From NCBI GenBank assembly GCA_964016885.1, contig OZ024742.1, forward strand, positions 228,904,001 to 228,968,000: 64,000 nt of DNA. Reading direction: 5' to 3'. Below are positions 1 through 64,000 of the stretch, in pieces. The notes under the pieces were generated by a model. It was not told the origin of the DNA and ran no database searches. It was given only the letters and a program-made list of their open reading frames with translations. How positions within the stretch are numbered: position 1 is the stretch's first letter; the number at the start of each line of letters is the position of its first letter. A program made the position numbers and the translations under genes. Source of the DNA: Eledone cirrhosa. Taxonomy: Eukaryota.

Positions 1-328
1 TTTTCTCCAAGTTTTCAATATTATTCTTAATATTTCTTAAGTAATCCTGGCCTTTGACGTTGCTTTTGAATGTGATGCTTTGGATGATAGATATGATTTC
101 ATTTTCAAAATCCATTAGTAGTTTGTTGGGGGGTGGATTTTTTTTAGATTTAAAGATTTTATCCAGATTGGAGACATTTTCATTTAGATTAGATTTATCG
201 AAGTGGAAAGCACGTCACCTGATTCTTTTTATAAAATAGTCTGATTTTTCTATTAATTGTTTAATAAAATCTTTATTACTAGGTAAAGGTATGTCCTTTA
301 GAGAAGAGGAAACCTTAAAGAATTCCAT
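1..328 (-). pseudogene. N-terminal part of a Penelope-like element ORF (runs off the window start), with a premature stop
   Basis: Manual translation from ATG at 328 gives MEFFKVSSSLKDIPLPSNKDFIKQLIEKSDYFIKRIR*RAFHFDK...FKSKKNPPPNKLLMDFENEIISIIQSITFK. This resembles the SLKNIPxPS...LIEK...FIKRxRWxAF...FKSxKxPP N-terminus of PLE ORFs. TGA at 217-215 replaces the expected Trp. Confidence 0.7.
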
Positions 329-511
329 TTTTCAGTTATAATATAAAGCGCTCGACAATACAGGAACAGAATATATGTAAAAGTTCTATTTAAATTGTTG
401 GAATACAACAAGCAAATATTTTTATAACTGATATAAAGCACTCAACAAATAATTGAAGTAAAAATACGATATTAACAAATGGAAACTATATTTATAAAAC
501 AATATTTATTT

Positions 512-568
512 CATTATACATATTTCAAGGACATCAAGTTAAATTATGGTGTGCTTTCATCAGATAAA
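512..568 (-). ncRNA. Degenerate type I hammerhead ribozyme motif upstream of the PLE ORF
   Basis: Minus strand reads CTGATGA-aagcac...gtcctt-GAAA-tatg-TA. The core boxes are intact, but stem I pairing is poor. Confidence 0.45.
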
Positions 569-1845
569 ATATAATATAGAGCAGTTTTATAAATAAATAT
601 TGACATACCCTTAAAGAATGCAACCATTACTGTTGGAAGCTCCCGGATAGTGGAGTTATAGCTTTAATTATACTATTAGGTAAGTTAGTATTGGATATTT
701 TTAAATAAGCCGTTGGGTTACGGAGAAAGAGAAAGAGAGAGAGAGAGAGAGAAGAACAACAGAGAGATAAAAAAGAGAGAGAGAAGAACAACAGAGAGAA
801 AAAAACAGAGAGAAAAAAGAAAGAGAAAAAAAAAGAGAGAGAGAGAGTGAAACTCTAAGTCATATCTTGTTGAGTTATCTTAACATTTGAGATGAAATGA
901 ATAAATAAAAATAGAAATGTTAATAATCATGAATGAAAGATACATATATAATATGAGAAATGTATCCATTGTTTAAATATGATTAAATGTTAATCAGTTA
1001 AAATGTTAATCAGTTAAAATATTGAGATCAATACATTAAAAATTGAGATCTATAAATTAATAAATCTATATATTATTATTAAGACTATATATTACTAAAA
1101 AACCTATATGTTATTAGAAGAATGTAACACACATACACACGCAAATATACATACATATAAATATATATACACACGTATAAATATATATATATAGCCATCT
1201 ACGTATATAATATATACATACAAAATATAAAGGATTTTTTAATTTAAGATATAGGAATCTTATAAAATCAGAGAAGTCATTTCTATGTAATATCAAAGCA
1301 GCAAGAACGAAAATTACGTTATTTAGTTATATAAATGTTACAATTGTTAAGATATTAAAGGAAATTTTATGTTATACACACTTTATGTTATTCTATAAAT
1401 TTTTTTATATATAAGTTTTATAAGATTACCTGTTATGTAGTTATGACTGTTATTATATGTCTATTTGTCACGAACCTTGGGATAATCCCTATAAATAAGT
1501 GCAATCGAATTGTATGCATATACACATATATATAAATACACAATTCCCTCATATACATACATATACGTACCCAAAACAAATAGGTAGATATGCATCACAT
1601 ATACATATACATACAGATACACATGCGCGCATTAAACATATGTACATGTATATCAATACACACACATATATATATATACACACATATATAGAGAGAAACA
1701 TATATAAATACAGTACATAGTATAATTGAAGTACATAAAATACAAAAGAATTATATTACGATTTGGAAATATAATTATAAGCAATATAACTTTAAAACAA
1801 TATAACTTTAAAAATATTATAGAATAGAATATTTTTACTCTATAG

Positions 1846-1877
<32 letters not shown>

Positions 1878-1901
1878 AGAATAGAATATATTTACTCTAT
1901 A

Positions 1902-1984
<83 letters not shown>

Positions 1985-1989
<5 letters not shown>

Positions 1990-3210
1990 TATAGAGTAAA
2001 GCATGTCCAGAGAATTTATATATATATACATCACTTGTACTCCCAATCAGCATAATTAACCACACAAGAAATCAATTAGACCAGGCTATAAGAATAAAAG
2101 GCTCCTATGAAGAAACAGTAAATAAATACGCCACAGCAGCGTCTTCGCGGCCATTAATTTTTACTTAATTATGTATGGTTGACCGTATATTTAATTAATT
2201 TCCACGTGCTGTTGAAATGATGGGTAAATATTCTATAGCGGTTGGCCGCGAAGACGCTGCTGTGGTGTATTTATTTACTGTTTCTTCATAGGAGCCTTTT
2301 ATTCTTATAGCCTAGTCTAATTGATTTTTTGTGTGGTTAATTATGCAGATTGGGAGTAGAAGTGATGTATATATATTATCAAATAATTCTCTGGACATGC
2401 TTTACTCTATAGAATTTTGCTCTGATTATTTAATTTATTAATTCTTCATTGAGCCACATCGTGAATAGTTGCCAAAACACATATATATCTGTGACTTTGT
2501 TTAATTGGTGTATGTGTAAATATTTATATTTAATAATCTCCCATAAGTTTGAGATACAATTTGGGCGATATTGGGCTGCGCTTTCTAGCAACCAACCCAC
2601 TCGCCGTAAGCAACCAATCACACTCTTCCTGACTTGACCACTGCCACGTCACAGTTCTCAACCATTTTGAATTCATGTTTGGCGGGGGCCACTTCGGAAA
2701 ATAATCTGTCCTAGCGAGTTTGTCCTCTGAAGAGCTCTAAACTCGAGATTTATCCTTAATAAGATATCTCAAAAGTGAGCGAAACCCATGGGTCGGTATT
2801 TAGTGATTTAATCCTGGTATCTATATAAGCATTTCTAACTTTAATTTTTACCTAATTATGTAAGGTTGACCGTATATTTAATTAATTTCCACGTGCTGTT
2901 GAAATGTTGGGTAAAATTCTATAGCGGTTGACCGCGAAAACGCTGCTGTGGCGTATTTATTTACTGTTTCTTCATAGGAGCCTTTTATTCTTATAACCTG
3001 GTCTAATTGATTTTTTGTGTGGTTAATTATGCTGATTGGGAGTAGAAGTAATGTATATATATTATCAAATAATTCTCTGGACATGCTTTACTCTATAGTA
3101 TTTTGCTCTGATTATTTAATTTATTAATTCTTCATCGAGCCACATCGTGAATAGTTGCCAAAATATATACCTGTGACTTTGTTTAATTGGTGTATGTGTA
3201 AATATTTATA
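1985..3210. mobile_element. Non-coding composite element: one inverted segment plus two direct copies of a ~370-bp unit, bounded by (TA)n
   Basis: About 1985-2152 is the reverse complement of about 2243-2412. About 2160-2530 recurs at about 2845-3210. An HHR lies between the two direct copies, giving a PLE pseudo-LTR-like arrangement. Confidence 0.7.
2722..2800 (+). ncRNA. Type I hammerhead ribozyme motif with long stem II
   Basis: CTGAAGA(2727)-gctc...gagc-GAAA(2781)-cccatggg-TC. Stem III is palindromic and the cleavage triplet is GUC; stem I is weak. Confidence 0.65.
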
Positions 3211-3224
3211 TATATATATATATA

Positions 3225-3388
3225 TATTTATTAAAATAACAGATTAAAGTTTAAGCAAAGAATCGCTGCTTTCACCCTTAACGGGATCTTCTGAAATAAA
3301 TATTTGCTCTACGGTTCTTATATATTTGATATATATTTATCCTTATCGAGCCCTCTTTGGATTTTAGTCTTCAAATTTATTATTATTG

Positions 3389-3479
<91 letters not shown>

Positions 3480-3880
3480 TAACAGATTAAAGTTTACGCA
3501 AAGAATCACTGCTTTCACGCTTAACGGGATCTTCTAACTAAAAGCAGTATGAAGTACACTAAGACTAACTGATGTAATCGTTAGCCTTGTTTGTTTATAT
3601 TTTGTTTTTGTGTATACAAAAATATCTGTCAGTGATGCATGTGATTGTAATCGCCAGCCTTGTTTGTTTATATTTTGTTTTTCTGTATGCACACGAATAT
3701 CTATATCAAAATAACATATTAATGTTTAAGCAAAGAATCGCTGCTTTCAACCTTAACGGGATCTTCAGAAACTAAAAAAAATCAATCTGTGAACGCAGAT
3801 ATAAATATTTCGAAAAACGTTGCAACCGAAGGAAAACAGGAAGACGATGCTTTGGTTCGTGGAAACGTTCCCTGGCATAA
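3225..3880 (-). mobile_element. Short HHR-bearing repeat family: three partial copies here and another at ~45790-46075
   Basis: The block AAGCAAAGAATCGCTGCTTTCA..CTTAACGGGATCTTC recurs at about 3250, 3495, 3725 and 45910. The downstream AATCAATCTGTGAACGCAGA...GGAAAACAGGAAGACGAT is shared with 45977-46073. Confidence 0.75.
3724..3773 (-). ncRNA. Type I hammerhead ribozyme motif
   Basis: Minus strand reads gttt-CTGAAGA-tcccgttaaggtt-GAAA-gca gcgattctt tgc-TT-aaac. Stems I and III pair. Sibling copies carry a CAGAAGA core mutation or are further decayed. Confidence 0.6.
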
Positions 3881-4019
3881 TAATATATATATAGAGAGAC
3901 ACTATATATACATATATATACACATACACACTGATCGCGTCATAATGTCGTAATGCAGACAGTCATGCATACAGACAGATATTATGAAGGCCTGACGTCA
4001 TATCTATGTATCTATCTAA

Positions 4020-4237
4020 AAAGAGAAAGACTAAGAGAAAGAGATCGCTAAATCGCCTAATGCGGTCCCTAGGGCATTGAAAATTTGAATTTTTTTTGCC
4101 CAGAACACTCAATAAGACCAGAACACACAATAGGACCATAACTATTACATGTGTAAAGTTTAAAAAAGAACGGTTGGGTAGTTCTAGAGTTTTAGGGAAA
4201 CAGATACACAGACATTCTTTGTTTTATATAAATAGAT
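4020..4237 (+). mobile_element. Possible non-autonomous Helitron-like element 3' part
   Basis: Ends with ...GTAAAGTTT...CGGTTGGGTAGTTCTAGAG...CAGATACACAGACATTCTTTGTTTTATATAAATAGAT, a pattern resembling invertebrate non-autonomous Helitron-like repeats. Recognised from memory only. Confidence 0.35.
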
Positions 4238-4399
4238 TTCAAATTGGGTGTTACTGTTTTAGAATATGTTATGCTTTGTTCCTAATAGAAAGGAATGCCT
4301 GTAGCAGTAATACCTTGTGGTGTAAGGTGTGATAATGTTTATACACAATCTTTCTTTACAGTAAACATTTTACGTCCACCTTTTCATGCTTACAGGAAG

Positions 4400-4630
4400 C
4401 GGACAAAAACGTCAGCTTATCTCAGTTTCACGGGCGTTTAGTGACTGAAGAGATAAGATTTCATCGTGTTGTTAACCCTGTTGTTAACCCCTGGCTGCGA
4501 CACTAATCTGAATGAAATGAAGCATTGTGAAATGTAGTGTTTTGTTCAATGACCCAAAACGTCACCAGTTATGGGAATCAAACTCAATACCTTATGATCA
4601 TGTGCTGAATGCCCTAACCACTAAGCCTTT
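4400..4630 (-). mobile_element. Degenerate tRNA-derived SINE (same family as 30375-30645)
   Basis: Shares GTGAAATG.AGTG.TTT, GGAATC.AAC.C and CC.TAACCACTA motifs with the copy at 30375-30645. Confidence 0.5.
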
Positions 4631-5388
4631 GCTGCGCTCTGTTTAAGGTGAAAGTAAGCTGCTTCGCAAAGAGGAATTCCTATCTGTTCTATTGTTAGGC
4701 TTTTTCTAAAGAAATCGTTGTCGATTGAATTGTCAGTGCTGTCTTGTTTTATCGACTTTGGTCGACTGAATGATTAACGATCTCAGAGAGATTTGAACTA
4801 AGATATCAAAGGTAAAAATCTAAATACTGTAAAACATTTAGTCAAAAGTTCTACATATTGTGTGACCTTCACTGCAATTGTACAAAGAAGAAATATGTTC
4901 TGTATTTAGCTTCAGCATTCCAAATCCTTAATTCTAAATACATACACTAATATCATTCTATAAAAATTGTTCTATGCTTAGGAAAAATTAATAAAGAAAA
5001 ATCAAATAACATTTTCTTAAAATTTTTTATTTAACTCATGATCACGTTGGTCACGTTTTTATTGAAAAAAAGATTAAATGCATGCTGGAAAATGGCGGTT
5101 GTTTTCATTTCTTATACGAAATCACAGGAAAAATTAACCGTTTTCGATGCGTCTCTTTCTATCCTCTGTTTACTCGGTGCACCCGCAATTGTACAAGAAA
5201 TAAATTGAACGTAATCCCTTATATGGGAAATATATTCAACTCTATTATGGTATGAAAGGTTGAAGTTATGTCGAATAGAGTTGGAAGTTAAATTAAGTTG
5301 ATGTGTTGTTGGCGTATAAGGGGAAAATTCCACTTAATAGAAAAAAAATGTTGTTGAAATGCAAAATCCATTCAAAATTTGTATTATG

Positions 5389-5455
<67 letters not shown>

Positions 5456-5744
5456 AGGGCGGTGAATTGACAGAATCGATAATGAGGGGAAAACGGCTCG
5501 TGGTATTTAGCTACATACATTGACGTTCGGCGTTTAAATCCATCATAAGTTGAATTCATCTTTTATCCTTCTAAGGATGTAAGTCGTTAAAATATGTACC
5601 CGTATATAAAAGGTACGTAAACCTGTAAAGAGATTGAGAAGGAAGACGGGAGGAGGAGGTGGCGATGTGAGAGAGATCATATAAGAACTGGCTGATGCTG
5701 ATTATGGGCAATAATGAAATTATTATTATTATGGTAGTGGATAG

Positions 5745-5963
5745 GGCGGTGGATTGGCAGTATCGGTAGAGAGTCGGACACCATGCTTTGCAGCATAGAG
5801 TTACCGCCCTTTATGATCTGAGATCAAATTCCGCCGAGGTTAACTTTGCCTTTCATCCTTACGGGGTCGATAAAATAAAGTACCAGTAACGTACTAGGGT
5901 CGATTTAATCGACTTTACCCTCCCCCAAAATTGCCGGCCTTGTGACTATATGAGAAACCATTA
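5745..5963 (+). mobile_element. tRNA-derived SINE with Meta-domain-like core; a second degenerate copy follows at ~5968-6120
   Basis: Head GGCGGTGGATTGGCAGTATCGGTAGAG (A-box-like), B-box-like GATCAAATTCC, core GCCTTTCATCCTTACGGGGTCGATAAAATAAAGTACCAG, tail AGAAACCATTATT. More than 10 copies occur in the window. Confidence 0.85.
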
Positions 5964-6125
5964 TTATGGCAGTGGATTGGCAACATCGGTAGGGTGTCTG
6001 ACAAAATAACTTGCAGCACTTACGGTTTTTTATATTTCCGAAGTCAACTTTGTCTCTCATACGTCGGGAGGTCGATGAAATAAAGTACCTGGAATCGATG
6101 CAATCAACTTTCTTTCTCCTCACAT

Positions 6126-6126
<1 letters not shown>

Positions 6127-6190
<64 letters not shown>

Positions 6191-6215
6191 CTTCTTCTTC
6201 TTCTTCTTCTTCTTC
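6127..6215. repeat. Compound trinucleotide microsatellite (GCT)n(GTT)n(CTT)n
   Basis: Directly visible; explains the poly-Ala/Val/Leu ORFs here. Confidence 0.95.
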
Positions 6216-6811
6216 TATCCATCAGCCCCTTTGAAGTGTAATATTTCAGGTGGGTGTTGGCTCATAATCTAGACAGACAGAATGGCGAATGCGTTAACAC
6301 GGGGAATGTCAAGTTAACAAGAGAGATATGCAGAAAGAGTTAGTGCAACTCACGAGGTTCTCTCTTTATTACTAAAGCTGACAATCCACTATTTATAATA
6401 ATCAACATACTATTGAGCATTGTGACTATGTTAGAAATCAACCTATAGAATGTAAATGATTTCGATGACAATACATATTGTGATGAAGATATATTAGCCC
6501 AATAGTGTTGCTTTTACAATTAATTGTCTAACACATCTGAACATATAATGTGACAATAATTTCCATATTCATTACGTGAGTAAATTTGTGCAAACTAATA
6601 GTTCACTCATGAGTATGTATATGTTATTAATATATTATATTGTTTGCATAGTAATGAATATCATGTTCAGGTTTATTGAAGTTTAATTATCATTGATAAG
6701 GTGAATGAACATCATTATGGTAACATGTCATTCTAAGGTTATGTTGTTTGGTTATTAATAAGATTTCTCTTAATGTTTGGAAATCATCATATGTATTATA
6801 TATATGTATAT

Positions 6812-9605
6812 TAGAGTGTGCCATAAAAAGCAAGGTCACAATACTAACGCTCCTTGTGTATCTTACCATTATAAATGCCCCAATTGGTAAAATAAAATAT
6901 ATTTTGTATAAAATAAATTATTTTGAGTCTTGCTTATATCATGGCGATTATAGTAGAAAGTGTGATAATGTTGCATGAAATCATAAAAATGTGAAACCAA
7001 ATATGACCATACAATAATTGTTTATTTTATTAATCCATTATATTTAATCCATTATATTTAGTAAACCAGCTTTGAATATAAAGGCGTACAAGGAAGAAAC
7101 AAGTTCAGTTAAGTTAACTTCAGTCATATTTTTTTAAGAGTTTCTTTTTTGAAATCCGGGACCTTGCGACGATGAGCTTCGACTACTTGAAGAACACACT
7201 GCTTCTCCTCCTCATTCTTGGTGATGGCAACAAAATCAGTTATCAACTTGACTGCTCTCTCCGCGAGATCGTTGACTACCTTGATATTGTGAACAACAGG
7301 ACAGGTGTTTTGATATGACGCTTGTGATTACCAAGTTGCAGGTGACAGCTCAAGCCAAGTATCATCGAGACCAAGGAGATCGAACAGAAGCCTTGATTTC
7401 TTCCCAACTAGATGAGGCAGCTTCGTGGACGACTTCAACTCGGGAAATACTGGAGCACCACGGTCGAGAGGCCCAGACGTTTTCGTTTTGACATGACGTT
7501 GGGCTATTTGTTTCTTCTCGGACTCTTGGACCCGATTTGAAAACAACGCTAGCGGAATGGCTTCCTCCGTCAGGTATCAAAGATGCCTGCTCAGAGCAGT
7601 AGTGGCTGCCTGCGAGAGATCTCTGTCAACCTTACTGTACTGTGTCAACTCCACGTAGAATTGAAGGTCATTGGATGGTGCATCAGCACACTTGACTGCT
7701 GTCAGCCATTATCGTACGTAGAACTGAGCATTGAACATACAGATCCGGCGAAACCTTTCCATTTTAGCTTGATCGTAATTGAGTCGCTCACCAAATGCAT
7801 ACATCTTTGCACTATAGATGATTGTGGACATCCACAATTCATTGGATGCTGCACCAGGCAGCATCCAATGAATTCTACGAGGAAGGGTAACACCAAGCAA
7901 GATCAACATCAACTCGGCACATTCTCGGCAGTCGTCCCGTGGAAGAGAACTCATTTTCCAATCGTCGGATGTCAGCAAATCTTGGAGGAACATGATGTTC
8001 TCAGAACACAGACGCTTGAGTCTCCGGTCGACAATGTTCAATGTTTTAAAGTTGGTCTTGTCCGTGAGTGACACCCAATCTTTTTGAACTCCTTGAACTC
8101 TGGGGTGTCTGGACTGGACATTGCTCCCAATAGTTGTTGCCACACTGCACATAAGATACGCTCCATGACATGGTACCGACAAGCAAAATAAAACACCTTT
8201 TTGTTGAGCATCTCTTCTAGTTTCACGCAGGCACCATTTTTCCATCCAGAATTCGAAGCAGTCGTGTCGAAGACCAAGCCCACCACAGACCCATCAACAT
8301 TCCAATCTTTAACAAGATCAAATGATGCTTTGGCTTGGGTGGTTCCAGTGCCATCAGGAATTATGGGAACACCGAGGACTGTACCTTCTCTGAAGTCCGG
8401 AGTTCCAGCAACTAGCCCACCTAGCCTCTCGTGGTCACCAGGAATTATTTTGCCATCCCAATGCAAGGTAACAAATTCTGGTACAGCAAATTGTTCCTTT
8501 CTGTGTTCAGCCCCCACAGTTCTGATCTTCTTAGCTGCACGTCTGCTACTATTCTTGGAGAGTGCTGTGGCGACTATGTCAGTCTACTCTCAGAAATAAT
8601 CGATTCCATAAATGCTGTTCTCTGGCCTAGTGTTAGGTTTAAACGATCAGCCATTAGAGACATTTTTGGACTTTGAAATGGATTCTTTGGGAGTTTCAGC
8701 TGGATTTTTCGTTTCTTGTCTGACTTTGAGATGTCTCTGGGTGGGTTTGAGGCCTGAAATTCAGGATCCTTTTCATCTTCAGTTTCATCATTGGTTGAAC
8801 TTGAATCACTCAGTTCATTACGTGGAAGTTGTGCTGCTACAGATCCTGACAAATGCTCTCTATGGTTCTCTGACTCTCGACGAGCCACAGAAACCTGATC
8901 ACGCTTAAATTTTGAAGATACCTTTTTTCTGGTAACCCTTAGCTTCAGCACCCAGAGATACTTTATTCTGGCTTCGAGAAATGTAGCATCTTCCATGTTG
9001 TGTTCATTATTACGAAGACGGTCTTTCAAAATTTTCTTTTCAGCATCTGTATGTGCAATGTATAAATACGAATCCAATTTAGAAATAAATAGTGCTTCCT
9101 TTTCTTTGTTTGACTTAGAACTTTTGTTTTTTTGTAAATTTCTGTATTTACTGTACATGTTCATAATTTTCAGTTTCACTTTGTCTTTTCGTTGAGTCGC
9201 CACACCAGTTTTTCCCACTGACTAACTACTTCCATCAAAAGCCTATCCGCAATAGCACCATTGAAGCTCACATACTTTTCGTGTTTAATAGGACCATCTT
9301 TCAGGTAGAAGAAATATCTTAGAACATCCCCCTTTGTTGGTATTTTGTTTGGTGAAAAGGATGTGACATATTGCCCCAGGAGGCATATTTCTCGATCACC
9401 ACAACAGAGCGAGTAGCTACAACTAGGCCCAATAGTTTCCGCCATTATTCTGCCAATTTGCAACTATTAGGCAAGGCTTAAATTAGTCTGAAATAATCAG
9501 CATTACATTATAAATTGATAATATAGAAAATGGCATGAGTAAATGCATAGGGAGCTAAGACAAAAAAACACTTTTGTGTAAAATGTGGGATGCTGGAACA
9601 CCCTA
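6812..9605 (-). mobile_element. Full-length decayed hAT-superfamily DNA transposon (hATm-like)
   Basis: Imperfect TIRs TAGAGTGTGCCA (6812) and TGGAACACCCTA (ending 9605). Perfect 8-bp TSD ATGTATAT at 6804-6811 and 9606-9613. An internal transposase is present. Confidence 0.85.
7124..9463 (-). pseudogene. Frameshifted hAT-type transposase
   Basis: Consecutive ORF pieces (9176-9463, 8574-9218, 8038-8517, 7709-8245, 7328-7580) carry LHWDGK, FDTTASNSG..GAC, ACRYH.ME and PGA...LWM...IY. The C-terminus VVNDLAERAVKLITDF...HRRKVPDFKK ends at TGA 7126-7124. Confidence 0.85.
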
Positions 9606-9906
<301 letters not shown>

Positions 9907-9940
9907 TAATTATGTAATAAACAACACAAAATAATTATTC

Positions 9941-10007
9941 CATTTACCAAAGGTTTCACGAAGACAGGTGAGCTCAACCGAGACGTCTGAAATCGCTCAT
10001 CAGAATG
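9941..10007 (-). ncRNA. Type I hammerhead ribozyme motif with extended stem II
   Basis: Minus strand reads catt-CTGATGA-gcga tttcagac...gtct tcgt-GAAA-cc ttt gg-TA-aatg. All three stems pair and the triplet is GUA. Confidence 0.8.
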
Positions 10008-10123
10008 AAAAATTTAATATTTTCATGGAATAATTATTTTTTGTTGTACATTACATAATTAAATAGCTCTGTAGCATACATAGAGAACTCTCCCTTTCTT
10101 TACCCTTTCTAAAGAAATACTTC

Positions 10124-10167
<44 letters not shown>

Positions 10168-10169
<2 letters not shown>

Positions 10170-10535
10170 CCTAAACGGACGGTAGTCCGTTTAGTAATAT
10201 TGTTGTGGTCGTGTTTTCGTTGGCAATCGTCTGTTTACGACAGTACAGCGCGGCTCTACTTTATTTAACTGAGATAAAACTTATATGAGCATGAACAGTA
10301 GATCATTACACATCTTTTGGCTTAAAAATCTAGAAATTTGGTCCAGCGGGAAAAAGTCTATAATCAAAGTCTGCTGATAAATCTTGTGTTCAAGTGAGTG
10401 ATTAGTAAGCGTGACGCTAGGGGAGGTAATCCAGAAATGACGACGTTTGGAAAAGTTTAATTACTGCATGAAAGAAATGATTCAAAAATTGAACTTGCCC
10501 AATCTTCACAACATTGAAAATTGGTCAAAATTTGA
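10168..10535. mobile_element. Dispersed ~360-bp repeat abutting (TA)n; a highly similar inverted copy lies at 59472-59831
   Basis: ATCCTAAACGGACGGTAGTCCGTTTAG (terminal hairpin)...CAATCTTCACAACATTGAAAATTGGTCAAAA matches the reverse complement of 59472-59831. Confidence 0.85.
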
Positions 10536-11439
10536 CAAATCTGACTTCAAACCAGATATGATTCATTTGAACAATGTTGGAAATCTTAAATTGACACAAA
10601 TTTTTGCCAATGTTTTTGCCACCTGATCCTTGTTCTATGGCTGACTGACTAATTTTCTGACTTAATAAAATGTCATCATACTAGTAATGCACAATGGTCA
10701 TTTTAAAATTTAAATTTTATTAAATAGTTGTTGCTTGCATTGCCTTAAAATAGTAACAAGAATGTACACATACTTTTTTAAAATACATCATTATCAGTCA
10801 AATCAGTCAAATGTCACTAAAAGCCAGGTGGTCGATAACAACTTCTATAAGATTAGTTACATGCTCACACATTGGATCACCTCTCATCAATGGCATTGGG
10901 TGTCTGAGATAATCGTGGAGATAACTGATGAAGTCACAAATGAAGTGATGGTCTTCCAGTGTGAACAATTCCCTATATCCATTGATATATGTGATGGCTT
11001 CCGATTCATAGGTGCATTTTATGAGGAATTCCATGCATCCGATTTTCAGTGATTCAATGGGCATTTTATCAGAGATGATAAGGTATTTGACCATGTTTTG
11101 CTTTGTAAGTAAATTGGAGAGAATCACTGCAGTCAAAGTCATTTCTTTGCATGGGTTTTTGTCCATTCTAAAAAGTTAAAATGATAAAGTATTACTACTA
11201 TATAACTTACATCTATTGTTGTGACACCATTGAAATGCACAAGTTTCACCAATTCACTATTATGCACTAATCATCTCAAATGCATTCATGATTTACTAGC
11301 TTTGTCATTAAGCCAGTTGCCTCAACTAGATTGCAATTATACTCAAAAGAACTTTAAAATGTCAATCACTTGTCAGTAATTCACTATGATCATTTAATTA
11401 TTAGATAGTTGTTGCTTGCATTGCCTTAAAAAATAGTAG

Positions 11440-12429
11440 ACCAGATAGAAAAATGCGTACAGCAAAAAAAAAGTAATATTGTTGGAATATAAACCTTTAA
11501 AAATACAGGACAAGAAACTAAAATAAAACTTTTAAAGAATAGGACAAGAAACTAATATAAAACTTTAAAGAATTGGACAAGAAAAAAAAAATTTTACAAT
11601 AATATTAGTGGCAAAATGTTTTTATTCGTTTCCTGTGCTATGCCCCAGTATCTTCTTGATTAGTGCATAATAATTGTCATGCTCTCATGTGCGTTGCCCC
11701 TGAGCGGTTGGTTCTGGTTGGGGTTGGTTGGCTGAGCGGTTCTGCTCCGTCAGAATGACCATTGCAAGAAGAATTGGCCGATGCAGCTGCAGGTCTCCTC
11801 CAAGAATGCACTTCTGGTCCCGCAACACCAGACGAAGATGGAGAAGACGACCGGGACAAGATGTCGACTCTGACCACCGACTACGGCACCTCCCTCAACC
11901 ACCGGTCCTCTCTCCCTCTGTCCCGTCATCCCTCCAGTCCTCCTGCTCCCCTTTCCTGTACTAGAAAGCTGTGGCACGCATTCATCTGGACTGCCGGGCT
12001 TGAACTCAAGGACAAGATGCAAGGAGAAGATGGACGGGTTGGTCAAGATCAAGGATGAGCGGGACGACAAGACCGTCCGCTGCTGCTCAAGATCTGTGCT
12101 CATGGGCCCATGGGTCCATTCACATTATGCATGACACATGAGGCGTGTCGCCGAATGAAGAAATAGGAGTATGGTTATGGCCCAATTGGTGTTCAAACCA
12201 GGATCAAATGATCCCCCCGGTCTGACGACGACCTCTGAATGTGGAACCCAGAGCCTATGAATGTGGAACTCGATTTTTTACCAATAAAAATTTTGCCACT
12301 AATATTATTGTAAAATTTTTTATTTCTTGTCCAATTCTTTAAAGTTTTATCTTAGTTTATTGTCCTGTATTTTTAAAGGTTTATATTCCAACAATATTAC
12401 TTTTTTTTGCTGTACGCATTTTTCTATCT

Positions 12430-12432
<3 letters not shown>
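11440..12432. mobile_element. Inverted-repeat-bounded segment (~150-180-bp arms) enclosing a GC-richer, coding-like insert
   Basis: 11440-11620 (ACCAGATAGAAAAATGCGTACAGC...GGCAAAA) is the reverse complement of about 12290-12432. The insert at 11677-12260 has several short ORFs of unknown identity. Confidence 0.7.
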
Positions 12433-12486
<54 letters not shown>

Positions 12487-12579
12487 GCGTGAGTTTCACC
12501 TGTATACTTATAAGATTATTCATCAAGCTTGATGATCCTGTGATTGCACAGGTGAAACTACAGAGTAACAAGATTTATC

Positions 12580-12650
<71 letters not shown>

Positions 12651-12652
12651 TA

Positions 12653-13290
12653 GGATGTTCTTGCCGAAAGCCTGAAGGTTGTCCCCTTCAACAGATCCGC
12701 TGTAGTTTATGAAGCCGTGGTCACTTCCAAACGACCAAATCAATCACAGGAGGTCAAATCCTATGTGGGTATGGTGGAGGGCCGATTTAAGGAACGCTTC
12801 CTGAACCATCAGTCGACTTTTAGGTACCCGGACAAACGATCATCCACGAAGTTCGCGAGCCACGTATGGTCCCTCAAAGACTCAAGTATAGACTACTCCA
12901 TTCAATGGAAAGCCATCACTAAGTCCAAGCCATACGCTAGGGGCAATCCGTCTTGTGGACTGTGTATTGAAGAAAGGATAAATATTCTAAGGAGATTACG
13001 CAATAGCAATTGCCTAAATTCAAAAATGAAATCTTCTCTCGCAGTTATCTCCCTTACACCTTTTGCCCGTGGTTTTGTATCGCTTCAGTGAAGTGACCGT
13101 TTCTGCGTATGCGCGTTCATACGGTTGTTCTTCCTGTTCCGTATAACCATTACCAGTACGAGCTGAAGATCCGCTTAAGGTGAAATAATTGTTCTCGGTA
13201 TGGTGAACTAACTGTTGTGTTACTACTTCTACCAAACTCGTCCCATGGATTGAGTGCTCTACCACTACGGATATACTTTCCAGTGTTCTA
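12653..13290 (+). mobile_element. 3' fragment of a Penelope-like element (GIY-YIG endonuclease plus 3' pseudo-LTR)
   Basis: GCSCRKPEGCPL, then VVYEAVVTS...SYVGMVEGRFKERFLNHQSTF...STKFASHVWSLK...IQWK...CGLCIEE...LNSK (ORF 12717-13091). Flanked by (TA)n and (CT)n(TA)n, with an HHR downstream. Confidence 0.85.
13159..13197 (+). ncRNA. Minimal type I hammerhead ribozyme in the PLE 3' region
   Basis: cgag-CTGAAGA-t cc gcttaa gg t-GAAA-taattg-TT-ctcg. Confidence 0.75.
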
Positions 13291-13303
13291 CTCCTCTCTC
13301 TCT

Positions 13304-13366
<63 letters not shown>

Positions 13367-14012
13367 AATATATATATATATATTTATACATACATACATG
13401 TCAATGTCAATACCGTTTGAATGAATATCTCAGATGAAAGATTAACGAATATGGAATTCGTGTTGTCTGGCATTCTCGACCGCTACTGAGTTAAGAAAAC
13501 ATATTTTTATATTTGATAATGAGGCTGCCATATGTTATCGTATATAAATATATAGTATATGCTTTTATATACAAACTTTGTCTTAGTGCTACTGCCAACT
13601 ATATTCTCATTTCCAAACACTGCCCCACCTGTCACTTCTTGTTAAGCCTTTTTCTCATTCTTTTGTGATTTGACTTCCGACCTGGCCCATGTGTTTGAAT
13701 CTCCCGAGTTTTCTGTTTCCTATATTTGCCCCATCTATTTTGTTTAATGACATTTTCATTGTAACCACACAACCTACTTTTTAAATCAAACCGTTGTTTA
13801 CAACTGCTGTGACACCCTCATTCCGACTATCTATTTATCTCTATTTCTCCCTCTATATCCTTCTATCCATCCTTTTTCTTCCCCTCTCCCATTTCTCAAC
13901 ACTGCCCTACCAACCACTTTCTTTTAAGCCTTTGTCTCATTTTTTTGTGATTTGACTGTCGATCTGGCCTGTCCATCTTTGCCTTGTCTCTTGCTTATTA
14001 ATATTATTTCTA

Positions 14013-14490
14013 GGGCAGTGGATTGGCAGTATCGGTAGAGAGTCGAACACCATGCTTTATGATCTGAGTTCAAGTATTGCCAAGGTTAACTTTGCCTTTC
14101 ATCCTTACGAGGTCAATCAAATAAAGTCTCAGTCACGTACTGGGGTCGATTTAATCGGCTCTACCCACCCCCCACACCTCAAAATTACTGGCCCTGTGCC
14201 TATACTAGAAATCATTATTTCTAGTTCGATTTATTATATCGACCCCATCAGGATGAAAGGCAAAGCTAACCTCGGCGGGATTTGAACTCAGAACGTAAAG
14301 GGCCGTAACTCAATGCCACGATGCAGCGTCGGGCAACATGCATCACGGCATTGAGTTACGGCCCTCTACGTTCTAAGTTCAAATCCCGACGAGGTTAGCT
14401 TTGCCTTTAATCCTTACGGGGTCGATAAAGTAAAGCACCAGTAATGCACTGGAGTAATTGCTGGCCTTGTGCTAAAAGTAGACACAATTA
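14013..14490. mobile_element. Cluster of three Meta-core-like SINE copies (+ 14013-14218, - 14225-14328, + 14338-14490)
   Basis: Same core as 5745-5963. The second and third copies are head-to-head and form a hairpin centred near 14333. Confidence 0.8.
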
Positions 14491-14825
14491 TTTCTAGGTC
14501 GATTGCTCGAACTAACTTCTATTAATTTAATTAATTTCTTCATTTCTATTACAGTTACCTGCCCACATTTGTGTTCCTTTCGATTGTAGCCATTTTACTG
14601 TCCCTATCGGTATGTAGATATTTCTTGCTGATTTTTGACCATTGTGTTTTCACCCCGAATGGTTATCATTGGATACTATTGATTCACTGGTGGTGAACAA
14701 CCATATCTTTTAAAAGTAGCCGAAACTATAATGACTCCCAGAAAACAGGTGATGAGTGGGAATAGTTCATGTGCTTATCTCTTCCGAGTTTTCCGTTTTA
14801 TATATTTGTCACACGTTGTTTTTAA

Positions 14826-14925
<100 letters not shown>

Positions 14926-14974
14926 TATATATACATATATATATTAATAATTAACGGTGTTGTGATCGAATGTG

Positions 14975-15135
14975 GCATACATACATGATGGCTGCAAACT
15001 CGTGTTCGAGCATTGCCATCACCCGATAAAATGCTAAAAAATGTGAGGCCCGAATGTGGCTCTTTAAACCAGCCAAAGACTTAAACCCTCTAGCACATAC
15101 ATGGCAACTGTAGGCACCTCCGGGACTTTCCATTG
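14975..15135 (-). mobile_element. 3' end of an RTE-clade LINE (C-terminal C2H2 finger plus short tail)
   Basis: YSCHVCARGFKSLAGLKSHIRASH followed by a short 3' region ending in ATGTATGTATG. A single C-terminal CxxC..GLxSH finger is typical of RTE ORF ends. Confidence 0.6.
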
Positions 15136-16300
15136 TTTGTTCTGGCTGTGTGTTTTCATGTGTCTTTTAAGACTTCCCATGCTAACATATCTCATCGTTG
15201 TTTAAACATCTATATTGTGTTATAAAACTTCGTAACTCGTCCCTACAATTTTGTTAGCAAGTTTCTTCGTCTATGCCTGGGAAATAACCTCCGGTGATAT
15301 CTGAAGAGGTTTAAAGCTCACAATTGAAAGTTGAGTACGTTTAAGTAGCATTAGGTTGCAATTATGTATTCGACTGATAAAATCTTGATATTCTCGGTAC
15401 GTGTTAATCTGAATTTCTTGGAAATCATTTGAAATTTACTAATTTGTAGGTCTTCAGGTGTGCATATAAATCGCACTGGATGTATATGCGATTCTGAGAT
15501 ATGGCTGATTGTATTCATATATTTCATCTAAACGCCTTGGTCCTAACTTCTCTTCATCAAATGGCTTCTTACAACAATACCGCCGGGAGAGTTGGACGAG
15601 TTTAATAAACTTCTCATTTTGGATACAGCAAAGATATGAAAGACTTTGGTTAATTCAGCACAACACAGAGAGCGTGGTGATAATGACGACAATAATGATG
15701 ATGATGATGATGATGAGGTAGCAGATGATGACTTTGATGATGATGTTGAATTACAGAAACGGTGCAATTGATTTCTCCACAAACTGATTTCTTACATAAG
15801 CATTTCTAATCAATTGAAGTCAATCAAGAGATGTTCATTGTCTGTAATTCGGAAATAGTAAAATAGTAAAACAAAACGAAAGATGTGTGCGGAAAAAATT
15901 ATAGACATGCTTGCCAAGCAGATTCCAGTAGAAATCAGTCGATAACATGAACAAATAAACCAAAGACAAGAATGAAGGAAACTAAATTTAACGATATTAG
16001 TGTCTGAGAACAATAAATCAGTTTTATGGAGAGAACTTACAGAAATTTATTTCAGCTTAACTGCACAAGAGTTAACAGGAAACACTAGACGAGTCAAAGA
16101 CATAAAATATACATTCATAGACACATTTATGCCGATGTTTATATATGTTTTATATATTTGATAAAATCGACCTATCATGTGAACATATAAATTATTCAAT
16201 CTGACAATATCAGTTATCATTATTTTTAGCCTTAGTACTTCTCGCTCACTATGTGGCATCGACAGTAGATACGGAACCCAAATATTCCGGGCTCAGCAGG

Positions 16301-16456
16301 CTCCGACAGACATTACATGGCCTGGCCCTTTATACACAGTTATTGATTCCCCCTTGACCAAGACGCCTGTCCCTAACTCCGACAGACATTACATGGCCTG
16401 GCCCTTTATACACAGTTATTGATTCCCCCTTGACCAAGACACCTGTCCCTAACTCC
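16301..16456. repeat. Tandem duplication of a 76-bp unit
   Basis: CTCCGACAGACATTACATGGCCTGGCCC...CCTGTCCCTAA begins at 16301 and again at 16377, with one mismatch. Confidence 0.9.
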
Positions 16457-17384
16457 TATTTAACTCTTAACGTTCCGCACTAGATGTAACCACATTACCA
16501 AGACATTCTTGAAATGTATAAAATGCTATAACTACATAATAAGAAACATTAAAATGCTTTTTATAAAACTGTAAATTTTCACAATGATGTATCCACGAGT
16601 AAAAAGTCTATAAACCCTTGAATTAACAAACTCACTTTTAGATATTTTCTGCTAAATCATTGCAGTATATTAAGAGTTAAACATCAATAAAATCTATCAC
16701 ATCAGATTGAAGGGCGTGCTATGATCATAACTACACTAAAAAATATATATCCGACGTTGAACTAATTATGTAATGAATCATAACGAACACTGGAAAAAAA
16801 TTAGTTTCATATAAGAATATATGAATATACACGAAGATATATTTGACCTTGCTCTAAAATACTACTGACACTGAATTAACCTAATACGCTCTATGGCCTG
16901 TTACATAGTTTATGTCACTGATCTGTCAAAATCTAGACCAATATATGATTTTCAGAAGCTCGATTGAATACGAATTCAATAACATTAAAGAAGATGAAGA
17001 ATAATGAGACTCACAATACTTAAGTTGTCAAGCTCAAATGTTCTTTAAGAGGTTTAGCTTCAAAACGAATTTATTATTATATTCTTATATCAAATATTTT
17101 GTATTAAGCAAATTTTCTGATACGAAATCAATTTTAAAGATTGTTATTAATTTTGTTGCTGCCTTTCTTATTGTTATGGTGTTTCTTTTTTATTGTTGTT
17201 TAGAGTTCTTATTATTTCTATCAGTTTCAAACATTGGCTCCTCTAATTTCCGTTTCTCGTTATACTTTTCAACAATACTGAAATTAAATAGCTCAGGAAA
17301 AGAAAAGAAGAAAAAACATATGGTGATCGTGATTCCTCCAATAAAAGTAGAATATCAACGTTGATCAACATATATACAGAGGTC

Positions 17385-18335
17385 ACTAAGTGCCGGGCAA
17401 AGAGATACAGGGAGATCGTCGAGTTCAAGTTAGCTGATAAACAGTGAAGGTTTTGCCCCGGACGCAGCACAGCCGAGCAAAATTTCACAACGCGACAGGT
17501 CGACGACAAATCGTGGGAGGTATATTCTTGTTTTGTCGATCTTGAAAAGGCGTATGACCACGTTCCTCGGGACCTGCTGCAGAAGGGTATGCAGGTGTAC
17601 AGGATCGATGGTCAGCTCCTTACTACCCTGATGTCTCTATACGAATGCTCGAGTATTTGTGTTCGGATAAATGGTTCGGAACCATTCAATGTGGGAGTCG
17701 GACTCCGCCAGGTGTGCGTACTATCACCTCTCCTGTTCATTATTTACATGAACAGCATTGATATGCGCAGACGGGTATCATGACTGGCGGCTGTAAAATC
17801 AGTCGGCTGGAATATGCAGATGACATGGTGCTATTTACCTCGACAGAAGGTGATGTCCACATGCACGTGATAGGTTTGATGACGTGTGCTGTATGGCTGG
17901 AATGAAAATCAGTGCTGCGAAAACTGAGACACCCGTCCTCTCAAGGAAGTATGCGCAGTGCATTCTACATGTGAATGGAGTTCCACTGAAGCAGATGGAG
18001 AAGCTCAAGTATCTCGGGTCCGTGTTAAAGAGTGATGGAAGGTGGCTGAATTAAGTGCAAGAATTGCAGGAGCTGGTATTGTAATGCACCAGCTTCAGAA
18101 TTCAGTAATCAGAAGAAAGGAGGTAGGTGTAAAAGTTAAATTCACTGTCTTCAATTCAGTATTCGTGCCAACCCTTATCCATGGTCATAAATCTTTGGTA
18201 ATGACCGAAAGAATATGATCACGAATACAAGCGGCTGAAATGAGGTTACTCCGAAGGGTCTTCGGAGTAACGTTAGTCGATAGAGCGCCTAGTTCGGAGA
18301 TCAGAGAGTAACACCAGATAGAGGCACTACTTCTG
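17385..18335 (+). mobile_element. Decayed RTE-clade LINE reverse transcriptase fragment
   Basis: Manual translation across frameshifts: GFCPGRSTAEQNF, FVDLEKAYDHVPR, GLRQVCVLSPLLFIIYM, LEYADDMVL, KLKYLGSV, IQAAEMRLLRRV. Confidence 0.85.
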
Positions 18336-18339
18336 ATCG

Positions 18340-20275
18340 CGGTGCAGAGTCTGCTGTGGCTTTACAGGCCCACACCGGAGTGGCAGTTTTGTATGCAGCG
18401 ACTGTATATGAAGATGCTTTCCTCCGTTGATACTTCGTATCCTTTCTTCGAGCCTGCTTTTCTTCGGTGACAAGTTTCAGTTTATTTACCCCCTCGCTCC
18501 ATTCCCTGACGCCCTACTCTTCTCCATTGTGGGCGATCATTAGCGACCCCCTGTCATCTCTGGATGTCCCGATATATTGACTTCATATCTCGCCTGCAGA
18601 CGTCTTAGAGCTCTTGTGCCGGAGGCTAGTTCCTCATACAGTAGGTCTTTTGACATCCCCCCGTCCGGCATACTATGTACGAGCGAGCACAGATTGTGTT
18701 GTTGGAGTACGGTGAATATGCTGGGTATCTTGGCTCGGTTGACTACTTTAGTGTTGGTGACCTAGTCGATCTATTTGATATCCAAAGTGCATCTCAGGCT
18801 ACGAAGGTGGAAACATTGAGACGTCGTTCCTATCTTGAATAGAGGGTCTATGTCTTGCTGCCGTAATGTAGTGTGCTTGAGGACACACGCTTTGTAGACA
18901 ACAGTCTTGGTGTTGTTAGTTTTCTGTTCTCTCAGACTCTATTCGTCAGCCTGTCAAATGTGGAGGTTGCTCGTCAAATTCTAATGCTGATTGAGGGGTC
19001 CAAAGAGAGATTGCCAGTAATGGTCATGCTGAGGTAGGTGAATTTGTGTACTACCTTCAGCTCGTAGTTGGTGATGGTGATGCTAGTGGCGAACTTGACA
19101 CATTCCTTGCCCAGTACGTCGGTTCTTTTCTGACCAATGGTCTGGCTGAATTCCTGGCAATCACTCGAGAGTTTGCCCATGAGGTGCTGCATGTGTTCAT
19201 CAGAGTGCACTGCCAGTGCTGCGTCATTCACAAACTGTACTTCCCTGATGAGCACCAACGAACCCCAGATTTTGCTTAACAGCCTTGACAGATTAAACAG
19301 CTTTCCGTTCGATCTGGTGTGGAGGTAGTCATCTTCAGTTGACGTCCCTAATGTATTTTTTTAGCATAACTGCGAAAAGGATTCCAAACAGGGTGGAGGT
19401 AGCACAAAGCCCTGCTTCACACCGCTCCATGTGTTAAATGCTCCATAGAAGAGCCATTAAATTGAATACCTTTCATATCTGCATGAAACGATTGGACTAT
19501 CCTGAGAAGTCTTGGAGGACAACCAATCTTGGTAAGGATTTTGAACAGGCCGTCTCTACTAACTAGGTCGAATGCCTTCGAGAGTTCCATGATGGTGATG
19601 TAGCAGTCAAAGAGAGAAGATCGTGTCAACTGTGGAGAATTCTGACCTGAAACCACACTGAGAATCGGGGTATACCCTCCCTGCGATTTTTTTTGTAGTC
19701 TGTCCAGGATTACGTGGGCAAAGCCCACCCAAACGATGCTTAGCAGCGGCATGCTTCGGTGGCTATTACAGTCGCTTCTGTCCCCTTTGTTTTTATAGAG
19801 GTTGACAATGTGACAGTCTCTCATGTCTTGTGGGACTGTTCTTTTTTCCCAGCACTGACACAGTAGTTTCAACAAGTGGTTAAATAGCACTTGCTTTGCA
19901 CAGCTGATTATCTCTGTAGGGACGCCGTCCAATTTTAGTGCCTTAACAGTAGGCACGTCATCAATGGCTCTGCTCAGTTCTTCAGGATTTGGCAATGCGC
20001 TAAGCCTCTCCATGAAGTGTAGGTGTTCAACGGTGTCTAGCGCGTTTTCTGAGATGTTTTCCTTGGCGTAGAGTTAGGAGAAATGTTCCACCCATCTCTC
20101 CAACTACTCTCTTTTGTCTTTGATGACCTCGCTTGCTCTGGATTTCAGTGGAACTATCTTACCCTGGGTTGGAGCGATGGTTTTCTTGATCCCCACATAT
20201 ATTCCACGAATATTACCGATGTCAAATAACGGCTAGATGTCTTCGAGTAGTTCTAACCAGTAGTTATTTGCACAG
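18340..20275 (-). mobile_element. Decayed RTE (BovB-like) LINE, 5'-truncated, tail-to-tail with the previous LINE
   Basis: ORFs 19417-20013 (LYKNKGDRSDCN, LSKAFDLVSRDGL, GCPPRLL) and 18974-19258 (FVNDAAL, KFTYL). Downstream are YKACVLSTLHYGS and KDLLYEELASG motifs. Confidence 0.85.
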
Positions 20276-20641
20276 CCAGTAATATATATTTGTGGCGGGT
20301 CATTTGGTTATAATATTGCCAGAAATATATAATAAAACACATTCACTATTTGTTTGGGGTTGGTTTTCGCTTCCGTATATTTTATACCCCTATAGTTAAT
20401 ATAGCTGGTAATTAATGTTTATCATTGATTGCCAGCTAATTTAACTATAGGGATATTAAATGTACGGAAGTGAAAACCAATCAAACACAGGAATTCATAT
20501 AAAAAACCTTGCAAAACAAATTCATCGTTGTATATATATATATGGGAAAATGTTCAAGACCCCGACGGCAGAGCTCAAGCCGTTTCGACGGCTATTTCTG
20601 GTGCGTTATGGTCTACCTGGTTCCTTACCACACTTCCTTCG

Positions 20642-20680
<39 letters not shown>

Positions 20681-20842
20681 TATACATATATATATATATT
20701 TGTATGTATGCCTGTGTGTGGTGTATGTGTATGTGTGTGAGTGTGTGTGTGTGTATATATATATTCCTGAGTTGTGTCGGGGTTAACCACAGTTTAAAAT
20801 TACTGAATACATTGGTAGATTAGAGGCATCTAAAGTTTATAT

Positions 20843-20916
20843 ATAGGACTGTTTCTTTCGTATGAAATCACCAGGAATGTCCCGATGATTTCATACGAAT
20901 GAAACTGTGCTAATAT
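20843..20916. repeat. Fold-back made of two head-to-head degenerate HHR motifs
   Basis: Minus strand: CTGGTGA-tttcatacgaaa-GAAA-cag. Plus strand: CCGATGA-tttcatacgaat-GAAA-ctg. The symmetry centre is near 20878. Confidence 0.55.
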
Positions 20917-21070
20917 AGAAGTCATTTTAATATATAACTAGACAACCCGTGATCCGTTGGGTCACGTTCACTTCAAAATATAAAAAAAAAATCATGTTCA
21001 CTTAAAAATAATTTTTAAATAATTAAAATATACACAGACATGTAAAGAATGTGAAATGAAACTAGAAGGC

Positions 21071-21151
<81 letters not shown>

Positions 21152-21411
21152 CGTGTATGTATATATAAATGTGTGTGTTTGTATACATATATAAATAAAT
21201 ATATATATATATATATATATATAGATAATTTAATATATCTACTAACATAAGCGCACAGATGTACGCCAATGCCAGCAAATACACAGGTTATGTCATAGTA
21301 CCTAGGTGGTTCGATGCAGGAGAATGCAGAACAATAATATAAAAGACGTAAAATAAGAAAAATTTTTTTAAAAATTAAAAAAAAAAATTAACTTGCTTAC
21401 TTAAATTTTCA

Positions 21412-21491
21412 CTCCAACTAATTAGTTTCTGCAATGGGATAAAGACAGTTACGTAATGAACCGTTGAGAATTTCATTGCGTCATCAGGGAG
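21412..21491 (-). ncRNA. Type I hammerhead ribozyme motif with long stem II
   Basis: Minus strand reads ctcc-CTGATGA-c gcaatg...cattgc a-GAAA-ctaattag-TT-ggag. Stem III is the palindrome ACTAATTAGT. Confidence 0.8.
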
Positions 21492-21823
21492 GTCATTCTC
21501 AGCCGAGTCTCCAGGCGATGCGCGGACACTGGCGACTCATATAAAAATAATAATAATTCGGTAAATGGAACAGCTATCGAGGACTGGATTCCAGCTACTG
21601 AAAATTCTCACTGCCACTGATCATATGGCCGATTCTAAAGAATCAATCACGTGACACAGAGGCTAGTCAGTAGGAATGGGGTGGTAAGATGACAAGCGCC
21701 TACTAACACTCTTGTATATATATATATATATATATACAAAATTAAAATTAAGGGTTGTCATGTCTGAGAGACATGCGCCATATCCACCTAAAATAAGCTC
21801 AAAGATTAGATCCGAGCATTACA

Positions 21824-22336
21824 CATCAACTAGAAACAGATTGACATATATATATATCAAATAAATACATGAAACGATCACAAGGAATAATTTGTAAAGA
21901 ATGTAGGCACACATAGCTAGGTAGGTAACTAATTAAAGTTTGACTAGAACTTCAAATATAGATACCTTTTAAAATGATTAATCTCCTTTGTATATATTTC
22001 TTTAAGTAAGAAATATATTTCACCTATTAATCCGTAAATCACAGCAGTTAAATTCTTGGATGTTCACCAAAGGAAAAGAAAAATTCTCCTTTGGTGAACA
22101 TCGAAGAATTTAACTGCTGTGATTTACGGATTAATAGGTGAAATATATTTCTTACTTAAAGAAATATATACAAAGGAGATTAATCATTTTAAAAGGTATC
22201 TCTATTTGAAGTTCTAGTCAAACTTTAATTAGTTATCTACCTAGCTATGTGTGCCTACATTCTTTACAAATTATTCCCTGTGATTGTTTCATGTATTTAT
22301 TTTATATATACATATGTCAATCTATTTCAAGTTGAT
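21824..22336. repeat. Long fold-back inverted repeat (~250-bp arms, ~12-nt loop)
   Basis: 21824-22074 is the near-perfect reverse complement of 22087-22336; bounded by TA runs. Confidence 0.9.
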
Positions 22337-22349
22337 ATATATATATATA

Positions 22350-23022
22350 TATAAATAAAATTAGTCCTTCATCAGTGATCTTCCAACCTTCATTGGTATT
22401 TCATCGCTTTAAAAATCATATACCTCTGGTTGGTACGAGCAATAACTAAATAAAGTTATTGGGATAAGTAAAATAGCGAGAAGCGAGCGAGACAAGTAAA
22501 GAAACAAAGATGGTATTGCAACGGAAAGATGCAGCACTCCATCTTTCTTATATTTATATTTTTTCCTCAGCTGCGATTGCCTGTGTCTTTCTTACTGCTT
22601 TCCCTCTCTCTGTATCTCTCACTTTCTTTTTACACCCTCTGCCAGTCGCACTCTCTCTCGGCTGGCCTCTTCCTCACACATCCACTCACTCACTCTCTGC
22701 TTCTCTCCCTCTCTCACTTCCTCCCGTTTGACCTGTGTGAAATCCTTTTCTCGCTCACATCTCACCCATGTCGGATGGTCTGTATCTCTCGTCCATAATT
22801 TCACCAAGCTTAAGCTTATAGATATCATGTACTTGTCTCTTCCTATCTTTCCGTTGCAATACCATCTTTGTTTGTTTACATGACTCGCTCGCTTCACGCT
22901 ATTTTACTTGTCCCAATAACTTTATTTAGTTATTGCTCGCACCAACCAGAGGTGTATGATTTTTAAAGCGATGAAATACCAATGATGGTTGGAAGATCAC
23001 TGATGAAGGACTAATTTTATTC
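22350..23022. repeat. Inverted repeat (~170-bp arms) around a CT-rich spacer; the outer ends stop inside a CTGATGAAGGAC HHR 5' half
   Basis: About 22350-22525 is the reverse complement of about 22855-23022. Confidence 0.85.
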
Positions 23023-23061
23023 ATATGTAACCCATGTGCAACCACGCAGCACTCCATTTTT

Positions 23062-23153
<92 letters not shown>

Positions 23154-23197
23154 AGAGAGTAAAACAAAGAATCCTTTAATACATCAACAGTTTTTAT

Positions 23198-23239
23198 TAG
23201 CCGACAATGTTTCGTCCTATTAAGGACTCATCAGGGCAA
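23198..23239 (-). ncRNA. Canonical minimal type I hammerhead ribozyme
   Basis: Minus strand reads gcc-CTGATGA-gtcc ttaata ggac-GAAA-cattg-TC-ggc. The core is textbook, with a G10.1-C11.1 pair and GUC triplet, about 50 nt from (TA)n. Confidence 0.9.
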
Positions 23240-23838
23240 TCAAAACAACAAGAGGTAATTTCGGCAGATACAAGCCAGAAACTCTGAAGAATATGGAGTT
23301 TACATACACTAATGTCTTACAAAGATATACGATAATAAAAATGAAGATAAAAATAATAAAATTATAATAACTAAGGATGTAGATAACATTAAGAACCATA
23401 TTACAAATATAGTCCAAAGTCACCAACTTAAATCTAAACAAATTTGGTTATATAGAGCAGGAATTATATACAACACAGTATAATACATTATAATAATAAT
23501 ATATCTATACCAACATTAAAATTCCAAATTAAAAATCAAAAGGTACAATATATACATGTATATATGTGCGCGCACACACACACATATTACAATACACATA
23601 TCTATTTTCCATTACACAGAAATTAAGCCCTATTGGAAGTTTGCACATCAAAAATATCAAAAATAAGCATGGTAATAGTGAAAATAATGTTAATACATCT
23701 ACCCAATATACATGAGGCAATAATATGATATAATTACAAGAAACACTTATAATAAATAATAAACAACAAAATTATATAATACAATACAATATAATAAAGT
23801 AGAATATATAAAGTAGAATATATAATAAACACAATCTA

Positions 23839-23880
<42 letters not shown>

Positions 23881-23883
<3 letters not shown>

Positions 23884-26180
23884 TATAGACATAGAATATT
23901 CGAAAATATTCTGTATGTTTATAATAAACATTTTGAAGACCTAATCGCTATAGAATAGAATACGTCACGTATTACAATTAGATTCTCGATAAAAGCAAGG
24001 GAAGTAATCTACGCGTTTCATTCTCGTTAGAAATCATCAGGACTACATATCCAGTGCTTTTATCGAGAATGACACAGCTAGAGACTTATAGAATACTTAG
24101 CTGTGTACAGGAACTGGTTTGAAAGAGCGGTTGCCGGTCCGGCAGAAATTAGAAATTGGAATAAATGCTCTGAAATAGCGATATATATGTGAATATAGAC
24201 ATAGAATATTCGAAAATATTCTGTATGTTTATAATAAACATTTTGAAGACCTAATCGCTATAGAATAGAATACGTCACGTATTACAATTAGATTCTCGAT
24301 AAAAGCAAGGGAAGTAATCTACGCGTTTCATTCTCGTTAGAAATCATCAGGACTACATATCCAGTGCTTTTATCGAGAATGACACAGCTAGAGACTTATA
24401 GAATACTTAGCTGTGTACAGGAACTGGTTTGAAAGAGCGGTTGCCGGTCCGGCAGAAATTAGAAATTGGAATAAATGCTCTGAAATAGCGATATATATGT
24501 GAATATAGACATAGAATATTCGAAAATATTCTGTATGTTTATAATAAACATTTTGAAGACCTAATCGCTATAGAATAGAATACGTCACGTATTACAATTA
24601 GATTCTCGATAAAAGCAAGGGAAGTAATCTACGCGTTTCATTCTCGTTAGAAATCATCAGGACTACATATCCAGTGCTTTTATCGAGAATGACACAGCTA
24701 GAGACTTATAGAATACTTAGCTGTGTACAGGAACTGGTTTGAAAGAGCGGTTGCCGGTCCGGCAGAAATTAGAAATTGGAATAAATGCTCTGAAATAGCG
24801 ATATATATGTGAATATAGACATAGAATATTCGAAAATATTCTGTATGTTTATAATAAACATTTTGAAGACCTAATCGCTATAGAATAGAATACGTCACGT
24901 ATTACAATTAGATTCTCGATAAAAGCAAGGGAAGTAATCTACGCGTTTCATTCTCGTTAGAAATCATCAGGACTACATATCCAGTGCTTTTATCGAGAAT
25001 GACACAGCTAGAGACTTATAGAATACTTAGCTGTGTACAGGAACTGGTTTGAAAGAGCGGTTGCCGGTCCGGCAGAAATTAGAAATTGGAATAAATGCTC
25101 TGAAATAGCGATATATATGTGAATATAGACATAGAATATTCGAAAATATTCTGTATGTTTATAATAAACATTTTGAAGACCTAATCGCTATAGAATAGAA
25201 TACGTCACGTATTACAATTAGATTCTCGATAAAAGCAAGGGAAGTAATCTACGCGTTTCATTCTCGTTAGAAATCATCAGGACTACATATCCAGTGCTTT
25301 TATCGAGAATGACACAGCTAGAGACTTATAGAATACTTAGCTGTGTACAGGAACTGGTTTGAAAGAGCGGTTGCCGGTCCGGCAGAAATTAGAAATTGGA
25401 ATAAATGCTCTGAAATAGCGATATATATGTGAATATAGACATAGAATATTCGAAAATATTCTGTATGTTTATAATAAACATTTTGAAGACCTAATCGCTA
25501 TAGAATAGAATACGTCACGTATTACAATTAGATTCTCGATAAAAGCAAGGGAAGTAATCTACGCGTTTCATTCTCGTTAGAAATCATCAGGACTACATAT
25601 CCAGTGCTTTTATCGAGAATGACACAGCTAGAGACTTATAGAATACTTAGCTGTGTACAGGAACTGGTTTGAAAGAGCGGTTGCCGGTCTGGCAGAAATT
25701 AGAAATTGGAATAAATGCTCTGAAATAGCGATATATATGTGAATATAGACATAGAATATTCGAAAATATTCTGTATGTTTATAATAAACATTTTGAAGAC
25801 CTAATCGCTATAGAATAGAATACGTCACGTATTACAATTAGATTCTCGATAAAAGCAAGGGAAGTAATCTACGCGTTTCATTCTCGTTAGAAATCATCAG
25901 GACTACATATCCAGTGCTTTTATCGAGAATGACACAGCTAGAGACTTATAGAATACTTAGCTGTGTACAGGAACTGGTTTGAAAGAGCGGTTGCCGGTCC
26001 GGCAGAAATTAGAAATTGGAATAAATGCTCTGAAATAGCGATATATATGTGAATATAGACATAGAATATTCGAAAATATTCTGTATGTTTATAATAAACA
26101 TTTTGAAGACCTAATCGCTATAGAATAGAATACGTCACGTATTACAATTAGATTCTCGATAAAAGCAAGGGAAGTAATCT
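23881..26180 (-). mobile_element. Tandem array of a 310-bp HHR-containing unit (7.4 copies); retrozyme-like insertion in (TA)n
   Basis: The unit start GAATATAGAC falls at 23881, 24191, 24501, 24811, 25121, 25431, 25741 and 26051. I noticed only one difference among copies (C>T at 25690). There is no ORF of 60 aa or more, and each unit has one HHR. Confidence 0.9.
24004..24046 (-). ncRNA. Type I hammerhead ribozyme of the 310-bp unit (identical copies at 24314, 24624, 24934, 25244, 25554, 25864)
   Basis: Minus strand reads gtagtc-CTGATGA-t ttct aacg agaa t-GAAA-cgcg-TA-gattac. The 6-bp stem I is extended by a perfect 16-bp helix (23982-23997 with 24055-24070). Stem III is the palindrome ACGCGT. 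Confidence 0.88.
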
Positions 26181-26205
26181 ATATATATATATATCATAGA
26201 TTGTG

Positions 26206-26899
26206 TTAGAAACTCAAAATAGTATTTTACAATTAAATAGCTCAAGGAAGGGAATCTTTCTGAGCCGTGTAATACAATTGAATATATGAGGGGGATGAAC
26301 ACCGATAGAAGTATACATGTGTATGTAAAGGACCAAGTTAGCTAGGTTGAAAAAATACTAATTTAAAACAATATGGTTTGCCTGTCTCGATTTAAAGTAA
26401 TAAATCAATAAAAATAACAAACCTATATCGGGCAACTGCCGTTTGATACCCGGACAGATCTAAATCTGTTTCGCAAGAATTATTAAGTGAAAGCCACCGT
26501 TCCTGTGCTCTTGTGCGGGTATCCAGGAAATTCGTACCTTTCACTTCAAAAGATCTAAGAAGACTGAACTATGTGTTGATATAAAAGCATATGTTGCAGC
26601 GCCTAGCGCGTCTCATACTCTTGCCGCTAAAAACAGCAGCCGGTTTTATGAGACTAAAGTTAGCTCTACTTATGGATCCGAGAATATCATAAATTGAGTT
26701 AGAAACTCAAAATAGTCTTTTACAATTAAATAGCTCAAGCAAGGGAATCTTTCCGAGCCATGTAATACAATTGAATATATGAGGGGATGAACACCGTTAG
26801 AAGTATACATGTGTACGAATTGCAAATGACCAAGTTAACTAGGTTGAAAAAATACTAATTAAATTAGTATTTTTTCAATCTAGCTAACTTGGTCATTTG

Positions 26900-26902
<3 letters not shown>
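26206..26902. repeat. Partial direct repeat (~150 bp, period ~493) ending in an ~80-bp hairpin
   Basis: TTAGAAACTCAAAATAGT...AAAAAATACTAATT occurs at about 26206-26362 and 26699-26860; 26820-26902 folds back on itself. Confidence 0.8.
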
Positions 26903-26945
<43 letters not shown>

Positions 26946-27097
26946 TACGTATCGAGAGAGAGAAAAGGGGGGGATAGGTGATACATGTAGTTATTTGCCA
27001 AATAGCGTATGCCGAGGGTGCTCAATACTAGTGCCGGTAGTGTTAAATATTAGAAGTGTTAATATCTAGTGGGCGAGAGAATTAGCAGAGCGTAAGC

Positions 27098-29707
27098 ACG
27101 TGGAGAAGTAAAATACAGGAAAACAGTCCGTTAAAACATGTTTATTTAAAATAGCACCTACGTACGTTGCACTCGAATGGGCTTCTCAAGGGTATAATAA
27201 CTAAAAAGCGTTCCTTACATGACCCGGATGGGTTTTTAGAGATAAGTTCACGTCAGAGTTCAATCTTCGTAAAAAAACATGTTTTGATTTTGCAGTAGGT
27301 CAAGGGGGATAACTCTGGCCGGTGTTAGGGCAGTCTTTCCCGGACACATTTTTTATCTGATTCAAGCATGTGGTTACTACCTTACCATTGCCGATACGCA
27401 CAGGGTCAGGTATGCAACGTTTGTTTCGAAACGTTTGTTTTCTGCGCCTGCCCGCCTGGGTCGATTCATGCTGGGTCTGGGATGCATTATTAGTTTCCGG
27501 ATGTTTTTAGCAGCGCCTGCTCATCGGGGTGTTAAAGCTTGGTGCAGGCAGATCCGGCTTACGGTTTCACTCCTCGTTCTTATTCCCTCTGAAGTAGGAT
27601 ATTTTAAAGCGGTGTGCTAGGCTTATCGTTGTTTCATCTCTGCTGTTGATGAGCTCGTGGCATGCCGTTATGATGTGGTAGAGCTCCATAAGGCAAAGCT
27701 CGCACTTCCTCTTGAAGTTGTACGGTGCAGCCCTGCCGACAATTTCCCAGTGCGTGGAGAAGCTGATGTTTAAGTCTTTTAATGCTGTGATGCACCACTT
27801 CGCGAGCGAAGTGGAGTGTCTTAATTTCTTATTTGTGAAAGAGTGGAGATGTGTTCGAAATCTAATTTTGAACGGGCCAGAGGTAGCCCCTATATAATGT
27901 TTAACGCTATTATGGCTAGTTACGGTGCACCTATATATAACCCTATCAGTCAAGCAGTTTCCCCTAAGGGGGCAGCGTCCCCTGTCTCGGCAGTTGCAAT
28001 TTCGGTCGCGGTCCTTTCTAGCTCCCACGGTAAGGCTATTATTATTGCTATCTACGTTGTTACCTACGCTCCCACATCTGTCATTAGCACCATTGTAACC
28101 CACTGTGCGAACGGTGGTATCATTATTAATCCGCACGCAGCAGCGTTTTCCGTTGCCTCCAGATAACCCCAGTCATGTCGCGGTTATGTTGGTTGCGTCT
28201 GTAGAGGCTGTTGCCAGCACTAGTGGGTGCTGCTACGGAGTCATTAAGGCCGATATAGTTGTTGTCAGGTGTAGGTGTGTCTGTGCTAAGGTGCTGTGTC
28301 TTGGTGATCTTACTGTGGTTTGTTGTTCCTATGATGTCTGCTAGGTTAGGAATAGTACAGAAGAATATTTTTATATTGTTCCTATTAAGGATTTTCCTAT
28401 ACCTATGGTTGGGTGGGAAGTTCTCTAATGCTTCGAAGAATATCCGGGGTATGTCGGAGGCCACACTCCAAGAGTAGGGGCGATTGAACCATAGGACGTT
28501 ACGGTGGCGATTACGTGTCTTAGTACGTTTGCTACAGGTAGTGCTATCAGGGTGACCGTTCTTATGCATGTTAATGCGCTGTAGCCGGTTACGTGTCCCT
28601 TTCGCTTTATGCTCGGGTGCACTCTTCTTCCTTCTGCTATTTTATGTATAGGAAGATATTGGTTGGAAGGCGTTGGTAGTAGGCCGTCGCCTTTGTTGAT
28701 TTTATTGTAGGGGAATAATTCAAGTAGGCTACAGTGGTCACTGTCACCGGGTCGTGATCTTTAGTGTGTGGTATGCTACCTATACTATCGCCAGTGTAAT
28801 TAATATTTTGGCCGTGTTTCTTAGTGTGATTTTCTATACTATTACATCCGACTCCTTCGAAGTCGCCGCGTGATCGGTTATAGATATGGCTTACTATAAC
28901 GTTAGTCTTATGAAGGAAGGAGAGGGGGTCGTTTCTGGAGCTAGGATTAGGGATGTAGGAGATTCCTCGGTTAAAACCTGCGCTTATCAAGGCCCTATTG
29001 TAGTAATCTGCCGCTTGGTTGAAGATATCCTCATTGGCGGAGAGCCTCGAGATCCTATGTGAGATTGTATAGACAATGGAGTTGAGAGTCTAATTAAGGT
29101 GGTTGGAGTCATAATTAATATAAGAAAGGCTCTCTCTAGGCTTATGGTATTGCTTGTATAGGTCCGTACTCAGCTCCAGGGTCACGTCCAGTCCTCGTAG
29201 AATAGAGAACCTTAACAAGCACATACACAGGTTCTTCAAGTCATACGGCCTATCCGTAACTATAGACCTCAACCACCAGGTTGTCAACTTCCTGCTAAAA
29301 ACATCCGGAAACTAATAATGCATCCCAGACCCGGCATGAATCGACCCAGGCGGGCAGGCGCAGCAAACACACGTCTCGAAACAAACGTTGCATACCTGAC
29401 CCTGTGCGTATCGGCAATGGTAAGGTAGTAACCACATGCTTGAATCGGATAAAACATTTGTCCGGGAAAGACTGCCCTAACATCGGCCAGAGTTATCTCC
29501 CTTGACCTACTGCAAAATCAAAACATGTTTTTTACGAAGAATGAACTCTGACGTGAACTTATCTCTAAAAATCCATTCCGGGTCATGTAAGGAACGCTTT
29601 TTAGTTATTATGCCCTTGAGAAGCCCATTCGGGCGAAACGTACGTAGGTGCTATTTTAAATAAACAAGTTTTAACGGTCTGTTCTCCTGTATTTTACTTC
29701 TCCACGT
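27098..29707 (-). mobile_element. 5'-truncated Penelope-like element with inverted pseudo-LTR copies (27098-27513 and 29292-29707)
   Basis: Broken ORF: GLDVTLELSTDLYKQYHKP..SYINYDSNH (RT C-terminus), RNVLWFNRPYS..FPPNH.YRKILNRNNIK (linker), CNCRDRGRCPLRGNCL..VIYRCTV..HYIGAT..FKIRF..H..CELCLME (GIY-YIG). Bounded by ~415-bp inverted repeats. Confidence 0.9.
29612..29651 (+). ncRNA. Hammerhead ribozyme motif, U3-A8 core variant (degenerate mirror copy at 27154-27193, minus strand)
   Basis: gccc-TTGAGAA-gccc attc gggc-GAAA-cgtacg-TA-ggtgc. Confidence 0.75.
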
Positions 29708-29733
29708 ATATATATATATATATATATATACAG

Positions 29734-29775
<42 letters not shown>

Positions 29776-30374
29776 AATATGTGGATGTCTGTGATCTATA
29801 TACACTGGTCATAGACACAAACACATATATACACACACACATATATATACACAAACACTCACAAACAAATACACAACAATACCACCAGCTCTCTCTCTCT
29901 TTTCCATCCTCCTTCTCTAATCTCCTCTCCCTCTCTCTATGTCTCTCTTTCAATCTACTCTCTCACAACCACTATCTCTTTCTCTCTCTTTCTGTTTATG
30001 AAGGTACTCAGAAAACTCCCATATCTCGGGAACCGTGCTTCAATTTATGCGAAACTTGTTTTATTCCATTTGTATTACCATTTCAGAGTCAACTTCTTTT
30101 CAAAGTATTTTCCCATTATGCCCTTTTGGCTGTATTACATTACAGACTGTGTAAGTTTCATTTGAAACAGCGAGCGAAATTTGAAATTTAGTCGAAATAG
30201 AAGCTTTCACCGTAATGGAAAAGGATGAATATTGACGTACATGTACCTCAATACTTTACCATTTTGTAGAGGGTTTTAAAAAACACTACGAGGCTAAAAC
30301 TTCTCTAGTAAAACAAATACGGCGAAAGCTTCTATTTCCACTATATATATATATATATATATGTATAAAGTCTA

Positions 30375-30645
30375 AAGTCTGTCTTAAGCCAGAAGGCTCA
30401 TTCGGCCGGTGATTATCCCGGTTTCTTGGCGTGAAGCGACTGAGAGTACATGACTCCCACCTGGACAGGACACCAGTCCATCACAGGGCTAACCCCGCCA
30501 ACTTTTGCTGGTACTCAGTTTCAGCTGAATATACTGGAGCAAGGTGAAATGAAGTGCTTTATTCTAGAACACATCACGCAACCCAGGAATCGAACCCATG
30601 ACATTATGATCGTAAGTCTACACCCATACCACTAGACCACATGCC
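30375..30645 (-). mobile_element. tRNA-derived SINE of a second family (V-domain-like); degenerate relatives at ~41590-41900, 47900-48135, 56100-56245
   Basis: Minus-strand head GGCATGTGGTCTAGTGG...GGGTTCGATTCCTGG (A and B boxes), followed by GCACTTCATTTCAC..GCTCCAGT..CAGCTG...GTACCAGC...GATGGACTGG.GTCC.GTCCAGG. Confidence 0.75.
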
Positions 30646-32004
30646 CCCCCCCATATATATATATATATATATAAATATATATATGTGTGTGTATGTTTTA
30701 TTGTATGTGTGCGTGTACTCATTTAGATGTATGCCAGCGTACACGCACATATGTATCAGTGCACAGAATCACAGATACATGAACGTATTTTAAAATGGCT
30801 GTTAACTTTGGTAAGTAAACAAAAACAAAAGCAGATAAATAAGTGGAAATCAGTAAAGACGACTTCAATAAACTATAAATATTTTTGTGATCGACCGGAT
30901 TACGAGTAATGCTCTACAATTACCAGTACAAGACATAATAAATAGTTTGATTTATTGCGATCGACATACGCACACACACATACACACGCACACACTCATA
31001 TATATATCAATATACACACACATACATTCATACGCCTATATATACATATATCAAATAAAGTAATCAATAACAATATAACTAAGATCTTTTTCTTATTTCT
31101 CTTAACTAACGTACGATTTTGAAAATTAATTTGTTCTGATTTCAAATCCCACCGATGTGATCGTTGCCTCTCATCAATTCAGGGGTAGATAAAATACTAG
31201 GGATCATTTAATCGATTTTCGTTTTGCCTGAAATATCTAGCTTCGGGTATAATTTCGAAACAAATAGTATAAAAAATCTTCATGTGTGAAAATCTTAGGG
31301 TCAGGTGTCTGTGTTTAACCGGACATCAAATTAAGTCTTTGACTAAAATAAGCAACGGAGGGATTTGATCTCAGATTTGAACTTATAGAGTCGGATTGTT
31401 TACTGCATGGTATTTCATCCAACGATCTAACGCCATCTTGAATTCTGGGATAAATCCTAAGAGACTTTACTGATGCTAAATGGAGTGAAAATCTGCATAA
31501 TATTTACAAAATATCAAAACCTGTATCACACATACTATGTTTTAATACTTCAACTCTGATTTGTTGTTAGACCTTCTTCAAAGTTCAACCGAGATCCACA
31601 AAAGAATGCTACTCTCACGTCTGGAATGGTGCTATTGCTGTACATACAATCATTGAAAGGTACGTTTCCTCGACTCATTGGTTGTTACTCTTATCCTGCG
31701 GTTTCTACAATCATTTGGCATAAGTCAGCGAAGGAGACACTAGTAATATCTGAAGGTGTTGAAAATAGTTGCAAAATATTCCTCAGATGATAGAATTGAT
31801 ACAGAAAAAATACTTTAGATAATATAATCCTGGATACATCATGTTATGGTCAGAATGCTCCTGTCATAATTGCATATGCATCATAAGCCTGTTTAATCAG
31901 TAGCAGCAGTGGCTGTCATACTTTCTCTTTATCCTAAATGATATGTTCTCGATAAGTATAGCCAATTTCTGAATGTTGCAATGTTTCCCCCTCTGATATG
32001 CACG

Positions 32005-32125
<121 letters not shown>

Positions 32126-32755
32126 AATATATATGTATGTATATATATAGATATATATATATTTATATAATTCCCCCCAATTACTAACCAACAGTCACTC
32201 ACCGCTGTTGTTCCAACACAAAATATTTAGTACTTATCTACATTACTCCTTTCTCCCAACTTAAAATAAACGCTGACAACACGTGTTACGTGGAACAGCC
32301 TTTCCATCTTGAAACATGGAAAGAAAAAATATAAAAATAATGAAGGAATCAGAAAAATAATTTAAAAAAAAAAGCATCAAATTATTTTTAAAGAAAATTT
32401 ATGGCAAATTTCTATTTTGCAGACTTTTGAAGTTTTCTTTTTTGTTGAGTGAGAAAAAATGATTCTAGTGGAAATTTGACAATTATAAAAGTTTTAGCTT
32501 CTCTGCAAAATTGGTAACTGAACAAAAATTTATTAGAAAGCTTTTAGTATATATTTTTATCTGTCAATACAATCCGCAGAGCTTTAGCTGTGATAAAATA
32601 AGATAAGCAACTTCAAAACGCCAGTTTTATGCCTGTATTTATTATGTTTCTCTGAAGAATATCAAGTAATGAAAATACCTGTATGTATGTATGTATGTAT
32701 GTATGTATGTATGTATGTATGTATGTATGTATGTATGTATGCTTGTATCTATATA

Positions 32756-32786
<31 letters not shown>

Positions 32787-32829
32787 TTAAATGCACACAC
32801 ACACACACATATATATATATATAAATATA

Positions 32830-32922
<93 letters not shown>

Positions 32923-33535
32923 CCATATAAACTATATCTCTCTATATATATGTTTATGTATATATATAAATATATATATGTGTGTGTGTATGAGTGTGTA
33001 TTTATATAAATATGTGTATGTACATGTGTATATCTATGTATATATGTATATACACATACAAACATATGTTCACTTCCACTAATATACATATATATATATA
33101 TAAACTACAGGGTTTTATATATATAATATATTCTAAGGAGATAATCCCTTCGTCACATGCTTTATAGTGAATCAACAAAAAAAAAAACACAAATATATAA
33201 CTATATAAAATAGTAATAAAAAAAAATAAACGAATAAAACTCCAAATTGAGATTTGTTGAAAGATTTCGATAGTTCGATTATATGGATATCAAAGTTACC
33301 GAGATCTAGCCAGTCATTTTTCTAATAGCTTTCTCTTAAAACCCGTAAAATATAATGTAAAATATTTAAGTTGAGTCAATATCAAAGGATTTCAATCGAT
33401 GTTTATATTAAATGTATATAATGTATAAAATCTATGATATATAAAAATAGAAAGCGTACGTAGGCTTGATATCGTTATCATTATTATTATTATTACTACT
33501 ATTGTTATTATTATTATTATCATCGTTATTCTCTT

Positions 33536-33612
<77 letters not shown>

Positions 33613-33852
33613 TTTTTCAATTCAATGTACAAGATAGCCAAGTTGATTTATATATATGTTAAAATTTTTGTTGTTATTTTGAAGATTTCATATTCATGCT
33701 AGAATCAAAAATAAAACACCTCAATTAGTTTGAGAGAGGGGGAGAGAGGAGGAGAGAGAGTGAGAGAGAGTGAGAGAGAGTGAGAGAGAGAGAGAGAATG
33801 AGAGAGAGAGAATGATAGGGAGAGAGACAGAAAGAGAAAGAAAGAAAGAAAA

Positions 33853-33959
<107 letters not shown>

Positions 33960-34289
33960 AGACTACCTTTACACCCACCATCAACAACACAGCACATACA
34001 TGAAAACGAACCGAATAAATCTCATAAAACGGATTTACTTAACAGAGTTAAACCGTTTGAAGCATTAATTTATAAGTTAGTAATTATGCCGACAGCGTAT
34101 TATTTCACACGATCTATTTAGAGAAGTCATTTAATGTACTTTATTGACCAATTAGAAGGCAATAAAATTCATAGCGATTGATATTGACTTTATGGCTTAA
34201 ACATTAATCTTTTGTGAGGAAAAAACGACCCCAACAAAAAGAAAATAATTTGACCTTAACCAGAACTAATGACGAAAGAAATATAGAAC

Positions 34290-34323
<34 letters not shown>

Positions 34324-34718
34324 ACAACAACAACTTCAACTAAAAAGAAAATGAAAAAAACTTAGACAAAAAAAATACAAGAAAAAGTGCCAAGTTAATA
34401 CTTTGGCAACTGTGGCAAATAAGACTACAAATTCGGGTCTATTAGGAAATGAACTAAGGGTCAACAACCACAAGAATGACAATAGAAATATAAACAGAAA
34501 AAATAACAGAACAAACCCATACAAAAAACAAACACACATCAAGATAACAAGCACAAACAGTATTTTACTATGTGGTTAAAGCGTTCATTTGCAGCTACGT
34601 GGTTTCAGGTTCAGTGCAACTGATTAGACATATCGTGCGCAAATGTCTTCTACTGTAATAGTTTCGAGTTGGCTAATACCTTGTGAGTAGAATTTAATAG
34701 AAACTGCATGAGCCCATA

Positions 34719-34778
<60 letters not shown>

Positions 34779-34936
34779 GGTTGGTGTGCAAATGGTTGGT
34801 GCAAATGGTTGATGCATATGTAATGTCCGATTTCCTAGAAGAAAGAAAGTTTTAGATAGTAACATACATATTTTGGTGATAATAGCAATTATGAATAAAC
34901 GAAGTGAATTATAACCTGTTGAGTTGTACCTAATGG

Positions 34937-34998
<62 letters not shown>

Positions 34999-35159
34999 CG
35001 AAGGAAATGTGGTAAGGAACCAGGTGGACCATAACGCACCAAAGTACTCAATACTTAGGGTAAGACCCCGACGGCTGAGCTCAAGCCGTTTCGACGGCTA
35101 ATTCTGGAGTTTAGCCGTCGAAACGGCTTGAGCTCAGCCGTCGGGGTCTTATTGGTTCC

Positions 35160-35278
<119 letters not shown>

Positions 35279-35371
35279 AAACCGTGTATATATAGAGGTC
35301 CTACATCAGATACACAGATATATATAAATTAAAGTATAGAAATTGTTGTGAGCATGAAGCGAGGACTTTTT

Positions 35372-35425
35372 CATTCTGATGATTGAAAGCAAAATTGTTT
35401 GCTTTTAAGAAACCACTGGTAAATG
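35372..35425 (+). ncRNA. Type I hammerhead ribozyme motif (same family flanks as 9941-10007)
   Basis: catt-CTGATGA-ttgaaagcaaa attg tttgcttttaa-GAAA-cc act gg-TA-aatg. Confidence 0.85.
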
Positions 35426-35532
35426 GAATAATTGCCTTATGTTGTTTATTACATAACTATTAAGCTCTGTTACCTACATAGAGCACTCTCTTTTCCTGGA
35501 TTTTGCGACGGAATTACTTCATTTATACATTT

Positions 35533-35629
<97 letters not shown>

Positions 35630-36165
35630 GTGGCTTTAGGGTTATAGTGTTTCAGCTCTGCTGATGAAGGGTTCCAACCGTGACCATCCCCATTGAAAGT
35701 TTCGCGAAATAGTCTTTTTAAGACTATACAGAGCATTTGTAGTTTTTCCAAATTGAAGGATGAGTATTTAAACTTTATTTTATTCTGAGTTAAGGCTCTA
35801 TTGATTTTTCCCTGGATTTCACAAAATTCTATGGATAAATCTATGTCTTGATTTTTTTTTGAATTGAGTTTGAATTATTTTCCCACATCTTACGTTAACT
35901 ATTTTTCCATTTTGACGTTATAGTCACTTATATATTATGAAATACTGTTGGCTTCATGCTCACAACAATTTCTATACTTTAATTTATATATACCTGTGTA
36001 TCTGATGTAGGACCTCCATCCGAAACGTAGAACACTCCTCCACTTCCTCTAAACGTGAACCTAATAAGACTTTGTATTTGTGCACCCCTGTGTTTGTTTT
36101 GCTTCATTTATTTTATATATATATATATATATATATTTGTGTATATATATATTTGTATATATATT

Positions 36166-36254
<89 letters not shown>

Positions 36255-36258
<4 letters not shown>

Positions 36259-36344
36259 CGGGTAAAATTCCCAAAGGAGCACTGAGTGCAATGTCAACTC
36301 TGGATGTCGGTGAGCATGTCCAGCCAACCTCAGTCTCCTCTGTG

Positions 36345-36346
<2 letters not shown>
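36255..36346 (-). mobile_element. ~90-bp LINE (RTE-like) ORF fragment isolated within (TA)n
   Basis: Translates [27 protein letters not shown], matching the RRLRxxGHxxR motif found after the RT domain of RTE-type LINEs. Confidence 0.6.
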
Positions 36347-36439
<93 letters not shown>

Positions 36440-36513
36440 AATATATATATACACAAATATGTATATATAAATTTGTGTATATATATATTTGTATATATAT
36501 ATATATATATATT

Positions 36514-36561
<48 letters not shown>

Positions 36562-36588
36562 AATATATATATACAAATATATATATAC

Positions 36589-36638
<50 letters not shown>

Positions 36639-36658
36639 GGAATATTAATTAAGACATG

Positions 36659-36732
<74 letters not shown>

Positions 36733-38959
36733 TAGCGAGAATCGCATTTCAGCTCAGGAATTAACGAAAATCAACACCCGATATGTGTGGCAAGCGCTCG
36801 ATGATTCATGTGAATCAGAGCTACAACATACGTTAAGGGCCAAACACACTGAGATGATGGTTAAACATATCATTCGCACAGCCAAAACAAACGACCAAGT
36901 AATTCGGGTCAAACAATAAAAATATATGTGTTGATACTTTCCCGGACCCTAGACTGATGGTAAAATCCAGTATTTGGTTTCTGCATCTCCAAAATCAGGT
37001 ACTGTCCGCCTCCATAAAGAATGTCTGGCTTCAGGTAAGATGATGAACAAGGAAGTCGTGTTATCAACGGGTTTTGTTCTAGGATGCTATAGATAAGTGT
37101 GTCTATTACTGACCCCACGTGGAGTTCAGCAAGGGAGGCAACACCTCTATTTTGCGAATGATTCAGTTGTGTATAATATTGCGAGAATATATATATATAT
37201 ATATACATCTTTGTGTGTGTTTTCATGTCTTAATTTTCCATAAATTAGCCGTTCGACTAAATAAATCGATAGAATACTTGAAAAAGTAAATACTGGAGTC
37301 ACTATGATCGACTAAAATTCTTTGAAGGTGGTGCCCTAGCATGGTCGCGGTGGAATAACTGAAACCGATAAAAGAATAACAGACATTAATAAAAGTGTAA
37401 TCAATCATAAAGAGAAATTTCAATTCGTTAGATATTTGATTAGAATAAATATTTTCACGTAAATCTCAATTGTTGATCTGGCCAATATATTTCAGATGAC
37501 ATCTGATATGAAAGTTTACTTCCAATGTCATAATGAGAAAAAGAAAAGGAAAGAATGAAGAAAAGAGGAGAGAGGTGGAGAGGAGGCAAAATCTACACTT
37601 TTGACTGGACGGTATATTTCATTTGCTCCTAGCGGATAACATGGTAACATCTTTGCGGTGGAGAGTAGCCGGCGACACCCGCTATATCAGTCATTCTACC
37701 TCATGGAGTAACATTCTGCACTATTGGCTGAATTGTATATGTTATCTACATCCCACTGCCAAGATGGCTAATGTGAAGCCTCAGAGGGCAGCCGGTGATA
37801 AGCATTGCATTATCGATTACATTCCAACCTTACGGACAAGATGGTAAATGCATTGTCATGGAGTACAGCCAGTGATAGTAACTGCGTCAGCTACCCCGCC
37901 ACAAAGGACTTCTTACTCAGGCGTTACGCTGATCACTAATAACATATATCTTACATTAAAAATCAGCGAGGTTTGCTTTAAAACACGTAATCCTTTAAAG
38001 CACCGAATCATGTATTCCATATTTTGATAATAAAATATATCGTTCAGAGTATATATATATTGATTTCTTGATCAGAGAGATAGAGGCAGCAATGGGTTAA
38101 AACTGATAGGTATCGATCCAGTATATCAATTCTATCTATTTTATTGACAACCGGAGTGGAGATGAGGTGGAATCGACGATGAAAAGCAATTAAGATGCTT
38201 TGGTGATTTTAACTCAGAGATTGTAGAAATAAGATTAAATACTTCAATAGCTTTAGTGCGGCGCTTTACTTAATACAGGCGGCGAATAAGCTGAGTCGTT
38301 AGAACGTTGGATTACATGACTTGGCATTTGTTGCGGCTCTCTGTACTATAAGTTCAAATCCTACCGAGAACAACTTTACATTTCATCCTTACGGAGTCAA
38401 TAAATAAAGTAGCATTCAAGAGGCGAGGCTGTGAATTATCGGAGATCTAAATGGGTCGAAAGAGACGCTTTGCAGAATCTGCTCCGACTCAATGCGTTCT
38501 GAGTTCACATCTCGCCTCGTTAAGTTGGAATTGCGTCAGGCAAATAATATCAGCAATGGAAATACGAATGAATGTATTGTTTCCTTTTTCCGGTCTGGTG
38601 ATCGCTTTCTTTCCATTCCATTTCTCAACCTAATGTCTCTACATTCAAATTCAACACACACACTAACTACATATTTTATAGTCCTCCGTCTGCTTCATCG
38701 ATGTATGCTGATTCAGCATCGCCGAATGATTAAGGATTTTACTTTGCAGTCATTACTTCACTACGCAATCCCGGATTCGAGATTAGAAGCTCGTCGAATG
38801 GTTTGTTCCTGTAATCCAAGCATGTCACTCCTTGTATCTTTCTGAGAAGTACGTTAAACGTACACGTGTTCATGAATGCTCTGTCACATATACGTTGATT
38901 TTATGAGTAGGCCGTTCGTTGATCTAACAACTGGAACACTTATTATGAACAGAGGAGCG

Positions 38960-40060
38960 TTCTTCTCGCTTTCTTCCAAACTCACCCATTACTGCTTTTA
39001 ATCGCACCCGCAACCTTCGCGACCTCCTGGTTCGCAGTTCCTTTTCCTCCTCTCCCATGACTCCATCCGGCTCTCATCCTTGTTCCCGTTCCCGCTGCAA
39101 CACTTGTCCCTGTATTTCCACCCTCACCACTCTTACAGGCCCTAACGGGTCTTTCTGTATCCGCCATTCCTTCACCTGCACATCCACCCACGTTGTCTAC
39201 GCCCTCCGGTATTCCCTTTGCGGGTCTTTAAATATCGGACAAACGGGACACCGTATGGCGGACTGTTTTGCCGAACATTTGAGGGACATCAGGCTCGGTT
39301 TGGATACTCCTGTTGCCCGTCATTTCTGTTCTCTTGGTCATTCTTCCCTACATGTTTCAGTCCTGCGGTGTCCTTTTACATCATGGATCACAGGCCTCGC
39401 GCACCAGGATTGAACAAAGACTGATTCACCGCCTGGGGGTCCTAAACCCCTCTTGGACTCAACTCACCTCCCCAATTTCTCTAATACCCCGTCCATTATC
39501 ACATCCCTAGATTCCTATCGCTTTCTCTTGATTATTAGCTTCTCTTACAACTAATACAGGCCGATACACACCCTTATATTAACATACTTTTGCTCATAGC
39601 TTCGTAATTACATGCACACACACTCTTTTACACACATATACACACACATTTCTTCTTAGCTTCGTACGGACCTATAATAATACACACACACACAGACACA
39701 TACACAAACACATGCTTACACGCGTGCTGAAGTATAGCTCTTTTTACAAAACGTTTTTTTTTTCTATTTCAGGTAGACGCGCTCCATAATCCACTTCTCT
39801 AAAAAACAAATCATACACAATACGCCAGCACCAACAGTTTTGCAAGAGATGTCAACATGAATGGACCTGTTATTTTTATCTAAAGACATTATTTCCAATT
39901 CCATCCCGCCCGTCCCCAAATCTATTTTATTTCTCATTCTTTCTTCTGATGAAGGACTAGCGTCCGAAACGTTAAGACCCTCTTCCTGCTATATCAAGCG
40001 TTAACCTAATATATACCTTCCATATACTGTACCGATTGTGTTGTTATTTCTGTTTACCTT
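38960..40060 (+). mobile_element. 3' fragment of a Penelope-like element (Neptune-like linker, GIY-YIG) with 3' HHR
   Basis: PITAFNRTRNLRDLLVRS..GSHPCSRSRCNTC...FTCTSTHVVYAL...IGQTGHRMADCFAEHLRDIR...PVARHF. Ends next to (CA)n(TA)n. Confidence 0.85.
39942..39977 (+). ncRNA. Minimal type I hammerhead ribozyme
   Basis: tctt-CTGATGA-a ggac tagc gtcc-GAAA-cg-TT-aaga. Stem III is reduced to the palindrome ACGT. Confidence 0.85.
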
Positions 40061-40062
40061 TT

Positions 40063-40112
<50 letters not shown>

Positions 40113-43100
40113 AATCATATGTTTAGAATCGATGAACGAAAGTTTAAATTTATGAGCAAGTTAGGAGATTTATCACATGTTTTGATAATTAGTCTAAAAA
40201 ATAGTGCAAATCAGTTCCGTTAACGGAAAAAGTCTCCTGAATTACTCGGCTGTAACCTCCTTTATTTTGTCCATCTTTAAAATCGTAAGGTACTTGTATC
40301 CATTCTCCTCAATGTCCTTTATCATCTGTCCATTAGGGAGTTCTGTCTCTTTAGTTGCAATCACCTTCCTGTTCTAAATTCAAGAAATACTTTAATCCTT
40401 TTGATACCAAACTGTCCGAATTTGCCCCTCAATATGACTTACAAAACTGTCTATTTAAAAAAATCCTGTATTTATGTGAAGCCTTTCCATCATTATTATA
40501 TGTTAGAACCTTTATTAAGTTATGTTCTAAACATCAGCTCAATAATGTGAAATTTAGTTATATTACCAAAACCCTCTAAATCACTTGAAAACTTTATTTT
40601 CATTTGAAATATGGTAACTAAATCGTTATGTTCCAAATACCAATGAGAAAGATAAGTATATTAAAAAATCCCTCTAACTTATCGAATATTAAAGAATTAA
40701 AGGCAATGTCTTTCATTAGAAATATTTTAACGATGTTAAGTTATGTTACAAATACCAACATAGTAATGAGTATAACCCTCTAAATTCTTGATTATTTGAA
40801 AACCATACGCATTGCCATTAGAAATATGGTAACGAAAGGTTTAATAAACCTATGATTGAATATGATAAAATGCCAACTTAACTACTGGCTGTTAGGTTTG
40901 AACATTGGACCGAAGAAGAGTAGTTCGTTGTTTTATTATACTTAATACTTACATCTTCAACTAATAGGCTACTTTAATTTACTCATCTCAATCAGATTTA
41001 TTGCTTTTCAAGTAACAACTTTATTACTTCGACAGCAATACTTATAGCTTATCATTAAATAATCTACTACTTACTATAGAAATAGAGGCAGCTGGAAGGA
41101 GGAGGAGACCATAAAAAATGAAAAGAAAAAACAATATATATATGTATACACACACACACACGTATATAAGCTCAAACGAAAAACCTCTCATTATTTCTTT
41201 ATATTTTTTTGTTTTGCTAAAGACGCGTAAAAATCAGGTAAGAAAGATTTTAGTTAGAAGTAAGTAATTTCTTCATTTCTGTTTTTGAATTTTCTTCTTT
41301 TGATCTGACTAATCACGTATCAAGAGAAATAATGAACCATCATTTGATACGACGAATTTATTCAATATACAATAACGACAACGATCACAACTACAACAAC
41401 GATAACAGCGATTAATTAATACAAAAGCCATCACTAAGTACAAAGCAATGCGAGTATTTTTTTTTCTTCTTCTGCGTAATTCTATTATACTAACCAGATG
41501 ACCAATATTGTAGTGAACGTCGGAAAGCTTTCATCTATAGTGGATGTTGGGGAATTGATGACTAAACGATACACTCTTTATTGTATGCAGGCGCTTGGGC
41601 TGTTGGTTAAGGTGTCCGCTTCAGAATCGTAAAGTTTTGAAGTCGATTACCGGTGGTACATTGAGTCATTGAGTAAGACACTTTATTTGCGTTTCTCCTG
41701 TTCAGTTAACTGGTAAAAAGGAGTTGTACATGTAATTCCTAGAGTTAGTCTAGTGAACTAAACTGTGTCACACTGAATCTCCATGAAAATTACGTTAAAG
41801 GCACACGCAGTTGTAGAAATCTTAACCGCTAGCACATTAATTTCACGAGTAACTACAGCCGTTGTTTTGAACAACTGTAACGCTCGTCGCTGTAACCGAC
41901 GGAGATCTAAGACACACGTACACATCGTTAAAACAAGCCATGTGTATAATGTATCGAATCATAGAAACACTTGGGTAGAGGTTTCAAATCTACTGAAGGT
42001 ACATATTTTGTTTAAGAAAAAGAAGTTCGAAGATTCGGCAGAATTAATAGAGCGTCCGTAAAATGTCTTTACGATATTTAATCTGGATCTTGACATTCGG
42101 AGTTCGAAACCCGCCAAGGTAAAATTTCCCTTTTATCCTTCCAGGGCCGATACAATAAAGTACCATTCAAGTACTGAGGTTGATATAATCAACTTTGCCC
42201 TTTCACCAAATTTGCTGGCCTTATTTATTTTGCCTCTCATCATTTCGGGGTCAATAAAGAATGTACAAGCCAGTTGATTACATCAACGTCAATAGTCTAT
42301 CGAGTCAATTCAGAATGAAAGATATGGTTGATTTTCGTGGAATTTGAACTCAGAATGTAAATGTACCCAACACTGTAGACAATTTTGTTCTGAAAATATT
42401 TAAGTTTTTATGGTAAAATATTTCCATTACCGACACAATATTCCTGCTGCGAATAAGTATGCAACTTATTAATGATTTAATCCACGTCAGGATGCACCAT
42501 GCCCGAATGGTGAAGGAGTTTGTTTCGCAGTCATTAGGTTCTGGGTCAGGTCTCACAGCTTAGTATGTTGGGAAAATGCCATATATTATAGCGTCGGATC
42601 GACCTATGCCTTGTAAGTGAGGCTGGGTTGACAACAACTGTTTGGAAAACCCGTTAGATTGACTGTACATGTAATTCCAAGGGTCAGCCTTGTCACACCC
42701 GGTGTCACGCTGAATGTCCGTGAAAATTAAGGATATATTTGTCTGTGAAATGCTCAGCTACTTAAATGTTACTTTCATGGAACAATCATCGTTGAAACCA
42801 GCGACAGTCCATTTCAATTCATTAATTATTAATGCTGCTAAAACTCTTTCTAAACTACTTGCAAGGAATATTCTAATGTACAAAAATCACATAGACATTA
42901 AACATTACTCCGACTGAATACTAAAAACCGTATTTTCAATCGCAACATTGTTGGTCCGTTTGTATTCAAAATGAATATGCAAATATCTAATTAGTTAACC
43001 AGTTGCCAATTAAAACAGATAAATACTTTTTTTTTTACTCAACTTCAAATATTTGAACAACGATGTATTGAATAAGATTGAAATAATAGGTACAGGCATG

Positions 43101-43188
43101 ATTGTATGATTAAGAAGTTCATGTCACAACGACGTGGCTTTGGGTTCAATCCTACACACAAACACAAACGACGCTATATATATGTGTG

Positions 43189-43239
<51 letters not shown>

Positions 43240-43601
43240 GAGTTTTTTTTTCAAAAATGAAAACAAACGAGATGTCCTACACGAGTGAAATTATAAGGAA
43301 AAAAGATGAAATCGAAAATGCAACTGGAGTAAGAACAGTGAAACGACGGACACATGTACATTTCCCGCGCGTCAACATTCTACTGGATCCCTTTGTAGTT
43401 TCAATCGATAAAGAGTACTACTTTTTCCAAAGCACTATACCTCCTGAAAATAGAGAGCTATTCGTAATAAAAGAACAGTGATAAAAGAACAAGGATATGA
43501 AACACAACAACGATACAAGTCGCAGTACTTTCGACTCCTTAAGCAGGGGAGCAGGACGAAATATGCACAAATCAATACAGAACAGGATAACACACACACA
43601 G

Positions 43602-43636
<35 letters not shown>

Positions 43637-43658
43637 CACACACACACACATATATATA

Positions 43659-43826
43659 CCGTATTTCCCGACATCGAAGACGCTACTCTTTTCCTAAAAT
43701 AAGTTTCAAAAATCTACTATGCGTTCTGGAGGCCGACGGTTGTTTATTATTTCTTCTCAAATTTGTGGTTGTCAAAATTAGGGTACGTCCTCGAGGACGA
43801 AGCGTCTTCGGCGCCGGGAAATACAG
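43659..43826. mobile_element. MITE of Tc1/mariner (pogo/Tigger-type) origin
   Basis: TIRs CCGTATTTCCCGACATCGAAGACGCT and AGCGTCTTCGGCGCCGGGAAATACAG, flanked by TA on both sides. Confidence 0.8.
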
Positions 43827-43866
43827 TATATATGTATAACATTTTATTACATCAACAATACCTTAA

Positions 43867-43920
43867 CCGAAAACATGTTTCGCTAGAAGGATCTCAGATT
43901 CCCCCAGCCCATCAGTTCGG
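43867..43920 (-). ncRNA. Hammerhead motif with an A9>G core change, followed by an inverted copy of its 3' half (43928-43952)
   Basis: Minus strand reads ccgaa-CTGATGG-gctgggggaa tctgaga tccttctagc-GAAA-catg-TT-ttcgg. Confidence 0.65.
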
Positions 43921-44559
43921 CCGAATTTCCTTCTAGCGAAACATGTTTTTGGATAATGTATTGTGGATATATCCTTCTTGAATGTGACACCTAGACGCCG
44001 TGACAGCTTGCGAGGACCGAGGAAATCTCAAGATATGCCAAACACATTCAACAATGTTGTAGAGATTGGGTTCGAGGTTCTAGACGAAGACTACGTCCAC
44101 CCCTACCAACCCGCACTGGAACAGTGTGGTAGGGTATGACCTACTCACTCCCAATGCTGCATGTCACAACTCAAACATCACCCGTTCCAGTTGGGTTAAC
44201 GGATTTAAATCACTGTCGTAATAAATATTGACCGGGAATTGTCGTAATAAATATTGACTCGGGCATTGTCGGGTACCTCTGCTAGTATGTGACACATTTG
44301 AAAAATCATTTTTGAATCTAATGTAAATAGTAGGTCATATATCTGAAGAAATAAACGAAATAACATCGAAAACTCATAGAAAATACAAAACAAGAGAAGA
44401 AATGCTTAGGGAGATGTGTGTTGGATATCTTCAATTACAATACCTCCGGCATTATAAATTCAATATAAAATATAGATTTAATCACTCAGCCATCAAAGAC
44501 AAGGTCAATAATGAAAATGAAAATACAATGACAGAATTACAACTCTCAACATGGCTACC

Positions 44560-45470
44560 TACAACGTTCGTACACTTTCAGAAGAAAGCCATCTCACTAA
44601 CTTAAATCATGAAATCGCAATAACCACTGGCATGTTCTAGGAATCAACAAGATGCGTAGACTTAGAGAAACAAAATCGTCGAACTCAACAACAAACACAT
44701 CCTCGATAACATGGGAAATGACGGGAAACAGGTAGAGTAGGCTTCTTGGTCCACGAGAGGCTAAGTGGGAACATCAAAATGTTCACCACTACGTCAGACA
44801 TGGCTGCCTCCATAGCCCTCCGATTGTCAAAACGTTACAAGCTGAACATTAACCAAGTATCTTCTCCAAACTCCCTTTCCAACCAGGTGGAACTTGACCA
44901 CATCTACGACGATCTCTATACAGCATGTCAGCAAACCAAAACATAATACATCATCATAATTGTTTCTACTTTTGGCACAAGGCCAGCAATTATCTCAGTG
45001 CATTACTGGTACTTTATTTTATCGACCCCGTGAGGATGAAAGGCAAAGTTAACCTCGGCGAGATTTCAACTCAGATCATAAAGGGACGTAACTCTAATGG
45101 GCGTTTTAAATGCAAAAGTTGAAAAGGAGACGAGGAATGCATGGACTGTATGGAAACTTTGGTCCTGGTGACATCACCGACTTGAAAAACAATATTATTA
45201 AACCACTAATAGCAGCAAAATCGATTCATCGAAAGGCCAGGTGAGTTTTAAGATAAATTGTATTCATCCAACTGTGTGGAACCAGAGCCTAGGGACTGGG
45301 AAACTGAGATTCATTAACAGGTCGCAGGCTTTCTCAAAATCGAAGCCTGTGAAGTTAATCTTGTACTCGAACAATCAAAGAAAGGAAAAGCGCCCGGACA
45401 CGACATTATTACCTTCGATCTCATTGAGGCAGCAGGTGAACTCATCCTCGAGAAACTCATCGGTCTTTAT
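44560..45470 (+). mobile_element. Decayed APE-endonuclease region of an RTE-type LINE, interrupted by a SINE (~44955-45095, minus strand)
   Basis: GRVGFLVHERLSGNIKMF...LRLSKRYKLNINQVSSPNS..ELDHIYDDL resembles GVGFLV...IIQVYAPTS...FY..L. It resumes after the SINE with a GDFNAKV-like remnant. Confidence 0.65.
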
Positions 45471-45484
45471 AATATACACCTATA

Positions 45485-45562
<78 letters not shown>

Positions 45563-46344
45563 CGGAAACAATGAAACGAAATTTTATTTCCCACACTTAG
45601 TACGGCTGTTACTTAAATATAAGTATGTACACGTACATACATATATGTATACATGTACAGTAGTATGTATATATATATATACATACATGCACACATATAT
45701 ATATGTACGTATGGATTCACCGAACATTTATTATAATGCTCGGTGTGTTTGTAAACAAACATCCCGTATTAAGCCGTAGTATCTATATATAATAATAGTA
45801 ATAAATGTAATGTAAAGACTAAAACCAAAGAGGGCTCGATAAGGATACATATATATCAAATATATAAAAAACCCAGAGCAAATATTTATTAAAATAACAG
45901 ATTAAATTTTAAGCAAAGAATCGCTCTTTCACTCTTAACGGGATCTTCTGAAACTAAAAAAAAAAAAAAAAAAAAAAATCAATCTGTGAACGCAGAAGTA
46001 AATAGTTCGAAACACGTTGAAACCGAAGGAAAACAGGAAGACGATACTTTGGTTCGAGAAGACGTTCCCTGGCAATGAACGAAAAAAAACGAAGATAATA
46101 CGACGTTATGTGCAGCGTAGAGAACAATTACACGCAATTTTAATATATATATTGTTATATTTGGGGAGGGTCATATTGTTATAATATTGCCAGAAATAAT
46201 TATTAAACAAACTCACTGCTAGGTCTGGATTGGTTTTCGCTTCTGTATCTTTCATATCTCCATAGTTAATTTATGAGGCAATCAATGTTTATCATTTATT
46301 GACCAACGGTTAAAAATACAGATATAAATATATATATAGTCTAT

Positions 46345-46375
<31 letters not shown>

Positions 46376-46379
<4 letters not shown>

Positions 46380-46630
46380 TGTATATATATAGTGTATTTT
46401 GCAATACATTGTATGCTTAATTAAAAGCATTTTGAAGACCTTACGCTATTGTTTTAATGTAGCGACAATGTCACTTACTTCAATTTTCAGCAAACAGGGG
46501 AGATAAGCTGACAGAGCTCTCATTCGTACTTCTTGGTACTTATCAAAGCTCACCGCTCCTCCTGTTTGCCGAAAATTATGAATGTTGGATTCTTATAGAA
46601 TTCTAGTAATAATCAGGAACTGATTATACA
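46376..46630 (-). mobile_element. Single diverged relative of the 310-bp HHR unit, between TA runs
   Basis: Shares the ordered motifs TGTATG.TT, CATTTTGAAGACCT, CGCTAT, GTCAC, CTTATAGAAT and CAGGAACTG with the 310-bp unit. HHR-like agct-TTGATAA-gtac caagaa gtac-GAAT-gagagctctg-TC-agct at 46505-46550. Confidence 0.7.
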
Positions 46631-46677
46631 GATATATATATATGATTATATATATATGATTATATATATATGTCTGT

Positions 46678-46727
<50 letters not shown>

Positions 46728-46836
46728 GTGTGTGTGTATATATATATGTGTGTATATATATATGTGTGTCTGTGTATGTATATGTGTGTGTGTGTATATA
46801 TGTGTGTGTGTATGTGAGTGTGTATATATATATATA

Positions 46837-46877
<41 letters not shown>

Positions 46878-46945
46878 TGTTCTTAGCTACCACATCATGA
46901 CGTATATCATCAGTATTGTATCCATACTATTCGTTAGGATATAAT

Positions 46946-47136
46946 TGTTTCTTCTATTGGCACAAGGCCAGCAATTACTCCAGTACATCACTGGTACTTT
47001 ATTTTATCGACCCCGTAAGGATGAAAGGCAAAGTTAACCTCGGCGGGATTTGAACTCAGACCATAAAGGGGCGTAATTCTATGCTGCAAAGCATGGCGTC
47101 CGACCTTCTACTGATACTGCCAATCTCCTGCCCTTC
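46946..47136 (-). mobile_element. SINE with 9-bp TSD inserted in one arm of an inverted-repeat element (~46918-47370)
   Basis: TSD GGATATAAT at 46937-46945 and 47137-47145. Removing the SINE restores an arm complementary to about 47308-47370. Confidence 0.8.
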
Positions 47137-47619
47137 GGATATAATAGTGTTGGGTGGTAATACAAAAATGTTTCATACAGTTCCAGCTAACAAGCCGAAA
47201 TTTCCGTGTGATCTTAGTGCTGCTGAATGCTGAATCCTTGGAAATCCTTTACGCCAACGAACGAACCTTAAACAAAATAGTCTGAGGCAATTTCTCCTTG
47301 TAAGCATAAACTGTATAAAACATTTTTGTATTACCGCTCAACACTATATCCTAACGGACAGTATAGACATTATGCCGATGATATACGTTACGATGTGGCA
47401 GTTAAGCACAATCTAACTTTATACTCAATTTATATATATATTTTTTTTTTTTGAAAAGAGAGTAAGGCTCTATTGAAAACAGGGATTATAGAGAAAAAGT
47501 GGAATTGGAAATAGCACCGAAAATATATTTAAGGATCTGTTTTTCTTTTTTCTTATTTGATTCGTCAAAGTGACATTATTGAAAAAAATTGAAGAAAAGG
47601 AGTTTTATAATGTATATAA

Positions 47620-47667
47620 AATATAACCGGTTTCGATGTATCAGTGTAAACCATCTTATCAAATGTT
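47620..47667 (-). ncRNA. Hammerhead ribozyme motif, U3-A8 core variant
   Basis: Minus strand reads aacat-TTGATAA-gatg gtttacactgata catc-GAAA-ccgg-TT-atatt. Confidence 0.7.
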
Positions 47668-50149
47668 GAATATTACAATTAAAAATAATTTAAAATAATT
47701 AAAAATGATAAAATTTAAAATTGAGTGTTGAAAAGGTCTGTTCATCTTTCTTGTTGCGAAGAAAGATGAATAGACCTTTCTACGATTTTATTCAATCCTG
47801 CCCAAATTTGATTTACCCTAAGGGGTCTATATCGATTACTTTGAGATGCCCTGGTCAAGGGGATCATTAAGACAGAACTTATCTTGGCCTCAAGCGATGT
47901 TAAACGACTGACACTACAAAACGTCCCTCACAAGTCCGTTGCAAGTTTACCACCTGTTCGCTGTTGCTGGTACTCATTATTCCACGCGAATGGCAACGTG
48001 AAATCAAATGCCTTGTTCAAGGATACCACTAGTCGTCTGGTCAAGGATACCACTAGTCGTCTGGTCTGGTCTGGAAATTGAAGTCACAATCTTATAACCA
48101 TGAGACCAACACCTTAACAACTAAACCACAGCCTTCACAAAATTTATATAATGAATTGATAACAATTAAATATTTTTAGAATATTGTATATATATGAAAA
48201 CCTGTTCCATCATAAAACTGCATTGATTGAAATTAAGTGTAAATAAGAAAAAAAGAACAAAAAAAAAATAAAAACAAAATAATAATAAAAAAACGAAAAA
48301 AACAAACAAACAAAAAACAAACAAACAAGCACATGCATAAAATCAAAATACCTAAATAAACAAACAAGTTGAGATCTATATTCCGATTGATTTTGCTACA
48401 CAAAAGATGACTTTATACGAAAAATGTTTCATATCTTTGTAATTGTCCAATAAAATCGTGATTTAAACAAATGTTAAACAATCACTTCGGTTCTATAAAC
48501 AAATTAAAGTTTGTGAACTAAGAAATCTATATTTTAAGCTTACACCATTATCTAGAAAACAATAACACTTTACATTATGGGATTTTGTTATCGTTGCAGT
48601 TGTTTGCTGTTCAAAGCTGTGTGAGAAAGTTCGATGTAAGAAATGCAATGAAACGAAAATGATTACGAGGTAACAGAATGTCAAATGAACTTAAAACGGG
48701 AGACATTTTATTATTGGTTTAGCTTATAGTATTGAACACTCTATTAACATAAACAGAGATAGGTGTAGATAGATAGATGGAAAGGTAGCGAGGTAGACAT
48801 GTGCAAAAGTGGGTTGGTAGGCAGAATGACAGAAAAATAGATAAGGAGAAAGATAGGTAGGGAGCTATTAATATAGAAAACTGGGTAGGTAGGAAGGCAT
48901 GCAGAAAGAAGATGGAGAGAAAGATAGGTAGATAGGTAGATAGATATATTGCTAGATAGAGGGAGTGTAGATAAATATATAGATGAATAGGTAGGTGGAT
49001 ATAAGGATAGATAGATTGCTATATGGATAAGTAGATTGCTATATAGATATATAAGTAAAATGATACATAGATATGATAGAAATATAAATAGCTATATCGA
49101 TAGATAGAAAGATAGATACACAGATAGGTATATAGATAGAAAAAACTAGAGATCAATAGATCTATGGACAGATAGATAGATACAGAATGAGACTATATCA
49201 TAACACTATAGTGATTATTTCAAAAAGCCACAAACATTTTCATCACACAAACAAATCTTAGGCTTTTGACCATACATTTTTTACTTTTATTTTTAACTAA
49301 ACAATTCATATTCACAAGTTAACTGAACATCAGTAAAATACAATTCATTAACAGGAAAGAAAACAAAGAACGGAGTTGTATCTCATAAACGTGGTCCATT
49401 GAACAGCTAGTATGTAAAATAAATAAACTGATTCAGCCATTGAAACATAATAGAAAACAATTTGTTTTCATTGTTTCTTAGATTTTTTATTATTTTTTTG
49501 TTCTTAATTTTCATTTTCCGAATGACAGACAGAAATAGGCTAACGTCACTTACACGTTTATTGGTTTGAAGTGAATTTACATTTTCCATTAAAAATAAAC
49601 TAAAATGAAATAAAAGACATTCAGTGTTACTCAACAAACACTTCCGAACATTTCTTCTTCAAAATGACCAACTCTCATTTTGAAGTTGGAATTTTCATAG
49701 GAGTTGCATTTTTCATTTTTTTCTTTCCATTATTGCCCATGTGGCCTATCAGAGAAAAAAAAAACTTATTTAGCTTTAGGTATTTAGCTCTCTGCACCAG
49801 GAGGATTGAATGTCTTATTTAATTGTAAATATTATTTGTACGCCTGGCATCATGAATCTTGCCAGGCGCCCACAACACTTTACAAAATGGACAATGCGAT
49901 ATGCGACCAAAAACCACCTTTTGCTTTCTGTAGAGACTTAGTAGAAGGTATGATTAACCATGATCTGGCAGCATTTCTGGGCGTTAATGAGGGCAGTCTG
50001 AACAGGCTCTTCTGGGGGATTTTTAGTTCGAGGATTATGAGCAATTTCCAAATACTTTTGGCCTGGTAAAGCTACAAATGGGCACTACCAGTTTAGGGCA
50101 AGTTCTACAAACATGGAAATGCGAACACTCAGACATGTTCAAGATGTTC

Positions 50150-50690
50150 GCAAGGTGAAGAAACAAGTGTGTTTGTGTCTAACAAAGAAGGTTAGGCAGT
50201 TTTTATCTGCCTGGTGGCCATGGTGAAAAAGATCGTATGGCGGATGTGTCTGAAAGGGTTGAAAACGTGCACTTTCCTCTTCGATGATGCTCTCATTAAC
50301 TTTTTCAGGTTTCACCTGAAAAGGAAAATAAGGGCAAAGAGGCAAGTGCTGCTTTCCAGCCAGTTTGTTGAAAGGTAGGTGAGAGAGGTAAGAATGGCCT
50401 GTGTGAGTGGACCTGCGCTGGGTGTGTGCCTATAGTATTGAAGGAGGGAAACTGGGAGAGGGCGCTTGCCTTAGTGGTCAGGGGTACAGTGGCTTTTGTA
50501 GGCTTTCTCTGTGAGTAAACCTTAGAGTCTCCTCATCTTTGGGGAATTTGTTATGCTTGTTTTTTAAACGTATATTTTCTTAATGTCTGTTATGAATTTT
50601 ATTTTACACAACAAAAAAATCCACAGTTTCGTCTTGTACCGTCTTCAATGTTTATTTAACGTGAGCCCTGTGTGGCTAATAAAGAAAGCA
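50150..50690 (+). mobile_element. Unclassified dispersed repeat; diverged second copy at ~53040-53530
   Basis: The two copies share GTTTTTATCTG, TCTGAAAGGGTTGAA.AC..GCACTTTCCTCTT, TTCCAGC.AGTTTGTTGAAA and an end at CCCT.TGTGG..AATAAAGAAA followed by (TTA)n. Confidence 0.65.
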
Positions 50691-50715
50691 TTGTTATTAT
50701 TATTGTTGTTGTTAA

Positions 50716-51362
50716 GGGCGGTGGGTTGGCAGAATCGGTAGAGCGTCGGACAACATGCTTTACAGCATAGAGTTATGGCCCTTTACGGTCTAAGTTCAAA
50801 TCCCGCCGAAGTTAACTTTGCTTTTCATCCTTATGGGGTCGATAAAATAAAGTACCAGTAACGCACTGGGGTCGATTTAATCGACTTTCCCCTCCCCTAA
50901 AATTGTTGGCCTTGTGCCTAAATCAGAAACTATTATTATTGTCGTCGGTGGATTGGCAGTATCGGTAGAGGGTCGGACGTCATGCTTTGACGCATAGAGT
51001 TACGGCCCTTTATGATCTGAGTTCAAATCCCGTCGAGGTTAACTTTGCCTTTCATCCTTACGGGGTCGATAAAATAAAGTACCAGTAATGTACTGGGTAA
51101 TTTGCTGGCCTTGTGCCTAAAGTAGAAACAATTATTATTGTTGTCGTCGTTATTAGTAGTGATAGTAGTAATATAATTGTTTCTACGTTAGGCACAAGGC
51201 CAGCAAATTACCCAGTGCATTACTGGTACTTTATTTTATCGACCCCGTAAGGATGAAAGGCAAAGTCAACCTCGGCGGGATTTGAACTCAGACTGTAAAG
51301 GGACGTAACTATGCTAGAAAACATGGCGTCCGACCCTCTACCGATACTGCCAATCCACCGCC
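50716..51362. mobile_element. Cluster of three young Meta-core-like SINEs (+ 50716-50935, + 50945-51135, - 51179-51364)
   Basis: Near-consensus copies; the third has a 14-bp TSD GTAGTAATATAATT (51165-51178 and 51365-51378). Confidence 0.88.
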
Positions 51363-51743
51363 ATGTAGTAATATAATTCCCTTATGTATGTATTCTGTAT
51401 GTAGTCTTTTTCAGTAAAGCACAGATCGTGACTGACAAGCAGAAGTATTTGAAAACTAATCCGTGTCAGTGATTGTTTTCTTTGTTTGTAAGTTTATTCT
51501 TTCCTTTTTACTTTATTGTTGTTACTTTTTTCGTCGCTTTACGATAAATTTAACTTTATTGCCTACTAAAAATAAGTTACTAGAAGAAGGAGGGGAGAAA
51601 GAGGGGAGACGAAGTCGATGTAGATGAAGGGGGACGTGGTGTGGATGGAAAAAGGGTTTACTACGGTGAGTGCGTGGTGGAGATAAAGACATCTAAATCT
51701 GAAAGCAAAAACGATAAAATTAAAGATATATAAACGTGTGTGC

Positions 51744-51778
<35 letters not shown>

Positions 51779-52100
51779 TGTGCCCGTCCGGGGTTCAATC
51801 GGGGTTAACCACCGTCAGTAAAGTACTCAATAGATTAGTAGTGTGTATACAACAAATTTAATATAGAAATGGCTTCTACAAGACTAGAACTGTTTGATTC
51901 GAAAGAAAAAATTAGGAAAAGCCTATGATGATTTATTTCGGATCAAACAGTTTTAGTGACGTAGAAGCCATTTCTACATTAAATTTGTTATATCTTTATA
52001 TATATATATATATACACACACACATATATATATTTATCAGCTTTCAAAACGCGAAGACACTTTTTTGAATTTTCCTAATGCATCATAATCGAAAGCAATG

Positions 52101-52228
<128 letters not shown>

Positions 52229-55200
52229 GATAACTGCCAATTCCTTACAGAAGACGGTCTTCTTTTCAACGATTTCCCGGTTATTATGAACCACCGCCTA
52301 CTGCAGGTTGCTGGCTAGTTTGATTACTGAACAGGCTTTGTTTAGGTCACATTTTCCCGACCGTTTCCATGTGGTATGGGTCGCAGTGCGTCCCTAAAAA
52401 AGGCTGCTCAGATGCTCAAGACTCTGCTGAAGCACGTTGTTGTTTAGATTAACAGTGCAGCGACGTTAGGATAAGACTTAGACCACTCACGTGTAGATTT
52501 GTGACTATCTGCTTCTAACCGGTTGAGTCTCCTTCACAGAGACCGGATTAGTCAATCAGTTAAGCGGGTGTTGACGGGGGAAATCGTCAATGACAAGTTG
52601 TGGTTCACTGTAAAAAGTGCGATTCGAGTAGATTCGATAAGTTTTAGTAAATCTGTAGTAACATAAAAAACTAGAGGAGCGGGAGAGATAGTTAAAAAAA
52701 AACTAGAAGAATTAATTAGTAAAGGCATCGCAACCGACGTGCTTGCGGCGAGATTGGCCCTGGACATATTCTTCATTTCAGCACGACGGCTGCGTTGTCA
52801 GAGCTAAGCCACATGCTCTTAGACACGGTGCCAGTTCGAAATAAACTCTATCGGCATGAAGTGCCGTCAGCCGGGCCTGTCCGAGAAGCATGTTGGGTGA
52901 TGAAACCGTCCTACTTGCACTAGTCAAGTGTCCGGGCATTGCTGACATGTGGGCTTAAGTCTCGCAACTGCTGTCTCATGTAGGACGAATGCGACTATCA
53001 GCTAAGTCCATTATGAAGATCACCCCGTCACTTTCCTTTAGCCAGGAAGGGCAGGCTGTTTTTATCTGTCTGTTGGACACATCTGAAAGGGTTGAAGACA
53101 AGCACTTTCCTCTTTAGCGAAGCCTTGATTAGCTTTCTCAGGGTTCACTTGAAGAAGAAAAGTCCGAGTAGAGAGGGAAGTGCCGCCTTCCAGCGAGTTT
53201 GTTGAAATGCGGGTAAGACCGCCGAACATATCCCGAGTGAATGTGCCCGCTCTGAGTGTGCTCATGTCAATTGGAAGAGGACAATTGAGACAGATCACTA
53301 ACCCTAGACACCAGGGCACCCGCCAGTTTGTGTTTTTCTTTCATGAGCCGCTCCTCCCTATTGAGGATTTCCCATTGTAAAATTTGTTTATTGTTACCTG
53401 CTTTTTACTAATGTTAAATCTGTTTACACGCAAAACTTACACACCAACCACACTCATTCACACACTATGTTTCCATTCTGTGTCGTCCTAATATTTATTT
53501 AATGTAAACCCTTTGTGGTGAATAAAGAAATAATTATTAGTATTATTATTATTAACATTATGATGTAGATGCTAAATATCTAGCTGTGACCTGCATCTTA
53601 GGATATTCAGCACAGATATGCCAATAACCACAACTGTCAGATCAGATACCGCAAAACACCCATTCCGACTCATTAACAATTCAAATCAAACTACCAGCCC
53701 TTGGAATGGTACTTTATTTATCGACCGCGAAATGAGGAAAAGCAAAGTTGGCCTCGGTGCATTTGAACTCAGAGCGCAAAGAGCCGGAGCAAATAACTCT
53801 ATATTTAACCCTAACGACTCTGCCAATTTGTTGCCTTAAAATATGTTCATTTATGTACCTTTACCTACTGATTGAGTTGTATTATGCAATGCGTCGGGCA
53901 TTTAACTCAGACTGAGCCTATCCCTCTCTAATCTGAACACAGCCGATTTCTTCAAGAGAAGTAGTGAGCCAGTGTTAGAGAGAGAACATATGAAAGAGAC
54001 ATCAGATGAATCGACCCCATTAATGAACTGGTACTTTATTTATGGACTGCGATATGATAAAAGGCAGAATGTGAATTCAGAGTGCAGAGAACTGGACCGA
54101 ATACCTAAGTAGTTAATCCGACGCCTCATGAATCAAACAATTCGTTACCTTAATATAGTTGATCGATATTTACATATAGGACACGGTATTCATAATTTAG
54201 ACCACACTGTGTTTAGACAGTGGTTCACATACGGAAAACAAATTAGCAAAAATCAAATACCAAGCTAATAGGATGGTTTGTAAAATATTTAAAGAGACAA
54301 AAAGCGTATTAAAAAAAAAAAAATAACCCATAAGATGTAGGCCATGGTGTGTTTGAACGAAGATCGAAAATACAAAGAATGCTGTATTGCCGTAAAGAAA
54401 AAGCAATGTTTCCGTCAATATTACTTTGAATTGTATTAAGTGATAGTAAAAAGCTAACGTTAAAGACGTGTATAACAATGGCGATCAATAATGGCTACTG
54501 GGTAAAACAGAATAACAAAGATGTAGTATGGTACGAAATATATGTTGAAAAAAGCAATGCTTTGAAAGAAAAATCTCTACAAATAGCATTGATAGAATAC
54601 AAACAAAAGGAAGCTCTTTAGATCCCTTTCTTATTCCGAATTTGTCTTTTTCTTTTTGGTTTCTTATGAGGATTATATAGTTCGTTCTGAAGCAACGTAA
54701 CAAAAGAAAGGAAAGGCCCTTAGCTGTCATCGGTTTTCTACTAACTCTGAATAAAAGCTAGACATAAGCAACAGAATAGGCTTAGATTTTGAAATTCAAA
54801 AGAGAAGATGACTGTTCAGTTTATGTTGCTTGCATGAGATATGTAAAATGTGGGCGTGTGTGCATACGTGTATGTATGTATGTTTGTGTATGTGTGCATC
54901 TGTTGGATATATATACGTAATTGAATGAACAATTGAGGCAGGCTTAAGCCCGGTATATTTTCTGTAAGAATTTAAATGTATATGTGGACAATTACTGATG
55001 CCGTAATTTGGTACCAGACTCCAGATTTATAACATAATAGAAATGATATTAATATGATGTAAATATGTTGTGAATTTGATACACTTTAAATCATCAAATT
55101 GGCAAAGTCGTTTTAACTGATCGTCAGATTAACTGCCTCGGTATTATCCTGGCTGACGGAGTTCTGAGTTCAAATCCCTCTAAGGTCAATTGGCCTCTCA

Positions 55201-55709
55201 TCATTGGAAATGTGCTATATATTATTACATTTGCCATGTCAGGTGCCCGAAAGTGTTGCTGGAGTCGTAGGGTCACTATCAACTTCTTCTTTTTCTTCTT
55301 CTTGACCGGTAATTTATTTATTGATCTCGAAGGTACGAAAGGCGAAGTTGACCGTAGTGGGATTTGAACACAAAGTACACAGCGACGGAACGAATACCGC
55401 ACAATATTGTATCTGTTGTTTTAGTGATTCCGCTAATTCGCCACCTACTTTTACATATTGGAAATACGTGAAGATTTCAATTACATACCGAATATTCTGT
55501 TTTAAAACATATTTGAGGAGTACCAACAAATCTTCGTATTAATCTCGTTCAATGAGAACAAGTTAGTTGGTATTCATCCATCATTAACAATCGTCTTTAT
55601 CAATCAACAGGAGAAGGAGATTGTGGATGACTTCAACAATTTCGGAAGCTCCATCACCAGAAATAGGGATATGGTGAAAGAAATTGGTTGCAGAAGAGGC
55701 GAACACGCA

Positions 55710-55757
<48 letters not shown>

Positions 55758-56244
55758 CATAATACATTCACACACATGCATGTAAAATATAAAAGGGTAA
55801 GAATTTTTATGATAAAAATGTATGATGGAAGAAAGTGACTACGTATCTGTTGTGTACTAGACAAACACATAGACCAGTATATTAAGACAGCTTGACAGCT
55901 TTTCAATGGGCATCTGAACAGTTTCCGCCCACTAAATGTCAGTCACGGGTTATTACTTAACCCCGAAGTAAGCGAAAGTAGAAGTCAGTGCCTCACGGTT
56001 CGACGGGTTTTTTCTTTAATTGATCATTATAATTTCCCATATATCGACAGTCGATCGACTTTTGTCAAATCGGACCGAGGAAACAATGGTTCCATTTGTC
56101 TTTCCAATTGCTAATACTGTCTATCGGTCGCAACTCCAGGTAGAAGGAGCAACGTGAAATAAAGTGTTTTGCCCAAGGATTGCATCGCCCGGTCCGGGAA
56201 CCGGATTGAGAGTCCAATTCTCTAACCACTCAGCAACACGCCTT

Positions 56245-56334
<90 letters not shown>

Positions 56335-56392
56335 TATATATAAATATATATATAAATATATATATAAATATATATATAAATATATATATATA

Positions 56393-56478
<86 letters not shown>

Positions 56479-56603
56479 TATAAATATATATATATATATA
56501 TAAATATATAAATATATATATATATAAATATATATATAAATATATATATAAATATATATATATAAATATATATAAATATATATATAAATATATATATATA
56601 AAT

Positions 56604-56659
<56 letters not shown>

Positions 56660-56664
<5 letters not shown>

Positions 56665-58554
56665 TGTGAGGTTTTTTTTACAAAATGAAAAATAACCGAG
56701 GTGTCCTACACGAGTGAAAATATAAAGAAAAAGAGATGAAATCGAAAATGCAACTGAAGTCTTATTTTTTAAAAAAATATATATATTTATTTGGTTCCTT
56801 TACCGGTTTCGCAGTTCTTCTGCTTTTCAAAAGGTGAGTTGAGATGGAGAGTCTGTGGTTTTTCTCACATCTGGTTGGTCTCTGAATGTTACTTGTTTTA
56901 TATGGAAGAAGTGGCTCGAAATTCCAGGTCTTTCGAGAAGTAATTTGATTGGTTTGTCAATAATTATAATAAATTTCGCGCCAGTTCGCGTTACAATAGT
57001 TCTTCAAATAAGAGGGGGGGGGGTTGTCACAGGTTGTTTTTTCATATATGAGTGTTTGAATTTCTTTTTACTTGAAAAAAGGAGGCTCACGAAGGCTTTT
57101 TTTTGGTTGGTTATAAATGAAATTTGGCTGTCACGTGAACAAGTTTTTATTACATTTTTGCGCCCTTATTTGGAAAACTATTCTGTAGTCTTTATAGTGA
57201 ATGTTATGACAATGGAGAGATAGTGGTCAAGAGAAAAGGGATTGGGAGAAATGTTCTGGTTCAGTGAATATGGCCAGCTCGCCGGGGTGTCAGAGTTCAG
57301 ATTTTCTATTGAGACTGAAGATATGTATGTTTATTTGTGTGCTTGTGTGTGTGTATGTGTGTGTGTGTGTGTGTGTATGTGTGTATTGGAAGATGATTCT
57401 ATTAGTAGAGATGGGGGAGGGAGTTGTGTGTGTGTGTATATGGGTGTTATGTGTGTGTGTGCGAGTATGTTAAGATGGAGAGAATATATATTTTGTGTGT
57501 GTGTATATATATATATGTGTGTAGGAAAGTGGTTCTATTAGTAGAAATGGGGAGGGAGTTGTAGGTGTGGGGGTTGTTATGTGTGTGTATGGGTGTTATG
57601 TGTGTGGGAGTATGGTTAGCATGTTAAGATGAAGAGAATATATATATATATATATTGTGTGTGTGTATGTGTGTGTGTAGGAAAGTGATTCCTTTAGTAG
57701 GAATATTTTTGAATGAACATATTTTCCTTACTTTTTCGTGTTTGCTGTTGTATTGCCAGTGCAAACGTATGTTAAGGTTTATTTAGTTCGGGTTTTTATT
57801 TTCTAAAGTAGAAGGTGTTATGTGTGTGTGTGTATGTCATATTGTGGTGTTGACATAATGTATATTAAACCTTATTTAATGTTGGTCTATATTTTTGAAT
57901 AAACATATTTTCCTTATTTATTCGCATTTGTTCTGTTGTATTGTTAGCGCAAGGGTAAAATGGGAAGACTTGGAATTTGGGTGTCTTATTACTTGCGCAA
58001 ATGTCTAGATGTGCGCTTAGTGGTATCTGTCTCGTGGTTGGATCTCGTAATTGTTGGCGATGAACTGTCATTCTGTTTCTGAGTGTGAGTTTAGTTTGTC
58101 CTATATAATCTTCATTGCATCCTTTACATTTAATGGCATAAATTAGATTTTTTTGATGAGCAAGTGAAGTGATTTTTTACAGTAAAATTTTGTCCTGATT
58201 TAAATGTATACGTGTTGCCTTCAATGAGGTGAGTGCAGGTTCCACAATTAGAGCGACCACATTTTTTTATACTTGGTTGTGGGTTTGTGGTAGGTAATTT
58301 GGCATTGATGAGTAATGTTTTCAGTGATTTTGGTTGTCTTTTGCTTTTGATTATTTTGTGTGTTTCAGGGGCTTTTTTCATTCTTGGGTTTTGTTTTAGT
58401 AGTGGGATGTTATTGTGAATAGTGTTGTAAGCTTCCGCATTTCTTGGGTTGTGTGTTGAGATATATGATAGAAAACCGGTAAAGGAACCAAATAAATATA
58501 TATATTTAAAAAAAAAATAAGACTTCAGTTGCATTTTCGATTTCATCTCTTTTT

Positions 58555-58560
<6 letters not shown>
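56660..58560 (-). mobile_element. 3' fragment of a Penelope-like element (Neptune-like GIY-YIG) with long 3' region and a short inverted 5' segment
   Basis: SKRQPKSLKTLL...KCGRSNCGTC...FTCSSK (58130-58470), then C..CNEDYIGQT..LRNRMTVHRQQLRDP..LSAHLDIC..E..FIQKYRPTLN (to 57865). 58471-58558 is an inverted copy of about 56722-56810. (TA)n lies on both sides. Confidence 0.85.
56797..56834 (-). ncRNA. Hammerhead ribozyme motif, U3-A8 core variant
   Basis: Minus strand reads cctt-TTGAAAA-gcag aagaa ctgc-GAAA-ccgg-TA-aagg. All stems pair. Confidence 0.78.
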
Positions 58561-58619
<59 letters not shown>

Positions 58620-58623
<4 letters not shown>

Positions 58624-59470
58624 ATAGAATGAAACGAAATTTCATTTCTCACTCTTAGTACGGCACTTACTTAAATATAAGTATGTATGTATACGTACAT
58701 GCATATATGTATACAGACATACAGTAGTATGTATATATATACATACATGCACACATATATATATATATGCACGTATCGGTTTACCGAACTTTATTATAAT
58801 GCTCGGTTTGTTTGTTTGTAAACAAACAAACAGCCCGAATTACGCCGTACAGTGTTTAGGCAACCACGTCACCTTTTTGTTCAACACTGTCACAGGAAAG
58901 ATGTACTAGTTTCAAGCTTATTAGCTATCGTCAGCAATGTATACCTTCCTGCCAAATGGTTGAACGTCTGAAAGTATATACTTTCCTTATGCATATTAAC
59001 GGCTGAGCAGCCTAATTTGCATATTCCATTTATCGTTTTCGGTGTCCCCGACCGACTGAACTCACTCGATATGCAAATTAGGCCGCTTTGCCCTTAATAT
59101 GCATAAGGAAATATATACTTTCAGACGTACAACCATCTGGCAGGAACTTATACGATGCTGACGATAGCTAATAAGCTTGAAACTAGTACATCATTTCTGT
59201 GTCAGTGTTTAACAAAAAGGTGACGTGGTTGCCTAAACACTGTACGGCGTAATTCGGGCTGTTTGTTTGTTTACAAACAAACCGAGCATTATAATAAATG
59301 TTCGGTAAACCGATACGTGCATATATATATGTGTGCATGTGTGTATATATATATACATACTACTGTACGTCTGTATACATATCTGTATGTACGTATACAT
59401 ACATATACACTTACATATATATAAATATATATATATATTTATAAATATATAAATTCCGTTTCATTCTATT
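58620..59470. repeat. Large fold-back (~350-400-bp arms) carrying an HHR in each arm; related fragment at ~45560-45780
   Basis: About 58680-59023 is the reverse complement of about 59070-59412, and the outermost ends also match. Confidence 0.9.
59154..59192 (+). ncRNA. Minimal type I hammerhead ribozyme (mirror copy at 58900-58938, minus strand)
   Basis: gatg-CTGACGA-t agct aata agct t-GAAA-ctag-TA-catc. Confidence 0.85.
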
Positions 59471-59915
59471 TTGACCAATTTTCAATGTTGTGAAGATTGG
59501 GCAAGTTCAATTTTTGAATCATTTCTTTCATGCAGTAATTAAACTTTTCCAAACGTCGTCATTTCTGGATTACCTCCCCTAGCGTCACGCTTACTACTCA
59601 CTCACTTGAACACAAGATTTATCAGCAAACTTTGATTATAAACTTTTTCCCGCTGGACCAGATTTCTAGATTTTTAAGCCAAAAGATGCGTAATGATCTA
59701 CTGTTCATGCCCATATAAGTTTTATCTCAGTTAAATAAAGTAGAGCCGCGCTGTACTGTCGTAAACAGACGATTGCCAACGAAAACACGACCACAACAAT
59801 ATTACTAAACGGACTACCGTCCGTTTAGGATAAATATATATATATATATAAATATATATAAATATATATATAAATATATATTTAAATATATATATAAATA
59901 TATATATATATATAA

Positions 59916-59964
<49 letters not shown>

Positions 59965-60189
59965 AATATATATATAAATATATAAATATATATATATATC
60001 CAAAATTAAGGTAAATTAAATGAATTTAATCTAGATCAAAATTATGGGTGTCATGCCAGAAAGACATGCGTCATTTCACCCGGAAAATAAACTCTAAGAT
60101 TCTAACGAGTATATATATATATATATAAATATATAAATATATATATAAATATATATATGTAAATATATATATAAATATATATATATAAA

Positions 60190-61358
60190 AATAAAGTATG
60201 AATTCCTACGTGTAAAAAATACATATAGGGAAACAAGTATTATCCAACCGTATGCCAATATGGTTCTATGGCGGGTTAATAAATTAACAAGCCAGAACTT
60301 ATAAAATCAAGGTCTAGCAAAATTTTAAAAAATTCGCAGTACTTACTATATGTGCCTTTACCGCGTTTTCATGCTCTAGAATAACCGGAAAATCCAAGCG
60401 GATTTCCATTGAGAAGGGAGCAATCTTCAGAAGGCTCTTCTCCCTCGGAGAATATCAAATTCCCGAGTTCAAATCACAAACTAACGCCATACAAAACCAT
60501 TCCCAAATATGAGCGAATGAGGAAAGAAATAATTCTGTCTGGTGCCGTGTGCAAAGACAAAAGGCAGGGTCGACAGATCAATGACCTGCCACTAGAAATA
60601 GCAGCAGTCCAAATGGCCAAAATATTATCTCTACATTAGGGGGAGATCAATAATAATAAAGTATGAATTCCTACGTGTAAATAATATATATAGGGAAACA
60701 AGTATTATCCAACCGTATGCCAATGTGCTTCTATGGCGTGTTAATAAATTAACAAGCCAGAACATATAATATCAAGGTCTAGAAAATAGAGAAAAGGTTT
60801 TAAATAAATTTTAAAAAATTCGCAGTACTTACTATATGTGCCTTTACCGCGGTTTCATGCTCCAGAATAAACGGAAAATCCAAGCGGATTTCTATTGAGA
60901 AGGGAGCAATCTTCAGAACGCTTTTCTCCCTCGGAGAATATCAAATTCGCGAATTCAAATCACAAACTGACTCCATACAAAACCATTCCCAAATGTGAGC
61001 GAATGATGAAAGAAATAATTCTGTCTGGTGCCGTGTGCAAAGACAAAAGGCAGGGTGGACAGATCAATGTCCTGCCACTAGAAATAGCAGCAGTCCAAAC
61101 GGCCAAAATTTTATCTCTACCTTAGGGGGAGATCAATAATAATAAAGTATGAATTCCTGCGTGTAAAAAATACATATGGGGAAACAAGTATTATCCAACT
61201 GTATGCCAATGTGGTTCTATGGCGGGTTAATAAATTTACAAGCCAGAACATATAAAATCAAGGTCTAGCAAATAGAGAAAAAGTTTTTAAATACATAAAA
61301 AAAAAATTCGCACTACTTACTATATGTGCATTTACCGCGATTTCATGCTCCAGAATAT
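60190..61358 (-). mobile_element. Second HHR-containing tandem array (~2.4 units of 465-486 bp) abutting (TA)n
   Basis: The unit start ATAAAGTATGAATTCCT falls at about 60191, 60656 and 61142; the copies are moderately diverged. Confidence 0.85.
60354..60435 (-). ncRNA. Type I hammerhead with long branched stem II (second copy 60840-60921, partial third ~61328-61357)
   Basis: Minus strand reads gcctt-CTGAAGA-t tgctc...gagca t-GAAA-acgcgg (ccgcgg in copy 2)-TA-aaggc. Confidence 0.8.
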
Positions 61359-62614
61359 TGGAAGTTGGAATTCCTTTTATTAATATAATCTTCTATACAC
61401 AATCATACACACCCGTGTATATTTATTCATATATATATATATTTTAAAATGCCGCATTAGCTAATACAACATCCTTAGCTGAAATAATTAATAATTATAG
61501 AAAAGAGAATATCGATTATAACCTGACCTGGAGTGTGCTCAAAAGGGCCACCCCTTATCAAAATAATAGATATGAATGTAAATTATGTTCCCAGGAACTC
61601 TTTGAAAAAATGAAATCTAAGGATATCCTATTAAATAAGCGACAAGAATTAATTATATCATGCAATCATAGAATTACAAAAACTTTCAAATATTATAAAC
61701 CTAATTAATATACACTTATATTTTACAAATTATTATAATTAAATTTTTTTAAATTAGTTAATCTATAATTAATATTCTACTACTAAGAACTGCATAATTT
61801 TATTTCCCTTTTACAGCTATCTTCTTCTAAAATTTATACCAATACGTATACATATAAACTATTTTAATTTCCTGTTATGAATCTATATTCCTTGTTATTT
61901 CTCACTAATACATTTATCCCCCCCCCCCCCAAATTTTTTTCCTTCGTTTTTAACAACATTCTTTAATAACAACTAACTCTTATTTATCATATCTATATGA
62001 ATTAACATAAATTTATCCCTATAAATATACCTATCAATTAAATTAATTTAATTTCTTTTTATAGATCGAAATTCGTTATGTTTTAAATAAGATTGATATT
62101 TTTCACTAACAAATTTATCATAAACTTTTATTCTCCTTAGATTTTAACATTAGCATTATTCTTTAATAACATCAATTTTTCGTGTACCTTTAACCGGCTT
62201 GACCTATTTTCATCCCCAAAGTAATCTTTTCATTCAAAATACTCTTTCCATTCAAAACTAAAGTCTGTATTCTTCTACCCCTAAATTAAATTTCTATTAC
62301 TACTATTCTATCAACTTGACCACTTACTACCTTTCTATTGGTCAATTCAAAACCTGTTCCCAAACAGACCTATTTTATTAAATCTTTGTTGTTTTTTTTG
62401 AATAAACAAATATCATTATTTCTGAAGACAGCATATATATATGTAGGTATGTATATTCCCTCTGATAGTTTGAAAAACTTTTACATACATCTATATGATA
62501 TACATACCAATACACACATATATATCCTAGAAACGATCGTAAAATGATGAATTTTTTAATATGAGGAACTGTTTCTTTGTTTTTATTCATTATTTTTATT
62601 CATTATTTTAATTA

Positions 62615-62684
<70 letters not shown>

Positions 62685-62716
62685 GTATGTATATATATAT
62701 ATATACATATGTATAT

Positions 62717-62747
<31 letters not shown>

Positions 62748-62844
62748 TACATATGTATATATACATATATACATATATATATATACACACACACATATAT
62801 ATATATATATACATATATACACACACAGACACACAGACACACAG

Positions 62845-62876
<32 letters not shown>

Positions 62877-62877
62877 G

Positions 62878-62924
<47 letters not shown>

Positions 62925-63122
62925 CAAGTAAGTATGTTTTGAAACAGTGAGCGAGTTTGAAATTAGAAATTGAATAACTTTCAGCGTATTTTTGGCTAAA
63001 GAACCTGGATAACCAAAGATGTGGGTTCGACTCCCATGTACGTCAATACTCATCTTTTTCCATTTATCTGAGGGTTCTAATCCCCATTATCAGGCTAAAT
63101 TTTCTTTAGTAAAAAATACGGT

Positions 63123-63162
<40 letters not shown>

Positions 63163-63193
63163 CATATATATACATACATATATATATACATAC

Positions 63194-63280
<87 letters not shown>

Positions 63281-63318
63281 GAAAGATTTGAATGGATACA
63301 GTTTAGTTGAAAGGAATT

Positions 63319-63433
63319 TATTGACACGTGTTTCTATAACAGTTACATAACCTAAAACAGCTATCTACAAACTTTTAGTTATGCAGACATTCAATATTTC
63401 AATGTTATTATTTACTGTCATTTCATCAGAATA
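63319..63433 (-). ncRNA. Type I hammerhead motif with ~90-nt stem II, at the 3' end of a decayed PLE-like fragment (~63280-63720)
   Basis: Minus strand reads tatt-CTGATGA-a atgacagt...actgttat a-GAAA-cacgtg-TC-aata, about 40 nt from (TA)n. Confidence 0.75.
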
Positions 63434-64000
63434 ATATTACTGAGGACCTATTTAGTTTTTATAGAGAATATTAGGAGGGAGGGGTGAAGTTGTTAGAAGA
63501 ATAGTTGAAGGAGTGGTTTTTCGATAGCAGTGAGAATTCTTGGTGGCAGTGAGTAATTAGATTCCCATCTGTTGTTTTGACATTTTTTATGGAATATATT
63601 ATTGGTTATTTTTCTAAATCTATAGAAGGATTAGAGATAGTAAAGATATGCGTGGTTGGTTTTGTGTTTGCACTTAACATTCAGACTTAAATTTTTCTTT
63701 CAAGTGTACGTATTCTTTCACCCACGCATTCACACACAAATATATTTGCACACCTCTACAAAATACATATACTCACAATTCACATATTCATACTTACATA
63801 TATATACACATGCATACACATATATATACACACATGTATTCATGTACATACATACGCGCTCATGTGTATACATTTTCATACTCAACTTATCTTTATATAT
63901 ACACACGTATAGACACACACATATATACATACATACTCTAGTCCATGTGTACACACATACGCATACATACACATCCACATACACATACATACATACACAT

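What the first reader, a model, noticed from the sequence alone, without database searches (positions are those of the whole stretch)
46376..46630. Diverged cousin of the 310-bp unit conserves RNA structure through compensatory changes
Seen: same motif order but largely different sequence. Hairpin ATGTTT-ataat-AAACAT becomes ATGCTT-aattaa-AAGCAT (T-A to C-G). Hairpin GAATATT-cgaa-AATATTC becomes TGTATT-ttgc-AATACA. Both precede an invariant TTTTGAAGACCT. The long stem I extension is retained with different sequence (46482-46498 with 46561-46577). The core is the U3-A8 form with GAAT for GAAA, so it is probably dead. Inference: selection acts on a larger RNA fold, not only the HHR. The two hairpins plus GGUCUUCAAAA near the RNA 3' end may be an undescribed RT-recognition or processing signal.
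Basis: partly seen in the sequence, partly recalled or inferred. Interest (0 to 1): 0.75.

Follow-up and report, generated by a model that had tools for sequence, protein, structure and literature searches.

The report
Conserved hairpin domain in hammerhead retrozymes
This stretch is a truncated copy of an abundant non-coding repeat that carries a hammerhead ribozyme, and four such repeat families keep the same small RNA fold just before the fixed point where their copies end, which likely marks where a Penelope-type reverse transcriptase starts copying.

Summary
Window 46376-46631 (RNA sense is the minus strand) is related to the 310-bp unit. It has the same motif order and two hairpins kept through changes on both sides.

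It is not a lone diverged cousin. It is a copy of less than one unit from its own abundant ~318-bp family (B), 92-96% identical to other copies. GAAT is private to this copy. The family core is U3/A8 with GAAA.

I found two more families (C and D), and the 310-bp family (A) has 4,212 exact core matches. All four share a ~100-nt domain:
- a closing helix;
- a conserved single strand ending in UUCAAAAUG;
- hairpin 1 and hairpin 2.

Six of its 21 pairs carry compensatory changes between families, and no family majority is mispaired. The domain starts 68-70 nt after the hammerhead cut. It ends 12-16 nt before a fixed 3' end, with a second fixed end 26-44 nt further on. Copies sit in (TA)n, with scattered 5' ends and mirror-image arms.

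This matches the published Penelope-like-element pattern of two internal reverse-transcription starts with a "tail". That the domain is the enzyme's recognition signal is inferred. It was not found in 50 Penelope loci, and no RNA data were available.

The parts
46376..46631 (-). Copy of less than one unit (~256 of ~318 nt) of retrozyme family B. Its 3' end lies at fixed site A (46376). Its 5' end lies at CUGUAUAAUCAG.
   Evidence: 92-96% identity to at least 71 scored matches; full units continue where this copy stops; site A is the commonest 3' end.
46339..46375 (.). (TA)n microsatellite abutting the 3' end of the copy. This is the insertion target.
   Evidence: The 3' flank is TA-rich in 34 of 48 family B fragments and 31 of 53 family C fragments.
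46391..46410 (-). Hairpin 2: 8 bp in the family, 7 of 8 paired in this copy, with a 4-nt loop.
   Evidence: Four of its 8 pairs change on both sides between families.
46413..46430 (-). Hairpin 1: AUGCUU / AAGCAU, 6 bp.
   Evidence: One pair is U-A in families A, C and D and C-G in B (52 of 57 copies).
46430..46441 (-). Conserved single strand AGGUCUUCAAAA. With the following UG it ends in UUCAAAAUG.
   Evidence: 9 exact matches in the window. UUCAAAAUG is kept in all four families, and the 5' part differs in D.
46444..46449 (-). 5' strand (AUAGCG) of the closing helix P0. Its partner CGCUAU lies beyond site A and is absent from this copy.
   Evidence: circular folds of A, B and C; 34 copies with ATAGCG and CGCTAT, 11 with ATAGCT and AGCTAT, 0 of 84 mixed.
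46482..46577 (-). Type I hammerhead with a long helix I (46482-46498 with 46561-46577). Core UUGAUAA at 46540-46546. Helix II GUAC/GUAC at 46526-46539. GAAU at 46522-46525, where the family has GAAA. Palindromic helix III. Predicted cut between 46510 and 46509.
   Evidence: Rfam HH9 scores only 13.3 bits, E 2.7.
46591..46627 (-). Conserved block UUCUAUAAG in a hairpin loop (46591-46600), and the 8-bp hairpin AUAAUCAG/CUGAUUAU (46609-46627).
23871..26181 (-). Family A array: 7.5 units of 310 bp. Its 3' end lies at site A (left edge). Its 5' end lies within 2 nt of the hammerhead cut (right edge). There are eight copies of the domain, e.g. 24189-24255.
   Evidence: period 310, 99% matches. (8 model hits of 73.6-73.7 bits). 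(junctions read directly).

Best explanation
The stretch is a copy, shorter than one unit, of an abundant non-coding hammerhead repeat (a non-LTR retrozyme), and the two hairpins belong to a ~100-nt RNA domain that is likely the place where a Penelope-like reverse transcriptase binds and is positioned to start copying.

Shown here:
- Four families (A to D) share the domain. In order it has a closing helix P0, a conserved single strand ending in UUCAAAAUG, hairpin 1, hairpin 2, a TA-rich tract, and the P0 return strand.
- The helices are kept by compensatory changes, while the hairpin 2 loop and the spacers differ between families.
- The domain sits at a constant distance from the hammerhead cut.
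- The 3' ends of copies fall at two fixed sites: site A 12-16 nt after hairpin 2, and site B 26-44 nt further.
- The 5' ends are scattered.
- Insertions lie in (TA)n. Some are mirror-image pairs with one arm ending at each site.

Inferred:
- The endonuclease of a Penelope-like element nicks (TA)n, and its reverse transcriptase, held by the domain, starts inside the RNA at site A or site B.
- It copies towards the 5' end of a multimeric or circular template. This would give sub-unit copies such as this one, or arrays such as the 310-bp one.
- Selection acts on the transcribed source copies. Inserted copies then decay.
For: Structure:
- On 18 sequences, 95.4% of 262 cells are paired, against 87.8% (sd 1.0) in shuffles, with 0 of 500 shuffles reaching it. 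Slid controls give 21.8-54.2%. Five of 15 pairs change on both sides.
- On 150 copies (A 8, B 57, C 49, D 36), every family majority is a standard pair. The variable pairs are U-A/C-G, A-U/G-U/C-G, A-U/U-A, A-U/G-C and U-A/C-G.
- All 10 stem positions that vary between families fall into 5 pairs. By my own arithmetic, C(15,5)/C(30,10) is about 1e-4, ignoring phylogeny.
- P0 has G-C in A to C and U-A in D, with 0 of 84 copies mixed.
- G-U in 41 of 49 family C copies fits the hammerhead strand only.
- Hairpins 1 and 2 appear in local folds and in circular whole-unit folds of B, C and D.

Geometry:
- Cut to domain 68-70 nt, to site A 129-133 nt, to site B 155-174 nt, on one copy of each family.

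Ends:
- 42 of 48 (B) and 45 of 53 (C) 3' ends fall at site A or B, while 5' ends are spread.
- In a two-armed family A insertion, one arm ends at site A and the other at site B, with a 35-nt tail.

Abundance:
- 3,017, 2,699 and 1,493 first-look candidates for B, C and D.
- 4,212 exact family A core matches against 0 in the control.
- GIY-YIG endonuclease: 10,597 first-look candidates.

Literature:
- A purified Penelope-like enzyme starts reverse transcription at two adjacent internal sites. The stretch between them is the 30-40-bp tail. The starts lie 85-92 nt after the hammerhead cut (my subtraction). The protein-binding motif is placed in that region, and both DNA strands are cut and extended (PMC11167929, main text read).
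- (TA)n bias, tandem and inverted insertions and the tail are described in PMC8557442 (passages).
Against: - No autonomous element with the domain was found. The model hit only separate retrozyme insertions in 30 loci of 3.2 kb and 20 loci of 9.9 kb around GIY-YIG matches.
- A Penelope family with its own hammerhead and two fixed 3' ends (L124 and others) has a different sequence there and no notable fold (z 0.1).
- At least five other hammerhead repeat families seen in those loci lack the domain. It is lineage-specific at best.
- There are only four families, so few independent changes.
- Retrozyme RNAs are in general predicted to be highly self-paired (PMC7229834, passages). Conserved helices alone do not show a reverse-transcriptase role.
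- Any signal next to a fixed 3' end would be retained by 3'-anchored copying.
- The 5' ends do not cluster at the hammerhead cut (2 of 48, 2 of 53).
- Rfam hammerhead models do not reach their thresholds.
Confidence: 0.5

Rival explanations
1. The helices are part of the general compact fold of a retrozyme circular RNA. They would serve stability, ligation or ribozyme folding, with no specific role in reverse-transcriptase recognition. Their closeness to the 3' ends would be incidental.
For: Retrozyme circular RNAs are predicted to be stable and highly self-paired (PMC7229834, passages). Other helices of the unit also covary: 14 of 79 predicted pairs carry compensatory changes. Whole-unit circular folds reach -68 to -87 kcal/mol.
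Against: The spacing from the cut and from site A is constant in four families, although the intervening sequence differs. The hairpin 2 loop and the spacers vary, while the single strand UUCAAAAUG is kept. The domain lies where the published enzyme study places the binding motif.
Confidence: 0.3
2. The block is a relic of the 5' end of the parent element's coding region, a start codon in the context CAAAAUG. It would be conserved by descent only.
For: UUCAAAAUG holds an AUG 78-81 nt after the cut. In the published element the reading frame starts beside the hammerhead. In families A, B and C the frame from this AUG stays open to a UAA near site B (my reading).
Against: Family D stops after 4 codons, and the peptides of A and B differ after the first few residues (my reading). 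Paired compensatory changes point to RNA structure rather than coding. No reading frame follows in any of the 150 copies.
Confidence: 0.1
3. The block works at the DNA level, as a promoter or terminator piece or a cruciform, or in the first-strand cDNA as a fold-back primer.
For: Units carry CCAAT and TATAAG-like conserved blocks elsewhere. Inverted-arm junctions occur near the domain.
Against: A G-U pair in 41 of 49 family C copies would be C-A on the other strand. Compensatory changes are not expected for a protein-binding DNA site.
Confidence: 0.05

Closest known systems
Metazoan non-LTR retrozymes (Cervera and de la Pena 2020, PMC7229834; Li, Clavereau and Pollet 2026, bioRxiv 10.64898/2026.07.22.740005)
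   Same: Both are non-coding, AT-rich repeats of about 310-330 bp. They occur in tandem and dispersed, each unit carrying a type I hammerhead with a short palindromic helix III. Both coexist with Penelope-like elements.
   Different: In the passages and sections I read, those papers define no covarying element outside the ribozyme and map no fixed 3' ends. Here a ~100-nt domain and two end sites are defined. Family B has a U3/A8 core. Circular RNA was not tested here.
Internal initiation of reverse transcription and the 'tail' of Penelope-like elements (Frangieh et al. 2024, PMC11167929; Craig et al. 2021, PMC8557442)
   Same: Both show two adjacent fixed 3' ends a few tens of nt apart, downstream of a hammerhead. 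Targets are AT-rich or (TA)n. Insertions are tandem and mirror-image.
   Different: There the RNA is that of an autonomous element from a lizard, and the start lies in an AC-rich stem-loop inside the reading frame. No structure was defined by covariation. Here the carriers are non-coding, the distance from the cut is 129-133 nt rather than 85-92 nt, and the enzyme is unidentified.
3' stem-loops of LINE/SINE pairs and the R2 3' UTR recognised by their reverse transcriptases (recalled; only the listing of PMC11194090 was seen)
   Same: A structured RNA element beside the start of reverse transcription is shared by non-autonomous elements.
   Different: Those enzymes start at the RNA 3' end. Here the start is internal, at two sites, and sharing with an autonomous partner was not shown.

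Membership tests
Type I hammerhead ribozyme | Conserved core CUGANGA ... GAAA ... UH in type I order. | tested here: met
   Families A, C and D have CUGAUGA and GAAA: read, with 11 of 13 and 10 of 13 in C. Family B has UUGAUAA (39 of 43) with GAAA (38 of 43). The window copy has GAAU, so the core is not met in that copy.
Type I hammerhead ribozyme | Helices I, II and III around the core, supported by covariation. | tested here: met
   Helices I and II differ in sequence but pair in all four families. Helix III is short and palindromic, the dimer type described in PMC4209133 (passages).
Type I hammerhead ribozyme | Match to the Rfam covariance models at the gathering score. | tested here: not met
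   There were 0 matches in the window. HH9 scored 13.3 bits against 52 for the cousin. Nothing was found for the 310-bp unit at E up to 10, or for B, C and D loci at E up to 0.01.
Type I hammerhead ribozyme | Self-cleavage. | not testable with these tools
   Needs a transcription and cleavage assay.
Metazoan non-LTR retrozymes | Short (170-400 bp) non-coding tandem repeats with one hammerhead each, low GC, and no LTR, PBS or PPT. | tested here: met
   Period 310, 7.5 copies. Units are 313-333 bp. GC of the domain is 0.19-0.32. No long reading frame was seen in the units read.
Metazoan non-LTR retrozymes | Expression as small circular RNAs. | not testable with these tools
   No run on record as RNA was listed for this genome.
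Elements mobilised by Penelope-like elements | (TA)n or AT-rich target, tandem and inverted arms, fixed 3' ends with a one-sided tail of some tens of bp, and variable 5' ends. | tested here: met
   compared with PMC8557442 and PMC11167929.
Elements mobilised by Penelope-like elements | Sequence shared with the terminal region of an autonomous element in the same genome. | tested here: not met
   The domain model found none in 50 GIY-YIG loci, 360,042 bases. This is a small sample of more than 10,000 candidates.

The most novel reading that the evidence does not exclude
The P0, UUCAAAAUG, hairpin 1 and hairpin 2 domain is the cis-acting signal that a clade of Penelope-like, telomerase-related reverse transcriptases reads to choose its two internal start sites. 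It would be the first such signal defined base by base through covariation, and non-coding ribozyme repeats have multiplied to thousands of copies by carrying it.
Probability: 0.35. Interest if true: 0.7.

Novelty: new variant of a known kind. Interest (0 to 1): 0.5.

Why it matters
How Penelope-like reverse transcriptases pick their template and start site is largely open. The one biochemical study I read places a binding motif in a ~150-nt region but does not define it.

Four natural families with compensatory changes give a concrete, mutable candidate: three helices and a 9-nt single strand at a fixed distance from two mapped start sites. That makes the question testable with disruption and rescue mutants. 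It would also explain how ribozyme repeats borrow the enzyme.

If the domain turns out to be only structural, the result is still a clean annotation of an abundant repeat superfamily.

Tried and rejected
- **RNA evidence.** No RNA holder was listed. Three runs of unknown kind from one study hold about half of the sampled words. No reads were laid.
- **Genome-wide model search.** The own genome does not accept an RNA model. I searched fetched loci instead.
- **DNA search with the 310-bp unit or a 181-nt part.** No candidates, not even the query itself. An exact 34-mer pattern then gave 4,212 matches. The blank therefore reflects skipped common words or simple repeats, not rarity.
- **Candidate fifth family at L036:516-582 (33 bits).** The upstream part belongs to an unrelated abundant SINE-like repeat whose copies stop before the domain. 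I treat it as one old truncated copy.
- **Weak model hits (23-26 bits) in Penelope loci.** These are TA microsatellites.
- **Long-range pairing of GGUCUUC with GAG-CACC** (RNAalifold). It shows no covariation and does not fit family D by my reading. I dropped it in favour of P0.
- **The bulged hairpin 'RYTC-stem-loop-stem-TN-GARY'** reported by earlier notes just past element ends. My pattern scan found none in units A to D.
- **Small hairpins a few nt after sites A and B**. They are present but show no clear covariation.
- **Earlier-findings look-up by sequence.** Nothing found.
- **Literature.** Searches found no paper in the held library that describes this domain or cephalopod retrozymes.

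Full report
**What is at the coordinates.** The hammerhead polarity makes the minus strand the RNA sense. On that strand, 46631-46376 reads in this order:
- an 8-bp hairpin AUAAUCAG/CUGAUUAT-type stem;
- the block UUCUAUAAG;
- a 17-bp extension of helix I;
- the core UUGAUAA;
- helix II GUAC/GUAC;
- GAAU;
- a palindromic helix III and the predicted cut after GUC;
- the return strand of helix I;
- a small hairpin;
- AUAGCG;
- AGGUCUUCAAAA;
- hairpin 1 and hairpin 2;
- ...ACAUUCA, abutting (TA)n.

The 310-bp array (23871-26181; period 310, 7.5 copies, 99% matches) has the same order. Its core is canonical: CUGAUGA ... GAAA, then ACGCGU, then A, cut, GAUUAC. The two align with 152 identical columns. 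The 12-mer occurs 9 times in the window against 0.5 expected.

**It is a family member, not a lone cousin.**
- A search of the window's own genome (3.0 Gb) with 46376-46630 gave 3,017 first-look candidates. Forty were scored, giving 71 matches. Full-length matches were 88-96% identical, mostly 92-96%, and lay on many chromosomes.
- Flanks show that other copies continue for about 60 nt more, and that the unit is 313-333 bp, often in tandem.
- I call this family B and the 310-bp unit family A.
- In family B, 39 of 43 cores read UUGAUAA and 38 of 43 read GAAA. GAAUG occurs once, in the window's copy.
- So U3/A8 is the founder state of family B, and GAAU is a private mutation.

**More families.**
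- A diverged relative beside a degraded Penelope-like element (L032; 77% identity to B over 244 nt) led to family C. It has 2,699 candidates and copies of 93-96% identity.
- A still more distant relative in a flank led to family D. It has 1,493 candidates and copies of 78-86% identity. Its least decayed copies show a canonical core, and helix III is the palindrome AUGCAU.
- Family A is very abundant. A 34-nt piece of its core has 1,950 + 2,262 exact matches against 0 for the control pattern. They lie in arrays of period 310, often in mirror-image pairs.
- Helices I and II differ in sequence between the four families but pair in each. This, rather than any Rfam score, supports the hammerhead assignment. 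Rfam models do not reach their thresholds.

**The conserved domain.**
- I aligned 18 copies of the region and wrote hairpin 1 (7 pairs) and hairpin 2 (8 pairs) as a structure.
- 95.4% of 262 cells are paired, against 87.8% (sd 1.0) in shuffles, and 0 of 500 shuffles reach it.
- Slid controls give 21.8-54.2%. Five pairs change on both sides.
- A covariance model built from this alignment found 162 matches in 83 loci. The best 150 split into A 8, B 57, C 49 and D 36.
- Every family majority is a standard pair.
- The pairs that differ between families are U-A/C-G in hairpin 1, and A-U/G-U/C-G, A-U/U-A, A-U/G-C and U-A/C-G in hairpin 2.
- The loop of hairpin 2 differs in every family, and that of hairpin 1 differs in length and sequence.
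- All 10 stem positions that vary at family level fall into 5 pairs. Placing 10 variable positions at random among 30 would do that with probability about 1e-4. This is my own arithmetic and ignores phylogeny.
- Within the old family D, pairs break mainly by CpG decay. That is expected if selection acts on source copies only.
- The G-U pair in 41 of 49 family C copies fits the hammerhead strand and not its complement.

**Closing helix.**
- Circular folds of whole units add a closing helix, P0. AUAGCG just before the conserved single strand pairs with CGCUAU just after the TA-rich tract.
- In family D the strands are AUAGCU and AGCUAU.
- Of 84 copies that reach far enough, 34 have the first pair of strands, 11 have the second and none is mixed. 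The rest have one strand mutated or missing.
- The conserved single strand is UUCAAAAUG in all four families. Its 5' part (AGGUC in A and B) differs in D.

**Where copies end.**
- I mapped fragments onto a unit. 3' ends fall in two narrow sites in 42 of 48 family B fragments and 45 of 53 family C fragments.
- Site A lies in the TA-rich tract after ...AUUCA. Site B is about 30 nt further.
- 5' ends are spread over the unit. Only 2 of 48 (B) and 2 of 53 (C) lie near the hammerhead cut.
- The 3' flank is TA-rich in 34 of 48 (B) and 31 of 53 (C) fragments.
- Measured on one copy per family, the distances from the cut are 68-70 nt to the domain, 129-133 nt to site A and 155-174 nt to site B.
- In a two-armed family A insertion the arms meet 5' to 5'. 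One arm ends at site A and the other at site B, 35 nt further. Family C shows the same.
- The window's array ends at site A on the left and within 2 nt of the hammerhead cut on the right.
- The window's family B copy ends at site A and stops after 256 nt.

**Comparison with what is known.**
- Non-LTR retrozymes of animals are 170-400-bp tandem repeats. They carry type I hammerheads that probably act as dimers and are expressed as circular RNAs. Penelope-like elements were proposed as their mobilisers (PMC7229834, passages; PMC4209133, passages).
- A 2026 preprint relates them to the terminal repeats of such elements in frogs (abstract and section 14).
- Penelope-like elements prefer (TA)n or other microsatellites. 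They form tandem and inverted insertions and carry a 30-40-bp tail at one end (PMC8557442, passages).
- A purified enzyme from a lizard cuts and extends both DNA strands. It starts reverse transcription at two adjacent internal sites whose interval is the tail.
- Its starts are 111-118 nt into the reading frame, with the hammerhead cut at +26. It needs RNA from +20 to +172, where the authors place the binding motif. It does not need ribozyme cleavage (PMC11167929, main text).
- The families here show the same layout. The covarying domain occupies the interval between cut and start. This is the basis for the inferred role.

**What speaks against that role.**
- The model found the domain in none of 50 loci around GIY-YIG endonuclease matches, apart from three unrelated retrozyme insertions. 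Weak hits were microsatellites.
- One Penelope family in those loci has its own minimal hammerhead after the reading frame. Its two alternative 3' ends lie about 126 and 180 nt after the cut (my count). Its sequence differs from the domain and it has no notable fold.
- Five further hammerhead repeat families seen there lack the domain.
- The domain is therefore specific to one superfamily, and its enzyme is unknown.
- The sample is small against 10,597 endonuclease candidates.
- No RNA data could be used.

**Earlier notes of this scan.** These are unchecked AI leads.
- They describe retrozymes in this genome, two-armed insertions ending at two fixed sites, and a different bulged hairpin just past the ends in another Penelope clade.
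- I confirmed the two-site pattern for family A.
- I did not find that bulged hairpin in families A to D.
- One note pointed me to PMC11167929.

**Verdict.** The new part is a defined, covarying ~100-nt domain beside two mapped copying starts. Its function is inferred and not shown.

Noticed in passing
window 23828-23841 and 26194-26207: The (TA)n that holds the 310-bp array is itself flanked by a 14-nt inverted repeat (AACACAATCTATGA ... TCATAGATTGTGTT). The target was therefore a palindrome centred on a TA microsatellite.
   Followed up: no
window 24085-24094 and 46591-46600; L013, L064: The block UUCUAUAAG (TATAAG-like) sits in a hairpin loop and is conserved in families A to C. A CCAAT lies about 70 nt upstream. 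A Penelope family (L124 and others) has CCAAT and TATAAAAGG before its hammerhead. Each unit may carry its own promoter.
   Followed up: no
L124, L125, L128, L136, L140, L060 (7 copies): An autonomous-type Penelope-like family has a minimal hammerhead (CUGAAGA ... GAAA, GUAC palindrome) downstream of the reading frame. It has two alternative 3' ends about 126 and 180 nt after the predicted cut, and an AC-rich hairpin in the tail.
   Followed up: partly
L123/L126/L130, L131 (period ~490), L138 (period 466), L127/L128, L133/L041: At least five further hammerhead-bearing repeat families occur in this genome. They lack the domain, and their (TA)n junctions lie at other distances from the cut.
   Followed up: partly
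family B copies (L002-L030): The hammerhead core has U3 and A8 in 39 of 43 copies. This is a paired change of the two core positions that the lizard study treats as interacting. Whether the variant cleaves is unknown.
   Followed up: partly
window 46620-46665: At the 5' junction of the copy, the motif GATTATATATATAT recurs three times. This looks like stuttering or microhomology between the end of the cDNA and the (TA)n.
   Followed up: no
units of families A, B and C (e.g. window 24150-24245, minus strand): A frame of about 30 codons opens at the conserved AUG and ends at a UAA near site B in families A, B and C. The peptides are not conserved, and family D stops after 4 codons.
   Followed up: partly
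L036:306-500 and window about 47040-47070: A very abundant SINE-like repeat with a tRNA-like segment (4,489 first-look candidates) lies next to retrozyme fragments. A similar tRNA-like segment lies just right of the finding.
   Followed up: no
L008, L011, L021, L063, L079, L083: Many short copies, or inner ends of arms, begin about 10-20 nt before the domain, at ...AAAAC(A/C)(A/G)AUAGCG. In family B, 6 of 48 5' ends fall there. This may be a preferred stop or template-switch point.
   Followed up: no
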